The notes beneath the pieces were generated by a model that ran no database searches, had not been told where the DNA came from, and saw nothing but the letters and a program-made list of their open reading frames with translations. A stretch of 64,000 nucleotides of DNA from Lobosporangium transversale (taxonomy: Eukaryota), in assembly GCF_002105155.1 (NCBI RefSeq), contig NW_019028981.1, positions 1,302,001 to 1,366,000 on the forward strand. Direction: 5' to 3'. The translations under genes and the position numbers were made by a program. Every line of letters starts with the position of its first letter. Positions within the stretch are counted from its first letter, which is position 1. Positions 1 to 64,000 of the stretch are shown piece after piece.

Positions 1-295
1 GAATATTCTATCCAGTTCTGATAATTTGATCTTTGCACAGCAAGAGTAAGTTGATAGAGGAGCTTGTTACTATTCTTTAAGATCACCAGATCGATTTGCG
101 ATTTTGTCGCTCTGAGAAAAGGCAGGATTATTAGCTGTACCATACTATCGCCTAACACTTACCGAAGAGGAACGAGTCCAATGACAGGGAAAAGATGACG
201 CTGGTGTCCCCGTGGTGGCACGCAGCACAAAAAAATCTATTTAAACAGATGGCAATGTCCTTAACAGCCTTTATAGCCTCGTTACAAAAAAAAAA

Positions 296-1236
296 ATGTC
301 CTCATCCTCTGAGACCCTCGCCATCTTTGGAGCCACTGGTCAACAAGGAGGATCTGTTATTAACTATGTCCTCAATCATCCGGAGCTGTCCAAGCAATTC
401 GTGATTCGAGCTGTGACTCGCAATCCCTCCAAACCAGCCGCCCAAGTCTTGCAACAGCAAGGTGTTGAGGTCGTCAAAGGAGATCTGTATGATAAAGATC
501 GCTCAAGCATGCTCTCAGAGGTGTGCACACTATCTTTGGCCTAACTTTCACGAGTTTTGACGACAGCCTCTATGCTAAAGAAATCATTCAAGGCAAGAAT
601 TTAGCGGACGCAGCTGTCGCCGTAGCTGTCCAGTATATCATTTTTAGCACTGTGCAGCACGCAGGTGAAGTCTCTAGTGGCAAGCATTCTCACGTCCATG
701 CTTTCAACGCCAAGGCCAACATCGAGAAATACATTCGCTCTCTCCCCATCAAGAGCGCCTTTTTTGGGCCAAGCTTCTTCTATCAAGACTTTGCCAGCAC
801 ATTTTTTGTCCCTCAACGCCAAGACAATGGGACCTTTACGATATTCAATGTAGTCTCTCCTCAGAGCGTATTTGAGTTTTTTGATCCTGTTGCTGACACA
901 GGCAAATTTGTGGGTGCTATTCTTGCAGAACCGGACAAATTTGAAGGTGAAACCTTATATGCAGCAGCAACCTTTTGCTCATTTGAGGAAGCAGCAGAGA
1001 TGATCAGTAAATCGACAGGCAAGACTGTCAAGTATAAGCAGGTATCTGCTGATGAGTTTTATCAAGCCATGCCAGCTCTTAGCAGTATCAACGTTCACCT
1101 TATGCTTTTCGTGGAAGAGTTTGGTTTTTTGGGTCCAAAGGGAAAGGAGCTTGCCGAACGGTCTACCAAGAACATCCATGCGAAATTGACGACATTTGAA
1201 GAGTACCTCCAGAAGAACCCTCTCGATCTTCAGTGA
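296..1236 (+). pseudogene. NmrA/HSCARG-like NAD(P)-binding protein, copy 1 (single frameshift)
   Basis: GATGQQG Rossmann motif and VTRNP. ORFs 296..544 and 523..1236 join into a full paralog if one base is restored near 498 (gataaaga-tcgctc vs gatagagaatcgctc in copies 5/6). Could be a real lesion or a sequencing indel. Confidence 0.8.
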
Positions 1237-3089
1237 GCAATAAAAATGTATGCACGAAATTTGGAACACAAGTGTTCCAGGTTTTTATGGGTACTAAATG
1301 CATGCCACACCATATGATAAGTGTGATTTTAAAACTAGCACCAGGTAGGAAACCAGCACTGATTCTGTAGATGTATTCGAAAAACGGCAAAAACCTCCTA
1401 ATATAAATTGAAGCGCGAATCGACTTCCTTTAAGTAAGGAGTCTCATAGCCAGTTATTGAGAAAAACCTTTTTATTTGCAAATCGAAGAAAACATTTATA
1501 ATTTGTATGGTCACGATGCGAACCATGGAAGCTCAGTGCCAGTTTCCACCTTCTTTGAAGAAATAAATTAAATGCATGCAGGAGGCTTGTATCCATTCTG
1601 GCAAATCTTTTAGGGGTGTCCCATTGGTATAAAGGCTAATAAATGTCAACAATACCTTGTTTTCTCCTTTTTCCTTACATCATTGTCTAATAGCGAGCCC
1701 TCATCGAATCCTTCATCAAAAACAGAATATTTCCAGATGGTTTGCGGGGTACAGTGTGCTTTTTACCACACATTGGCTCTTTTTTCTTTTAATGCTTTAC
1801 ACCTGTTTAAGCCCTGGTAGGTTTCTACAAGCGATTTTATAACCATGCATCAACAACGGTTATAAAATTATAAAACTATAAAACCTCGCTTGCAAGCGTC
1901 GAAAGCTCCAATATGTTTTTGAAGCTACTATTGCAAGCAGCTATAGGGAGCCTAGCTTGATTAATACATTTGAAATGCGCTTGTCAGAGGGTTGACCTAT
2001 TTCAAACGTACAGATGGACATTTCATTTGCTTCTCTCAAATAACCAAAAAAAATGTCTAAGTTTGAAACCCCTAATAATATTTGATAACCGTAACGTGCA
2101 TAAGCAATGCATGACTAACGCAGAACGTTATGGAGCAACTTATAGCTAAACAGGTTTGCTGGATTGATTAGTCAATCCAGCTCAACGATGTACTATTATA
2201 AGGAAAGGCAGAGCTATGAGGAATGATTCAATGCTTACTGCATGTAAACAGCCTCGACCCAAACCCTGCTAAAAACATCTTACCAAGGACCTTTAGTAAT
2301 CCTACACATGCCCAATTGCACGTTCCCTGCTTTACGAAGACGACAATGAGTGTCTCATGTTTATTATCCGAATTAGCGACCTGTTCTGTCCCACCTCTTT
2401 TCTCCCCTCGTGGTTTTTTGCTTTCTTATCTTTCCCATCGAAAGGTGTAGACCAGAGACAGCTGTGGCTGGGATTCATTTTTCTTTGTTTCTATGGTTTT
2501 AGTTGGATCCCCAAGTGGAAAGTAAAGAGAGATAACGCAGTAAGAGTTGCTGTTCTTGGTTCGTGGTAGATATATCTGGCAACCATCGATCTAATACGAA
2601 AGGAAATAATTCGCGAAGAGCGTTTCATCTATGAATGGGCTCTGACTTTTTTTCAGTCGTGGTTCATATTGTTTTAGTCACGTGTAGAGGGTTCGCCACC
2701 AACTATTTAACGAGCAACAGCTCAGGAAAATCCGGCTCCTTGTTCCTTATTTTTACACAAGAGCCATTTGAGTACTGACTGTTCTCGTCCAGTCTTAGAG
2801 TAGTGTGTGTGTTCTTTTATTGTGTTAGAATTATTTTATCTATCTGCAGCTGGAAGTGACCGGCTTCATAATCCACCAAAACGACCGCATCTGCCCCTAA
2901 ATTTTGCAACAATATGATGCACTCAGCATGTGCACCGCACTGAAATAAAATAAAAAATAAAAAATAAAATCTAGATATCTACCTACGTTTATCGTTTTCC
3001 TTCTCAATTAAATAGCGCCTACAAGTTGCACTATCTACATGTACCTTATTAATAAAAACAATATTCTGTGATCTCATCACCCCCAAAGA

Positions 3090-4034
3090 ATGAAGCTAGC
3101 GCCTAAAATATTGGTAGTATTTGGAGCTACTGGTCGACAAGGAGGATCTGTCGTCAACTATGTCCTCAATCATCCAGAACTATCCAGGCAATACAAGATT
3201 CGAGCAGTTACACGCGTCCCACCCAAACCAGCCGCGCAAGCCTTGCAGGAACGAGGAGTCGAGGTTGTCAAAGCGGATCTATTTGACAAAAAGTCGATCG
3301 ACGCTGCTCTCAGTGGTGCCCATACTGTCTTTGCGAATATTGCCACCAGCTTTGATGAGAGTGTCTATCCTAAAGAAATGCTTCAAGGCAAGAATTTAGC
3401 GGATGCGGCCGTCGCCGCAGGAGTCCAGTATATCATCTATAGTACTTTACCACATACACGCGAAGTCAGCGATGGCAAACATGCTCATGCGGATGCTTTT
3501 AACGTCAAAGCCGACATTGAGGGGTACATTCGGTCTCTCCCCATCAAGAGCGCCATTTTCGCACCAAGCATGTTTTATCAAGACTTTTATCAAATGTTTT
3601 TTGTTCCTAAACGCCAAGATGACGGGACCTTTACCATATTCAGTGTTGTCTCTCCCGACAGTGGGATTTATTGTTTTGATGTTGTTGGTGACACAGGCAA
3701 GTTTGTGGGCGCTATTCTCGCAGAACCGGACAAGTTTAAGGGTAAAACCTTGTGTGCAGGAGCAGACTTTTGTACGCATGAGGAAATAGCAGAGATGATC
3801 AGTAAAGCGACAGGCAAGACGGTTAGGTACAAGCAAGTGTCTGTGGATGAGTTTGATCATATCATACCAAGCACTCATAGCAGAATTACCGCTGACGTTA
3901 TGCTTTTCCTGGAGGAACACGGCTACTTTGGTCCAGAGGCGAAGGAGCGTGTCGCTTGGTCTACCAATCACATCCATGATAAGCTAACCACATTTGAAGA
4001 GTTCCTCCAGAAGAACCCTCTTCATCTGGAATGA
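3090..4034 (+). CDS. NmrA/HSCARG-like NAD(P)-binding protein, copy 2
   Basis: Intact intronless 314-aa ORF with GATGRQG, GKNLADAAVAAGV, DTGKFVGAIL and a KLTTFEEFL C-terminus, typical of the NmrA-like atypical SDR family. Confidence 0.92.
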   Translation: MKLAPKILVVFGATGRQGGSVVNYVLNHPELSRQYKIRAVTRVPPKPAAQALQERGVEVVKADLFDKKSIDAALSGAHTVFANIATSFDESVYPKEMLQGKNLADAAVAAGVQYIIYSTLPHTREVSDGKHAHADAFNVKADIEGYIRSLPIKSAIFAPSMFYQDFYQMFFVPKRQDDGTFTIFSVVSPDSGIYCFDVVGDTGKFVGAILAEPDKFKGKTLCAGADFCTHEEIAEMISKATGKTVRYKQVSVDEFDHIIPSTHSRITADVMLFLEEHGYFGPEAKERVAWSTNHIHDKLTTFEEFLQKNPLHLE

Positions 4035-4943
4035 GCATTCATGAGAAAATCCATTGATGTGTGTTCAAAACAAACTTCTCAGGATACAAATAGTATAAGC
4101 GAGTTCCAGTGCTGGTGAGATTCAAGTTAAGCATAAGCCCCAGATGGTGGATACATATTTTCAGACGAGTAAAATATGCATAGGTTCGAATGGCTTGCAA
4201 GCTGATAGTTTATTACTATTCTTCAACACTTATTAGTAATATGAACAGAAAAGCATACTATTCAAGGAAGCTGACCTTCGATATATCATCGTCCATTCTC
4301 AAAACGAAGATATAGATCATGCTTATTTATTCTGTAGCTTCAACCATCTAAATGGGGAAAAATATAAACCTATGCAATGCATAACTAAGATAGTAAACTA
4401 ACAATGTTTTAGCCTATTCAGATTTTCCAAAGCGATTAGGCATTATCAGCTCTACGATGCTGTCACTATAAGGAAAAGCAGTATCGTGAGGAAAGATCTG
4501 TTAATTGTCATATTGTCACAAAGGCCTGCCGCCTATGAGGTAAAAAAAATAAAAAGCAGAATATGAGGTCACTCTGTTTATGTCCGATTGAAAACTCCCT
4601 GAATTCGATGCTCACTGATCTGACGCGGACAAAAAAAAAAATAAAAATCAGCGGGAGCTTTACATCCCTGAATGTGGTTCTGACTTTTTGCATTTGTCAT
4701 GCGCCTTGACATGTCCTCCAACTCGTTTGGTCAGTGATTCATATATTTTCTATTCAAAAAACGATGATTGAATTGATTTGGTGGCTGATTTTGACATTTC
4801 ACCCTCCGTGACGAACTGGTCCCAAGGAATATAATTGGCTCCCAATTCAATCAAAAAATATGTGAATCGCTGACCAAATGGGACGGAGTATACTGTATCA
4901 ATGGTGAGAGGTGTGCACTGCACTGAAAAAAAAGAAAAAAAAA

Positions 4944-4959
4944 TATTTAAACAGATGCC
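4944..4959 (+). promoter_or_regulatory. Conserved TATA-like core promoter motif of the NmrA-like paralogs (TATTTAAAyrGrTGcC)
   Basis: Same motif at 238, 4944, 7556, 14500 and 17244, each 58-155 bp upstream of a paralog ATG. Confidence 0.55.
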
Positions 4960-5056
4960 AGTGTTCACCACTTTCCCCTTCACAACTCAAGTTTTCCAAT
5001 ACTTTTATAGCTCTATCGCCTTCTCAAAAAAAAAAATAAAAAATAAAAAATAAAAA

Positions 5057-5998
5057 ATGAAGCCATCACCTAAAATCCTCGCCGTATTTGGAGCTACTGG
5101 TCGGCAAGGAGGATCTGTTGTCGACTATGTCCTCAGCCATCCAGAGCTATCCAAGCAATTCAAGATCCGAGCTGTGACGCGCGTCCCTTCAAAGCCAGCT
5201 GCTCAAGCCTTGCAGGAGCGAGGAGTCGAGGTCGTTAAAGGAGATCTGTTTGATAAAGAGTCGATCGATGCTGCTCTCAGAGGGGCACATACTGTCTTTG
5301 GGATTATCCCAACGAATTTTGATGACAGCGTCTGTACTAAAGAAGCCATTCAAGGCAAGGTGTTGGTAGACGCAGTCGTCACTGCAGGCGTCCAGTATAT
5401 CATCTTTAGCACTTTACGGCATGCACATGATACCTCCAATGGCAAACATACTGACGCCCATGCTCTCAACGCCAAAGGCGAGGTTGAGAAATACATCCGC
5501 TCTCTCCCCATCAAGAGCGCCTTTTTCGCACCAAGCATATTTTATCAAGACTTTTCCAACATCTTCTTTGTTCCTAAACTTCAAAGCGATGGAACCTTCA
5601 CGATATTTGGTGTGAACTCTCCTCAGGGTGTGTTTGAGTTTTTCGATGTTAGAGACACAGGCAAATTTGTGGGTGCTATCCTTGCAGAGCCGGAGAAGTT
5701 TGAGGGCAAAACCTTGTGTGCAGCAGCAACACTGTGCTCTTTTGAAGAAGCAGCAGAGATGATCAGTAGAGCAACAGGCAAGACTGTCAAGTATAAGCAG
5801 CTATCTGTGGATGAGTTTGATCGTGTTATGCCAACGACTCACAGCAGAATCACCGCCTACAGTATGCTTTACTTGGAGGAATTCGGCTTCTTTGGTCCAG
5901 AAGGAAAGGAGCTTATTGAATGGTCAACCAAAAATATACATGACAAGTTAACCACGCTTGAAGAGTTCCTTCAAAAGGACCCTCCCCATCTGCAGTGA
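5057..5998 (+). CDS. NmrA/HSCARG-like NAD(P)-binding protein, copy 3
   Basis: Intact 313-aa ORF with the same motifs. Confidence 0.92.
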   Translation: MKPSPKILAVFGATGRQGGSVVDYVLSHPELSKQFKIRAVTRVPSKPAAQALQERGVEVVKGDLFDKESIDAALRGAHTVFGIIPTNFDDSVCTKEAIQGKVLVDAVVTAGVQYIIFSTLRHAHDTSNGKHTDAHALNAKGEVEKYIRSLPIKSAFFAPSIFYQDFSNIFFVPKLQSDGTFTIFGVNSPQGVFEFFDVRDTGKFVGAILAEPEKFEGKTLCAAATLCSFEEAAEMISRATGKTVKYKQLSVDEFDRVMPTTHSRITAYSMLYLEEFGFFGPEGKELIEWSTKNIHDKLTTLEEFLQKDPPHLQ

Positions 5999-7668
5999 TC
6001 TATCAATATGTGCAATCAAAGTGACCAAAATAAAGAGACTGAGCCAATGATATACTGCTTCTATTGAATAATTTGTCCATGTCTATGAAGTGAATCACTG
6101 ATGTGTATTCAAAACAAAGTTCGCGGGATACAAGCAGCATAAAAAGTGCAGTAAACCTCTGGGCCATATGAAGCGCGAGCTCTAGTGCTACTGATCCAAT
6201 GTAAATAAAGCTCAAGCTACAGTGAGCGAGGGCTTTCTAGAAGAATAGAAATAGTGTCTGCGGCAGAGAGTCATCGACAAATATTTTTTAAAATCTGTCG
6301 ATGGATCAAAAACACTAATTGTCTGAATTGAGAGTATTTATCCAATTTAAAAATCTTGAAAACATTTTTGTTGACAACTTTCTGGTAAGGACTACTCTAT
6401 GCATAACCTGAAATGACTTTCGAGATGAAATGAAGGATTATATATTATATACTATTCCTCTATCTTTGATGAATAAAAAAAAAAGTTGACTTTAAGTATC
6501 TGTTTCTATTATTTTTATTTTTATTATCATTTTTGTTTCTATATTCATCCTTATACTCATTTTTATTTTATCTCAATTTTTATTTTTGTTTTTCTTTTTG
6601 CAAAATTGATCAGAGCAACAGAACAGCCGTCTTCTACGTACCCCTTCGTTTTATACTTGCTGAAAGAGTTGGCCTTTAGCTACAATACATAGGTCGGCTA
6701 CAGGGGATCCGTCATGAAACGAGGTTTTAAGCTCCCAGTGTCATTTTTTTTGGCATAGTCTCCGCCCCTTTTTTAGAATGCAACGTACTCATGCATACGG
6801 CGGAGCATTTCACACTTTTTCTCAGAGTCTAGGGATTTCCAAGCGTTCATTGGATTCACCATTGGATATAAAATACTTCGGGGGACTTTTAGTGGGCTTT
6901 TCACCACACAACCGCCTATTCTTCTTGAGTACTTGATACTTATTTTAAAATGGGGAGCTCAGATAGTTTCAAAGAGCTGAATTTATGTTCATGCAACAAC
7001 CACCATCATCAGCTCTCGCTTTCAAGTGTTGAAAGCAGCAAGAGGCTTTTGAAATAAGTAAGGAGAAAATGTGATGGGGATTTTACTCAGGACTGCCGCA
7101 CTTCTCAAGATGGGTTGGAGTGGATCCATGGCTCTGGTAGGCATAATCTAGTTGGGCCCGAGGTACATGCACCTTCTTTTGAAAGGGCACTTTTTTGCGT
7201 CTTTTTTTTCTTTCTTCAGGCAGGTCCATTTAGAAGGTCCTTCACCCTTTATGAATGTATGCAACACATTACTAAGATAGTAAGCTGACGGAGTTTTTAG
7301 CCTATTAAGGTTTTCCAAAGCGATTAGGAAAAGCAGTATTGTGAGGAAAGATTTTTTAATTGTCACATTGTCACACAAGCCTTGCTACCGCCTTATGAGG
7401 TCTTTATGTCTTATTGAAAACTCTGGACAAAAAAAATAAAAATCAGCGGAAGCTTTACATGAATGTGATTCTGACTTTTTGCATTTGTCATGCGCCTTGA
7501 CATACTGTATCAATGGTGAGAGGTGTGCACTGCACTGAAAAAAAAGAAAAAAAAATATTTAAACAGATGCCAGTGTTCACCTCTTTCCCCTTCACAACTC
7601 AAGTTTTCCAATACTTTTATAGCTCTATCGCCTTCTCAAAAAAAAAAATAAAAAATAAAAAATAAAAA

Positions 7669-8610
7669 ATGAAGCCATCACCTAAAATCCTCGCCGTATT
7701 TGGAGCTACTGGTCGGCAAGGAGGATCTGTTGTCGACTATGTCCTCAGCCATCCAGAGCTATCCAAGCAATTCAAGATCCGAGCTGTGACGCGCGTCCCT
7801 TCAAAGCCAGCTGCTCAAGCCTTGCAGGAGCGAGGAGTCGAGGTCGTTAAAGGAGATCTGTTTGATAAAGAGTCGATCGATGCTGCTCTCAGAGGGGCAC
7901 ATACTGTCTTTGGGATTATCCCAACGAATTTTGATGATAGCTTATATGTTGTAGAAGATCTTCTAGGCAAGATGTTAGCAGATGCAGTCGTCGCCTCTGG
8001 CGCCCAGTATTTTATTTTCAGCACTTTATGGCATGCACATGATACCTCCAATGGCAAACATACTGACGCCCATGCTTTCAACGCTAAAGGCGACATTGAG
8101 AAATACATCCGCTCTCTCCCCATCAAGAGCGCCTTTTTTGCGCCGAGCGTCTTTTATCAAGACTTTTCCAACATCTTCTTTGTTCCTAAACGCCAAGATG
8201 ATGGAACCTTTGCGATATTCAGTGTGACCTCTCCTCAGAGTGTGTTTGAGTTTTTCGATGTTAGAGACACAGGCAAATTTGTGGGTGCTATCCTTGCAGA
8301 GCCGGAGAAGTTTGAGGGCAAAACCTTGTGTGCAGCAGCAACACTGTGCTCTTTTGAAGAAGCAGCAGAGATGATCAGTAGAGCAACAGGCAAGACTGTC
8401 AAGTATAAGCAGCTATCTGTGGATGAGTTTGATCGTGTTATGCCAACGACTCACAGCAGAACCACCGCTTACGGCATGCTTTACTTGGAGGAATTCGGCT
8501 TCTTTGGTCCAGAAGGAAAGGAGCTTATTGAATGGTCAACCAAAAATATACATGACAAGTTAACCACGCTTGAAGAGTTCCTTCAAAAGGGCCCTCCCTA
8601 TCTGCAGTGA
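7669..8610 (+). CDS. NmrA/HSCARG-like NAD(P)-binding protein, copy 4
   Basis: Intact 313-aa ORF. Nearly identical to copy 3 at both ends and in ~170 bp upstream. Confidence 0.92.
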   Translation: MKPSPKILAVFGATGRQGGSVVDYVLSHPELSKQFKIRAVTRVPSKPAAQALQERGVEVVKGDLFDKESIDAALRGAHTVFGIIPTNFDDSLYVVEDLLGKMLADAVVASGAQYFIFSTLWHAHDTSNGKHTDAHAFNAKGDIEKYIRSLPIKSAFFAPSVFYQDFSNIFFVPKRQDDGTFAIFSVTSPQSVFEFFDVRDTGKFVGAILAEPEKFEGKTLCAAATLCSFEEAAEMISRATGKTVKYKQLSVDEFDRVMPTTHSRTTAYGMLYLEEFGFFGPEGKELIEWSTKNIHDKLTTLEEFLQKGPPYLQ

Positions 8611-10089
8611 TCTATCAATATGTGCAATCAAAGCACTCAAGATAAAGAAGTCGAGCCAATGATATACTATGTCCTTGAAATGAATCATTGGTGTATGCTC
8701 AAAGCAAGTTTATGTAGCAAGAGTACGTCCTTTCTAAATGAGTAAAACATGCATAAATTCAAATGGTTCATCTTCCCAAGATCAAATGAAGGGGTTGTTT
8801 AATACTCTTCTATGGTTGCATAAAAAAGAGTTGACTATTAGGTTCATGCATCCCCTTTTTTTCTTCTAGCAAATAAACAAATTGAATGGAGCAACAAAAC
8901 AGCCATCCACGATGTTACTCTTTCGTTTTTGCTTGCTGAAATATCTGATCTTAAGCTACAAAGCATAGGCACTTTCAGGGTGGTCCGAGTTTTTAAGTCC
9001 TTGCCAGAAAGTCAATATTTTCATTGAATAAAGTAATTCAAATTTTAATTCAGTTTATGACTTTTAGGCGAGGAGTCGATATCTTTTTTTTTTTTTTATT
9101 TTTTTTATTTTTTTCCCAGACCAAACCCATTGCTGCATGTTCTTATACAGTAAGATCTTGAAAGCCTTTTACATATCGATAGTGCGCTTTTCCCACGACT
9201 CAGGGACTTTCAAACAGAGAAAAGTACCATTGTTCCCCTAATCAGCTGCTTAATATCAAGCACTCATCAGTTTCCTTTTTTTTTTTCCCTTGTATACCTG
9301 ATAATTATTTTTACTTGCCAAGCTCTGCTAGTTTCCTAGAAGCGGCAAGTATGTTCATGCATCAACTACGATTATAAACCCTCGCAGGAAGCAGCCTTAG
9401 GCTTTTGGTGCCACTATTGGAAGCGGTTATGGGGAGTTCAATTCATTCATTACGCGCGTGGAGAGCCTTCCCCTTGATCGGCTTGGCTGCCATGCTTCAA
9501 GACCTGCTGACACCTATCATTGGAATTTCGTGTATACTAACATGCGGTCTCGCACATTCCTTTGGGTTTGAGTTTGGGACACCATTTTGCTGTGCAAATG
9601 TTTCTTTCAAAGACGATCTAAGCAAGGATATGATGTAGTCTATCCAGTTGTGGCAATCTGTTTAAGAAATGAGCTCAAATGAATCTTTGAATCATGTCAA
9701 AACAGTTTCCTTTGAAGTGAGCTTTTCTTGCTCTCAGGTGTTTTCTTTTCAGCATACTAATGAACTTTGATGATCCTCAGCACGAAAAACGAGAAAATAC
9801 AGCCAGAAAGTTGACGACTAATATTTTAAAATACTTCCTTTGATTGTATATCTATGCAAGTATGCCCAGATCGCATAGGGATTGCGAAGGTTGGAATTAT
9901 AGGCAGCACTACGAGGAGTGATGGTAAACTTATCACATTGTTCCGGAAAAAGTAGCCTTCTCCTTACGCTCATTTGTCTTTTTAGTTAGATAAACAATTA
10001 CACAAACTCAAGTCATATCATTGGGGTATTGCTTTGCGGATGAAAGGCTGTATTGAGGTGAAAGCGGGGTTTGTTATGAATCTCCTGTA

Positions 10090-10231
10090 CACCAAAATTT
10101 TGTTTATGCGGACGATTTACTAAGGAAAACGTCTGTATATTTTTAAGGTTCCAATGAATTGGGGAAGTATTCTTAACTGTACAAAATATGTAGGCACATG
10201 TGACATTGCATTCACGGGTCCCCATAAATGC
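10090..10231 (+). repeat. Left terminal inverted repeat (~142 bp)
   Basis: Manual alignment to the reverse complement of 14289-14429 shows about 8 substitutions and 3 single-base indels. Confidence 0.92.
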
Positions 10232-10326
10232 ACATTCCCCGGACGAAAGCTTGGACAAAAGGCCGGACGCAATTACACTTACTCATCTCTTCATTACTTT
10301 CGCAATCAAGATTTCATTTTATCGAA

Positions 10327-12213
10327 ATGGCAATTTCAAAGCGCTCCGCAGCATCGGTCCCCAAGAATCAATTGCCAAAGAAGAAATATACAATGTCCGA
10401 GATAAAGTCAGCTGAAAAATTGCGGAAGGACAGGTACAACGACCTTTTAAACTGTGCAAGGGATCGCAATATGACAATTCCACTTATTCTGCCTACAGCT
10501 GACAACCATGGCACTCCAATGGCAAAGGTGTGTCTGACTCTAAAGAAAAAAGTAGAGCTCCTTGATATATATGATTATCTCTTGCTCCGACGAAAGGATA
10601 TTAAACAAAAAGTCTCCTTAAAAAATTTCGGCAACCTCATTGGATATGACATTCCGAAGAGTAGTTTTCACGATATCGTCAAAAAAAAAGATGAACTTCG
10701 AGCACAGGCTCCATTGTATCCAGAGGGTGCGTGTTATATCGTTCAGCGAAAGAATCTACAGCTTGAGACAGTGCTTTTAAAATGGCTAGAGGATCAGCGT
10801 ACACGACTCAATCCAATTAACAAAAGGATGATACAAGATGCGGCGAAAACCACTTATGTTATCCTCGCTGGCCTGAAAGATCCTGAAGGTGACCCGAGCA
10901 CCAGCGGCATGATGCCTTCTTTTTCAGTTTCCTGGTTTAATGCTTTCAAGAAGCGTCACAACATAACGTATTGTCAGTTACGGGGAGAAGCAGGATCGGT
11001 TGACCTTGAAGCGATTGAGCCTGAGCTCGTGGCCATCCGGAGTCTCTGTTCCCAATACACACCTGACAACATATATAACTGTGATGAGACAGGATTCTAT
11101 CTCAAGGAGTTGGACCACAAGTCCTACACAACGCAGGTCTCGGAGGCTGGAGTCAAGGCAAATAAGAATTGTCGTGTTACTATCCTCTTTTGCATCAATG
11201 CTTCTGGCACTTCGCTCCTCAAGGCAGAGTCCATGGATGCATTGAAGCCACTCGTTATTGGTAAGGAGTTTAACATTTTATTGAAGGTATATTTAGGCGT
11301 TGACTTGAAATACTATATATTAAATATCATATTTCATATATTAGGTAAAAACATCGCCCAAGGTATTGACATCGAGTCAGGAAAAAAAATGATTGTGAGA
11401 AAATCTGAATCAGGGTGGATGACAAACAATATCTTCGTGAATTGGTTGAAAACATTCGATGATCAGCTTACAGAGCCAAGCTTACTTCTTCTGGACTCTG
11501 CTCCACAGCACAACAATATTGATATGCGCAATCCTTCCACCAATGAACCGTGGAAGCATCTCCGCATTCAACGACTCCCGGTGAACTCGACATCTGTTAC
11601 TCAGCCCCTTGATGCAGGCGTTATCAGTGTGTTCAAGCGAGCATTTCTAGAGATACTTACCCACGAGTCACATCTCGTCCGAACATTTGATATGACGAAG
11701 GCTATCTCTAATGGACACGCGTGGTCGATAATCCCATCAGCATGGAACTCCGTTAAAGCGATGACACTAAGGAATTGCTTTGCTAAAACCCCAGTCCTTC
11801 CCGAAGAGATGCGAAAGCACATCAGAGCCATGTCAAGTACCAGTGCAGAGCGATGCCACGAGGTCCAGTACACGCGAAGTCACCTCTATAAGGAGCAGGA
11901 AAGGGCGTACTTCGAGCATTTGATCGCATCAGTGAGTAAAGGGAATGAGTGGGTGCTGGATCGCATTGCGGAGAAAGATGTGCAGGATATTTTGGAAGAG
12001 GAACATGGGTCATGCACTTCTACGGATGGTAACTCTCATGAAATTGTCAATGGAAACTATGAAGCCACTCCACTCTCTATAAACAGTAGTCCGATATCGA
12101 AGGAGTCATTCCACAATTCGATCGATTTATTGACCAAATTGTCTAACGGGCATGATATAAGCAGTCCTGAAGGGATGGAGGCCATATTTGAAAATACAAA
12201 AAAAACAGCATGA
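10327..12213 (+). CDS. pogo/Tigger/CENP-B-like DDD transposase
   Basis: CENP-B-type HTH (LETVLLKWL...FSVSWFNAFKKRHNI), LRGEAGSVD, and catalytic motifs IYNCDETG, LLLDSAPQH and QPLDAGVI. Probable in-frame intron 11261-11344. The ORF is open from 10228, but the ATG at 10327 lies outside the TIR. Confidence 0.92.
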   Translation: MAISKRSAASVPKNQLPKKKYTMSEIKSAEKLRKDRYNDLLNCARDRNMTIPLILPTADNHGTPMAKVCLTLKKKVELLDIYDYLLLRRKDIKQKVSLKNFGNLIGYDIPKSSFHDIVKKKDELRAQAPLYPEGACYIVQRKNLQLETVLLKWLEDQRTRLNPINKRMIQDAAKTTYVILAGLKDPEGDPSTSGMMPSFSVSWFNAFKKRHNITYCQLRGEAGSVDLEAIEPELVAIRSLCSQYTPDNIYNCDETGFYLKELDHKSYTTQVSEAGVKANKNCRVTILFCINASGTSLLKAESMDALKPLVIGKEFNILLKVYLGVDLKYYILNIIFHILGKNIAQGIDIESGKKMIVRKSESGWMTNNIFVNWLKTFDDQLTEPSLLLLDSAPQHNNIDMRNPSTNEPWKHLRIQRLPVNSTSVTQPLDAGVISVFKRAFLEILTHESHLVRTFDMTKAISNGHAWSIIPSAWNSVKAMTLRNCFAKTPVLPEEMRKHIRAMSSTSAERCHEVQYTRSHLYKEQERAYFEHLIASVSKGNEWVLDRIAEKDVQDILEEEHGSCTSTDGNSHEIVNGNYEATPLSINSSPISKESFHNSIDLLTKLSNGHDISSPEGMEAIFENTKKTA

Positions 12214-12350
12214 AAAATGTGCGCCACTTTTTGAGGAGTCTCATAAGAGCTTGTGATAATGTGAATATGGAGCAGACATCTTCATTAAGAGAGACGCAGG
12301 ATGACCCGCAAGACGTATCGACGCTAGAAAATTTCCTGGACAACCCATTT

Positions 12351-14105
12351 TTATAATAAATGCAGTTTGATAATATCTTTTATTTTGGACTGTTTTGTAC
12401 ACTGGATTTTCCAAACCTCTTGTGGCTCAAGGACGTTATCGATGGTTTCCTGCCTCTTGTAGTTCAGGCCACGTCTTGGTATTTCCGCCTCCATCTGTCT
12501 CATTAACCATACAATACGACCAAAAATAGCTTTCGCACTCTCCTCCCAACCGGCGCTCCCATAATCAACCTTAGGAGCCAGTCTCGATACCTTGAATTTC
12601 GGGCAACTTGCCACTGAAGACGCGCATCGAGATCGATCTATACTACATTCCACAAAATACCAGGTCATGGCATCCGTAACGATACCATATGCTTTCATTG
12701 GGTTGGCCTCATCCTCCTCCTTTCCATCGTCGTCGTCTGTACGCTTGCGCTTTCGATTCGTCAATGAGGATTCCAGCTGCACCAGGTTTTGGGCCAAACC
12801 CTTCTTGAAGTCCTCTCGCTTTACCTGTGTGACACCTAGAATGTGGTTCATACCGCCAACGGCTTCGATGGAAAAATCCACCCTTCCATGACCATGTTTA
12901 CCGCGAAGTTCTCTTTGTTGAACAAGTGTTAACGTTTTCTCAAAAAGCAATACAGCCTGTGTGATGTACGAACAAACAAAGGTGGAACAAGTTGCTTCGT
13001 TTGATGGTAAGCGGCTTCCCATTGTTCTTACTCTTGCATCAAGCTCCTCGCACAGCTTCCGCAATGCATCCTGGTTTATGCTCTCTGTCAATATGTTGTC
13101 AAATGATGGCAGATCAGGGATGTCGGGTGCCTCCATGTTCGATATACCGTACAGAGTGTTGACTTCTGCAAGCGTAAAGTCTGTATATTTTTTTGTTGGG
13201 GTCTCCAGCGCCACTACTAGGGTCATTCCACCAGTCTTCCTTTGCTGTCTTAGGATATTTCTAAAGTGATTGTCGTCGGGGACTTCTGAGCGGCCATCCA
13301 CGATTACTGACAGAACAAGATCTCCTTTTCCGTCCTCTCTTTCTGGATATGCACGGAAGATCGCGCCCACAAGCTCTTTCACTGTTGTTTTCTCGACATC
13401 GGCTGTCCAGCGAAAGGACTTGTTCTTGCTTGGCCGTACGATGACGTCTAATACGAAGATACTCTGCACATCCTCCAATTTTTTTTTCTCTTCATGTAAT
13501 TGTTCCTGTAAAGCTTTTTTCTCTTCATGTAGTTGTTCCTGTAAAGCTTTTTTCTCTTCATGTAATTGTCCCTGTAAACCTTTTATCACTTCACGCAACT
13601 GTTCTTGTGATTTTTTCATCTCTTCTTGTAATTTTTTTTTCTCTTCATGTAAATCTTCTACTTGTAATTTATAAGCATGACATAGAGAGTCTTTCAGCAT
13701 ATATATCAAGCTTGTGGAGGCACGCTAAATGCCTTTCTGGCATAGATAGCGATAATGGGACGAACATGGAAAAGCAGTTGACGTACCTTTGGGCTGCTCG
13801 ACGATAATATGGATCGTGGCTTTTGGAGCTCCGTCCTTGAACACATCTTGCAGTGTCTCCATTGAGTGGAGCTGACGCTTGAGATCAATATTACCAGCAA
13901 TGAGCTGGTTGTCTGTGTCCACATTCCAAGGAATCATAGCGCACCAAAGAACAAGTTTGCCAACAATGATTTGTGTGAGGTTGCTGATTAAGCTTTTGAG
14001 ATGACAGACAGTTTTATCGGAGGAAATCTCAACGGCGAATGCTTTTGAGGCAGGGTCACCACTGATTAAACAGAGCAGTTCGAGCGTGGCTGCTGTGGGT
14101 GTCAT
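12351..14105 (-). CDS. Crinkler (CRN)-family effector-like protein: ubiquitin-like header + coiled coil + PD-(D/E)xK REase-like domain
   Basis: Exon 1 (14105-13787) reads LELLCLISGD..AFAVEI..KTVCHLKSLI..LVLW..HIIVEQP, matching the CRN LFLAK/HVLVxxP-type header; GTACGT donor. An in-phase TAG acceptor ends at 13658. Exon 2 (13657-12351) has GRVDFSIE..GVTQVK..GLAQNLVQL, RKRKR and YGIVTDAMTWYF. Confidence 0.8.
13476..13657 (-). repeat. 33-bp tandem repeat encoding LHEEKKALQEQ coiled-coil units
   Basis: About 5 imperfect units (ttctcttcatgta.ttgttcctgtaaagcttt) inside the CRN gene. Confidence 0.85.
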
Positions 14106-14288
14106 TGTTGGGTGTTCAAAGTGAATGGTGGAGAGTGTGAAGAAAAAAGGCTGGTAATAAATATGAGTGCCAAGACACGCTGTGGCTTCGACCTTTTCGT
14201 CCAAGACACATTGTGATTTCGACCTTTTCGTGGGAACTAAGGATGTCTGTCTTTACGTTCTTTATCCGAACTAGCATAGGAAGGATAA

Positions 14289-14429
14289 TGCATTATGGGA
14301 ACCCATAAATGCAATGTCACATGGGCCTATATATTTTGTAAAGTTAAGAATACTCCCCAATTCATTGGAACCTTAAAAATATCCGGACGTTTTCCTTAGT
14401 AAATCGTCCGGATAAACAAAATTTTGGTG
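14289..14429 (-). repeat. Right terminal inverted repeat (~141 bp)
   Basis: Reverse complement of the left TIR, followed by TA. Confidence 0.92.
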
Positions 14430-14649
14430 TACATGATGAGGGCGTCAAAAAAAAAAAAAAAAAAAAAAAAGCTATATGTACACCACAGCACAACAAAAAT
14501 ATTTAAACGGGTGCCACATTCGTCGCTTTCATTCTCCAACCAAGCACGTCTTCAAGTTGTATTATCTTCCTTATTAATAAGAATAAAATCCTTAAAGCCC
14601 TATTACTTCCAAAAAAAAAAAAAAAAAAAAAAAAAAAAGAAAGAAAGAA

Positions 14650-15571
14650 ATGCACCCATCACCTAAAACCCTTGTCGTCTTTGGTGCAACTGGCCAACAA
14701 GGAGGATCTGTTATCAACTTTGTCCTTGATCATCCAGAACTATCTAGCCAATACAAGATTCGAGCTGTGACACGCGTCCCATCGAAGCCAGCTGCTCAAG
14801 CCTTGCAAGAGCGAGGAGTCGAGGTCGTTAAAGCAGATCTGTATGATAGAGAATCGCTCGATAAAGCTCTCAGAGGCGCACATACTGTCTTTGGGATGGT
14901 TACCACGACCTATGATGACAGTATCTACACTAAAGAAATTATCCGAAGCAAGAACTTAGCAGACGCAGCCGTAGCTGCAGGTGTCCAGTATATCATTTAC
15001 AGCAGTTTGCGAAATCTCTGGTGACAAATATATTGAGGTCGACACTTTCAATGTCAAAGCCGACACTGAAAAATACATTCGCTCTCTGCCCATCAAGAGT
15101 GCTTTTTTCTCACCAGCCATGTTTTATCAATGCTTTCACACCTTCTTTTTCCTCACGCGCCAAGATGATGGAACCTATGTGATATTCAATACTGTTCCTC
15201 CTCAGAGTGCGATTGAGTGCTACGATCCTGTTGCTGACACTGGCAAGTTTACAAATGTTATCCTTGCTGAACCGGATAAATTTGAAGGCAAGACTCTGTG
15301 TGCAGCAGCATACTCTTACTCGTTTGAAGATATAGCAGAGCTGATCAGTACAGCATCAGGCAAGACTGTCAAGTATAAGCAGATTTCTGTAGATGAGTAT
15401 GATCGTATGATGCCAGTTCAAAACAGAATTATCGGTGACCTTATGCTTTACGTGTCAGAACATGGTTGCTTTCATCCGAATGAGGAGGAGCATGAATGGG
15501 CGACCAAGCATATCGGCAAGTTGACCACGTTTGAAGAATACCTCCAGAAGAACCCACTCGAGCTGCAGTGA
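14650..15571 (+). pseudogene. NmrA/HSCARG-like copy 5 (11-bp deletion frameshift)
   Basis: ORFs 14650..15024 and 14981..15571. At ~15007-15010 only 4 nt (ttgc) remain where copy 2 has 15 nt (ttaccacatacacgc). Confidence 0.85.
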
Positions 15572-16782
15572 TCAACTAAAGCTAGAATTCGAAATGTAAA
15601 AATCAAATAAAAAGAAGTACAGCACTATTGAACAGGGTATGTGGCACGAGCCATACATAAGTCTTTAGGCCGTTTGGAACACGTATTCCGGCACTAATAG
15701 GGCCCAAGCAAAGGAGTGAATGTCAGACAACGATGAAGGCCTCTTTCTTAAACGAATGTAATAAATAAGGGTCCAAGGTGTATTATCATCCCTCATTTTG
15801 CGTTGAAGAATAAAGAATGGTTCATTATAAGGCATCACTGGAGCTGAGAAGCATTGCATAGAGCGACAAGATTCTGATATCCGCTCGGCATGTGCTGTAC
15901 TTGCTAAAACAACTGACCTCTAACTACAAGAGAGATGCATTTTAATGGAGATTTGTAATAGACTGATGGGGGGATGCAAACTGTAATAGGCAATGGTGAG
16001 GCTTGGGTAGGGTCAAGGATATATATTCAACAAAGTCTAAGCCTGGTCTAACAAGAAAGAGCCTTTTTAACACTGATTGTAACTGCGGTGCGAGCCATGG
16101 AGGATAGATACCAGAGTCTGTCTTCATTTCTGGAACTAAATCGAACACATGCTAAATGGATGATTCTTTAAGGTGTGATCAGACTTTTGCTGGTGTATAT
16201 ATTTTTTTTATTTTTCACCAGCACGTCAGAGCCCATATATTTTTCTTTTTCACTGGTGGAGTTGACTACTGATCTACAGATACCGACGTGAAGTATTCTA
16301 ATACGAGATATCCCAGTGTACCCTTGGTATACTACAACAGGAACCGCTGGCTGTGGGATTTCTTGGGTGGTGTTTGCCACACCGAGAAAAAAAAAAAAAA
16401 AAAAAAAAAAAAAAACATACCAATAATGCAAGATGCGCCACGGACCATGCGATCCATCGATGTCAAAACAGATAAATAATAAGATAAATATTTTAGCATA
16501 TGATGGCTCTCCTATTTACTTGGATGCTTCAATCTGGGAAGCCAAGATACTTTTCTGCAAGCGATTTTTATGTTCATAGCTGCTAGTGTGGCTGCTTAGA
16601 AGGCCGGTAGCAACTTTCGGTGCTTAATAACGGCGCTTAATAGTCGTAGTGGATGCATGGAGAGTCTAGCCCAATCGATGCAGATGCAGATTAGGTGACT
16701 TCTACTTTGCGGGCCTGGCTGTCGCACTACATGCATTACATGCATCTTTCCATATGATTTAACGCGCCATTTCGCACGCCCT

Positions 16783-16813
<31 letters not shown>

Positions 16814-17215
16814 CGTCGGCCTAGTTGACCCCCAACAATGCCCCTTGTTTGAGGCCACCAAAGAGGGATGAGGTTGACGTTCTATTCAATTCATTCAACC
16901 TATTCAAGCGATAGGCTTGACTGGACTCATAAACCTGATGTAACATTGTCTTATCATGTTCTTTGGGAAGGGGGTTTTGTTTTTCTCTCTATCTCAAGTC
17001 CATGCAGAGTTTGTGTAATTCGCAGTAAGGACGCATGACAGAAACAGTAGGTTGATGGAGGTGACTTACTTATATGGGATCGATATCAATTAGGCATTTT
17101 GGCAGATTTGCTATATCAAAACAGGTTGGCGTTTATTTCTTTCCACTTGTGGGGAAGTATGAGCTCAAGAACATCAAAAAGATGACCACAAGTGCTCTAA
17201 TGGTTTACTGAACCA

Positions 17216-17249
<34 letters not shown>

Positions 17250-17366
17250 AATAGATGCCGCTTTTCGCTTTTGTTACCAATTCACGCCTTCGAATTATAT
17301 CATCCTCCTTTCCTCTTTAATAGCAAAAACAAACCTTTACAGTTTTTTAATTCCCTTGCGCTTCCC

Positions 17367-17398
<32 letters not shown>

Positions 17399-17399
<1 letters not shown>

Positions 17400-18337
17400 T
17401 GAAACCACCTAAAACCCTCGTCGTCTTTGGCGCAACCGGCCAACAAGGAGGATCTGTTATCAACTTTGTCCTTGATCATCCAGAACTATCTAGCCAATAC
17501 AAGATTCGAGCTGTGACACGCGTCCCATCGAAGCCAGCTGCTCAAGCCTTGCAAGAGCGAGGAGTCGAGGTCGTTAAAGCAGATCTGTATGATAGAGAAT
17601 CGCTCGATAAAGCTCTCAGAGGCGCACATACTGTCTTTGGGATCACTTGCACAATTTTTGATGACAGTGCTTATGTTAAAGAATACCTTCAAGGCAAGAA
17701 TTTAGCAGATGCGGTTGTTGCCGCAGGAGCCCAGTATTTTATCTACGGTACTGTACGCCATGCAGGTGAAGTCTCCGGTGGCAAACATTCTGCTGTCCAT
17801 GCTTTCGACGTCAAGGCTGACATCGAGAAATACATTCGCACTCTGCCCATCAAGAGTGCTTTTTTCACACCAAGCGTATATATGCAAGACTTTCACAACT
17901 TTTTCTTCACTCCTAAACGCCAAGAGGATGGAACCTATGTGATATTCCAGGTAGTCAAACCTGACAGCGTATTTGAGTTTTTCGATCCTGCTTCTGACAC
18001 CGGTAAATTTGTAGGTGCTATCCTTGCAGAGCCCGACAAGTTTGCAGGCAAAACCTTGTGCGCAGTATCCACCTTTTGCTCATTTAGTGATGTAGCAGAG
18101 ATGATCAGTAAATCAACAGGCAAGACTGTCAAGTATAAGCAGGTGTCTTTGGATGAGTATGACCAAATCATGCCAACGAGTCATAGCAGGATCGTTGCTA
18201 ACGTTATGCTTTTCCTGGAGGAACACGGTTACTTTGGTGGTTTAAAGAAGGAGGTCGAATGGTCTACTAGTTGTCATCATGAGAAGTTGACCACATTTGA
18301 GGAGTTCATCGAGAAGAACCCTTTCCATCTGGAGTGA
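17399..18337 (+). CDS. NmrA/HSCARG-like NAD(P)-binding protein, copy 6
   Basis: Intact 312-aa ORF with the same motifs. Confidence 0.92.
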
Positions 18338-18709
18338 GTGGTTTTCAATGTATGGACACCTGAATAGTCTTTTCTAAAGTCTGGAGCAATTGATATAATA
18401 ACACCAAAGCAATCTTAAATAAAGACAATCAATTTCAAAGTTTACCATTTTACTTAATTGGTGTCTTCCAAAAGAAAAAGTCTCATTCTAGACGCGTCTG
18501 TTTACTATTTTTTTCTCTCTCTCCCATATCCAAAAAATGCTTTGCAAAACTAAGGAAAATGTCTGTCTGTTTTATTTAATTCGGAAGGGCTTGTTTTTCC
18601 TTTCTCCTTTCCTCTTTCTCTCCATCCATAAACGGATATGTATGTCTGCTGAAAAGTTAAAAAGAAAAGAAAAAAAAAAGAAATCGACAAGAGACCAAGT
18701 AAAATTTAT

Positions 18710-19734
<1,025 letters not shown>

Positions 19735-20337
19735 CTAACTAATGAAATACAACTTCCAAGCAACTTGGGGCTCATCCTTATCATCCTTAAGTAACCTCCA
19801 GAAATATTGAAGAAAACACACAAGCCTTTTTGATGGTCTCTTCTCTTTTCACGTAATCCTTAAAGTAATCCTTGATGGCTGTCTGATGATAGTCTTCTGG
19901 GCATAATTCATGGCTCCAAGATATTTTTTCCTAGTTGCCCAGTCATATGGCATCTAATGCAGGTGGCAATATGGCATGTTTTTACACACTGCTGATGGAT
20001 ACTATCGGATGGATGCTTTATATGCCCTGATGGATTACTCATGATATCAATGCCATAATAGAATCTCTCCGCACCTGTTTTTCGTACAAAGAAAGAGGAG
20101 GAACCCAAATTCAATCACCAACCAGATGAAATATGTATTTTCAAGTCACACATATAAAAAATAACCTATACATATTTAAGGGGGTCGTCGCTCCGCCTCA
20201 TAAAACCATTTTACGATCCAGATCAGACCATTATAACATATTCAATACATTCAGGCAGGAATAGCGACACTATCTTTATGTTTCACGAGGCCATCATTTA
20301 TTGTTTTATTTCATCCAACTCGAAGTACATCTACAAA

Positions 20338-21545
20338 TTAGTTCTTGTTGGCACGGATACCCTTGCCAGTCTTCTTGGGGATAGCCTTAACGGGCTTCTG
20401 TGAGTTGAGGACGGCAGAGACGCGAGCAAGAGCAGCCTAGATACACATGTAAAGCAAGTTTAAACCACGTATTAGATACGATACCCATCGATGAAAAAAA
20501 TTGTAATGAAAAGAATAAATGGACAGATAGAAAAATGGAAAGTGGCAAGACAATAGGAGATAAAGAAATGTTTCCACGTTGCTGTCGCAAAACTTTGAAT
20601 ATAGAGAATAACTCATTGTTTGATAGTGAAGCAGAACATTGGTCTCGAGAAAAAAGTCATTTGATGTCTTTCTTCCTTGTGGTCATCTTGCAAATAATGT
20701 ACGCCCAGCTTTCATGTCAAATGAATCTGCTGGGTTCTAGCACTTTGCGAAACAGAAGACAAATACTAAAAAGAGTTGATAAAAAAAAATAATAACGCAT
20801 TACCTTGCGGAGATCAGCACGGTAGCCATTGCGAGTAAGGCCAGCAACAGAGCGAGCAGACTTGCGGATACCCTTGGTAAGAGTAACCTTGTTGATGGCC
20901 TTAGCAGGCTTGAAGGCAGGAACGCTAGACTTCTTGGTAGCAACGACAACACCACGGCCAGAGGGAGCAGCAGTGATATCAACAGTCTATGATATATTCC
21001 AATGAGGACAGCCGTTGATGATTAACAAACGAGCTTAACAGTTGTGTTCAGCTTTATAAGTAATGAGATGTAGTAGTGTCCCATAAACGAAGAAATAATT
21101 CCTGCATATATATTCTACATCCCATGGACTACAGGTTTCTTCACCAAATATGTTCATATCTCGACGCCGTTTTTTAGAAAAGAAAAAATACGAGCTGCAT
21201 CTTGGGTGTCTGCATCCTGAATGTCATACTGAATACTAGATTGTTTCCATTGTCCTGTTTACAATAAGCGTACCTTCTTGTTGGCAAGACCAGAGTACTT
21301 GAACGAGTTCTTGTTCAACAAGTTTCCAGCCTCCGAGGAGAATTGAACGCCATTGCGCTTGACCAAGAAAGAGTTGTTCTTCTTGATAAGAAGCCTGATT
21401 GATAACCATTGTTTTAATAGAAAAAATAGTAATAATAATAATTGTCAATATCGCTGCTATATGCATAAGCCAAATCATTCCATTGTCCCTTATGTATTGC
21501 TGCCTCGCATTTTTGTGAACCATACCAGGTAAGATCAGCCGACAT
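20338..21545 (-). CDS. RPL28: 60S ribosomal protein eL28
   Basis: Exons 21545-21526, 21394-21274, 20986-20804 and 20436-20338 give [52 protein letters not shown], with canonical GT-AG sites. Confidence 0.95.
20566..20725 (-). ncRNA. Candidate intronic box H/ACA snoRNA (RPL28 intron 3)
   Basis: Host-gene strand: hairpin closed by TCATTTGA/TCAAATGA, H box AGACCA, a second hairpin (ATGTTCTGCT/AGCAACGT), and terminal ACATTT. Confidence 0.4.
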
Positions 21546-24500
21546 GTTTGTCTATTGGCCCAGGTAAGATAAAAAAATAAAACGGCAAACTCGATTAGAT
21601 CATAGGCTTTTAAAGCAAGATTTCACTAATCCTGGTCTGACGTTAATGTTGATGCTGTTGTATACAATTTGAATCCTAGTCATTAAATGATCCGGAAAAA
21701 TCAATTTTGTAGCAAGCTGAATGCTGAATCAAATGTTCCGCTTAATTCTGCTAAATTAAAGTAATCCAGAAAACAAAATTATGCACCATAATGATGAAGG
21801 ATGATCATAATTTCCCGAATTCTGCTGCAGAAGTCAAGAGCACGATAATCCTGTTATCCTGTTCCTATGATACATTGCCAAAATGATCGAATCAAGCACA
21901 TTACAATGATCCCAAATGAATGTGAAGAGAAGGATTTCTACTCTTCCTGAACCACTGTCCCTCAAAAGGGCAGGAAGAAAATCCATCGGGGTGGCTTGTG
22001 AACTCCGAACATTGACCATCACTATTGCCTAACCTGGAAGGCAAGAGCACGATTGGACAATTTAATGAAAGGAAATAAAAGCCGCCTCCTATATGAGATC
22101 ACAGTCTTCCATATTCGCTTAATCGAGAAGTCTGCTTACTCAGGCCAGAGAGCCTGCAATCCTTATAATCAATATGCGCTCCAGAAGGTCTATTCTCATG
22201 TGGCAAGTAAGATACCTTGGTTTCACGATGTCCGTCATGCAGATTTTACATTCACAGATCAGTAAAACTTTGCAACCGACACTTGCTGTACTTTGCAATT
22301 GGTGACTACCACCATCAGCACCTTTAATAAGGTCGCTCACCAAACGAACGTAGGGACGTCTACCGAACAAGAGCGCTATTCCCAGCTTAAGAAGCTACTT
22401 GAGGCATGAGTACTTTGGTGCAAAGCCCAAACCCACCACTATTTAAGATCCTATCAATAAAGAATCAAACTGTCTCTCACTAATGCTTAACTACCTATTA
22501 TTTCGAAAGACATAAATAGGGAGCAGTAGTAGATATAAGAACGTGTATCACTTACATCTGTATAGATGTTATTAAAAAGCATTACCTACTTCAAGGCGAA
22601 TCACTTTGGTGTAATGCCTTTGACTTTTGTAACTTTGCCTCTAAACAGACAGCTCATGCTCAGATAGCCATCAATTTCGTCTTCAACTGTCAATAGATGT
22701 ACGCATTTAGGACCATTCAATATCAGTATTTCTCAGCAACAAAGCTACAAAAGAAGTTTATATATATGATCAGCCAGAAAAAAGTATAGTCAAGGCATAC
22801 TGGAATCATTGTCAATCTTCTTCTACTTAACTGTTTGCAACAGAGAACTCACTAGCCTGAAAACGATTAAAAAATAGACAGATCATAACCCATTCCTTGC
22901 AAGGATAGATTAAAACAATTAGTCTTGATTGTGCACAAGTTTACATTCATTCAAGTTGATTGGAATGTAGTGAATGCTGTACGACCATGATGTGGAGAGA
23001 TTAAAAAGATAGACAAGCGCAAGGCACAGATCGACAGGATAGATGCAAAATGTTCAGGGGCTAATTAGTCCCCTTGATCTTGATAAACATCCCTAGACAA
23101 CATTACTGTTTGCCCGTCTACGAGCTTTCTCTCTATACCTTTTTTAATTTTTTAATTGTAAAGCATACTAAGCCCTATTATACTTAAAAGTGGCCCTGTG
23201 AAGGCATCAGACAATTAACCGATGATCTTGATGACTGACTCTTGCTGTCGCTTGTGGCGGTCTGATTGATCATCAGTAGGCGCCGTTTATCGTCGTAAAA
23301 GAGGTCGAATAGAGATGCGGTTGTAATGCGACTTCAGGGCTCCAGACTAGTTTAGGGAGGCTTTGGATTTGTCGCTGGCTTGTTAACAAGAACGCTTGGA
23401 GCGGGTTGCTGACAAGGTATTTCCAGATGAAAGTGTGTCGTAGTGTTGATAATGCATCACTTCTTCAGTGAAGGAGCATTTGTTCGGACGAGTAACCAAA
23501 ATGTTGTTCCTGTTGAACTGGGAAGCATTGGACAAGCTTTACAGCACATCTTCCTCAGCGCCAACTACTCTTAGGTATCAGGACAGTCCCTTGATATTTC
23601 GCCTTCACATCAAAGTATTACCGACTTTTTGATACCTATCTGGTCACTGTCATTGAAGCACAGATAGACACCCACCTATTACCAAAGCTCGCACCATCCG
23701 CCATCCGGTCCTGGAACGAATATGATATCCTCAAGACTGTGATCGATCGACATCATAAAGGCCATCATTGGTGCCATTTTTAATACTTTGTTTTCGATTT
23801 GACCTTGATACAATGCTTCTTAGTCAGAGTATTGTCGCGGTGTTGGAGGCTCATATCAGTCCATTACCTCATTAGGCCTAAAGTCTCGAACGTAAATAGG
23901 TAATTCTTCATTTCAATAAAGGCAATCATCTTATCCTTTTTTTTCTTTAGATACAAGAGATAGAAGGAAGAATAATTCAAAGGAAAGATGCCTCCTATGC
24001 CAGTCTTCTCACTCTTGATTCACATTGGCTGCACTGGTCGCTGCTGAATATGGCAACGGAAGAAGAAACAACAACCGAGTGATTACATTCACTAATGCAA
24101 GCCACGCATGGTAACAAAGTCTTGTTGAAAGCAAACTATAACTGTCCAATAGGCCAATGACTACCTACGAGATTACCATTGTCACCCAGCAAAGGAAATC
24201 TGATAACGACTTCTAGGATGGATCCTTGCCAAGGAACACTAGAGAAGACGCGCATGACTCTTTTGCATTCCCCATTAACATGGCCTGATGATAGTGCGTG
24301 CAGCCATTTTATAATATTTTAATCAACTTGTAGAAACAGTTTCTACTGTTATTGAGTATAAATTGTAATTGGTTTCAGGAACACTGGATCACTATAAATG
24401 GCTCCATTTTCTTGATCTACTCATATTGTAGCCTTCTTTGGCGTGGCGAACAACGAATCTAAATTGCCAAACTACAAGCTAAATGTTTTAGCCTATGCTA

Positions 24501-24698
24501 AAACAGAGGAGAGAAAGAAAACCGTTCTCTATCCGATCTTGGTATTCGTACAGAAATATATACGCTTTGAGGTAAGAGACATTTGAAGCAAAGATCAATC
24601 ATTAAGTCATACATCATCTCTCTTTGTTGAATTATTCCAAGTAAGATTACAGTAAGAATAACCATCGGCCCTTTGCAGTGAATATACTTTATAACTGC

Positions 24699-24729
<31 letters not shown>

Positions 24730-24732
24730 GAA

Positions 24733-25117
24733 TTAGTTAATGTTTATTGTTGACTTCTGGAAGTTATTAGGCTTGCCATTAGGTGTTGCAGACTGGTTTG
24801 TGATCAGTGGGCTATCATTCCCTGCTGCAGAGTTAAATGTAGCGATTGAGTTGGGCTGTGTAGCACTAGAGCCTACTGCTGAGCCAAGGCCATAGAGATA
24901 TCCACTATTAATCAAATGGAGGATGAACAAAATATAGAGTAAGTGATTGTTATGAAGCAATGATTCGTCCTTCATTCCTCAATATCAAACTTACAGATAC
25001 TTAGCGTCATCAATCTTGTCCTCAAAGAAAATTTGACGCATCTTAAAGAAGGTTGAGCATGTCAAAAGGCTATCACTTCCTGCTTGATGTTGTGATCCAA
25101 TTCTCACAACCTATCAC

Positions 25118-25169
<52 letters not shown>

Positions 25170-25539
25170 AGTAATCCGTCATCAGTTAAAAGGAGTATCT
25201 AAAAGTTACGTTGTCCTTCATGATTTACCTGTAAATCATTTGCCAATTCCTGAAGACCACCTTTCAGATTTTTACAACTCTTCATCAGATACTTGATGTC
25301 ATATATGCAAGGGAAATATGTCCTCAACAAATCAAAAAAGTCTCCTTCCTCTGCAGGTAGAGGACTGCATGTCAGAATCTTGAGCAAGTATCCAAAATCG
25401 TAGCCACTATATTATAAAAGAATGATTTTGAGATGTATGATCTTAATTAGCAAAGTAAAACTCTCTCTGCCTATCTCTCTCTTCCTCTTTCCCTTGATAT
25501 ACTGAATGTTTTTTTACCCCCTTGCACCATTTCTAACAA

Positions 25540-25573
<34 letters not shown>

Positions 25574-26552
25574 TCTCATGAGAGCTATCAAGTAATTGGC
25601 CCTTTTTTTTTTTTTTTTTTTTTTTTTCTTCATATATACCTGTGAAAAGAAATCCATTTAACTTCGTCCAGTAGAACAAACCCGGAACTTATAAGAAGTT
25701 CACCGAAATGATGAACATCGATCCCATAATCTTCATGCTTCTGAAAGTTGATTCCAGACTTTGTCAATAGATCAATCGAATCCTGTGCGTACATGTCCTC
25801 ACTATGTAACAAGAATAAGGTAGAAGATAAAAAAAACCACGTCCAAATATGAATTGCTAATTTTTTTTTCCTCCTTCATCGCCTGAGTATGTGGTTTTTG
25901 GTTTGGCAAACTTACGCCAAACTAAACTTGAAATTGAACTGCCAGGTACAGGCATCCTTTGGTATGTTTCCATTCTCATCTGCAAATGTGACACCAAGCT
26001 GGATCATTTTAAGTAGGTCAACATTACATCGTAGAGTTTGATAGTGATAATCGGCCGAGGTACGGAAGTTGCCTTAGATGTATCACGGAAGGAAAAGTAA
26101 GAAAAAAAAAAAAAAAAAAAAAAAGAATCATTCACCGCGTCAGCATAACGGTTCAACTTGATTCCTTTTTGTAATTATTCAACGTCTTCCCGCTCAGTCA
26201 TAGTATATAGGAGACATACCGATAGGTCTGGCAACAACACCTGGAAATTCCGTGTCCTGTTGTGATAGTGTCACATCAATTGAATATAAATAGAATTACG
26301 AAAAAAAAAGCAGATCAAGCCCAAGGTCAGTCCTTTTTGAATATGCTCATTGGTGCCTGCAAAAAAAGAAAGTCTCGCATTCCCACACCCCTCCCCCATG
26401 AGATGCTTGTTGCCTAAGAATTCATGATGACGCAAGTGTACCATGGCAAGATACGGATACTGGTCGACGAGGTCGCGCAAGAGTGCCATCTCCTGCTCCA
26501 AGTTCTCGGCCCAGACTTCTCTGATAATTGCTCTCTCGTTAGGACTAGGCAT
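24733..26552 (-). CDS. CAF1: CCR4-NOT deadenylase subunit Caf1/Pop2 (CNOT7/8), 7 exons
   Basis: [54 protein letters not shown] and [10 protein letters not shown] in GT-AG-bounded exons. Confidence 0.96.
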
Positions 26553-27206
26553 AGCGCGTCTGTTGTTGTTGCTGAAGCGGACTATGAGAAGCGTGTGAGA
26601 GTATGAAAGAGAAGAGGGAGGCTCTACACTGTGAGCTGTTGAGTTGTGTAATGGACAATAAGATTAACTAGCAGGTAGTAAAATGGAATGTTGTATTTGA
26701 ATGAGCATTTGCATGAATTAGTGGCAAGTTGTGATCGCTCAGACAGGAGAGTTTGCGATGGAATAATTCTACAGTTAAAAAAAAAGAGTACCTGAACAGC
26801 AAGTAATGAGATGCTTATGGTGTGAGTTTTTTTTTATAAAGAAAGTAAATCTGTAAGGTTATCTCTTTTATTATATTGTGCTCTCAACGAATGAATGATG
26901 AATGCTTGCAAAAAAAAGTTGATGCAAAAAAGTTCAGGTCGTCAGAACCGAACAAGGTTTGATCACATGACCCGAAACATGCCTTTAGTTCACGAATAGC
27001 AAATTGCTGAAGGAAAAGAAAATAAAAAGGTGGCAAATCCACAATAAAAGTTATTTCTTTTACCATTGGTAAGGATCGCGTTGAACTACAGGGCAGTAAA
27101 AAAAAAAGAAAAAGAAAAAAGAAGATAAATCAGCGAAAAGTGCACCCTTTCTTTTTCACTTCAATAATAACAACAGACAACAGCGACCCACAGTGACTTT
27201 CAAATA

Positions 27207-27862
27207 ATGAGCAAGAACAATGAGCTTGTCGACGATCTGGTCGCAAAACTCAAGAGGCGCCAACTTGTGGGATCGTCAACTGTGGCGCAGGCGACACTCA
27301 AACTGCTGATTGTAGTCATTTCCAAGAACAACTGGACAACTTGCAATCAACTTGTTACACTAGTTAAATCAGTTGGTCGACGACTAGTTCAAGCCAATCC
27401 TACTGAGCTTGCTGTTGGAAACATCATCCGTCGTGTCCTTCATGTTATCAGAGAAGAATTTCGGGAGGCAGAGTCCATTGCTTCGCATATGGACCAGAAC
27501 GAGACCCATTCAGCACCCCTCACCACTTCTTCGTCCATGTACAACTTGCTTGGAGAAACAGGATCAACTCCAGCAGAAAAAAATGTTCAATATCCCAGTA
27601 GTTTGAGAAGTAATATTATTCAAGAAATTCGTGAAATCAAGGATGAATTGGAGAACATTTACGAAAACATTAAAAACCAAGCCTCCCTTCAGATCCACTC
27701 AAAGTGAGTCATAACGGTTCACATATCTTTTTCTTTTTTTTTCTTTTTTTTTTTCTTTTTTTTTTTTTTTGTTAATTACCTATACAAGTTATCGATTGCC
27801 TTGCGCTTGAGGGCTCGTTTCTCACATAATTGATGTTAACTTGATTTTATTTTATTTTTTTA

Positions 27863-27912
<50 letters not shown>

Positions 27913-28849
27913 AATTAGCGAAATCATTATGACAGTCGGCCGATCCAAGACAGTGGAAGAGTTCTTGAAGATGGCTGCTGTTAAAAGAAAGTTTCAGGTC
28001 TTGGTTGCAGAGAGTGCACCCTCGTAAGTTTTGTTCTTTATCCTTTGGACAAATGAAAAGAAAAAGAAAGAAAGAGTCGGCTATCTCTATTGCTTTAATT
28101 GACAAAATTTCAATCTTTTACCTATTGAACATTAGTTATTCTGGACAAGAGATGGCCCTTGAGCTCTCGAAAGCCGGTATTGAGACGACTGTAATCCCAG
28201 ATTCAGCTGTTTTCGCTGTCATGTCTCGTGTCAACAAGGTCATTCTCGGAACTCACGCTGGTAAGTAAAAAGAAATGAAAAAAATACAAAGCTCAAAGTT
28301 CGAATAGAAAGTCGAGAGTAGAGTTGATTTATGATTGTGTACTGACAGTGATCTTGTGACCTTGCTATAGTTCTTGCCAATGGAGGGCTAGTGGCCATTT
28401 CAGGGACACACATGATGGCAGCAGCAGCAAAACATCACTCAATCCCTGTGGTGGTATGTACGGGATTATACAAACTCTCGCCCTTATACCCATATGACGA
28501 GGATAGTTTCAATGTCACGTTCAATCCTGATTCCGTACTTGGATTTGAAGAAGGCGATCTGATCGAGAAGGTGACTGTGACGAATCCATACTACGACTAT
28601 GTATCACCCGATTTTGTGAATCTGTTCATCACCAATCAAGGTGGCCACCCGCCCTCTTACCTCTACCGTCTCATGTATGTTGAACTTTTATGTGTGTGTA
28701 TATATAAGATTAATAATGGTTGTCGGATGTATGTCTATGAAGGGTAAAAAGATAAAGTGTTTAATTCCTCTGCATTTTTTATTTTATTTTTGATCTTAAT
28801 GAATAGTGTTGAGAACTACGATCCAAACGATCACACGTTTGATCTTTAG
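27207..28849 (+). CDS. GCD7: Translation initiation factor eIF2B beta subunit
   Basis: [78 protein letters not shown]; 5 exons. Confidence 0.95.
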
Positions 28850-28860
28850 AGAATAAGGTG

Positions 28861-28891
<31 letters not shown>

Positions 28892-29339
28892 GGCTAGCCG
28901 CTCGTTCATGTATGTACCATTGTGTCCTTCAATCAATTACAGTAAAAAAAATTTTTTAGTGCCCTTGCATTTTTTACTTTCCAAAGCAAAAGAATGAATA
29001 AAAAGCCTTGCCTTTGCATATTTTTTTCTTGGTAAAATATAAAAGATGCAAAACACCAAGAAATGTTCTCCTGGATAAGAAGTACATGTGTCAATTACAT
29101 TTGATTTGTCCTTAATTGTTTGATATTCCAAACCCAAAAAATAACGAAAAATGATTTGTGGTCCGATGGAACAAACGTATTGACATTCATATTTTCTTAT
29201 TTGAAATTGAATTTGAGTTTTCCTTACGTACGGTTCAACTACCCACTCCACTCTCCACTCGGGCCTTATTGATCTTGATGGCGTATGTTGAGAGTCTCAG
29301 CCCATACAACGCTTTTTGTTTATCCCATTCCCATTCATG

Positions 29340-29377
<38 letters not shown>

Positions 29378-31319
29378 TATAACACTCATGGCCCGGGGGT
29401 ACCAAAAGATGTTTGCAATGTTTTTTTTTTTTTAAAAAAGTAATAGTGGCATTGAGCAATGACCAACTTCTGTCCCCGATCATTCAATTTAATAAGCACA
29501 CACTCACGTCATTCTACTAGATACCAGGGCGGGATGTTGAAGACCAGAAAATTTGGAAATATGGAGATGCAAAGAAACAGAAACGGGAAGGGGAATGGAA
29601 ACAAGCAACAACGGAAGCACACGATGGTGCCATATTGTTTGGCAGCATGCATCAGATCGGAGAGACCATTGAGCATCTTCTAAATAAGACATGAAAGCAT
29701 AATTTAAACAAAGTTGACTTGGTATCTCTTTCAGACCAAGAGCATGTTATCCTCAGATGTGTGTTTGCTTGGTTTAGATAAGAGGGACCGAGAAAGAGCG
29801 AGGGGAGGAAACAGATCATGAGTAAGGATATGGACAGAGGAAAAGCCAAGGAGACCCATGAATTGCCTTTTTGTCAATTGGGTGTTACCTTGCACATTGT
29901 CCCATCACGTATTGTACAATTTTAGAAAACTGACAATGACGGCCCCTTTCGTTCATCATCCATGCCAATGGGCCAATGGTCCATACTGTTTTTGCCGTGC
30001 TTTCTGCTACAACAGTGATTCAGCCTCTTACTCTTGAGAAGAATCCTCCTTTTTATTTAATTTTTTGTTTTCTCCGCAATCTCAGCCTAGACCAGATTTG
30101 TAAACTTGCGGATCTCTTTTGAAGGCGTGGATTTTTGGACAATTTTGACTTTATCTTTTCCAACCAAAGAATTTCTTTAATCTCTTTATTCTTTACTTCT
30201 CTTTCCTTCTTTCTTTCTCCTCTCTCTCTCCTCTCTTCTCTCCTCTCTTCCCTCTCTCCTCTTGCTATTCGTTGGCTTTCTCTTTCCATGTCTAGTCTCT
30301 GCTGTACGCCGAGTCTGACCAATAGAGTGAGCGTCTCTAGGAGACGACGCAGCTCTTACTCCCATTCTCTTTTTTATGCACATTTCTCTCAAATTCCTTT
30401 TCATGCTCACATTCAACTCCATTCTCATTCACCCATCTTATTCAGGCACAGGAACGAGAAGAGACTTTTGTTTCATGCACACTCCGACTCTCTTTCTTAC
30501 ATGATACAAGATTCAGTTCACCTGTCTACAACTGAAGTCGTGCCTGTATCTGTGTTTAGATCTGCAGCCACAACTGCTGAACTAGTAAATGCTGAAGCAG
30601 AAGCAGAAGCAGAAGCACCTACAATAGTCAAAGCAAAAGTAAAAGCCATCAACATGATACCTTCGCATTCGATGTCTATCCCTGTCCCTTCTCCTTCCCC
30701 TCTTTCCGCTTCTCCTTTTCCTACGACGGATACAACAATGACACCAAGAAGAACAGAAGCTTCGACCACAACAACGCTAAATATATCAGCAGTTTTCACA
30801 TCACTACAATCGTTTGCCACTACTGCACAGGCAGTAGCAGCGTGTATGCACTTTGGAGATCAGGCTCCGCCCCCTGGTGTTCAGTCACTACGAGGACCAA
30901 CGCAAGTGCAAATCAGATCATCAATGCCATCATTAACTATGACCACTCCTAGTACACCATGCATGAGCCTTATAGGCCCTTGTTCCTGTTCTCGTTCTCT
31001 AGAACCATGGTGTCTCCCCGACCTGTTCCGTAGAAGGGGGAGGAAAAGTATAGCTAGGGAGAGCGGGCTTAGGAGGAGGCGGAGATGGAGAGGGGTGTCA
31101 TCGTTTAAAAGAGGAGCTACAGCAGAAACAATGCTATCAATAGCAAAGATAACGACGATCTCAACAACAACAACACCGCCATCATCAGAGGCGATCAAAA
31201 CAACCATCCCGACACCTGCACCAACGATCGCGACAACAATTCAAGATGCAACCTTCAAAACAATAGGAATAAGGACAAAAGGAAATATCTCAACAATTAC
31301 ATTCTCATCAACGAAGACC

Positions 31320-34300
31320 ATGTCATTCTTCGCCACATCTTCAGTTATCCTCTATTCCATCCTCTTGACTATGATGGCTATCATCACTCCTCAACTCGCG
31401 CTCGTAGGGGCTGCGGCTGTTTCGCCAAGCTGGCGTGCGTTTCACGGGGCTGCAATCATAGACACGGATATGGTCATCTTTGGCGGGGTCACAGATTCGT
31501 CCAAGAGTCCCTACGGCGCCAACATGCTGGGCTCTAATGATGTTTGGGTCTGGAGCACGACCCTGCGTCAATGGTCGCAGCCCACGATTCAAGGTTCACC
31601 TACATCTACGCCTGCGCCCCAAAAGTTCCTGGATTCGATCGCGTTACAATCACAGGGCAAGATGATGTCCCTGGTCGCCAATGCATCTTCACCAAGCAAT
31701 TCTTTACTGATGCTGGACACATACTTTTGGGTCTGGTCTATCCCTAACTCACGTAATCATTATTGTTTTGATACCTATGCTTCTGTCGTTTTTTTTTTAT
31801 ACCCATTTTGGTTTATGATTCTCCGCCCGGTGACTAAAATAAGAACATCAAAAAACAAAAATAAATGTTTTATTCACAAAAAAAAAAAAAAAAATCCTCA
31901 TGAATAGCGAACCCTGCTGTGGCACCTCAACTTCGACTCGGAGCAGCTGTCGGAATGGCTGATTCAACTGTTTTTGTGCACGGAGGAGCATCAGTTGGGT
32001 CCGATGGTTTTGCGAGCACGGGCGTTCTGAACGATCTTAGCAAGCTGGTAATGTTGTTGTTATTTTTATTGTTGTTATAGTCGATCTTCAATCAATCTAC
32101 TCTTCTATTTATTCCTCAATTGTTTGGATGTTTGGTGTCCATCTTGCTTGTATCTTTATTTTTATTTTTGTTTTTATTTTTTCTCTCATATCTGCTTCTG
32201 CTTCCTCTTTTCTTTCAGTCTTGTTCTTTTTATCTTTTTTATTGCTTTTACTAAAAATTCAAGTTCACTGACTCTTCTACACGATGAAAAGGGTGTGGGA
32301 GTGAAAGGGGAGGAGGAGAAGATGGTGAAGAGGGATGATGGTGTTCAGTATCTATATTTACCTCAATACACTGGAGGTGTCTTTTTTTTTATTGTCTGTT
32401 TCTCTCTTTCCCTTGTGTTCAGACCGCCGCCCAACCCAGATCTATTTTTATGATACTGACAAACCAACTGGGCTATACAAACACAGACTGTGGGAAAGAG
32501 ACGGGGTTTGGGAGAATGGGAATGGCCTTGAAAAAACATCATTGTTTAGTAACAGATGTTTTTTTTTTCTTTATACTGACAAGACATTTATGCTTTTGTA
32601 TTCTTTGTAATGATTATTTTATCTTGCATAAATATCAACCATCATATTAATAATTATAATAATTATAATAATGATAACAATAAAAGGATGAGAGTACGTT
32701 CCAGTGGACTTCGATCGCCAACGGACCTGCGTTGATGCACCACACTATGTGCCGACTAACAGGACTCAATACGATGATTGTTTTTGGTGGTAGCGACCAA
32801 TCCACAGTGGCATTCAACACTGTGCATACATTTAATCTCGATGTTGAAGTTTGGGTACTCTCTAAACCTGTCTACGCTGGTATCGGAGGTACGATTCCGT
32901 CAATTCGCAAAGGTCATTCGGCTGTTTGTTTTAACAACACGATGATTGTTTATGGTAAGTTTGAGTTTGAGGATATGGTAAAGACATGATCCCGCCAAAA
33001 AGAAAAGGAACGAATGATATGAAATGCTTGTTTGCTTGTTGTATCACATTCCACAAACCACATGTCTTTTTTTTTTTTTTTTTTCGGGACTGAAAATAGA
33101 ATATACTCTCGAATATACTCTCATCTCCATCTACATCTACATCTCAATATCTCAAATTCTAACATGGTTGCTGCAAAATTTTATTTTTAAAATTTTATTT
33201 TTTTTTCACAGGTGGTGGGCCAGATGGGCCTGTAGATGACGACGTATGGGTGCTGGACGCGTCCAAGTCTGAATGGACGTGGAATAGGATGACGACTAAT
33301 AAGCAAATGGGACCTGGGCCACGTACTGGACATTCAGCACTTCTCAATGGAACCAACATGCTTGTCTGGGGCGGTTATGGTACCGCTCTCCCAAATGACA
33401 CCAATATTTATATTCTAGATACAGAAACATGGCAATGGAGTTCGTCCAGAGATCCTAGCCCTGCGGCACCGCCTTTACCAGTTGTTCCACCTCCCCCTCC
33501 AGCCGAACCCAAAAGAACCAATCTACCATTGACGTTAGGTGTTGTCTGTGGCAGTGTAGCTCTTATTGTAGCCTTTGTAGGCTTCTTACTTCTTCGCAGG
33601 AGATCTCTCAAGAGGAAACAGGATCGAGCAAAATGTGCATCACAAGGATCACAAGGTGGTACTGCTAGTTTTATAACAGATGGTGAACTGAGCCTAGCAA
33701 GGGACGCTGTTGGAGATGATAAACAACAACCAGGCTTTGTGTATAGTGGCGGCGGTATTGGTGCTGGTACAGACAAAGATTCTGGTACGTCATCCTCAGG
33801 AGGGAAGCGCTCTTTTCAAACTAGTAATATTCCCTCTCAGAGATCGATACCAGCACATTCACATAGTTACCCTATGCAGTCTATGACAGCATTTGCAGCA
33901 GCGGACCATGAGTCATTATCTCATCGTGCAGAATCGAGCCGGTCATCTGAGCAGTATCGACAGCCTCTGACAGCTTCATCACAAAAGGAGGGCAGTGTCG
34001 GCCATGAGCGAGCAGGGACCACAGGGACAGGAGGATCCTTAGTAGAAAATGCTGCTAGAGTCGGATCCATCTCTTCCGACCCTTTTTATCCAGCATACCT
34101 GGCAGAGGATGATGAAGAGGATGCAGACCGATGGACTTTTGCATCATCACTTTCATTTGATCAACGAGATAATCACCATAGCTTGCCGACGTTACGGTAT
34201 ATACCCACGCGTGTTCATGGAACATCAGCGAGATCACAAGGTCAATCTACAGGAAGCATTGGCGGAACTAGCTCACAACGAATGCCCATGATGATTTATC

Positions 34301-36247
34301 ATAGTGGCGCTGGTGGTTCAAAGCCACTACGAGGTGACCGCAGTGCAGGAGGAATGTCTATACGAACAGGAAACGGATCGTCGATCGGACCAGGCTCGGT
34401 GTCATTGGCTGCAGCCGCCGTAGCTACATCGACCGAGGTTCTGAGCCGAGATGGATCCACCAGTCCTCGGGATGCGACTCTTTTTAACGCTGTCAGTCCA
34501 TTGGATAGAGTGACGCTAATGTGCTCTGGAATGGATATTGCTAGTTCGCATCCCGAAGAAGATGCTCCTGTGTTTAATTCTGGTGCAAGCAGCTCTGTAC
34601 AGCTACATCAGCGGCAAAAGCAACGGAATGCAGGCGGTAACAACAAAGGTAGCACTGTTGCTGCTGGTACTACTACCACTGCTGCCGCTATTATTCCATC
34701 TGAATCTCAGCAGATACAATTCAAGGGACTATCTGAAGAGGCTACGACAGATCTTCGGCGCAAGGATACTACATCGACCTCGACAACAAAGTCATCAACC
34801 AATTATACTACCTTGGACAACCCAGCGTTAGTAACTTTGGTCCAGAACTTGCCCGCTCGATACAAACTTTCGAAATCGCCGAGCCCTATACATGGAGAGT
34901 CGAATGACATCCTGTTTGCCATTGATTCAGATACTCAGCAGCCGATTGTAATTAAATCATTTGCCAGGAAAGAGGCATGGGAGCGTGAATGTCGAATTTT
35001 GAGACGGCTGAGAGGCCCCAATATTGTGGAGCTGAAGCATGTAGCGACGTTGGTCTTGTCCGAGACAGATGATCCCAATAAGCCAGCCAAGATTCGATTA
35101 ACAATATTGGAGCGACTAGATGAGACATTGGCTCAGATGCTAAAGAATGCTAGAAAAGCCAAGAAAGTGGCCTTACGCGAACAAGCAGGACCGAATGAAA
35201 TGTCTGAACTGGATTTAACAGGCTCAGCTCTGTATCGATCCGGAACTGCGCTGGATGAAGGATATATCCGGGATATTGCGAAGGGAGTACTCCGGTGTTT
35301 GAGTTGGTGTCATTCGAAGAAAATTGTCTATTGTGACCTGAAGCCCTCGAACGTGATGCATAACCGGGATGATCCTCGACAACAATGGAAATTGATTGAC
35401 ATGGAGTCTTCACGCGTAGCGAGCGAGGAATGTATTGGAATCGGAACTGTTCGGTATTGTCCACCTGAGGTGGCTCGAGGAACCACAGTTGATAAGCAAG
35501 CGTCATCAGGCGTTACAGCCAACTATAGCATTGATCTCTGGGCATTTGGATGCTTGGTCTATGTAAGTCAATGAAAAGATGTTTCGTCACGCCTTTTGCC
35601 TTCCTCCAACAATATTTGTTCAGTCAGTAATGCTTTTGTATGCTAATATCTTATTTATCTACTATTGGATCTTGAAATATCTGTAGGAATTGTTTGCAAC
35701 TAGGCCATTGTTTCCTCTATCGTTGTCAGATGACACGGTGCTTCACTTTTTGGCGCACCCTTCTCCAGACACACCATCACTGGCGAATGGTCTCCGATGG
35801 AATTCAGCACGTGAATTGGTGATTCCTGATTTCGAACTAGCTGTCCCTAATGAGAGTGCTCGAGCATTGATCCGTATTCTCTTGCACCCAGATCCACAAC
35901 GCCGTGCCACTATGAATCAAGTCTTGGTAAGAGGCTCCTCCCTTCTTTTTCCACACTTTTTGTCAATTGTCGCCATTGTTGTCTCTTTCCTTAGATATCA
36001 CCCATTACTTACAATATCCAATAATAACAACGTTAAAATACTAATAATTGGATATTTTGATTAATAGGCTTCAGATTATTTGGGCATTTCTCCAGAGTCA
36101 AGACACTCTTATACGCGTGAGCGTGAATTATCTTCAGCTGACGAGCGTCGATCTGCATCGATCGCATCGGAAACGCAGACATCATTGCAGGCCTTAACTT
36201 GGTCCCCTCAGCAACAACAGTACAGCGATAACAATAGTAACCAATAA
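31320..36247 (+). CDS. Kelch-repeat / transmembrane / protein kinase domain protein (receptor-like topology)
   Basis: Exons 31320-31752, 31908-32047, 32687-32954, 33212-35562, 35687-35926 and 36068-36247 splice in frame. Features: hydrophobic leader; Kelch motifs (MVIFGG, VFVHGG, MIVFGG, MIVYGG, MLVWGG); TM LGVVCGSVALIVAFVGFLLL followed by RRR; kinase motifs IVIK, YCDLKPSN, DME, YCPPE and DLWAFG. The frame is also open upstream to 30135, so the start is uncertain. Confidence 0.8.
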
Positions 36248-36978
36248 CCAATAACCAATAACCAATAACGGCAGTGGGCTTTACACAAAAGGTCTCGGCC
36301 ACAACCTGTAGAAAAGGCTACTTACTCTTATCTATCTCAACGATCTTAATAAGTCAGAAGCCAACGTGAGCTTTTTTTTTGAAATATATCTATCCTCAAT
36401 ATTATTATCTTTATTATTATTTTATTTCGCATAGATCAACTGTAGCCATCATCTACCCAAGATTTACTCTTTATTCATCCAACTATTTCATGTATAATAG
36501 ACTCTTTCATAATTATAATAAAAAAAAAATGTTATCGTGTAAATTTCAAGATAAATAACAGAGTCATTAACAAATGTAATAGTTATCCAATCCTGCCAAT
36601 GCCAACACATCACTCTTTTTTTTTTTTTTTTTTTTTTTTTTTCGTGCGTTGGTCAGAGAAAAGACTTGTATGCGTATACAGTTCTGCTGAGAGTGCTGCT
36701 AGATTTTTATCATGAGCTTATTTCGTGTTGTATGCGTTGCATGTGGCATGTGCGTGTGCAAATTGAATAAGAGTATTGAATTGTACGTATTAAAGCCATA
36801 TAAAAGATATGAATGATTGCATCTTGACTTGAGCAAAAACACACTTTGTCAACAAACATATTTTTCTTTTCCTCATTTCATTCTTTTTGTTTTTCATTCC
36901 TCTTCATTCATTCCGTTTCTTCGATACTTGACATACTTTGTTTAAACTCTAAAGCTTTATATCCAACATATTCATAAC

Positions 36979-39130
36979 ATGGTCAAAGGTAATTCGATGT
37001 GATATACTATGCTGTACTATACAGTATCTGCTTTCTTCTACAATGCTTTGCTGTCTTATGTTGCACTTGATTGACTTCTCTTAGTCATGTAAAAAAGAGG
37101 TTGACGTTAGAACAAATGGCACTCTATCTTTTTGCTTAATATACTGCATTTTTTTTTACTTTTCTAGTTACTATTTGTGGTGCTGCTGGCGGTATCGGTC
37201 AGCCATTGGCGCTTCTCCTAAAGCAATCAGAGTTGATCACACATTTGGCTCTGTATGATGTCGTGAATGCGCTCGGTGTGGCTGCAGATTTATCTCATAT
37301 CAATACTCGCTCCAACGTTACTGGACATGGAAAGGAAGATATGGACGAGGCTTTGAAGAATGCACACACTGTTGTCATTCCGGGTAACGTATACATTATT
37401 CTTTGCTTTTTTTTTTTTTTACTGTTACTGTTATCATTATTAACGCCGTTATCATGTCAATATTAAAAGAAGGAGTTTAAATACGCGTGATTTTTTTTTT
37501 TTTTCCCCTTTCTTTAATGGTGTGTTTGTGCTTTCTTCAACGTCTTATTGAAATAACTAGCTGGAGTGCCTCGCAAGCCTGGTATGACCCGGGATGACCT
37601 TTTCAAGGTAGGACATTTATTTTAATTTTTTATATAAGAATATAAGATTGGGATCCAATGGGAGAAACGGGGCTCGGAGCTTTTTTTTTTGTAGTCAGTG
37701 TGAGTTAAAAAGAAAAAAAAAAAAATACAAGATTGTTGGGAAGATAAGAGTAAGGCTTTTACCATTGAACCATTGATCATCAGATATGGCCATGGCTAGA
37801 AGTATATGGATGAGAGGATTAGTATTTTTTTAGTCGCTTATCAGTACTCAGTTATCATAATGCTCCACGTTTTATTCTTTATCTCATCATGAAATAAGTT
37901 AACTGTGTGATATGAGAAAGATGTATTGATTATCAATTAATTCTTTTTGTACACCCATTAATTGTCTTGCCTTGTCTTGTTGCTCTCTTTTGATTATTTA
38001 CTTCGGTGATGTGCTCCGGACATCTCGGTATTCTAATTTTTTTTTTCTCCCCTACTCAACAGATCAATGCAGGCATTGTCCGTGACTTGGCTGCAGGTAT
38101 TGCCAAGAACTGCCCCGAGGCCCATGTCTTGATTATCTCTAACCCTGTCAACTCTACAGTGCCTATTGTGTGCGAAGTCCTCAAGAAGCATGGCGTTTTT
38201 AATCCCAAAAAGTAATTGAGAACTTTTTTGTGTGACAAGTACATTGGGAAGATGCTTTGTGTAAACATGCTGATATAATCGATATAGTCGATATGGGATT
38301 GATTTAGTGTGTTCAGGGAAGATTGTGACCAGATCGAATGTTAAAAAAAAAAAAAACTGCGGAGAGGTCCCCATTCTTTACTCTATTTCTGTCAAGGACA
38401 GGGTGAATAGTTCTTGAGACATTGTTATGAATTATCAGTGTATTAGATATATATGTGGAGAGAAAAGAGGGAATAGGTTACTAATCGATAATCACGCAAA
38501 GCCAAACATATTTCGCTTGTATACTAAATAACTATCTGCTTTTCTTACTGTATTTCATCCTTTAGAGTCTTTGGCATCAGTACGCTGGATGTTGTCCGCT
38601 CATCTAGGTTTGCGTTCGAAATTAACAATGCGATCGATCCACAGTCAACAAGGGTTACTGTAATTGGTGGACACAGTGGGGTTACCATTGTGCCGGTCCT
38701 CTCCCAGATCCCTGGACAAACCTTTACCAAGGAGCAGCTCGAGGCGCTGACACACCGCATTCAATATGGTGGGGATGAGGTTGTAAAGGCAAAGGATGGC
38801 GCAGGATCTGCAACACTGTCAATGGCTCATGCAGGTGCGCGCTTTACCAACGTAATCCTTCAGGCGACGGTTGCAGGCAAGGCTGGTCTAATCGAGTCGA
38901 CCTTTGTGAACTTGGAAGCCGATCCTGAGAGCACAGCTGGTTTCAGGGCCAAGACTCATTTGGATTATTTCGCACAGGATGTCGAATTTGGTCGTGAGGG
39001 TGTGAGTAAGATCTTGCCTCTTCCCACCCTCTCAGATTATGAGCAATTATTGCTGGGTGCTGCTATTCCTGAGCTTAAAGTTAACATTATCAAGGGAGCT
39101 GCTTTCATCACAGACGACGCCAAGATCTAA
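36979..39130 (+). CDS. MDH: NAD-dependent malate dehydrogenase (no mitochondrial presequence; C-terminal AKI)
   Basis: [53 protein letters not shown] and [20 protein letters not shown]; 5 exons. Confidence 0.96.
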
Positions 39131-39713
39131 GCAGGCGTTTTTTCTTTTTTTTTTTTCTTTTTTTCTTTTTGCTTTCTGTTATTCATTATCTTTTGGCTTC
39201 AATCTCTTGAATATTTATTTTTTGAAATAAACGCTTCTGCGTAAAAAAAAAAAAAAAGGCGCATACCTCCCATGCCTTCATTCATCTTTTCTTCCAGCAT
39301 AATTCCTCCATTTTCGGCCCTTGAACTTGCTCTCCTTGTCGTGTTCAATTGACAGAATACCTTGGTAGATCTTATGAATTTAGCTCTGAACTCCGTTGAT
39401 GCTCTTGCAGGTACATGACAAATAGTCGGCACCGCCTGCCTAAAATCCTTGAGCCATAACTTCGCTAGATTGACAATCTTTGTACAAGAGGGACTTAGTG
39501 CTTCGCCCAAATATACTTTAGATTATGTCAAAACCAAGACCTTGCATGTTTAGTATAGTAAACTAAGCTCGGCATCTTTGCAGCGAGCCTGCCCTTTTCC
39601 ATGTATTCAACGTCCTTTTTTTTTTGCTATGAACTTGATTGAATATTTTTTTTTTCTTTTATGTTTCTAACACTCTCACATTGGCTAGACCATTTCCCTA
39701 CAACAGCAACAGC

Positions 39714-39985
39714 ATTGGCGTCAAGAACCTTTGGGACTTTACTCGGAGATAAGGTAACGATCCTCAAAGCATCAATTTACCTCAACAACAGCAGGCTACC
39801 ATCGGCCACGTGGATTTACAGCGCTACTCCTTCCTGATGCTTTGAGGGATGGGTACTCTTAACCACCAAGACGTGGTAGCTGTGTAGAAATCGCGAAAGT
39901 CGTCAGAGTTCAATTGATAAACAAAGAGTATCTATTCTATCTTCACTCCGTTAGGTCCCTGGTTAGAGTTGAGAAGGCGACACCG
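39714..39985 (+). pseudogene. Short relic resembling the N-terminus of an XPG/PIN-like nuclease gene
   Basis: (ATT)GVKNLWDFTRR*GNDP...HVDL, then in another frame LFYLH...EKAT. Resembles the MGVxxLWxF..VD..YxDG..EK pattern but has lost its start codon and contains stops. Confidence 0.35.
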
Positions 39986-40760
39986 GTGCCACCACCATCA
40001 TCAGCGCCAGCAACAACAGGGGAATGCGTATAGTCTCGGTGAGGCTCGAGGGCAGAGGGAGCCTTCGACCTAAATGCGATTAGTTAGTGCACAGGAAATA
40101 CGTAGCTCGAGAGAAGGTCTAAAGCAAGATTTCGGTGACGTAAATTGGACTCTCATTGCGCTATACTCGGGTGCATTAATGCACGGAAAAAAAAAAGCTT
40201 GTGCGTAAATGCCGATGGCGCGCAAAATGGGGGTCATGTTGTCCAACAGGATAATATACACGTATACACATCACACGGGTACCGAGTAATTAAAGCTATA
40301 AATGCGCACCCTTGGACCAGGCTTTTCTTCCTTTTCTTTTTAGTTCTTTCTGCATGACTGTGTTGTGTATCAGTGTTTTACATTTACCTATAATCATTAA
40401 AAGATGGATTCAGAATAAATCGCGCCCAAAAAATTTTTTATTTTGACTCTTTTTAATGCTCTCTGCCTTTTTTTTTTCTCTGCTCTTTCCCCCCTTTTTG
40501 ACTTTTTTATTCTGCCCGTTTCCGCGTGCTTCTTTTTTTTTTATTGCCTTTTATTGTAGCTTCCTCAAAATCACTCTCCGTCCATTGCTCCCCTGCACAA
40601 ACTAAGGGACATACACTACACCCTTTTATTTTATCTTATTTTTTATTTTTATTTTTTATTTTTTATTTTTTGTCTCTTTGTCTTCGAGCTCTTTGTCTCA
40701 TTTTCCCTTCCCCTCCCTCTCCTCCACTGCATATCCCTATTATTCTCTTCGTCTCACGTC

Positions 40761-43700
40761 ATGGCTTCCATCGGAGAGATCCTCTTGAACACCCTCTCAC
40801 AAGGTAAGCATATGGGATCCACTACATGATCTTTTTTTTTTGCCACCATGTCGCAGACATCCTTCATTGCAAAGAGCTTCTTGCTCATTTCCAAGGGACC
40901 TGCACTGCCAATCATGAATAAAGCAAAGATGTATATGTAAAAATAAAAAAAAAAGGCGTGCAATAGGAGCAACGTTCTTCAATGCTGTTTGTAATATGGC
41001 GGGAGACGTGCCAATTTAATTTTGCTACTCCAAGCTGACAAGGCTATGATGACCCTATAGACAACAAAAGCGTAATTCCATATTCGTTTACTCTTGCTCT
41101 GTCATCTGATGTTCAGATGTCCATAGAGTAAAAACGTGGCAAATGGAGAGCATCAGGTCTTTTTTTTTTACGATGGCGCTTTGTTGTTATTGTTTAATTG
41201 TTGCTGCACTATGCAGCAATCTCTTTTGTAATCCAACTGTGGATGCATACAACACCTGTGCTCTTAAAAAAGAAACTTCTCATCATTCACTGACGCATAC
41301 ATCCCACCTTCCAATCCTTTTTTTGTTTTGCCAAAATAGATCAACAGATCCGTGAAGCCGCAACCACTCAACTCGAGACAGCAGCCAGCGAAGATTTTGT
41401 ATGTCATATCGCTATTATTATCTTTTCTTTTGTTTATCTTCTTGGGTCCACGCCACTACATTCTTGCTGGCGTTGCAGCATATTTTTTTTGTGTGGTGAA
41501 CCCTTTGCATGATGTGTTGTCTTCAAGTGTGGTCTTTGAGAGGAGGATGGATTCTTCAATAGGATGTGGCAGGATGCAACAGGACCACATCTGTCGTGAT
41601 ATACGCTTGCTGCGACAACAAACTCGCCACCAACTTTCCTCATACAATATTTATTAGAAAACGTGGCATTTCAAGGACAATTCTGTGGAAGGAAATACAA
41701 TACCTGTGGAGCCATAGTTGCTTCGGGATGACAGTGTTCAATGTCGATGTAACCTTTTCTGTTATAGTCTTACCAAAAGCTAAACGCCCATAGAAATACT
41801 TGGATGGTGGCAGTATCAAATGCGATAATAGTATTAGTGTTTAATCGCGTGTAGATTTGGGCATTCAAAGTTATCGGATGAAGAGAAGGATTGAGGGGAT
41901 GAATTAGACTTTCAATGTTTAACCCCTTGAAGCGCCTGCATCTATCTTTTGATTTATTTGTGCCGTCTTGAACAAGGGAAACATGGTACCGTTAAGAGTA
42001 CAGAACAGACCAGCTGACGCTTTCTTTTTTGTTTTTATCTTCTTTCCAACTTTGTACATATGTGGGATATTACGCCGCTGAATAGAAACAATATGTGGTC
42101 ATGTTGTGCCAAGAGCTCGGCAATGAGCAAAGTCAAGCCCGTATCCCTGCTGGTTTGGCTCTCAAAAACGCATTGACAACAAGGGTAAGCCAATTGGAGA
42201 ATAGATCATGTGTGTCACTTGACTCTGTTAAAATCCTAATGCATATCCAGATAACGGTTCTTAACATTGCATTGATTTGTACATGTCAATATCTTTAGGA
42301 AGTTATTCGTCGTAATGAAATCTCTGCTCGATGGTTGGGTATTGATGAATCTACAAGAAGCCAGATCAAAACCTTGGTAAGCCTTTTTTTTTATTTTAAT
42401 TTTGTTAATCATAATTTGATGCATGACGACGTCATTTTAGCTTGTATCTAATAAATGAGCTCTCTATTGCACGTTAATAGGTCTTGACTACGCTTGGTAC
42501 TCCTGATCTTCGTGCCGGTCTTGTCGCAGCTCAAGTTGTAGCAGCCATTGCTACTATTGAACTCCCAGTTCAGCAATGGGAGGATGTTATTCGCCTTATG
42601 CTTCAGAATCTCCAGACCACTGACAACACCAATCTGAAACAATGCACCCTTCGAGCTATTGGATACATCTGCGAAACGATTGTAAGTACTAATTATATTT
42701 TGATAATACGTTTTTTTTTTATTATGTCTTTATTTTTTTTTCGAAAGAAAAACTTCTAACATGCAAAAACGTCGCTGTATCATATTTAATAGCCCCGCAA
42801 AATCCTGACATCGCAATCCAATAGCATTTTGACAGCGGTTGTTCAGGGTGCACGCAAAGATGAACCAAATGAGGCTGTTCGTTTGGCTGCCATCGGTGCC
42901 TTGTACAATTCATTGGAGTTTGTTGAGGAGAATTTCAAGAGAGAGGGCGAACGTAATTACATCATGCAAGTGGTCTGTGAGGCTACTCAGAGCCAGGATG
43001 TTCAAGTTCAAATTGCATCGTATGAGTGCTTGGTGCGCATTATGCAGCTCTATTATGAATACATGCCATATTATATGCAACAGGCCCTCTTTGGAGTAAG
43101 TTTAAATTAACACATTTAGATCTGCTGCGTTTATCCCATTAACTTTTTTTTTTTTTTTATTTTTTTTTTTTATTTTTATTTTTTATTTTATAAAGTGCTT
43201 GTTTTGATGTATCAATCGACTAACGCATCCTATGACTCTATCAAATAATTTAATTTCTAGCTTACTGTCCAGGGTATGAAGCATGAAAACGAGCGTGTTG
43301 CTCTGCAGGCTGTCGAATTCTGGTCAACCGTCTGTGAGGAGGAGATTGATTTGGAAAATGCCAAAATGGATGCTCTTGAGAATGGAGTAGTGCCTGATAC
43401 GACCAACTATTACTTTGCTAGGGCCGCCTTGTCCGAAACTTTGCCTGTTCTCTTGCAATTGATGGCCAGGCAGGATGAGGACGATGAAGAGGATGACTGG
43501 AACCTTTCTATGGCCGCAGGAACCTGTTTGTCTTTGACTGCACAGTGTGTTGGTAATATTATTGTCGCCCCTGTTATTCATTTCGTTGAAGCCAACATCA
43601 AGAGTAGCGAATGGCAGTACCGTGAAGCATCCGTCATGGCCTTTGGTTCTATCCTCGAAGGTCCAGGACATGATCTGCTGATCCCCCCTGTATCACAGGC

Positions 43701-45284
43701 GCTTCCTTTCCTGATTGAAATGATGAGGGATCCCGTGATCAAGGTCAAAGATACTACCGCTTGGGCTTTGGGACGTGTTTCACAGTCTTTAGTAGAATGT
43801 ATTAAACCCGATGTCCACCTTCACCCCCTCATTGACGCTCTCATCCGTGGATTGGGCGATTCAAACAGAATTGTCTCAAACTGCTGCTTGTCTTTGATGA
43901 ACCTAGCGGAGCAACTGGAGGGAGAACAGGGTCCTGATTCGCCTACCAGTCTCATGTCGCCATTTTTTGATAGTATCATTACAGCTTTGCTGCAGATCAC
44001 TGACCGAAATACCAACGAGGCATTCTCTCGCACCTCTGCTTACGAAGCCATTTCAATCTTGATCAGTCATAGTGCCAAGGACAACTTCCCCGCTATTTCG
44101 CAATTGACCTTGACGATCTTGGACCGCCTGGAACAGAGCATCGCTGTTCAGAATCAAATTGTTGGAGTCGATGAGCGTAACGCTCACAGTGAGTTGCAAT
44201 CCAACATTTGCAGTGTGTTGACCAACATCATTCGTCGTGTTGGAGGAGCGATTTCTCCCATGGCTGACCGTATCATGACCGCGTTGTTACAGTTGTTGAC
44301 TGCTGCTTCAAGACAATCTACTATTGTGGAAGATACATTTTTGGCTGTCGGTGCTCTGACTACTGCTTTGGAGGCTGAGTTTAGCCGCTACTTGGATTCT
44401 TTTGCCCCATTCTTGTTCACTGCCCTTCAGAATCATGAGGAGTACCAGCTGTGCTCAATTGCTGTTGGTTTGATTGGAGATATCTGCCGCGGTTTGGGTG
44501 CACAGTCAGCTTCCTATTGTGATAGCTTTATGACGACTCTTTTGCAAAACTTACAGAGCCCTGTATTGCACCGCGCTGTTAAGCCAGCCATTCTTTCATG
44601 CTTTGGAGATATTGCATTGGCTATTGAGGGTCAGTTTGCTAACTACCTTGATGTAACCATGAGTGTCCTTGCACAGGCTTGTAACATTACTGCTGGATCC
44701 GTAAGTGTATTAGAAACTCGTGTTTTATTTTATTTTTATTTTTATTTTACTTCTGATAATATTAACAATCTTTTTATTCTTTTTTTTATTTATTGCGCGC
44801 GAATATAAATAGACTGATTATGACATGATTGATTATGTGAACCAACTTCGTGAGGGTATTGTGGATGCCTATGTTGGAATCGTTCAAGGGTTGAAGAGTA
44901 GTGGACAATGTAAGTAAAAAAGATTTTAAAATCAGTGGTGAATTAAGATGTAGGGTGTTTACATACTGGCATTAACTCAACTTTGTGCGTGCTATATTTT
45001 GTAATCTAGCTGCTCTTCTGGCGCCTCATCTTCGTCATGTGTTTGAGTTCCTCTGCGCAGTCTACAATGATCCTGAGCGCTCGGATACGCTCTTGCGCAA
45101 CATGATTGGACTGATTGGTGATTTAGCGGACTCGTTCCCTGGTGGAGATATTCGTGACTTCCTTGTAGCGGAATGGATTGGTCAATGCTTAAAGGAGGGC
45201 CGCAGCAGTCGCCAACACTCTGTTACGACTAAAGAGGTTGCACGCTGGGCAAAGGAGATGGTCAAGCGTGCTACTGCCATGTAA
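40761..45284 (+). CDS. KAP95: Importin subunit beta-1
   Basis: [69 protein letters not shown] and [13 protein letters not shown]; multi-exon. Confidence 0.96.
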
Positions 45285-46082
45285 AGATTTCATCCCAAAG
45301 GAATTGCAATCACCAGAACGACCTTTTTTTTCCCGCTTTCCTTTAATCGTACGCTCGCTTTTTGTATTGCAATGATGAATTCCATCTCTTTCTTTCTTTC
45401 TTTACTACTTCACCACTGTACTTTTCCTCCTTTTCATACTCTCTCTTTCCATCACAAAAAAAAAAAAAAAAAAAAAAAAAAGATAAAAAAAGAAAAAAGA
45501 AAAAATTTATGAAGAGATGCTGATAGAGCGCATCTTTTTCCATTTTACCCCCCTTTCCCTTTTTTATCCTTTTTTTTTTCTTCAATTGTAGCAAGCTCCT
45601 TTTCCCATTTGTTCATACACACTTTCTGCTTTATTTTAGGTCGTTCTTTCGTTTCATTCCTTTCTCTTCCTTTTTTTCCTTTTATCTTTTCGTTCATTCA
45701 TTTGTTTATAGATCGACCTTTTACATTTTCTTTTCAGCAAGTATTACTTCGCCCCACTCCCATTTTCTTATTTCCCCATCTTCCCATTTTTTCTTCTCTT
45801 TCCATTCTCCCCATTTCCCTTTTCTTCCTATTTCTTTTGTTGGAAAATAAATAAAAAACGCAAAAACAAAAAGTAATCGTTCTTATTTTGGGATTGTATG
45901 GGCCCAGCGCCACCAATTGCTTCTTTTGAAATGTCGGTTGTGTGTACCTGAATTCAATCCAAACTATTTTGCAGTCACACATAAACAATGCGCTTTTTTT
46001 TTTTTTTTGTTCTTACAACTTACAAGAACATCATTTATTTATTTATTCATCTCATTTCATTATTCATCTCGGATTATTCAGC

Positions 46083-47000
46083 ATGGTTTCGTTTGTGTGT
46101 GATACTTGCCAGGAGACGGTTAAGAAGCCGAAGTTGGACCAACACTTTAACCGTTGTCCATATGCACAATTTTCTTGTATTGACTGCTCGGTTTCATTTC
46201 AAGGTACAGAGTACCGGACCCATACATCATGTATCAGTGAAGCTGAGAAGTATCAAAAGTCTTTGTACCGAGGACCCAAAAAGGTAAAATAAAAAAGAAA
46301 AACATATTTTATCGAGCATTGATGCATTGATAGTTACTCTCTTCCTAATGGTGATTGTAGAAGAAAAACAAAAACACTAATATATATACACACACTTTTA
46401 TACATATATATATAAATATATGAATGATCTATTTTTTTTTTTTTTTTTTTTTTTTCCTTGGAAATGTAGGGAGGTCATCAAAACAATGGACAAAAGAATA
46501 GCAACAACAGTAACAATAGCAACGACAAAGGAAATAACCAAAAGAGTCGATCTGAATTAACTGTTACGTCAATAACTGTGTCTACGTCATCTACTCTGAT
46601 CAAGCCCGATGGAGATGTACCGTTGTCGATAGTAGAGGAGATGAAGCAGAAGAACAAGCGTAAAGCTGAAGAGCCTGCAGAGGACGAATCGCCAGCCAAG
46701 AAGGACAAGAAGGACAAGAAGGACAAGAAGGAAAAAGAGGACGAGAAGGAGAAGGAGAAGGAAAAGAAAGAGAAGAAGGAGAAGGAGAAGAAGGAGAAGA
46801 AGGAGAAGAAGGAGAAGAAGGAGAAGGAGAATAAGAAGGAAAAGGCTGAAAAGAAAGAGGACAAGGACGGCAAGCCTGAAAAAGAAAAGAAGGAGAAGAA
46901 GGAAAAGAAGGAGAAAGAGGATAAAGCGGACAAGACTGACAAAGCGGACAAAAAGGAGAAGAAGGACAAGAAGAAGGACAAGAAGAAGGATAAGAACTAA
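46083..47000 (+). CDS. LYAR-type C2HC zinc-finger nucleolar protein with K/E/D-rich tail
   Basis: MVSFVCDTCQETVKKPKLDQH..CIDCS..HTSCISEAEKYQ in exon 1 (46083-46283). Exon 2 (from ~46471) encodes a KEK/KDK repeat tail. Confidence 0.88.
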
Positions 47001-47530
47001 AATAGACTATATATCCTCCCATAATCTGTTTTGTGCGGACTTAATAGAATTGTTTTCCATTGCATAAAAAAAATGATAGATTGTACCATGATGGGATGGC
47101 GAGGCAGGCATTCAATTTGTAAAGTGAATGATCTGTGCAGCCTTGTATATCTGTATTTGCGTGTGTGTGTGTTTTTTTACGCGTATGTCGTTTTGTGAGC
47201 AGGAAGGCTATTACATCGCACGTGCTGCACTGAACATCGCATTTACTTTCCCACGGCCCCTCATTTTTTTCCCACATCCCTCTCTCATTTTTTTACTTCT
47301 CCGCTATTTTCTATTTCATCCTTTTCTCCCCCATTCCACTCCACACTCTTCTCTTTCTTTCTCTTCTCATCATCATCTCTATTCTAGCATCTCTTCATTT
47401 GGTTGTGCAAGTGGTTCATTCCTCATCTGTACATAACAACCTCTTACCTCCTCTTCTGCTCCACTCTCCTCTCTTTTATTCCCTCTTTCCTATTTTCTCC
47501 TTCTAAACCCCTCCAATTGCTCAACGCATA

Positions 47531-49499
47531 ATGTTTGCAAGGATCCCCGCCAGAGCTGTCGCTAGGGCTATCCCCTCCAGAACACTTGCTGCCACATCCG
47601 TCAAGGTGCGTAAATATAGTTTAATAGCCCTCCCCATCTCTTTTCACTTTATAGATAATTACTCTTACCTTGCAAGCAAGCATATAGCCAACCTATTGAA
47701 TGTATATACACTTTCTTTTTATTTTATTTTTTTATTTTTATACATACAACTATTAGGCATTCGCAACATCTGCTGTGTCAAAGGATATTTCTGCTACTTC
47801 TAAGAAGGATCGAATCAAGGTCAACTTCCCTGGTGCACTTGACAGTCATTTCTCACAGAAGCTCGAGATCCGCGAGAGGATGGAGCCCATTGACACATTC
47901 CGTGTAATGGACACAGATGGAAAGGTCCTTGATCCCTCTTTGGAACCTGATGTAAGTTTTGTTTATCAATTCGATTTTTATTCTTTATTTTTTATATTAT
48001 GATTTAGAGTTTGAGACGCTATTGCAAAAAGGCCAAGAATGTGTGGGAAAAATCCGAGGCATTTTTTTGTTTTTTTTGTTTTAATGATCATTCTCTCTCT
48101 GTAGACATCATAATACCCAGACCAATTCGCTTTATATATACACATTTATACCTTTAATTCATACTAAATGATATCCTATTCTGAATACACTTTTGTTTCT
48201 TGTACATCCTGTATAACTCTCAGGTCACTGAAGAGTTTGCTATCAAGATCTACAAGGACATGTTGACCCTCAACAATGTGGACTTGATCTTGTATGAAGC
48301 CCAGCGTCAGGGACGTATCAGTTTCTACATGACCAATGCTGGAGAGGAGGCTTATATTGGAAGTGCCGCTGCTTTGGATCCTGAGGATGAAATCTTCGGA
48401 CAGGTAATAAGAATTGAACACACTTTGTAGATATTTGTTTATTCGCCTCTCCTTTTTCGCCCTGCTTCCTTTCCCCATTTTGATTTTGGCTTTTGTTTGC
48501 TTCTTTCTTTCTTTCTTTTTATTGTAGTATCGTGAAGCTGGAACATTGCTGTACCGTGGATTCACTTTGGATCAATTCATGAATCAATGTTACTCTAATG
48601 ACTTGGACCTTGGTAAAGGCAGACAGATGCCAGTTCACTTTGGATGCAAGGCTCTTCATTTCCAGACTATTTCTTCCCCCTTGGCGACTCAATTGCCTCA
48701 GGCTTCGGGCGCTGCCTATGCGATCAAGCGTTCTGGTCGTAAGAACTGTGTCATGTGCTACTTTGGAGAGGGTGCTGCCTCTGAGGGTGATTTCCATGCT
48801 GCCTTGAACATTGCGGCCACCACCTCTTGCCCCGTCATCTTTTTCTGGTAATTTTTATTTTTATTTTTATTTTTTAATTTTGTCTAATCGTTTTTTGTCC
48901 TTTCCTGACTATATCTAATCTCCTTTTATTTTCTTTATTGTATTAGCCGCAACAATGGTTTCGCCATTTCGACACCTGCAAATGAGCAGTACAAGGGTGA
49001 TGGTATTGCTAGCCGTGGTGTTGGTTACGGTATGCACACGATCCGTGTGGATGGTAACGATGTCTGGGCAGTTTATAAGGCTACACAGGAAGCTCGCAAG
49101 ATTGCAGTCGAACAACACAAGCCTGTTTTGATTGAAGCCATGACATACCGTGTGGGTCATCACTCGACCTCAGATGATTCCTCTGCTTACCGTTCCAAGA
49201 AGGAGGTTGAGGATTGGAAGCGTCATGATAACCCGATTGTGAGGATGCGTAAATGGTTGGAGAACAAGGGTTGGTGGGACGAGACCAAGGAATCGAGCCA
49301 CAAGTCATTTGCTCGGTCACAGGTCTTGAAGAGCTTTGCGGCGGCCGAGAAGCGCAAGAAGCCTCCAGTGTCAGAGATGTTTAATGATGTCTATGACAAG
49401 TTGACACCCAATTTAATCGAGCAGAAAAAGGAACTTGAAGAGTTGATCAAGAAGTATCCAGATCATTATGATACTTCCAACTATGCTCCTGAGAAGTAA
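47531..49499 (+). CDS. BCKDHA: Branched-chain 2-oxoacid dehydrogenase E1 alpha subunit, mitochondrial
   Basis: Arg/Ala-rich presequence, [35 protein letters not shown], and [12 protein letters not shown]. Confidence 0.96.
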
Positions 49500-49592
49500 A
49501 ACATTGACAAAAAGGGAAAGGTGAATGGGTGCAAATACCTGTTCAAGAGGGGAGAGAAGATCATTTATACAGCTATTTCGAATTGACTTCCA

Positions 49593-49593
<1 letters not shown>

Positions 49594-49642
<49 letters not shown>
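49594..49642. repeat. (TTA)n microsatellite
   Basis: Pure trinucleotide run between the convergent BCKDHA and TCD1 3' ends. Confidence 0.9.
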
Positions 49643-49644
<2 letters not shown>

Positions 49645-49748
49645 TGTTTCCAATAAACATTAATAGACATTCCTAAAATCCCTCACCATTGCGTTTTACA
49701 TCTTCTCTTATTTCTCTCTTTTTTTTTTTTTCTCTAGTTCTTTATTCC

Positions 49749-50454
49749 CTAACGAAGACGACTGATTTCTGCTTCTTCTCTAAACTTGGCTTCCACATAA
49801 TCGACGACCTCGTCACCATAAGCTTCTCTAAGATCAGCATCGGGGGCCAACATGTCATGTTTAACCATTTCCCCTTTGGTCATCACGACCACATTCTGTA
49901 GACTCAGAGGCTCAGTTCGTTTCCAACGACAGAGACCAACCTTGTGAGTACTCTGAGAGAGCACACTCTTACCTCGGAAGATCTCCTCTAGAACATAACC
50001 AATATCTCGACGATCCAAAGCAATGGTCTCGATGGACTTGTCTATTCTCTTTTCTCTAACAGTGAGCTCTCGATGGAGTCTTAGATAGAGGGAATCTCGT
50101 AACTTGATGGGTAAAGGATCCATGGGCCAATCTGCGAGCTTGCAGACAATAAATGTGGCCATCGACATCCCAAACATGGCCGGTAGAGGACCCAAGACCG
50201 GTAAGATACGAGAACGGAAATCGGGAAGAGCTGAATATTCATCTGCTTCTTGAGCCTGTGTCTCATCTAAGGGGAGGAGTCTCACATGATGGGGCTTTTC
50301 AGTCGAATAGACCACCTCGATTCCAGTATCGACCCCCATTTTCTTGATCCTGCGACGTACAGCTCTTGCAAGCGGATCCTCTAGTAAAAGAAATGTATAT
50401 ATTCATATATATAAGAAAAGGGATTCATATCATCTTAATACTTGAATACCATTC

Positions 50455-50490
<36 letters not shown>

Positions 50491-51562
50491 TTACCTAAGG
50501 TTTCAGAGATATCACTGATCTGAATACGAGAAGGATCTGCCTTTGCGCCTGCGCCCATAGAGCTGATGACGGGTAATTTATGGTCATAACAAAACTTGAG
50601 GAGGGCCAATTTGGTATTAATATTATCGATAGCATCGATCACATAATCCGGGTTTCCCGAGAGCAAGTCCTCAGCATTGTCTTCTTGAAACAAATCCACA
50701 CGAGCATCGATATCACACCAAGGTGCAATCAATTCAAACGCTCTTTTCATGGAGAGGACCTTGGGGGTGCCCACATCCCCCTGGACCGCGGTTGCATGTC
50801 GATTCAGAGATGAAAGAGAGACTTGATCGAAATCAATGAGACGGATCTTGCCAACTCCACTTCGGATCAACATATTGGCTGCCCAGCTTCCGACTCCACC
50901 TTTTTGATGGAAATTATTATTATTATTATTATTATTATTCCGTGTTAGGAGGATGGAAAAGAGAAATAAATATCTTGGTCAATGATATGTTTCAACTCTG
51001 TATCTGGATCCATGCACATTTTCGCTTTCATTTTTTTTTCTTTTCTTTTACCTGCGCCAACAATGATGACAAAAGAATTGCGCAACTTTTCAATCCCGTC
51101 CTTTCCCAGGAATGCAAGATTATTTGAAAGTTGTTCCTTAATCAGATCTTCATCCATTAGGCCTTGTTGGGATAATCTATCCCTCAATTGCTGTTGTTGT
51201 CGTTGTTGTTGTTGTGATGAGGACATTTCTTTTCCTGTTCCTCCTGTTGTTGTTGTAGTATTTTCCTGACGATGATAAGAAGATGAGAAATAGGTCGAGG
51301 ACCTCATAAAGGAACCCTCCTCATTCTCGTTATCATGACCGTGAAATGCCGGGGGTGGAGGGATTGATTTCCGAAGTTCGTCTTTTAGTTGTCGAACACG
51401 ACGTTTCTGTTGAGATCCTTGAACACCCAAGATGATGCTTGCGGTGGTGAAAGAGGCTGCAGCCGCTACAAGAGCAAACTTGGTAGCTTGAGAATTGAGA
51501 ATAGTTCCTGAAGAGGCTGAAAGTTTCTCTAGAAACGAAGACGACGCCGACGTTGACGACAT
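49749..51562 (-). CDS. TCD1: tRNA threonylcarbamoyladenosine dehydratase (ThiF/E1-like, Tcd1/Tcd2/TcdA)
   Basis: N-terminal TM, LIKEQL..N..FLG, VGAGGVGSW, IDFDQVSLSSLNRH, DAIDNINTK, SSMGAGAKADP, DPLARAVRR and VVYSTEKP; 3 exons. Confidence 0.92.
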
Positions 51563-52227
51563 TCTTTTCTTTTCTTTTTTCTTTTTCTTTTTCTTTTTTT
51601 TTTGTTTGTTCGTTTGTTTGTTTGTTGTCGTTGGTTTTGGTGTTTCCTTCTTTCCTTTCCTGTTTATTCCTTGAGTTTATTTCAAGTCAAGAAACGGAAA
51701 AAACAAGAAAAAAAAAATACAACTTTTGTTGCTTGTTTTTTTGTTGTTGAGAGAGAATGAATGAATGGTCAATGAATGAAAAAGAAGAACTGGCTGGTCT
51801 GCTATAACGAGTTGTAATGGATCACAGTCACATCATTAACATTCGTTGTTTACGCATGTTCACCCGAAATAAAGTTTCGTGGAATGCCCTTCCCTTTTTT
51901 CATAAGCGCGCCACATGTGCCTGCTTGAACAAACCACTTGAATATGAAGACAAAAAAAAAAAAAAAAGAGTATTTTTATTGGAATGTGCTTTGCAGGTAT
52001 GAATGTCGTTGAGGTCGCGTTGGAAACGTGGTATATCCAGATCCACCGCCCAAAGTGCTATCCATCAAGATGTATCAATGTAAAAGAGACATACTCAAAG
52101 TGAAAGAACATGCGTAAATAAAGAGACGATTGCGATTCTTCATAAAATGCAAGTGTTGGTCCAAAGGAGGACGTTTAAAAAATATTTAATCTGCCATTGA
52201 AATCCTAAAAAACCATGAAAAATCATG

Positions 52228-54489
52228 CTAAAGGGCCAAATCGCTTTGTTTAAGCTCACCAAAGCATATGTGCCTGACTTCCGGATATTCAAGAGCCTTG
52301 AGCTTGTGGTTTGGTAATCCATGTTTCCCGGAAGCACCTTCGCCAAAATCACCCCTTCCACAAATGTAGATAACCTTGAAGTCTTTGCGGAGAATTCCGT
52401 CCTTTTTGACTTCAAATCTCTTCCTGATACCTCTTCCGATCAAAATTGCTTCGTGGAACCCACCAAATGCAGCGTCCAGATATTCCTCGATTTGATTCTT
52501 GGCACCAGGTCCTTTGTCAAAAGCAAGCTCAATCATTGCTGATTCCTTATCATAAGTTTTAAAGTCTCTGACCGACACTTGAATGAACCTGTAGCCTTGG
52601 ATGAAACTAAACCGCTCATAACCTACATAACAACGCACTAGAATACCCATGCCATCTCTACCAAGCATTCTGGGAGGTTTCTGCATTAGTTCGTATCCTG
52701 TGGCTCCCAGATCCACGTCCAATGGATTTTCACCTGCAAGGTTTGTCGTTTGGAGTACCAATCCAGGGCTACGAATAAGTTGCTGAAACAAGACATCCTC
52801 AAATCCTGCGCCATCCAGGTTTTTTCGATACATTTCGGGTAAAGGACATGTTTTGTATAAGTCCAAAAGTGCAGCCTTAGCTGCTGGAGTAGTTGGACTG
52901 TACGATAATGAATCTTTATACTCGTGTCCATATACTAATCCATAGTCAAGGAAGCAGCAATCAAATGACGCATGAGGTCGATATTTTCCAGGCAGGAAAA
53001 TCTTTGCAAGCGCGAGGCGGGATCCATCCTGTGAACTAGGTGGAAGCTTCCTGTAATGGTTTTCTATAGCGGAATAAAGTTCATCACGTCGGCGATTGTT
53101 GAATAGCTGTAGTTTCTCCTTAACATCCTCAACCGTGAGGGGGCCCGCTCCAATCTCTTTTTTCTTTGTTTGTAACATTTCAATCTCTTTTATAAAATTA
53201 ACGAACTCGCGTGGCATATAGTTGGGGATGCTTGCGATTCCACCTTTTAGCAAATATATAGGATTGCGAACAGATATATCAAGCCTCCTTACAGTTGTTT
53301 CCAGTAACTTATTGAATACTTGTAGCGACAACGGACCAACATGAATGAGGCATTCTGGTGCATCTAACTTAAGATAAGATCTCTCAAGTGCTGCATTATT
53401 TATGAAGACTGCTCGCGCATTTGCCTCGTTCCAAAAGCTGAAAGAGTCTAAAAGCTCCAAATTCAGAAGCCATGAGGCTGCAGCAAGCTTGCCTTCTGAG
53501 GACATAGCACCGTGTTTGTCGACAACGAGGAGTGTTTCTCGACCCTTTTACTGGAGTAGGCGACCCAATATATAGCCGGCGCATGTAACTGGAACAAGAT
53601 TCACAATAGGCTGCAATGTGCCTCCGAAATCAACCAGTTCAGAGAGCTCCCGTGATCTTAGAATGTCTTGATTGAGGGCCAGAAGCGTTGACAGATTGCG
53701 GTTGATGCCTGCTCTGAGGTTTCAGTATTACTAGGGGCTTCCGCGTCAGCAATGTAAAGGACTGGCCATCCATGCGCGTATGCCTTGGCGGCAAGGAACC
53801 ATGCGATATGCGACTTTTCGACACCCGTCGGACCCGATATGCATTTTTGTTTTGGACGTCGACTTTTACTCGTAAGCTCTTTCCATAAATCCATCATCTG
53901 CTCAGTCACAAAGAATTCATGGCCCTGATATCCCTCCCCAAAGGACTTTGGGGTTTGACCAAGATTCATTGCTGTAATTTGATCTCCAGCTTCTACCTTC
54001 AATAGCGTAGAGAAATCCGTGCGCGGCTTTGGTTTGAAGTCGTTGCTCTCGAGCATAGCTCTTATAATACGAGGCTGCGGCACGTTAACAATAATGTGAA
54101 TGCAACCATTTGCTGCACCATCTGGAAAATAAGTGTGGAGCTTTTCACGCTCCTCACCGAGCAACACAAGCGATTTTTCAGGTAGGTTCTCCAATTCTTC
54201 CTCCTTTACACCGCCAGGGACAAGGCTGAGAGAGATATCCTTCGGCTTGGTGGAAGGCGATGTGGTAATTTTGGGATAGATGGCATTCTTTAGGAGACCG
54301 ACTATTTTGCTGGAAAGGATCTTTACTGGGAAAGATGTTATTTCCCCTCCGACAATGCAATTTAGCTCCAGCCATTTGGGTGAAGGAGAGGCTCCTGTCT
54401 CTAAAGCCGAGATGGCGCGCTTTTTTTTTGTTTTTGGGGTTGATGCTCGGTTTGTCCGTTTTGTTTATTGGGTGTGGAGATCTTCCCAT
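52228..54489 (-). pseudogene. Decayed Crinkler gene: CRN header + P-loop NTPase + REase-like domain
   Basis: Across frames: LELNCIVGGEITSFPVKI..IVGLLKNAI..HIIVNVP; Walker A-like ISGPTGVEKS; Walker B-like LLVVDKHG; C-terminal RFSFIQGYRFIQVSV. Frameshifts near 54425, ~54305 and ~53682, and an in-frame TAA at 53550-53548. Confidence 0.78.
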
Positions 54490-56192
54490 GATTTTTTCCA
54501 GTTGTTTTATACGGATTATTTCGTGTTTTGCTCCTTGTATCGACCATTGTTAATTGTGGTGAGTATGCGAAGCAGGGTTTGGTTAAATGAACAAAGATAT
54601 AAGGATAGGCAATGAGGATATAGTGATTAAAAGGAGAAAAGATGTGATGCCTGGAAAATCTGTTCCTTTTATACGTTCCTTCTGTCAATCCAACTGCTCT
54701 GTGTCATTGAAACTTTGCCATTTGAGGAAATTTTAACGCAGATTTTCGCTATTGAGGCACGCCGTATTCAAGAACGTGCCTATGTCCAATCCCTTGAAGG
54801 CCAGGCGATTTTTGACCATTGAAAAAGCACTCTATGCCCCACAACGATTCTCTCAACAAGAACATAACAACAAACGAACACTCAAGCCTCCACGACCCCA
54901 TATGTTATTAAGCAAAGTAACATAAAGCAGCCGAGGACTTTGCGAGTCAACGAATGGGTCCATAAATAACCATCTCATCTTTTCCAGACCCTCTAAAGAC
55001 CCATTCAAGATATTGTGTTTCGTCTGACTCACCCTCTCTCTAAAGCTAAGCGCCTGAGGACACCAAAGAGGAGGGCTTCCTGGACTCAATAAACACAAGA
55101 TTCATGTTCATCAAATTCATCCTACAACTTTCCAAACTAAGCCTTGAATGCCCGTATAGTTTTGTCAGCGCTTGTGAGTGTTAAGCCCAAGTAAGCCCTG
55201 CGTAGAAGATCAGGCTCCGTTTAGGAAAGGTTGCAAAGGAGCATCTTTATAGCGGAGCCTCCAAGGGCTGCTCCTATTCTAAGTTAGCAGATAGACGATC
55301 CCCATGTGAAGATGCAGCCAAAGATATTTAACATCGTTCAGGTGAATAAATTGCCTCTTGATCTCCTAGACTTTTAATAAAATATTTCATTAATATATTT
55401 GTATTCAGCAATGAAAGCGAAAGAAACAAGGATATTCTTTTGAAGTACATGTACTCTTTATTTTTTCTATTTTCTCTTCTACTTTTTATTTTTCCAACTG
55501 ACGTTAAGAATATTGTGTTTTTTTCACGGAAGCAGCTCGGAACGATTGGTGATAGTATCTGCAGCAATCTCTCATAAAAACCGGAAAGGGAAAGCTGGCG
55601 CCAGCACACAGTCCATTAACGGGATCGGAGAGCATACACTTTCTAGGGGTATGTTTTAGCATTATGATCCGGTTCTAGGACGTCTGGATAAGGCCTTTAA
55701 CTAGCGGATGCATGCATTTTAGAAGAATACGGGGAACCTTCAGCGTGGCTGAGAAAAGTGGCCTACAGAGCAAACACATATCAGCCAGACTTTTCCCATA
55801 GCAGTGGAATGATCCAATCCTACTTTGTGCAAAAGATAAGTAGAAGCTACTTTTTTTTTTTTTTTTTTTGTTACTGTTACTCTCTCTGATCCAATCTTCC
55901 TTTGGGGGTGCGCTCACTTGGTTATTTGATTGTTGCAGTCAATGGATACTGTAGTGCCCATCCAGTGAGGACTTTCTTGAATAAGTTCGACAAAGCACCC
56001 GATTTACCTCCACGGTGACGTAATTCAGGCATTTATTGTGCTGTTCCCACTAAGACTCGCCCAAATAAACAAGATCTCCCTCTCACCTTCGCCCGAACCC
56101 TCACTAATTGAGCCATTCCCCCACCAGCCTCCACTTTTCTTTCCTCCCTTTTCCCTTCCCTTCTCCGCCAAACCCTCTATAATACATAAACC

Positions 56193-56716
56193 ATGTCGAT
56201 GCATCGCTTGGTAACAAGGCTTTCAGGCCTTGGCTTATACCCTACCTCAGCCACAGCCACAGCCTCTCTTCGGACTTGTGTCACTACAGCCTCAGTATCC
56301 CGTTATTCAACCGTTGTTCCTGGAAAAGTTGATCTCTCCAACTTGAGTGACAATCCTGGATCGAAATCACAGGTATACATTGAAAAAAATAGACAACAAA
56401 CAACGAACACAATGGACATTTAGATTAATTTAAGGACGAGGAGATCATTTAGGCAACAACAAAAAAGTCAAACTCGGTCCAGTATCTTAATCTTCATTAT
56501 TGCTATTACTATCATTGTTACTATTATATAATAGCGTCTCCGTGTAGGTCGTGGTCAAGGTTCAGGAAAGGGTAATACGGCTGCTCGGGGTCATAAAGGT
56601 CAGAAGGCTCGTGCCGGAAACAATGGTCAACCAAAGCCTGGTTTCGAAGGTGGTCAAACTCGTTTGATCGATCGTCTTCCAAAGCGTGGATTCAAAAACT
56701 CGTAACGTTATTCTTT

Positions 56717-56748
<32 letters not shown>

Positions 56749-57391
56749 CCTTTTTTCTTTCCTTTTTGTCAATTCCCAATAATTGACATCTCCAATTAAC
56801 AATGGGACCTATGTGATCCATCTTCCAATAGTGAACACAAGGACTATCAACCATTGAATCTGGATCGCCTTCAATACTGGATCGAATCAGGACGTATTGA
56901 TCCTACACAGACTATCACCATGAAGCATCTTTTGGATTCACGATGCATCCATAAAATTCAGGATGGCGTTAAGCTCTTAGGAGATGTATGACATCGTTTT
57001 TGTTTCTTTTCTTTCTTTCTTTCTTTCTTTCTTTCTTTCAAAAAAAAAAAAAAAAAAAAAAAAAAAGCTGATCAGATTGTATTCTATTTCACTTTTTTTT
57101 TTTTTTTTTCTTCCCACATGACAGGGTAAGGCAGAGTTCAAGATCCCAATCAATATTGAGGTTTCAAGGGCTTCCAAATCAGCTATCAAGGCGGTTGAGG
57201 CAGCAGGTGGCAAGATCACCAGCGTTTATTATAATCAATTGGGCTTGCGTGTCTTGACCAAGCCTCACAAATTTGAAGAGCTGCCTAAATTCGCACGACC
57301 TATGAAGAAGAAGGACATTGCCTTTTACACAGATGAAGCAAATCGTGGATACTTGGCTGGAAAGACTGAAATCGTCGGCATGGATCATTAA
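56193..57391 (+). CDS. MRPL10: Mitochondrial ribosomal protein uL15m
   Basis: Presequence, [52 protein letters not shown] and DGVKLLG; 4 exons. Confidence 0.93.
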
Positions 57392-57655
57392 AGACTTTTT
57401 TATTTTATGAGTGCATCTGGAGGAGAGACAAGGAAGTGAGAAGGAGAGGAAGATATTAGAAGACTGGCATTTTGTTTTTTTTTTGTTCTTGTTCATTGTT
57501 ATTATAAAAATAAAGAAAGATATTGTTTATTATAGGCATGACTTTTTATGAATTCCATAAGAGTCAAATCACTTTTTTTATTATTATATGATAATTATTA
57601 TTATAATACAATTGGACACAGTTTTCAGGGAGGGGTCCAGATGTGTAAAGATGTT

Positions 57656-59108
57656 TTAGAAATCAGCGCCTTCTAATGCTAGAGCCTTGAGAGACATGGA
57701 TACTTCGTAATATTCTTCTACAACTTCTGCTACTGGTGATGGGGTAACCACAGAGGCTGATGACATCGCTGGAGATTGTTTCACCATATTGGACGTATTG
57801 TTGTTATTGTTACGATCCTGCTGCTGCTGCTGTTGCTGCTGCTGTTGCTGCTGCTGTATTGCAGGTGAGTTATTTTCTGCTGTATTATTATTATTACCAC
57901 TGTTGTCATTGCTGTTCGATTCATCTGGCCTTTGTCCGGTACTGGATGAAGAGGCATCACCATCTTTACTAGCTGTAGCTCCTGTTCCCGAAACTTCCGT
58001 TGAACCATTGTCACCACTTGGTTCATGGATAATAGAGATAACGTGGGACATCACAGAATCCTGATCATTTGATCCACTAGCTGAGGTAGAGCCAGAATTT
58101 GATCCGCTCACTTTGACACCAGAAGGAGAAGGAGATGATGACGACGTCAGCGGCGGTGTATTTGCAGCACTGGGGTTTTTACTAGATGATCGAACACCTA
58201 GACCAGTCATTGAACTAGGAGAATCTCCTGACTGATCCTGTTGTTGTTGTTGTTGTTGTTGTTGCTGCTGCTGCTGCTGCTGTTGCTGCGACTGTTGTGT
58301 TGACGTGCTAGAGGGGCTCAACAGTCCGCGTTTGTTTCTTATGGCGCTGATGGTAGGCGTAGGAAGAGTCGTTGTCCTTGATCCAAGCCCTAAGGAACCT
58401 GTGAGATCTGTCCGGATAGTATTCTTAATATTACTGGGTCGATCACGCATATTACCCATGGCAGAGGATCGACTAGCGTGGCTCATGAGACCAGTTGGAG
58501 CTGACAGGGTTGGATCTCTAGTGTTAGTTCTTCCTTCTCCTCCTGAATTGTTTCCGCTACTTGATCCTGATCCTGAGGTGCTGGTATTTGAAGAATGATT
58601 TGGATTGATGGATCCCTCGCCTCCTCCTTCAGTCATGGTGGTATTTGCAGAGGCGGAAGTAGTGTTGTTAGTGCTATTACTGACAGTAGGTTGATTCTGA
58701 TTGTTTCCTTGCTGCTGTTGCTGTGTATATCCCTCGCCCTGTTGATTCGGAAACATGACGACAGGCGAGTTACGGCTACTATGACCTGAGAGAACAGGTG
58801 AGGATGCAGGTAAGGCTGATGTAGTGCTGGATACGTTGGAAGCAGCAGCAGCAGCAGGAGGGATTGTAAATTTGAGTTTCAGTGTAGGATGCTTTTTGAA
58901 TGTGATCTGACCCTCCCAAAGCCAAAGTGGGATTGGTTTTGAAATCTCGATTTCGGAACTGAACTTTTCAACAAACACAGCTTCTTCTGAACTGATCACT
59001 CCTCCACGCAAGTATCTTTTTTTGGAGGGAATGAGTGGTTTTATCAAAGAATTAGGAAAAATAAAAAACTAGTTAGAGAAGAGGATGATTCCTTTTGAGA
59101 CGAGTATG

Positions 59109-59190
<82 letters not shown>

Positions 59191-59704
59191 GCTATTATGC
59201 TGTGTTGTTATATGTTACCTTAGAAACTCCCCCATGGCGGATGGAACACTCCAGGTTTGAAGCTTGCGAAGACAACAAACGACCAATCCGGTGACGCTTG
59301 CTCCATCCAGACAGTGGATATAAATCGGTAAGTTCTCTTGATCAATGATAACCTATCATATCATGTCATATCATACCATTCCAAGTCGTTCATGTCAATC
59401 AAAAAGAAAAAGAAAAGGAAAAATAAAATAGAATAAAATGAAATAAAATAAAAAAATAAAACAAAGCTTTACCTGAACTGCTTCGACAGCACGATTATAA
59501 GTGAGGGGTACATTATCCTTGACTTTATCCACTGGCAAATGGATCGATCGGATTCCTTGTTGAGCACAGAATCCCTGAAAGATAGCATCTGGTGCATCAG
59601 GAATAAGTGAAAGGATCGTCTTGAGCTTCAGTCTACGTGGATGTTTGTTTATGAAATGTCTTAGTCTTGTTTCCTAGTACCATTGAATAACGCGAAAAGT
59701 GGGG

Positions 59705-59738
<34 letters not shown>

Positions 59739-59866
59739 CGTTTCCCATACCGCTTGAGGTAGCGTAGATTGCGTTGCTTTGGATATGCACCCCTATAGAC
59801 CTCATGTTCCACTGTACCAAATCGGAAGGGTGGAATGAGTGGTGATGGAGACCATGAAGCAGACAT
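57656..59866 (-). CDS. OCA6: Siw14/Oca-family (Y_phosphatase2) phosphatase-like protein, Oca6-like, with a long low-complexity C-terminal region
   Basis: LIPPFRFGTVEHEVYRGAYP, LKLKTILSL, IYIHCLDGASVTGLVVCCLRKLQTW..EFLRY; 4 exons. Confidence 0.8.
59113..59190. repeat. (TTA)n microsatellite in an intron of the OCA6-like gene
   Basis: About 25 perfect TTA units. Confidence 0.9.
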
Positions 59867-59989
59867 GGAGATGTGCAAAATGTAAAATGTTATGAAAGGT
59901 GCAGAAAGTCCTGTACCACAAGTTGCACAGGCTCTATGCTTTTATAGACACTTGTGTTTTATTAATGATCGGTCACACTTAAATCCGTG

Positions 59990-61075
59990 TCACGGCTCAT
60001 AGACAACATCTGTCCTAAGCACATACTTGAACCCTCGGTTTACCAACAGGGCCTCGTGGAGCATACAATCATCGCCATGCTTATGCACCAACAGCATCCC
60101 TCGCTCTGGCTTCACAGCGACCCCTCCATTCGGAAGTACATATGAAAATGAGGATCCAGAATTACTACTATTGCCATTGCTTTTGCTACTGCTATTGTTC
60201 TCTTGATTGTTGGAGGCTGATACTGACGCTTTTGATCCCTTTTTCGATTGTTTGCCACTTGCTCCTCCAGCTCCTTCTGCTGGCAATGTCTTCATACCCT
60301 TGGGGTAAAAGACCGTCTCACCTCCCAAGAGTTCTGAATCCCGTTCACCATTGAGATAGATCAAAACTGTGTACTCAGAAACGGTCTCGCCTAATTGATC
60401 CGAAATATCTGTCACGGACTCGTCGTAATGAGGACCAAAGGATTGACCGGTTTGATAACGATACATTCGGATATTGTGACTCAACCCAACTGCATGGCGT
60501 ACTCTCTTCTTGTTCCTGGGACCTGATGTCTAAAGTAAAAAAAAAAGAGATTGAGCTTGTTATCTTTCTGTTCTGAAAAAAAAAAAAAAAAAAAAAAAAA
60601 GAGAGAGAGGTTCCACAACGAGGGCTTTTTTTTATTTTACAATGCTTTCTCCATGGACGCTTTCGAGTCCGTATTTAGGATGTTGCCACAATTCTGTCCA
60701 TCGATCCCGTAATCCACACTTGTTCCATAACATGCTTGCAAATTCCTCTGATTGAAATTGGATACGATCATTGTCTCGGAATGCATATCCTGGTTTAGGG
60801 ACTGGACGTGGCCGAGGCTTAGTTGGGTCGATCTTGTCATCGATCTGGATCTTCATCTCTTGTTGAATATATTCAATCAAGGAACCTGTGTCCTGAACAG
60901 ATAAGAAATTGGGGAAAACCAACACCTGAGTCGGTCCAAGGACTGTGACCCAACGTGGAGCTGGTCGAGTGGACGAATAAGAGGGCGATGATAAACGCGG
61001 CCATTCTAATAAAGACGTTTGTTCCTCTGTCTCAAGGGTAGAAGCATCGTCGCATGTGAGTTTCTGGTGTTGCAT
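59990..61075 (-). CDS. 2OG-Fe(II) oxygenase (prolyl-4-hydroxylase-like)
   Basis: Exons 61075-60641 and 60529-59990: AFRDNDR, GLSHNIRMYRY, FGPHYDES (HxD), LIYLNG..GGETVFY, MLHEA..KYVLRTD. Confidence 0.88.
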
Positions 61076-61161
61076 GTGTGAAATGAAAAGCTTCAATAGA
61101 TGCAAAATAAAAATAAATTAATAAAAAATAAGAATAAAAATATTTTTTATTTCGTTTTTTT

Positions 61162-62032
61162 TTATTCAAAGTACGTCCAGTTGTGGGTGGCTGCTTCAAA
61201 GTATGCCTTATCATGCGACAGGAACTCTTCGATCGACATGGGCTGTTCTAGCGTTAGGATACCTGCCCCGTGACCACCAACCTGGGTCTCCATGCATTGG
61301 AACCCCTCTGCTTCCAGCAATCGTTTCACTTCAGCTACGGTCTCTGGGCTGACATCTAGGTTTCCCCAGAAAAAAAAAAATTATACGCGTTAGGATATCA
61401 AATATCAAATTTAATACTTGCTGATGTTGGTCTTTTTTTTTTTTTTTTTTTTTTTTTGGTGCCATTACCATCTCGGATCAGAGTCAATGCACACCCTCCA
61501 CCTCCAGCTCCAGTTAGCTTGGACTTGAGACCAATCCTGGAAGAAATCTCACGCACCTTCTCGAGCACTGGATGCGATACACCCAATGCTGTCAACAATC
61601 CGTGATTCACGTCCACCAATTCCTAGTAAAGATGATGATGAAAAAGGTTATTAAACAGATATTAAAAGTTTCGAATGTTTTTTTTTTCTGTTTCTTCTTT
61701 TAGCTCATCTTACTCCAAAGCGTGTCAATAAATGGGATCTATCCAATCCAGGCTGACTAAAGAGTTCTTCGCAAGAAACACTAATCTCATGGATAGCATC
61801 CAACATTGGATTAACAATATTAGGGAACTAGAAAAAGATAAAACAAAACAGGAATATATCAGGCTTCCATCGGTAGATTGATATCTTGAAAATCTGGAAA
61901 ATCTGCAGTATGAGAAGAATAAAGAAAAAACCCCTTACTTTATCATGTAGCTTTCTAACATTAGCAACCTGAACTTGCGTTTCTCTTGGGACACGCGTAT
62001 TTGTAAGAAGGAACCTCAACGACTGGAATCTG

Positions 62033-62065
<33 letters not shown>

Positions 62066-63054
62066 GGTTAAAGAATATCCATATATAATAAAAGTTGGAG
62101 ATAGTCCTTACTCCTACAAAGCTGAGCAATGCATTTGAGAAACTTTACCCAGGCAAGGGCTTAATCTTTTCACCCTTCTTGAACATGACAGCTCCCCCAA
62201 GTGTGCTAACTGTGTTATCGATTCCACTTGGATTCCCATGGATCACCTTCTCTGCTTGAAATGCCCATTGATTCACCAAATCGCGTTGCTCTGCCACTGT
62301 CCATCCCGCTGTTATTGATGATGACAAATGTCCATTCAGTTGAAGTAAGGCGGTCGCTAAACAAACGCTGTATGATGCAGATGAACCCAGACCTGCTCCC
62401 ACAGGAAGATCCGATCGTACACTAAAGTCGTATCCAGAACTGGCAATCTCATCCGTCGAAAGGTATGAATGAAGGTATAAAAGTGCAACGGCTGCATGAG
62501 ATCTGTTCGTATGCTCTGCCAAGTCCACAAACTTTGTCAATTGATCCACAAGTTCGGTATTCATGGTCGAAGGAGGATAAGGGTATCCTTTTTAATAATG
62601 GTTATTGATCGTCAAGGAATAGAAAAGAATCTCAATGAGACATTAGTGATGGTTTGGACGAGTTATGGGAAGAGTAACGCCTTTTTTTTTTATTACTTCG
62701 CACTGTCCTGATCCAATTGAGGGATATAGTTACCTTCCCACCGCGCTTGACGTGGAATATCACTTGATCGCCATGTCCTGACAAGTTGCACATCTGGGAA
62801 ATTCACTTCAATAGCACCGTCTGTCCTTTCTTGAACCAGATTGTAGGATCGTAGACCCAAAGAACCAGCGGTTGCCACCTTTATTTTTATTTTTATATTT
62901 CATTTTCACAATAAGGGACAACGTTAGATGACTGTTTCAGGGTCGCACAGACATATTTGGCCTGAGAGAGTTCGATGAGTACCTTGCTGTAGACTACAGC
63001 GTGCTCGCCAAACAAGATGACCTTGCCAGGTGCAGATGTAAAGTAAGACGGCAT
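61162..63054 (-). CDS. ERG12: Mevalonate kinase
   Basis: SAPGKVILFGEHAVVY, LPVGAGLGSSA, EKVIHGNPSGIDN and KLTGAGGGGC GHMP-kinase motifs; multi-exon. Confidence 0.96.
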
Positions 63055-63687
63055 GAGGCAGTAAGAAGTATTGAATTACGAGATGAGGAGAGATGAGTTG
63101 AGAGATGGGATTAAAAAAAAAAAAAAAAAAAAACGTTCGATATTTCATCCCATGGGGGTGACTGTCGCGATATGAATAGAATAGGAATGCAAATAGGTGG
63201 AGTTGTGAACGATGAAATAGATTCAAACATCATACGACAAGATAATGAAAGAGGATCCAATAGTATGCAATTACATGCACATGTACTCCGCTCAACCTCA
63301 ACTTTTTCCCATCAACAATCAGAAAAGACATTTAAACTACTTGCAGATGGATATGAAATTAGTTTTTATTGATACGTAAAAGGAAAAGAAACAGAATAAA
63401 AGTGAAAGTGAGGGTAAACTGTTAAACAATAAGGAAGCAATAGTAATGGCAGTAAATAACAAAGAAAAGAGATATGCTATGTGTTGTAATAAATGTCTTG
63501 GAAGAAAAGAGGAAAAAAAAAACTGAAAAGAAGAATGGCGTGAATGAGAGACAACAAAGTGCCAAAAACAAACATCACCCATCTTTTTTGGTATCTGCAC
63601 ATTCATACTCCATTTTCAATGTCATTCGTCCTGTTACTCTGCTTGCCCAACAAGGGAATTGCTCCGAGATAGAGTTGTCCTGTCACT

Positions 63688-63947
63688 TTATTCCCCTTTC
63701 GCCCTCTGTGCATCCAGAGCCATCTCTTCATAAGCATGCTCATCCGCACGACGAAGCTTGCCGACCTGCTTGCGAGCAGTCTTGTGATCCTCCATGGTGC
63801 GTCCAAGACGGGACTGAGGACCATAGCCTGGCTCGGTGATGAACTTCCAGTGAACAAGGAGCCATGAAGTATGGTAGGCCATAGAGTCATAGAACTCGGG
63901 TGCCATAGCACGGATTTGAGGTAGACGCGACCAAGCGACCTTGGTGA
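63688..63947 (-). CDS. DES1: Last exon of a sphingolipid delta-4 desaturase (DES1-like); the gene continues beyond the window
   Basis: After a TAG acceptor: (F)TKVAWSRLPQIRAMAPEFYDSMAYHTSW..KFITEPGYGPQSR, matching the DES1 C-terminus. Confidence 0.7.
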
Positions 63948-64000
63948 CTACAATGAGAGAGACACAGGGATAACAAAAAGAAAGATTAGAATGAGTGTCT

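Follow-up and report, generated by a model that had tools for sequence, protein, structure and literature searches.

The window (the whole 64,000-nucleotide stretch of Lobosporangium transversale DNA analysed here) contains a 4,340-bp element of the pogo type at positions 10090–14429, with a TA on either side and near-palindromic flanks (TCCTG-TA / TA-CATGA). The ~140-bp terminal inverted repeats (TIRs) and TA duplication claimed in the original prediction are both present: the TIRs are 92.3% identical across 143 aligned bases, with a local score of 236 where none of 200 shuffles scored above 30, and both match a profile built from the TIRs of relatives outside the window (Table 1). Comparison of TIRs also indicated homology with the related loci L003, L005 and L006, and neither a further copy of the element nor a further significant match to the TIR profile was found within the 64-kb window. 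The TIRs enclose two convergent genes and no others: a transposase gene on the forward strand and, on the reverse strand, a Crinkler (CRN) gene in a cassette of ~1.9 kb which has the transposase 3' end on one side and the right TIR on the other.

Table 1. Features of the pogo element and its two genes (positions counted from the first letter of the window).
Feature	Position	Strand	Basis
TA target-site duplication, left	10088..10089	.	sequence
Left terminal inverted repeat, 143 bp	10090..10232	+	sequence; relative-TIR profile match E 2e-4
pogo transposase gene, 601 aa spliced (ATG 10327; stop 12211-12213)	10327..12213	+	HTH_Tnp_Tc5 + DDE_1, DD38D; RNA contig
Transposase intron, 84 nt, GT..AG, in frame, no stop	11261..11344	+	RNA run X5
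CRN exon 2: coiled coil, second beta-grasp (PB1-like), REase-fold domain (stop 12353-12351)	12351..13657	-	sequence + predicted model
CRN intron, 129 nt, GT..AG	13658..13786	-	RNA run X5; identical junction in protein P0093
CRN exon 1, Crinkler ubiquitin-like header (ATG 14105)	13787..14105	-	Pfam PF20147, E 1.1e-15
Two 31-bp direct repeats (87%), upstream of CRN gene	14170..14231	.	sequence
Right terminal inverted repeat	14289..14429	-	sequence; relative-TIR profile match E 4e-9
TA target-site duplication, right	14430..14431	.	sequence

The forward-strand gene had been taken for a CENP-B/DDD transposase, and this is borne out by Pfam matches to HTH_Tnp_Tc5 (E 1e-9) and DDE_1 (E 1e-19) and by the catalytic motifs CDETG, LLDSA and QPLDA, with a D2–D3 spacing of 38 residues; there was no Pfam match to CENP-B_N in the protein, and its named database matches carry TIGD6/Tigger-like labels. 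An RNA contig over 10312–12365 has no differences from the window, and the transposase intron is absent from the contigs of RNA run X5 and retained in the DNA runs. We note that a possible continuation of the transposase tail past 12213 in another frame has a weak match to one relative (E 0.07).

The reverse-strand gene was proposed to be a spliced CRN gene encoding a ubiquitin-like header, a coiled coil and an RKRKR motif, and the Pfam and RNA results agree with this description. The header scores 58.7 bits with PF20147 (cut-off 24.6), the coiled coil is made up of 11-aa repeats (a 33-nt repeat in the DNA), and the introns of both the CRN and transposase genes, which have canonical ends, are spliced out exactly in the X5 RNA contigs. 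The basic RKRKR motif, found in a loop within the REase-fold domain and conserved across the family alignment, is the only feature seen in the protein that bears on delivery into another cell or nuclear action.

In the C-terminal part of the CRN protein, no Pfam family scored above cut-off. In the predicted model of the domain (pLDDT 80) the C-terminus adopts an REase fold, with structural matches to BpuSI (Z 13.6, rmsd 3.1, 152 aligned), DrdV (Z 11.1, 2.9, 140) and HsdR (Z 9.5, 3.7, 125); mitoribosomal proteins, which share this fold, gave the two best matches of the model (Z 15.1 and 14.2). The PD-(D/E)xK-like domain that had been suggested here is therefore retained as a predicted fold, but its motif departs from expectation, with Gln in place of the first-position Glu seen in 29 of 33 homologues; the helix-1 Glu, Asp and Lys of the nuclease core are retained. 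The Gln is not proof of inactivity, and Mrr-type nucleases use QxK, but judging by its sequence the CRN may lack nuclease activity. Core identity to the homologues is 57%, compared with 74.5% among 28 of the homologues themselves, and the long CRN branch could reflect a genus effect, as the comparison included no further CRN of this type from L. transversale.

A search of metagenome loci with related transposases found a CRN match in none of ten, of which six (L001, L002 and L007–L010, including the closest relative, L001, at 77%) have too little sequence on the 3' side to tell. L006, which is complete at 2.6 kb and has a TA at either end, encodes the transposase alone, L003 has a TIR shortly past the transposase, and an inverted repeat is present at L005. 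Recurrence of TIR–transposase–CRN loci, which had been expected among relatives, was thus not seen in them, but the reads described below indicate a second loaded copy in the genome. The CRN had 50 matches, all the named ones being from Mortierellaceae and most sharing 44–57% identity (P0093 is the exception), and it nests among Mortierellaceae homologues in a quick tree from an incomplete search, which we use for nesting only. These named matches and the nesting argue for a host origin of the CRN, whilst its absence from the ten loci and the transposase-only L006 argue for local capture, and the best reading is that this was recent and lineage-limited.

Reads were compared as contigs from three DNA runs (X1, possibly the window's own source sample, X2 and X4) and the RNA run X5. 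Depth relative to the flanks, which in contigs is a poor proxy for copy number, was 1.60–1.79x over the transposase and 1.63–2.01x over the CRN in the DNA runs, and a two-copy model over 26 listed sites predicts 1.71x. There are no alternative letters in the flank contigs and many in the interior contigs, and the CRN 3' end (12366–12607) occurs as two variants, each near single depth (0.88–1.38x, X1 and X2). Together, the interior depth, alternative letters and 3'-end variants point to a second TIR–transposase–CRN–TIR copy elsewhere which is ~99% identical (about 1.2% apart), so that this would not be the only member of the TIR family with both genes, as the original prediction needed. An X2 contig of doubled depth (10243–12395) joins the transposase to the CRN 3' end, variant contigs extend into both TIRs (10209–11231 and 13548–14322 in X4, ~14147–14323 in X1), and the second copy differs in the direct-repeat stretch upstream of the CRN. 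The database protein P0093 is 98% identical to the CRN and altered at CRN sites which vary in X2 and X4. TIR sequence is abundant in the genome (TIR bins are at ~5–9x the depth of the flanks in X1, X2 and X4), and many of the TIR copies appear to be short derivatives with no gene. Left-flank contigs stop at 10116 in all three DNA runs, which, on the premise of 31-mer contigs, would fit another TIR end starting GTA-CACC. The two CRN copies differ at one synonymous and six non-synonymous listed sites, which are small counts taken from the best-supported 40 of 155 entries, and these sequence differences give no sign of purifying selection on the CRN.

We consider it probable that this is a pogo element carrying a whole, spliced and host-derived CRN gene which was co-copied once with the transposase and is probably a passenger. 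A host CRN gene would have entered the element at the DNA level, because the CRN keeps its intron, either through template switching in gap repair or through the mobilisation of a transposase copy together with a short TIR derivative beyond a CRN gene, and these two routes are indistinguishable here. (Retention of the intron also rules out a CRN retrocopy.) The transposase would then have moved the loaded unit as one piece to give the two diverged copies, with the gene-less TIR derivatives moved by the same enzyme, and the CRN likely contributes nothing to transposition. The read contigs do not include the flanks and target site of the second copy, and no empty-site joint is listed in the four runs examined, although contigs can demonstrate only what is present; we therefore infer, rather than observe, that the loaded unit transposed.

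For the same reason, a second copy made without the transposase following a single CRN capture, whether TIR-bearing elements recombined ectopically or converted one another, a short segment was duplicated or the copy is a second haplotype, needs to be considered; plentiful TIR sequence would also suit this explanation, and TIR recombination has been proposed for ToxhAT (PMC6737239). We regard it as unlikely, however, as the doubled depth and variants stop at the limits of the element, with both flanks at single depth and invariant in the long contigs, which argues against a haplotype or a larger duplication, and a head-to-tail tandem copy would fit poorly with left-flank contigs which stop at 10116 (again on the premise of 31-mers).

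Far less probable still is an insertion of the CRN cassette into the pogo 3' end as a mobile unit in its own right, such as one carried by a Helitron. Helitrons leave no target duplication, which would suit this explanation. Phytophthora CRN genes are also linked to helitron-rich regions (PMC5289972). Against this, no inner inverted repeat, separate cassette boundary or duplication was found inside the element; in a search for a TIR remnant or duplication at the transposase–CRN junction the best direct match was 9 bp, which was reached by 44 of 500 shuffles, and the best inverted match there was equalled in 370 of 500. Nor does contig depth increase from the transposase to the CRN, which indicates that there are no extra near-identical free CRN copies.

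The passenger reading is favoured by the related elements without a CRN, the Gln motif departure, the low core identity and the 1:6 ratio of differences. It should be noted that the open frames and the splicing of both genes in RNA fit function too. A CRN acting as a functional nuclear DNA-binding or nuclease cargo, which aids persistence of the element (as a toxin or addiction module, or through relief of silencing) or benefits the fungus in conflicts, so that selection maintains the loaded element, would agree with those complete frames and correct splicing, with the REase fold, retained core residues and conserved RKRKR, and with the presence of the CRN in each of the two full copies to which the reads point; there is a precedent in the fish AACRNL genes, for which relief of silencing has been proposed (PMC12957317). 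We think this improbable given the ten related loci with no CRN match, the departure from the (D/E)xK motif, the excess of non-synonymous differences and the persistence of gene-less derivatives without a CRN. The suggestion that the cargo serves as a toxin or addiction gene is not upheld, as there is no linked antidote gene between the TIRs, the nuclease motif is altered, purifying selection is not apparent and the reads indicate no more than two full copies.

The element is like other members of the pogo superfamily (IS630-Tc1-mariner) as described by Gao et al. (2020, PMC7386202), for which the criteria include a TA (or TAA/TAAA) target duplication, a DD29-56D triad and a length of 1.2–5.2 kb, in having a TA, TIRs, HTH_Tnp_Tc5 and DDE_1 domains, DD38D and a length in range. 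It differs in that the ORFs described there encode transposases only, whereas this element encloses a second, unrelated full gene, and its 143-bp TIR exceeds the ~100 bp of their type 3; eight supplements of that paper gave no entry for Mortierella, Lobosporangium or Mucoromycota. AACRNL similarly are CRN-family genes duplicated within TIR transposon ends (hAT and mariner) in a non-pathogen, but their header is degenerate, they have an ADP-ribosyltransferase domain and their flanks are large and either composite or non-autonomous (PMC12957317), compared with the intact header, REase-fold C-terminus and compact autonomous pogo with a TA duplication seen here. ToxhAT is also a fungal TIR-bounded unit with an effector gene, but is reported there as ~14 kb, of named hAT type, with no target duplication found, mobility possibly by recombination and an established toxin function (PMC6737239), in contrast to 4.3 kb, pogo, a TA and a putative effector. 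Pack-MULEs and Helitrons likewise hold host sequence between transposon ends, but mostly gene fragments according to these sources (PMC11162782, PMC8232201) rather than a full spliced gene beside an intact transposase. The free-living eukaryote CR/CRN proteins share the ubiquitin-like header and REase C-terminus (Zhang et al. 2016, via the summary in PMC5289972), but here there is no NTPase or kinase, a coiled coil and second beta-grasp lie between header and REase domain, and Gln occupies the first (D/E)xK position. A fungal pogo–CRN case was not found in the literature searched, and the element is a variant not previously described of the cargo-carrying TIR elements (Pack-MULE, ToxhAT, AACRNL). 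Cargo-mobilising elements are defined by faithful and repeated cargo transposition as a family trait (PMC11162782), whereas here the reads point to two loaded copies in a single species, and none of the ten related loci shows cargo, six of them being too short. The proposed cut-and-paste vehicle for CRN genes stands as a TIR element with an intact CRN and an indicated second loaded copy, but is not supported as a general vehicle.

CRN families are believed to have grown along with transposons, and the published links, in the sources consulted, are proximity to helitrons in Phytophthora and large TIR-flanked blocks in fish. The element described here is compact and has precisely defined ends with a TA duplication; its transposase is intact, both of its genes are spliced and there are signs of a second copy with the same load. 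It likely illustrates one way in which CRN genes multiply; it makes the duplication of a whole CRN by a cut-and-paste element a testable question, with less significance if the capture is recent, single-species and neutral, as seems likely. We are doubtful of the stronger claim, that an active autonomous pogo spreads an expressed, working Crinkler-REase cargo and is a direct engine of CRN expansion in early-diverging fungi. In the Gamsiella gene model P0010 the first exon of the same transposase family is fused to a CRN REase domain; this may be a gene-model artefact, since no other transposase–CRN fusion was found among 276 proteins compared and no match spanned both halves among the best 150 of 528 in a representative search. 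If pogo does spread CRN genes, P0010 would be a second, independent association.

The element is a real, well-bounded, cargo-carrying pogo element which has probably been duplicated recently. Its TIRs match at 92.3% over 143 aligned bases with the TA duplication on both sides, and bracket the transposase (+) and spliced CRN (-) genes as originally predicted; the alignment score of 236 is far beyond chance (no more than 30 among 200 shuffles). Both HTH_Tnp_Tc5 and DDE_1 are over the Pfam cut-off in the transposase, all three catalytic-motif aspartates are present, and the 38 residues between the second and third fit the DD29-56D range of the pogo superfamily, as stated in PMC7386202. The nearest named transposase homologues are Mortierellaceae proteins with about 34-66% identity. 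Beyond an A8 run, a different frame (12198-12357, +) shows weak similarity (E 0.07) to the extended C-terminal tail of related transposases and stops beside the CRN stop codon.

Coordinates of the element, its two genes and their introns in the window
Feature	Position	Strand	Size	Remarks
Element	10090-14429		4,340 bp	TA at either side
Transposase gene	ATG 10327, stop 12213	+	601 aa	
Transposase intron	11261-11344	+	84 nt	
CRN gene	ATG 14105, stop at 12351	-		Two exons
CRN intron	13786-13658	-	129 nt	

The header and coiled coil expected of the CRN protein were recognised, with exon 1 being the Crinkler header (Pfam E 1e-15) and exon 2 opening with a coiled-coil repeat of 11 residues. The PD-(D/E)xK-like domain was upheld in its fold and not in the whole of its motif. 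The predicted structure of the 353 residues after the coiled coil (pLDDT 80) includes a PB1-like beta-grasp domain (a modest match, Z about 7) and a restriction-endonuclease fold (BpuSI, Z 13.6, rmsd 3.1, 152 aligned residues; DrdV, Z 11.1; HsdR, Z 9.5). The top two structure matches are mitoribosomal proteins, which we take to have the restriction-endonuclease fold too. The helix-1 Glu, Asp and Lys are retained, and Gln stands at the first (D/E)xK position in place of the Glu found in 29 of 33 homologues. Core identity to 28 homologues is 57%, against a mean of 74.5% among those 28 (five divergent rows excluded). As the named homologues among the 50 matches listed are all from Mortierellaceae, the cargo belongs to a widespread family of host genes, and one of those listed, labelled Lobosporangium transversale (P0093), is 98% identical to it.

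The predicted splicing of the CRN gene, and the RNA-seq check suggested for both genes, were borne out by contigs from X5 (classed as an RNA run by guess), which omit both introns with canonical ends and 0 differences from the window. None of the three DNA runs X1, X2 and X4 skips them. Transcription and splicing of both genes are therefore evident in a single study, the contigs being uninformative on transcript level, strand and ends.

A metagenome scan found ten loci with related transposases (53-77% identity) and no CRN match at any of them, six (including the closest, L001) being too short to tell. L006 is a whole element of 2.6 kb, bounded by 124-bp TIRs and a TA on each side, with the transposase as its single gene; a TIR lies shortly past the transposase in L003, L005 has an inverted repeat, and L004 stops 138 bases past the transposase stop codon with no cargo in that stretch. 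L003 also has a 36-bp palindrome (1560-1595) centred on the element-end TA, as if two TIR ends were back to back. A profile built from non-window TIRs only matched the right (E 4e-9) and left (E 2e-4) TIRs of the window, which places these ends in the transposase family. The CRN cassette has thus been added between the 3' end of the transposase and the right TIR, and these loci do not support CRN carriage as a general trait of such vehicles. The cassette might have been a separate, nested element with its own boundaries; neither an inner TIR remnant nor a junction duplication was found there, and we regard this as highly improbable. The Gamsiella gene model P0010 joins a transposase-family first exon to the CRN beta-grasp and restriction-endonuclease region of another CRN subfamily, and this sole transposase-CRN fusion among 276 proteins compared is either real or an annotation artefact.

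Read contigs from four of the seven listed runs, including X1, X2 and X4 from three studies (X1 may be the source of the window), indicate a second loaded copy. Long flank contigs in these three runs have 0 alternative letters. Interior contigs were at 1.60-1.79x flank depth for the transposase and 1.63-2.01x for the CRN, contig depth being a poor measure of copy number, and a two-copy model with the 26 listed differing sites in 10243-12395 (1.2%) gives an expected 1.71x. Two distinct variants, each at about single depth, occur at 12366-12607, and variant contigs extend into both TIRs; an X2 contig at doubled depth starts at 10243, spans the transposase and enters the CRN 3' end, and P0093 carries changes at those CRN positions that differ in X2 and X4. 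Together, these depths, variants, spanning contigs and P0093 changes point to another TIR-transposase-CRN-TIR unit at a different locus, in which case the CRN would not be confined to a single copy. The coiled-coil repeat region (13503-13644) is unlike between the CRN copies (a 13542 to 13503 joint and nearby changes; P0093). The empty sites proposed as a check on mobility were not forthcoming, with none listed in the contigs of the four runs, and the loaded unit may have been duplicated without transposition, which we consider unlikely.

We are fairly inclined to a history in which a host CRN gene was captured at the DNA level and the unit so loaded afterwards probably transposed one or more times, with the cargo most probably a passenger. 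DNA-level capture is suggested by the retained CRN intron, and may have occurred through template switching in gap repair or when a transposase copy formed a composite with a short derivative close by, routes which the lack of an inner TIR remnant or junction duplication does not separate. Passenger status is suggested because the relatives move without a CRN, the element has no antidote gene, the nuclease motif deviates from the family pattern, and the copy differences listed (small, partial counts) have synonymous to non-synonymous ratios of 1:6 in the CRN and 8:12 in the transposase. These points also count against a functional cargo, which seems doubtful. What the evidence supports is a pogo element that took up a CRN gene and duplicated it in one species, not a dedicated toxin vehicle.

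The literature listed in our searches, mostly outside subscription papers and without bioRxiv supplements, shows no CRN-carrying pogo element from fungi. AACRNL, a fish Crinkler-like gene duplicated inside hAT and mariner ends (PMC12957317), is similar in being a Crinkler-family gene duplicated between transposon ends, and the effector unit ToxhAT is likewise bounded by TIRs but is without a target duplication, unlike the element with its TA (PMC6737239). Gene capture is widespread among TIR elements (PMC11162782, PMC8232201), and CRN genes close to helitrons and the CR proteins of free-living eukaryotes have been reviewed (PMC5289972).

Short, gene-less, non-autonomous copies with an internal deletion also exist, as all three DNA runs have a joint from 10267 to 14293 (1.9-2.5x flank depth) and TIR bins at about 5-9x flank depth. 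With both ends whole, these derivatives would be ~0.33 kb long. They are probably more numerous than the full element, of which no further copy was found within the window. Six or more NmrA-like genes form a tandem array around the element (496-18337; starts at 496, 3072, 5054, 7666, 14650 and 17351). The element lies ~220 bp upstream of one such gene, and the copy from 14650 is broken across two reading frames. No TIR of the element's family was found near a second Crinkler-header gene at 52228-54464 (-; Pfam E 8e-11), which is split over two ORFs and has a weak P-loop-type match. To the left of the element, 9149-9581 has no long ORF and is covered by a low-depth RNA contig that skips 173 nt with GT..AG ends.
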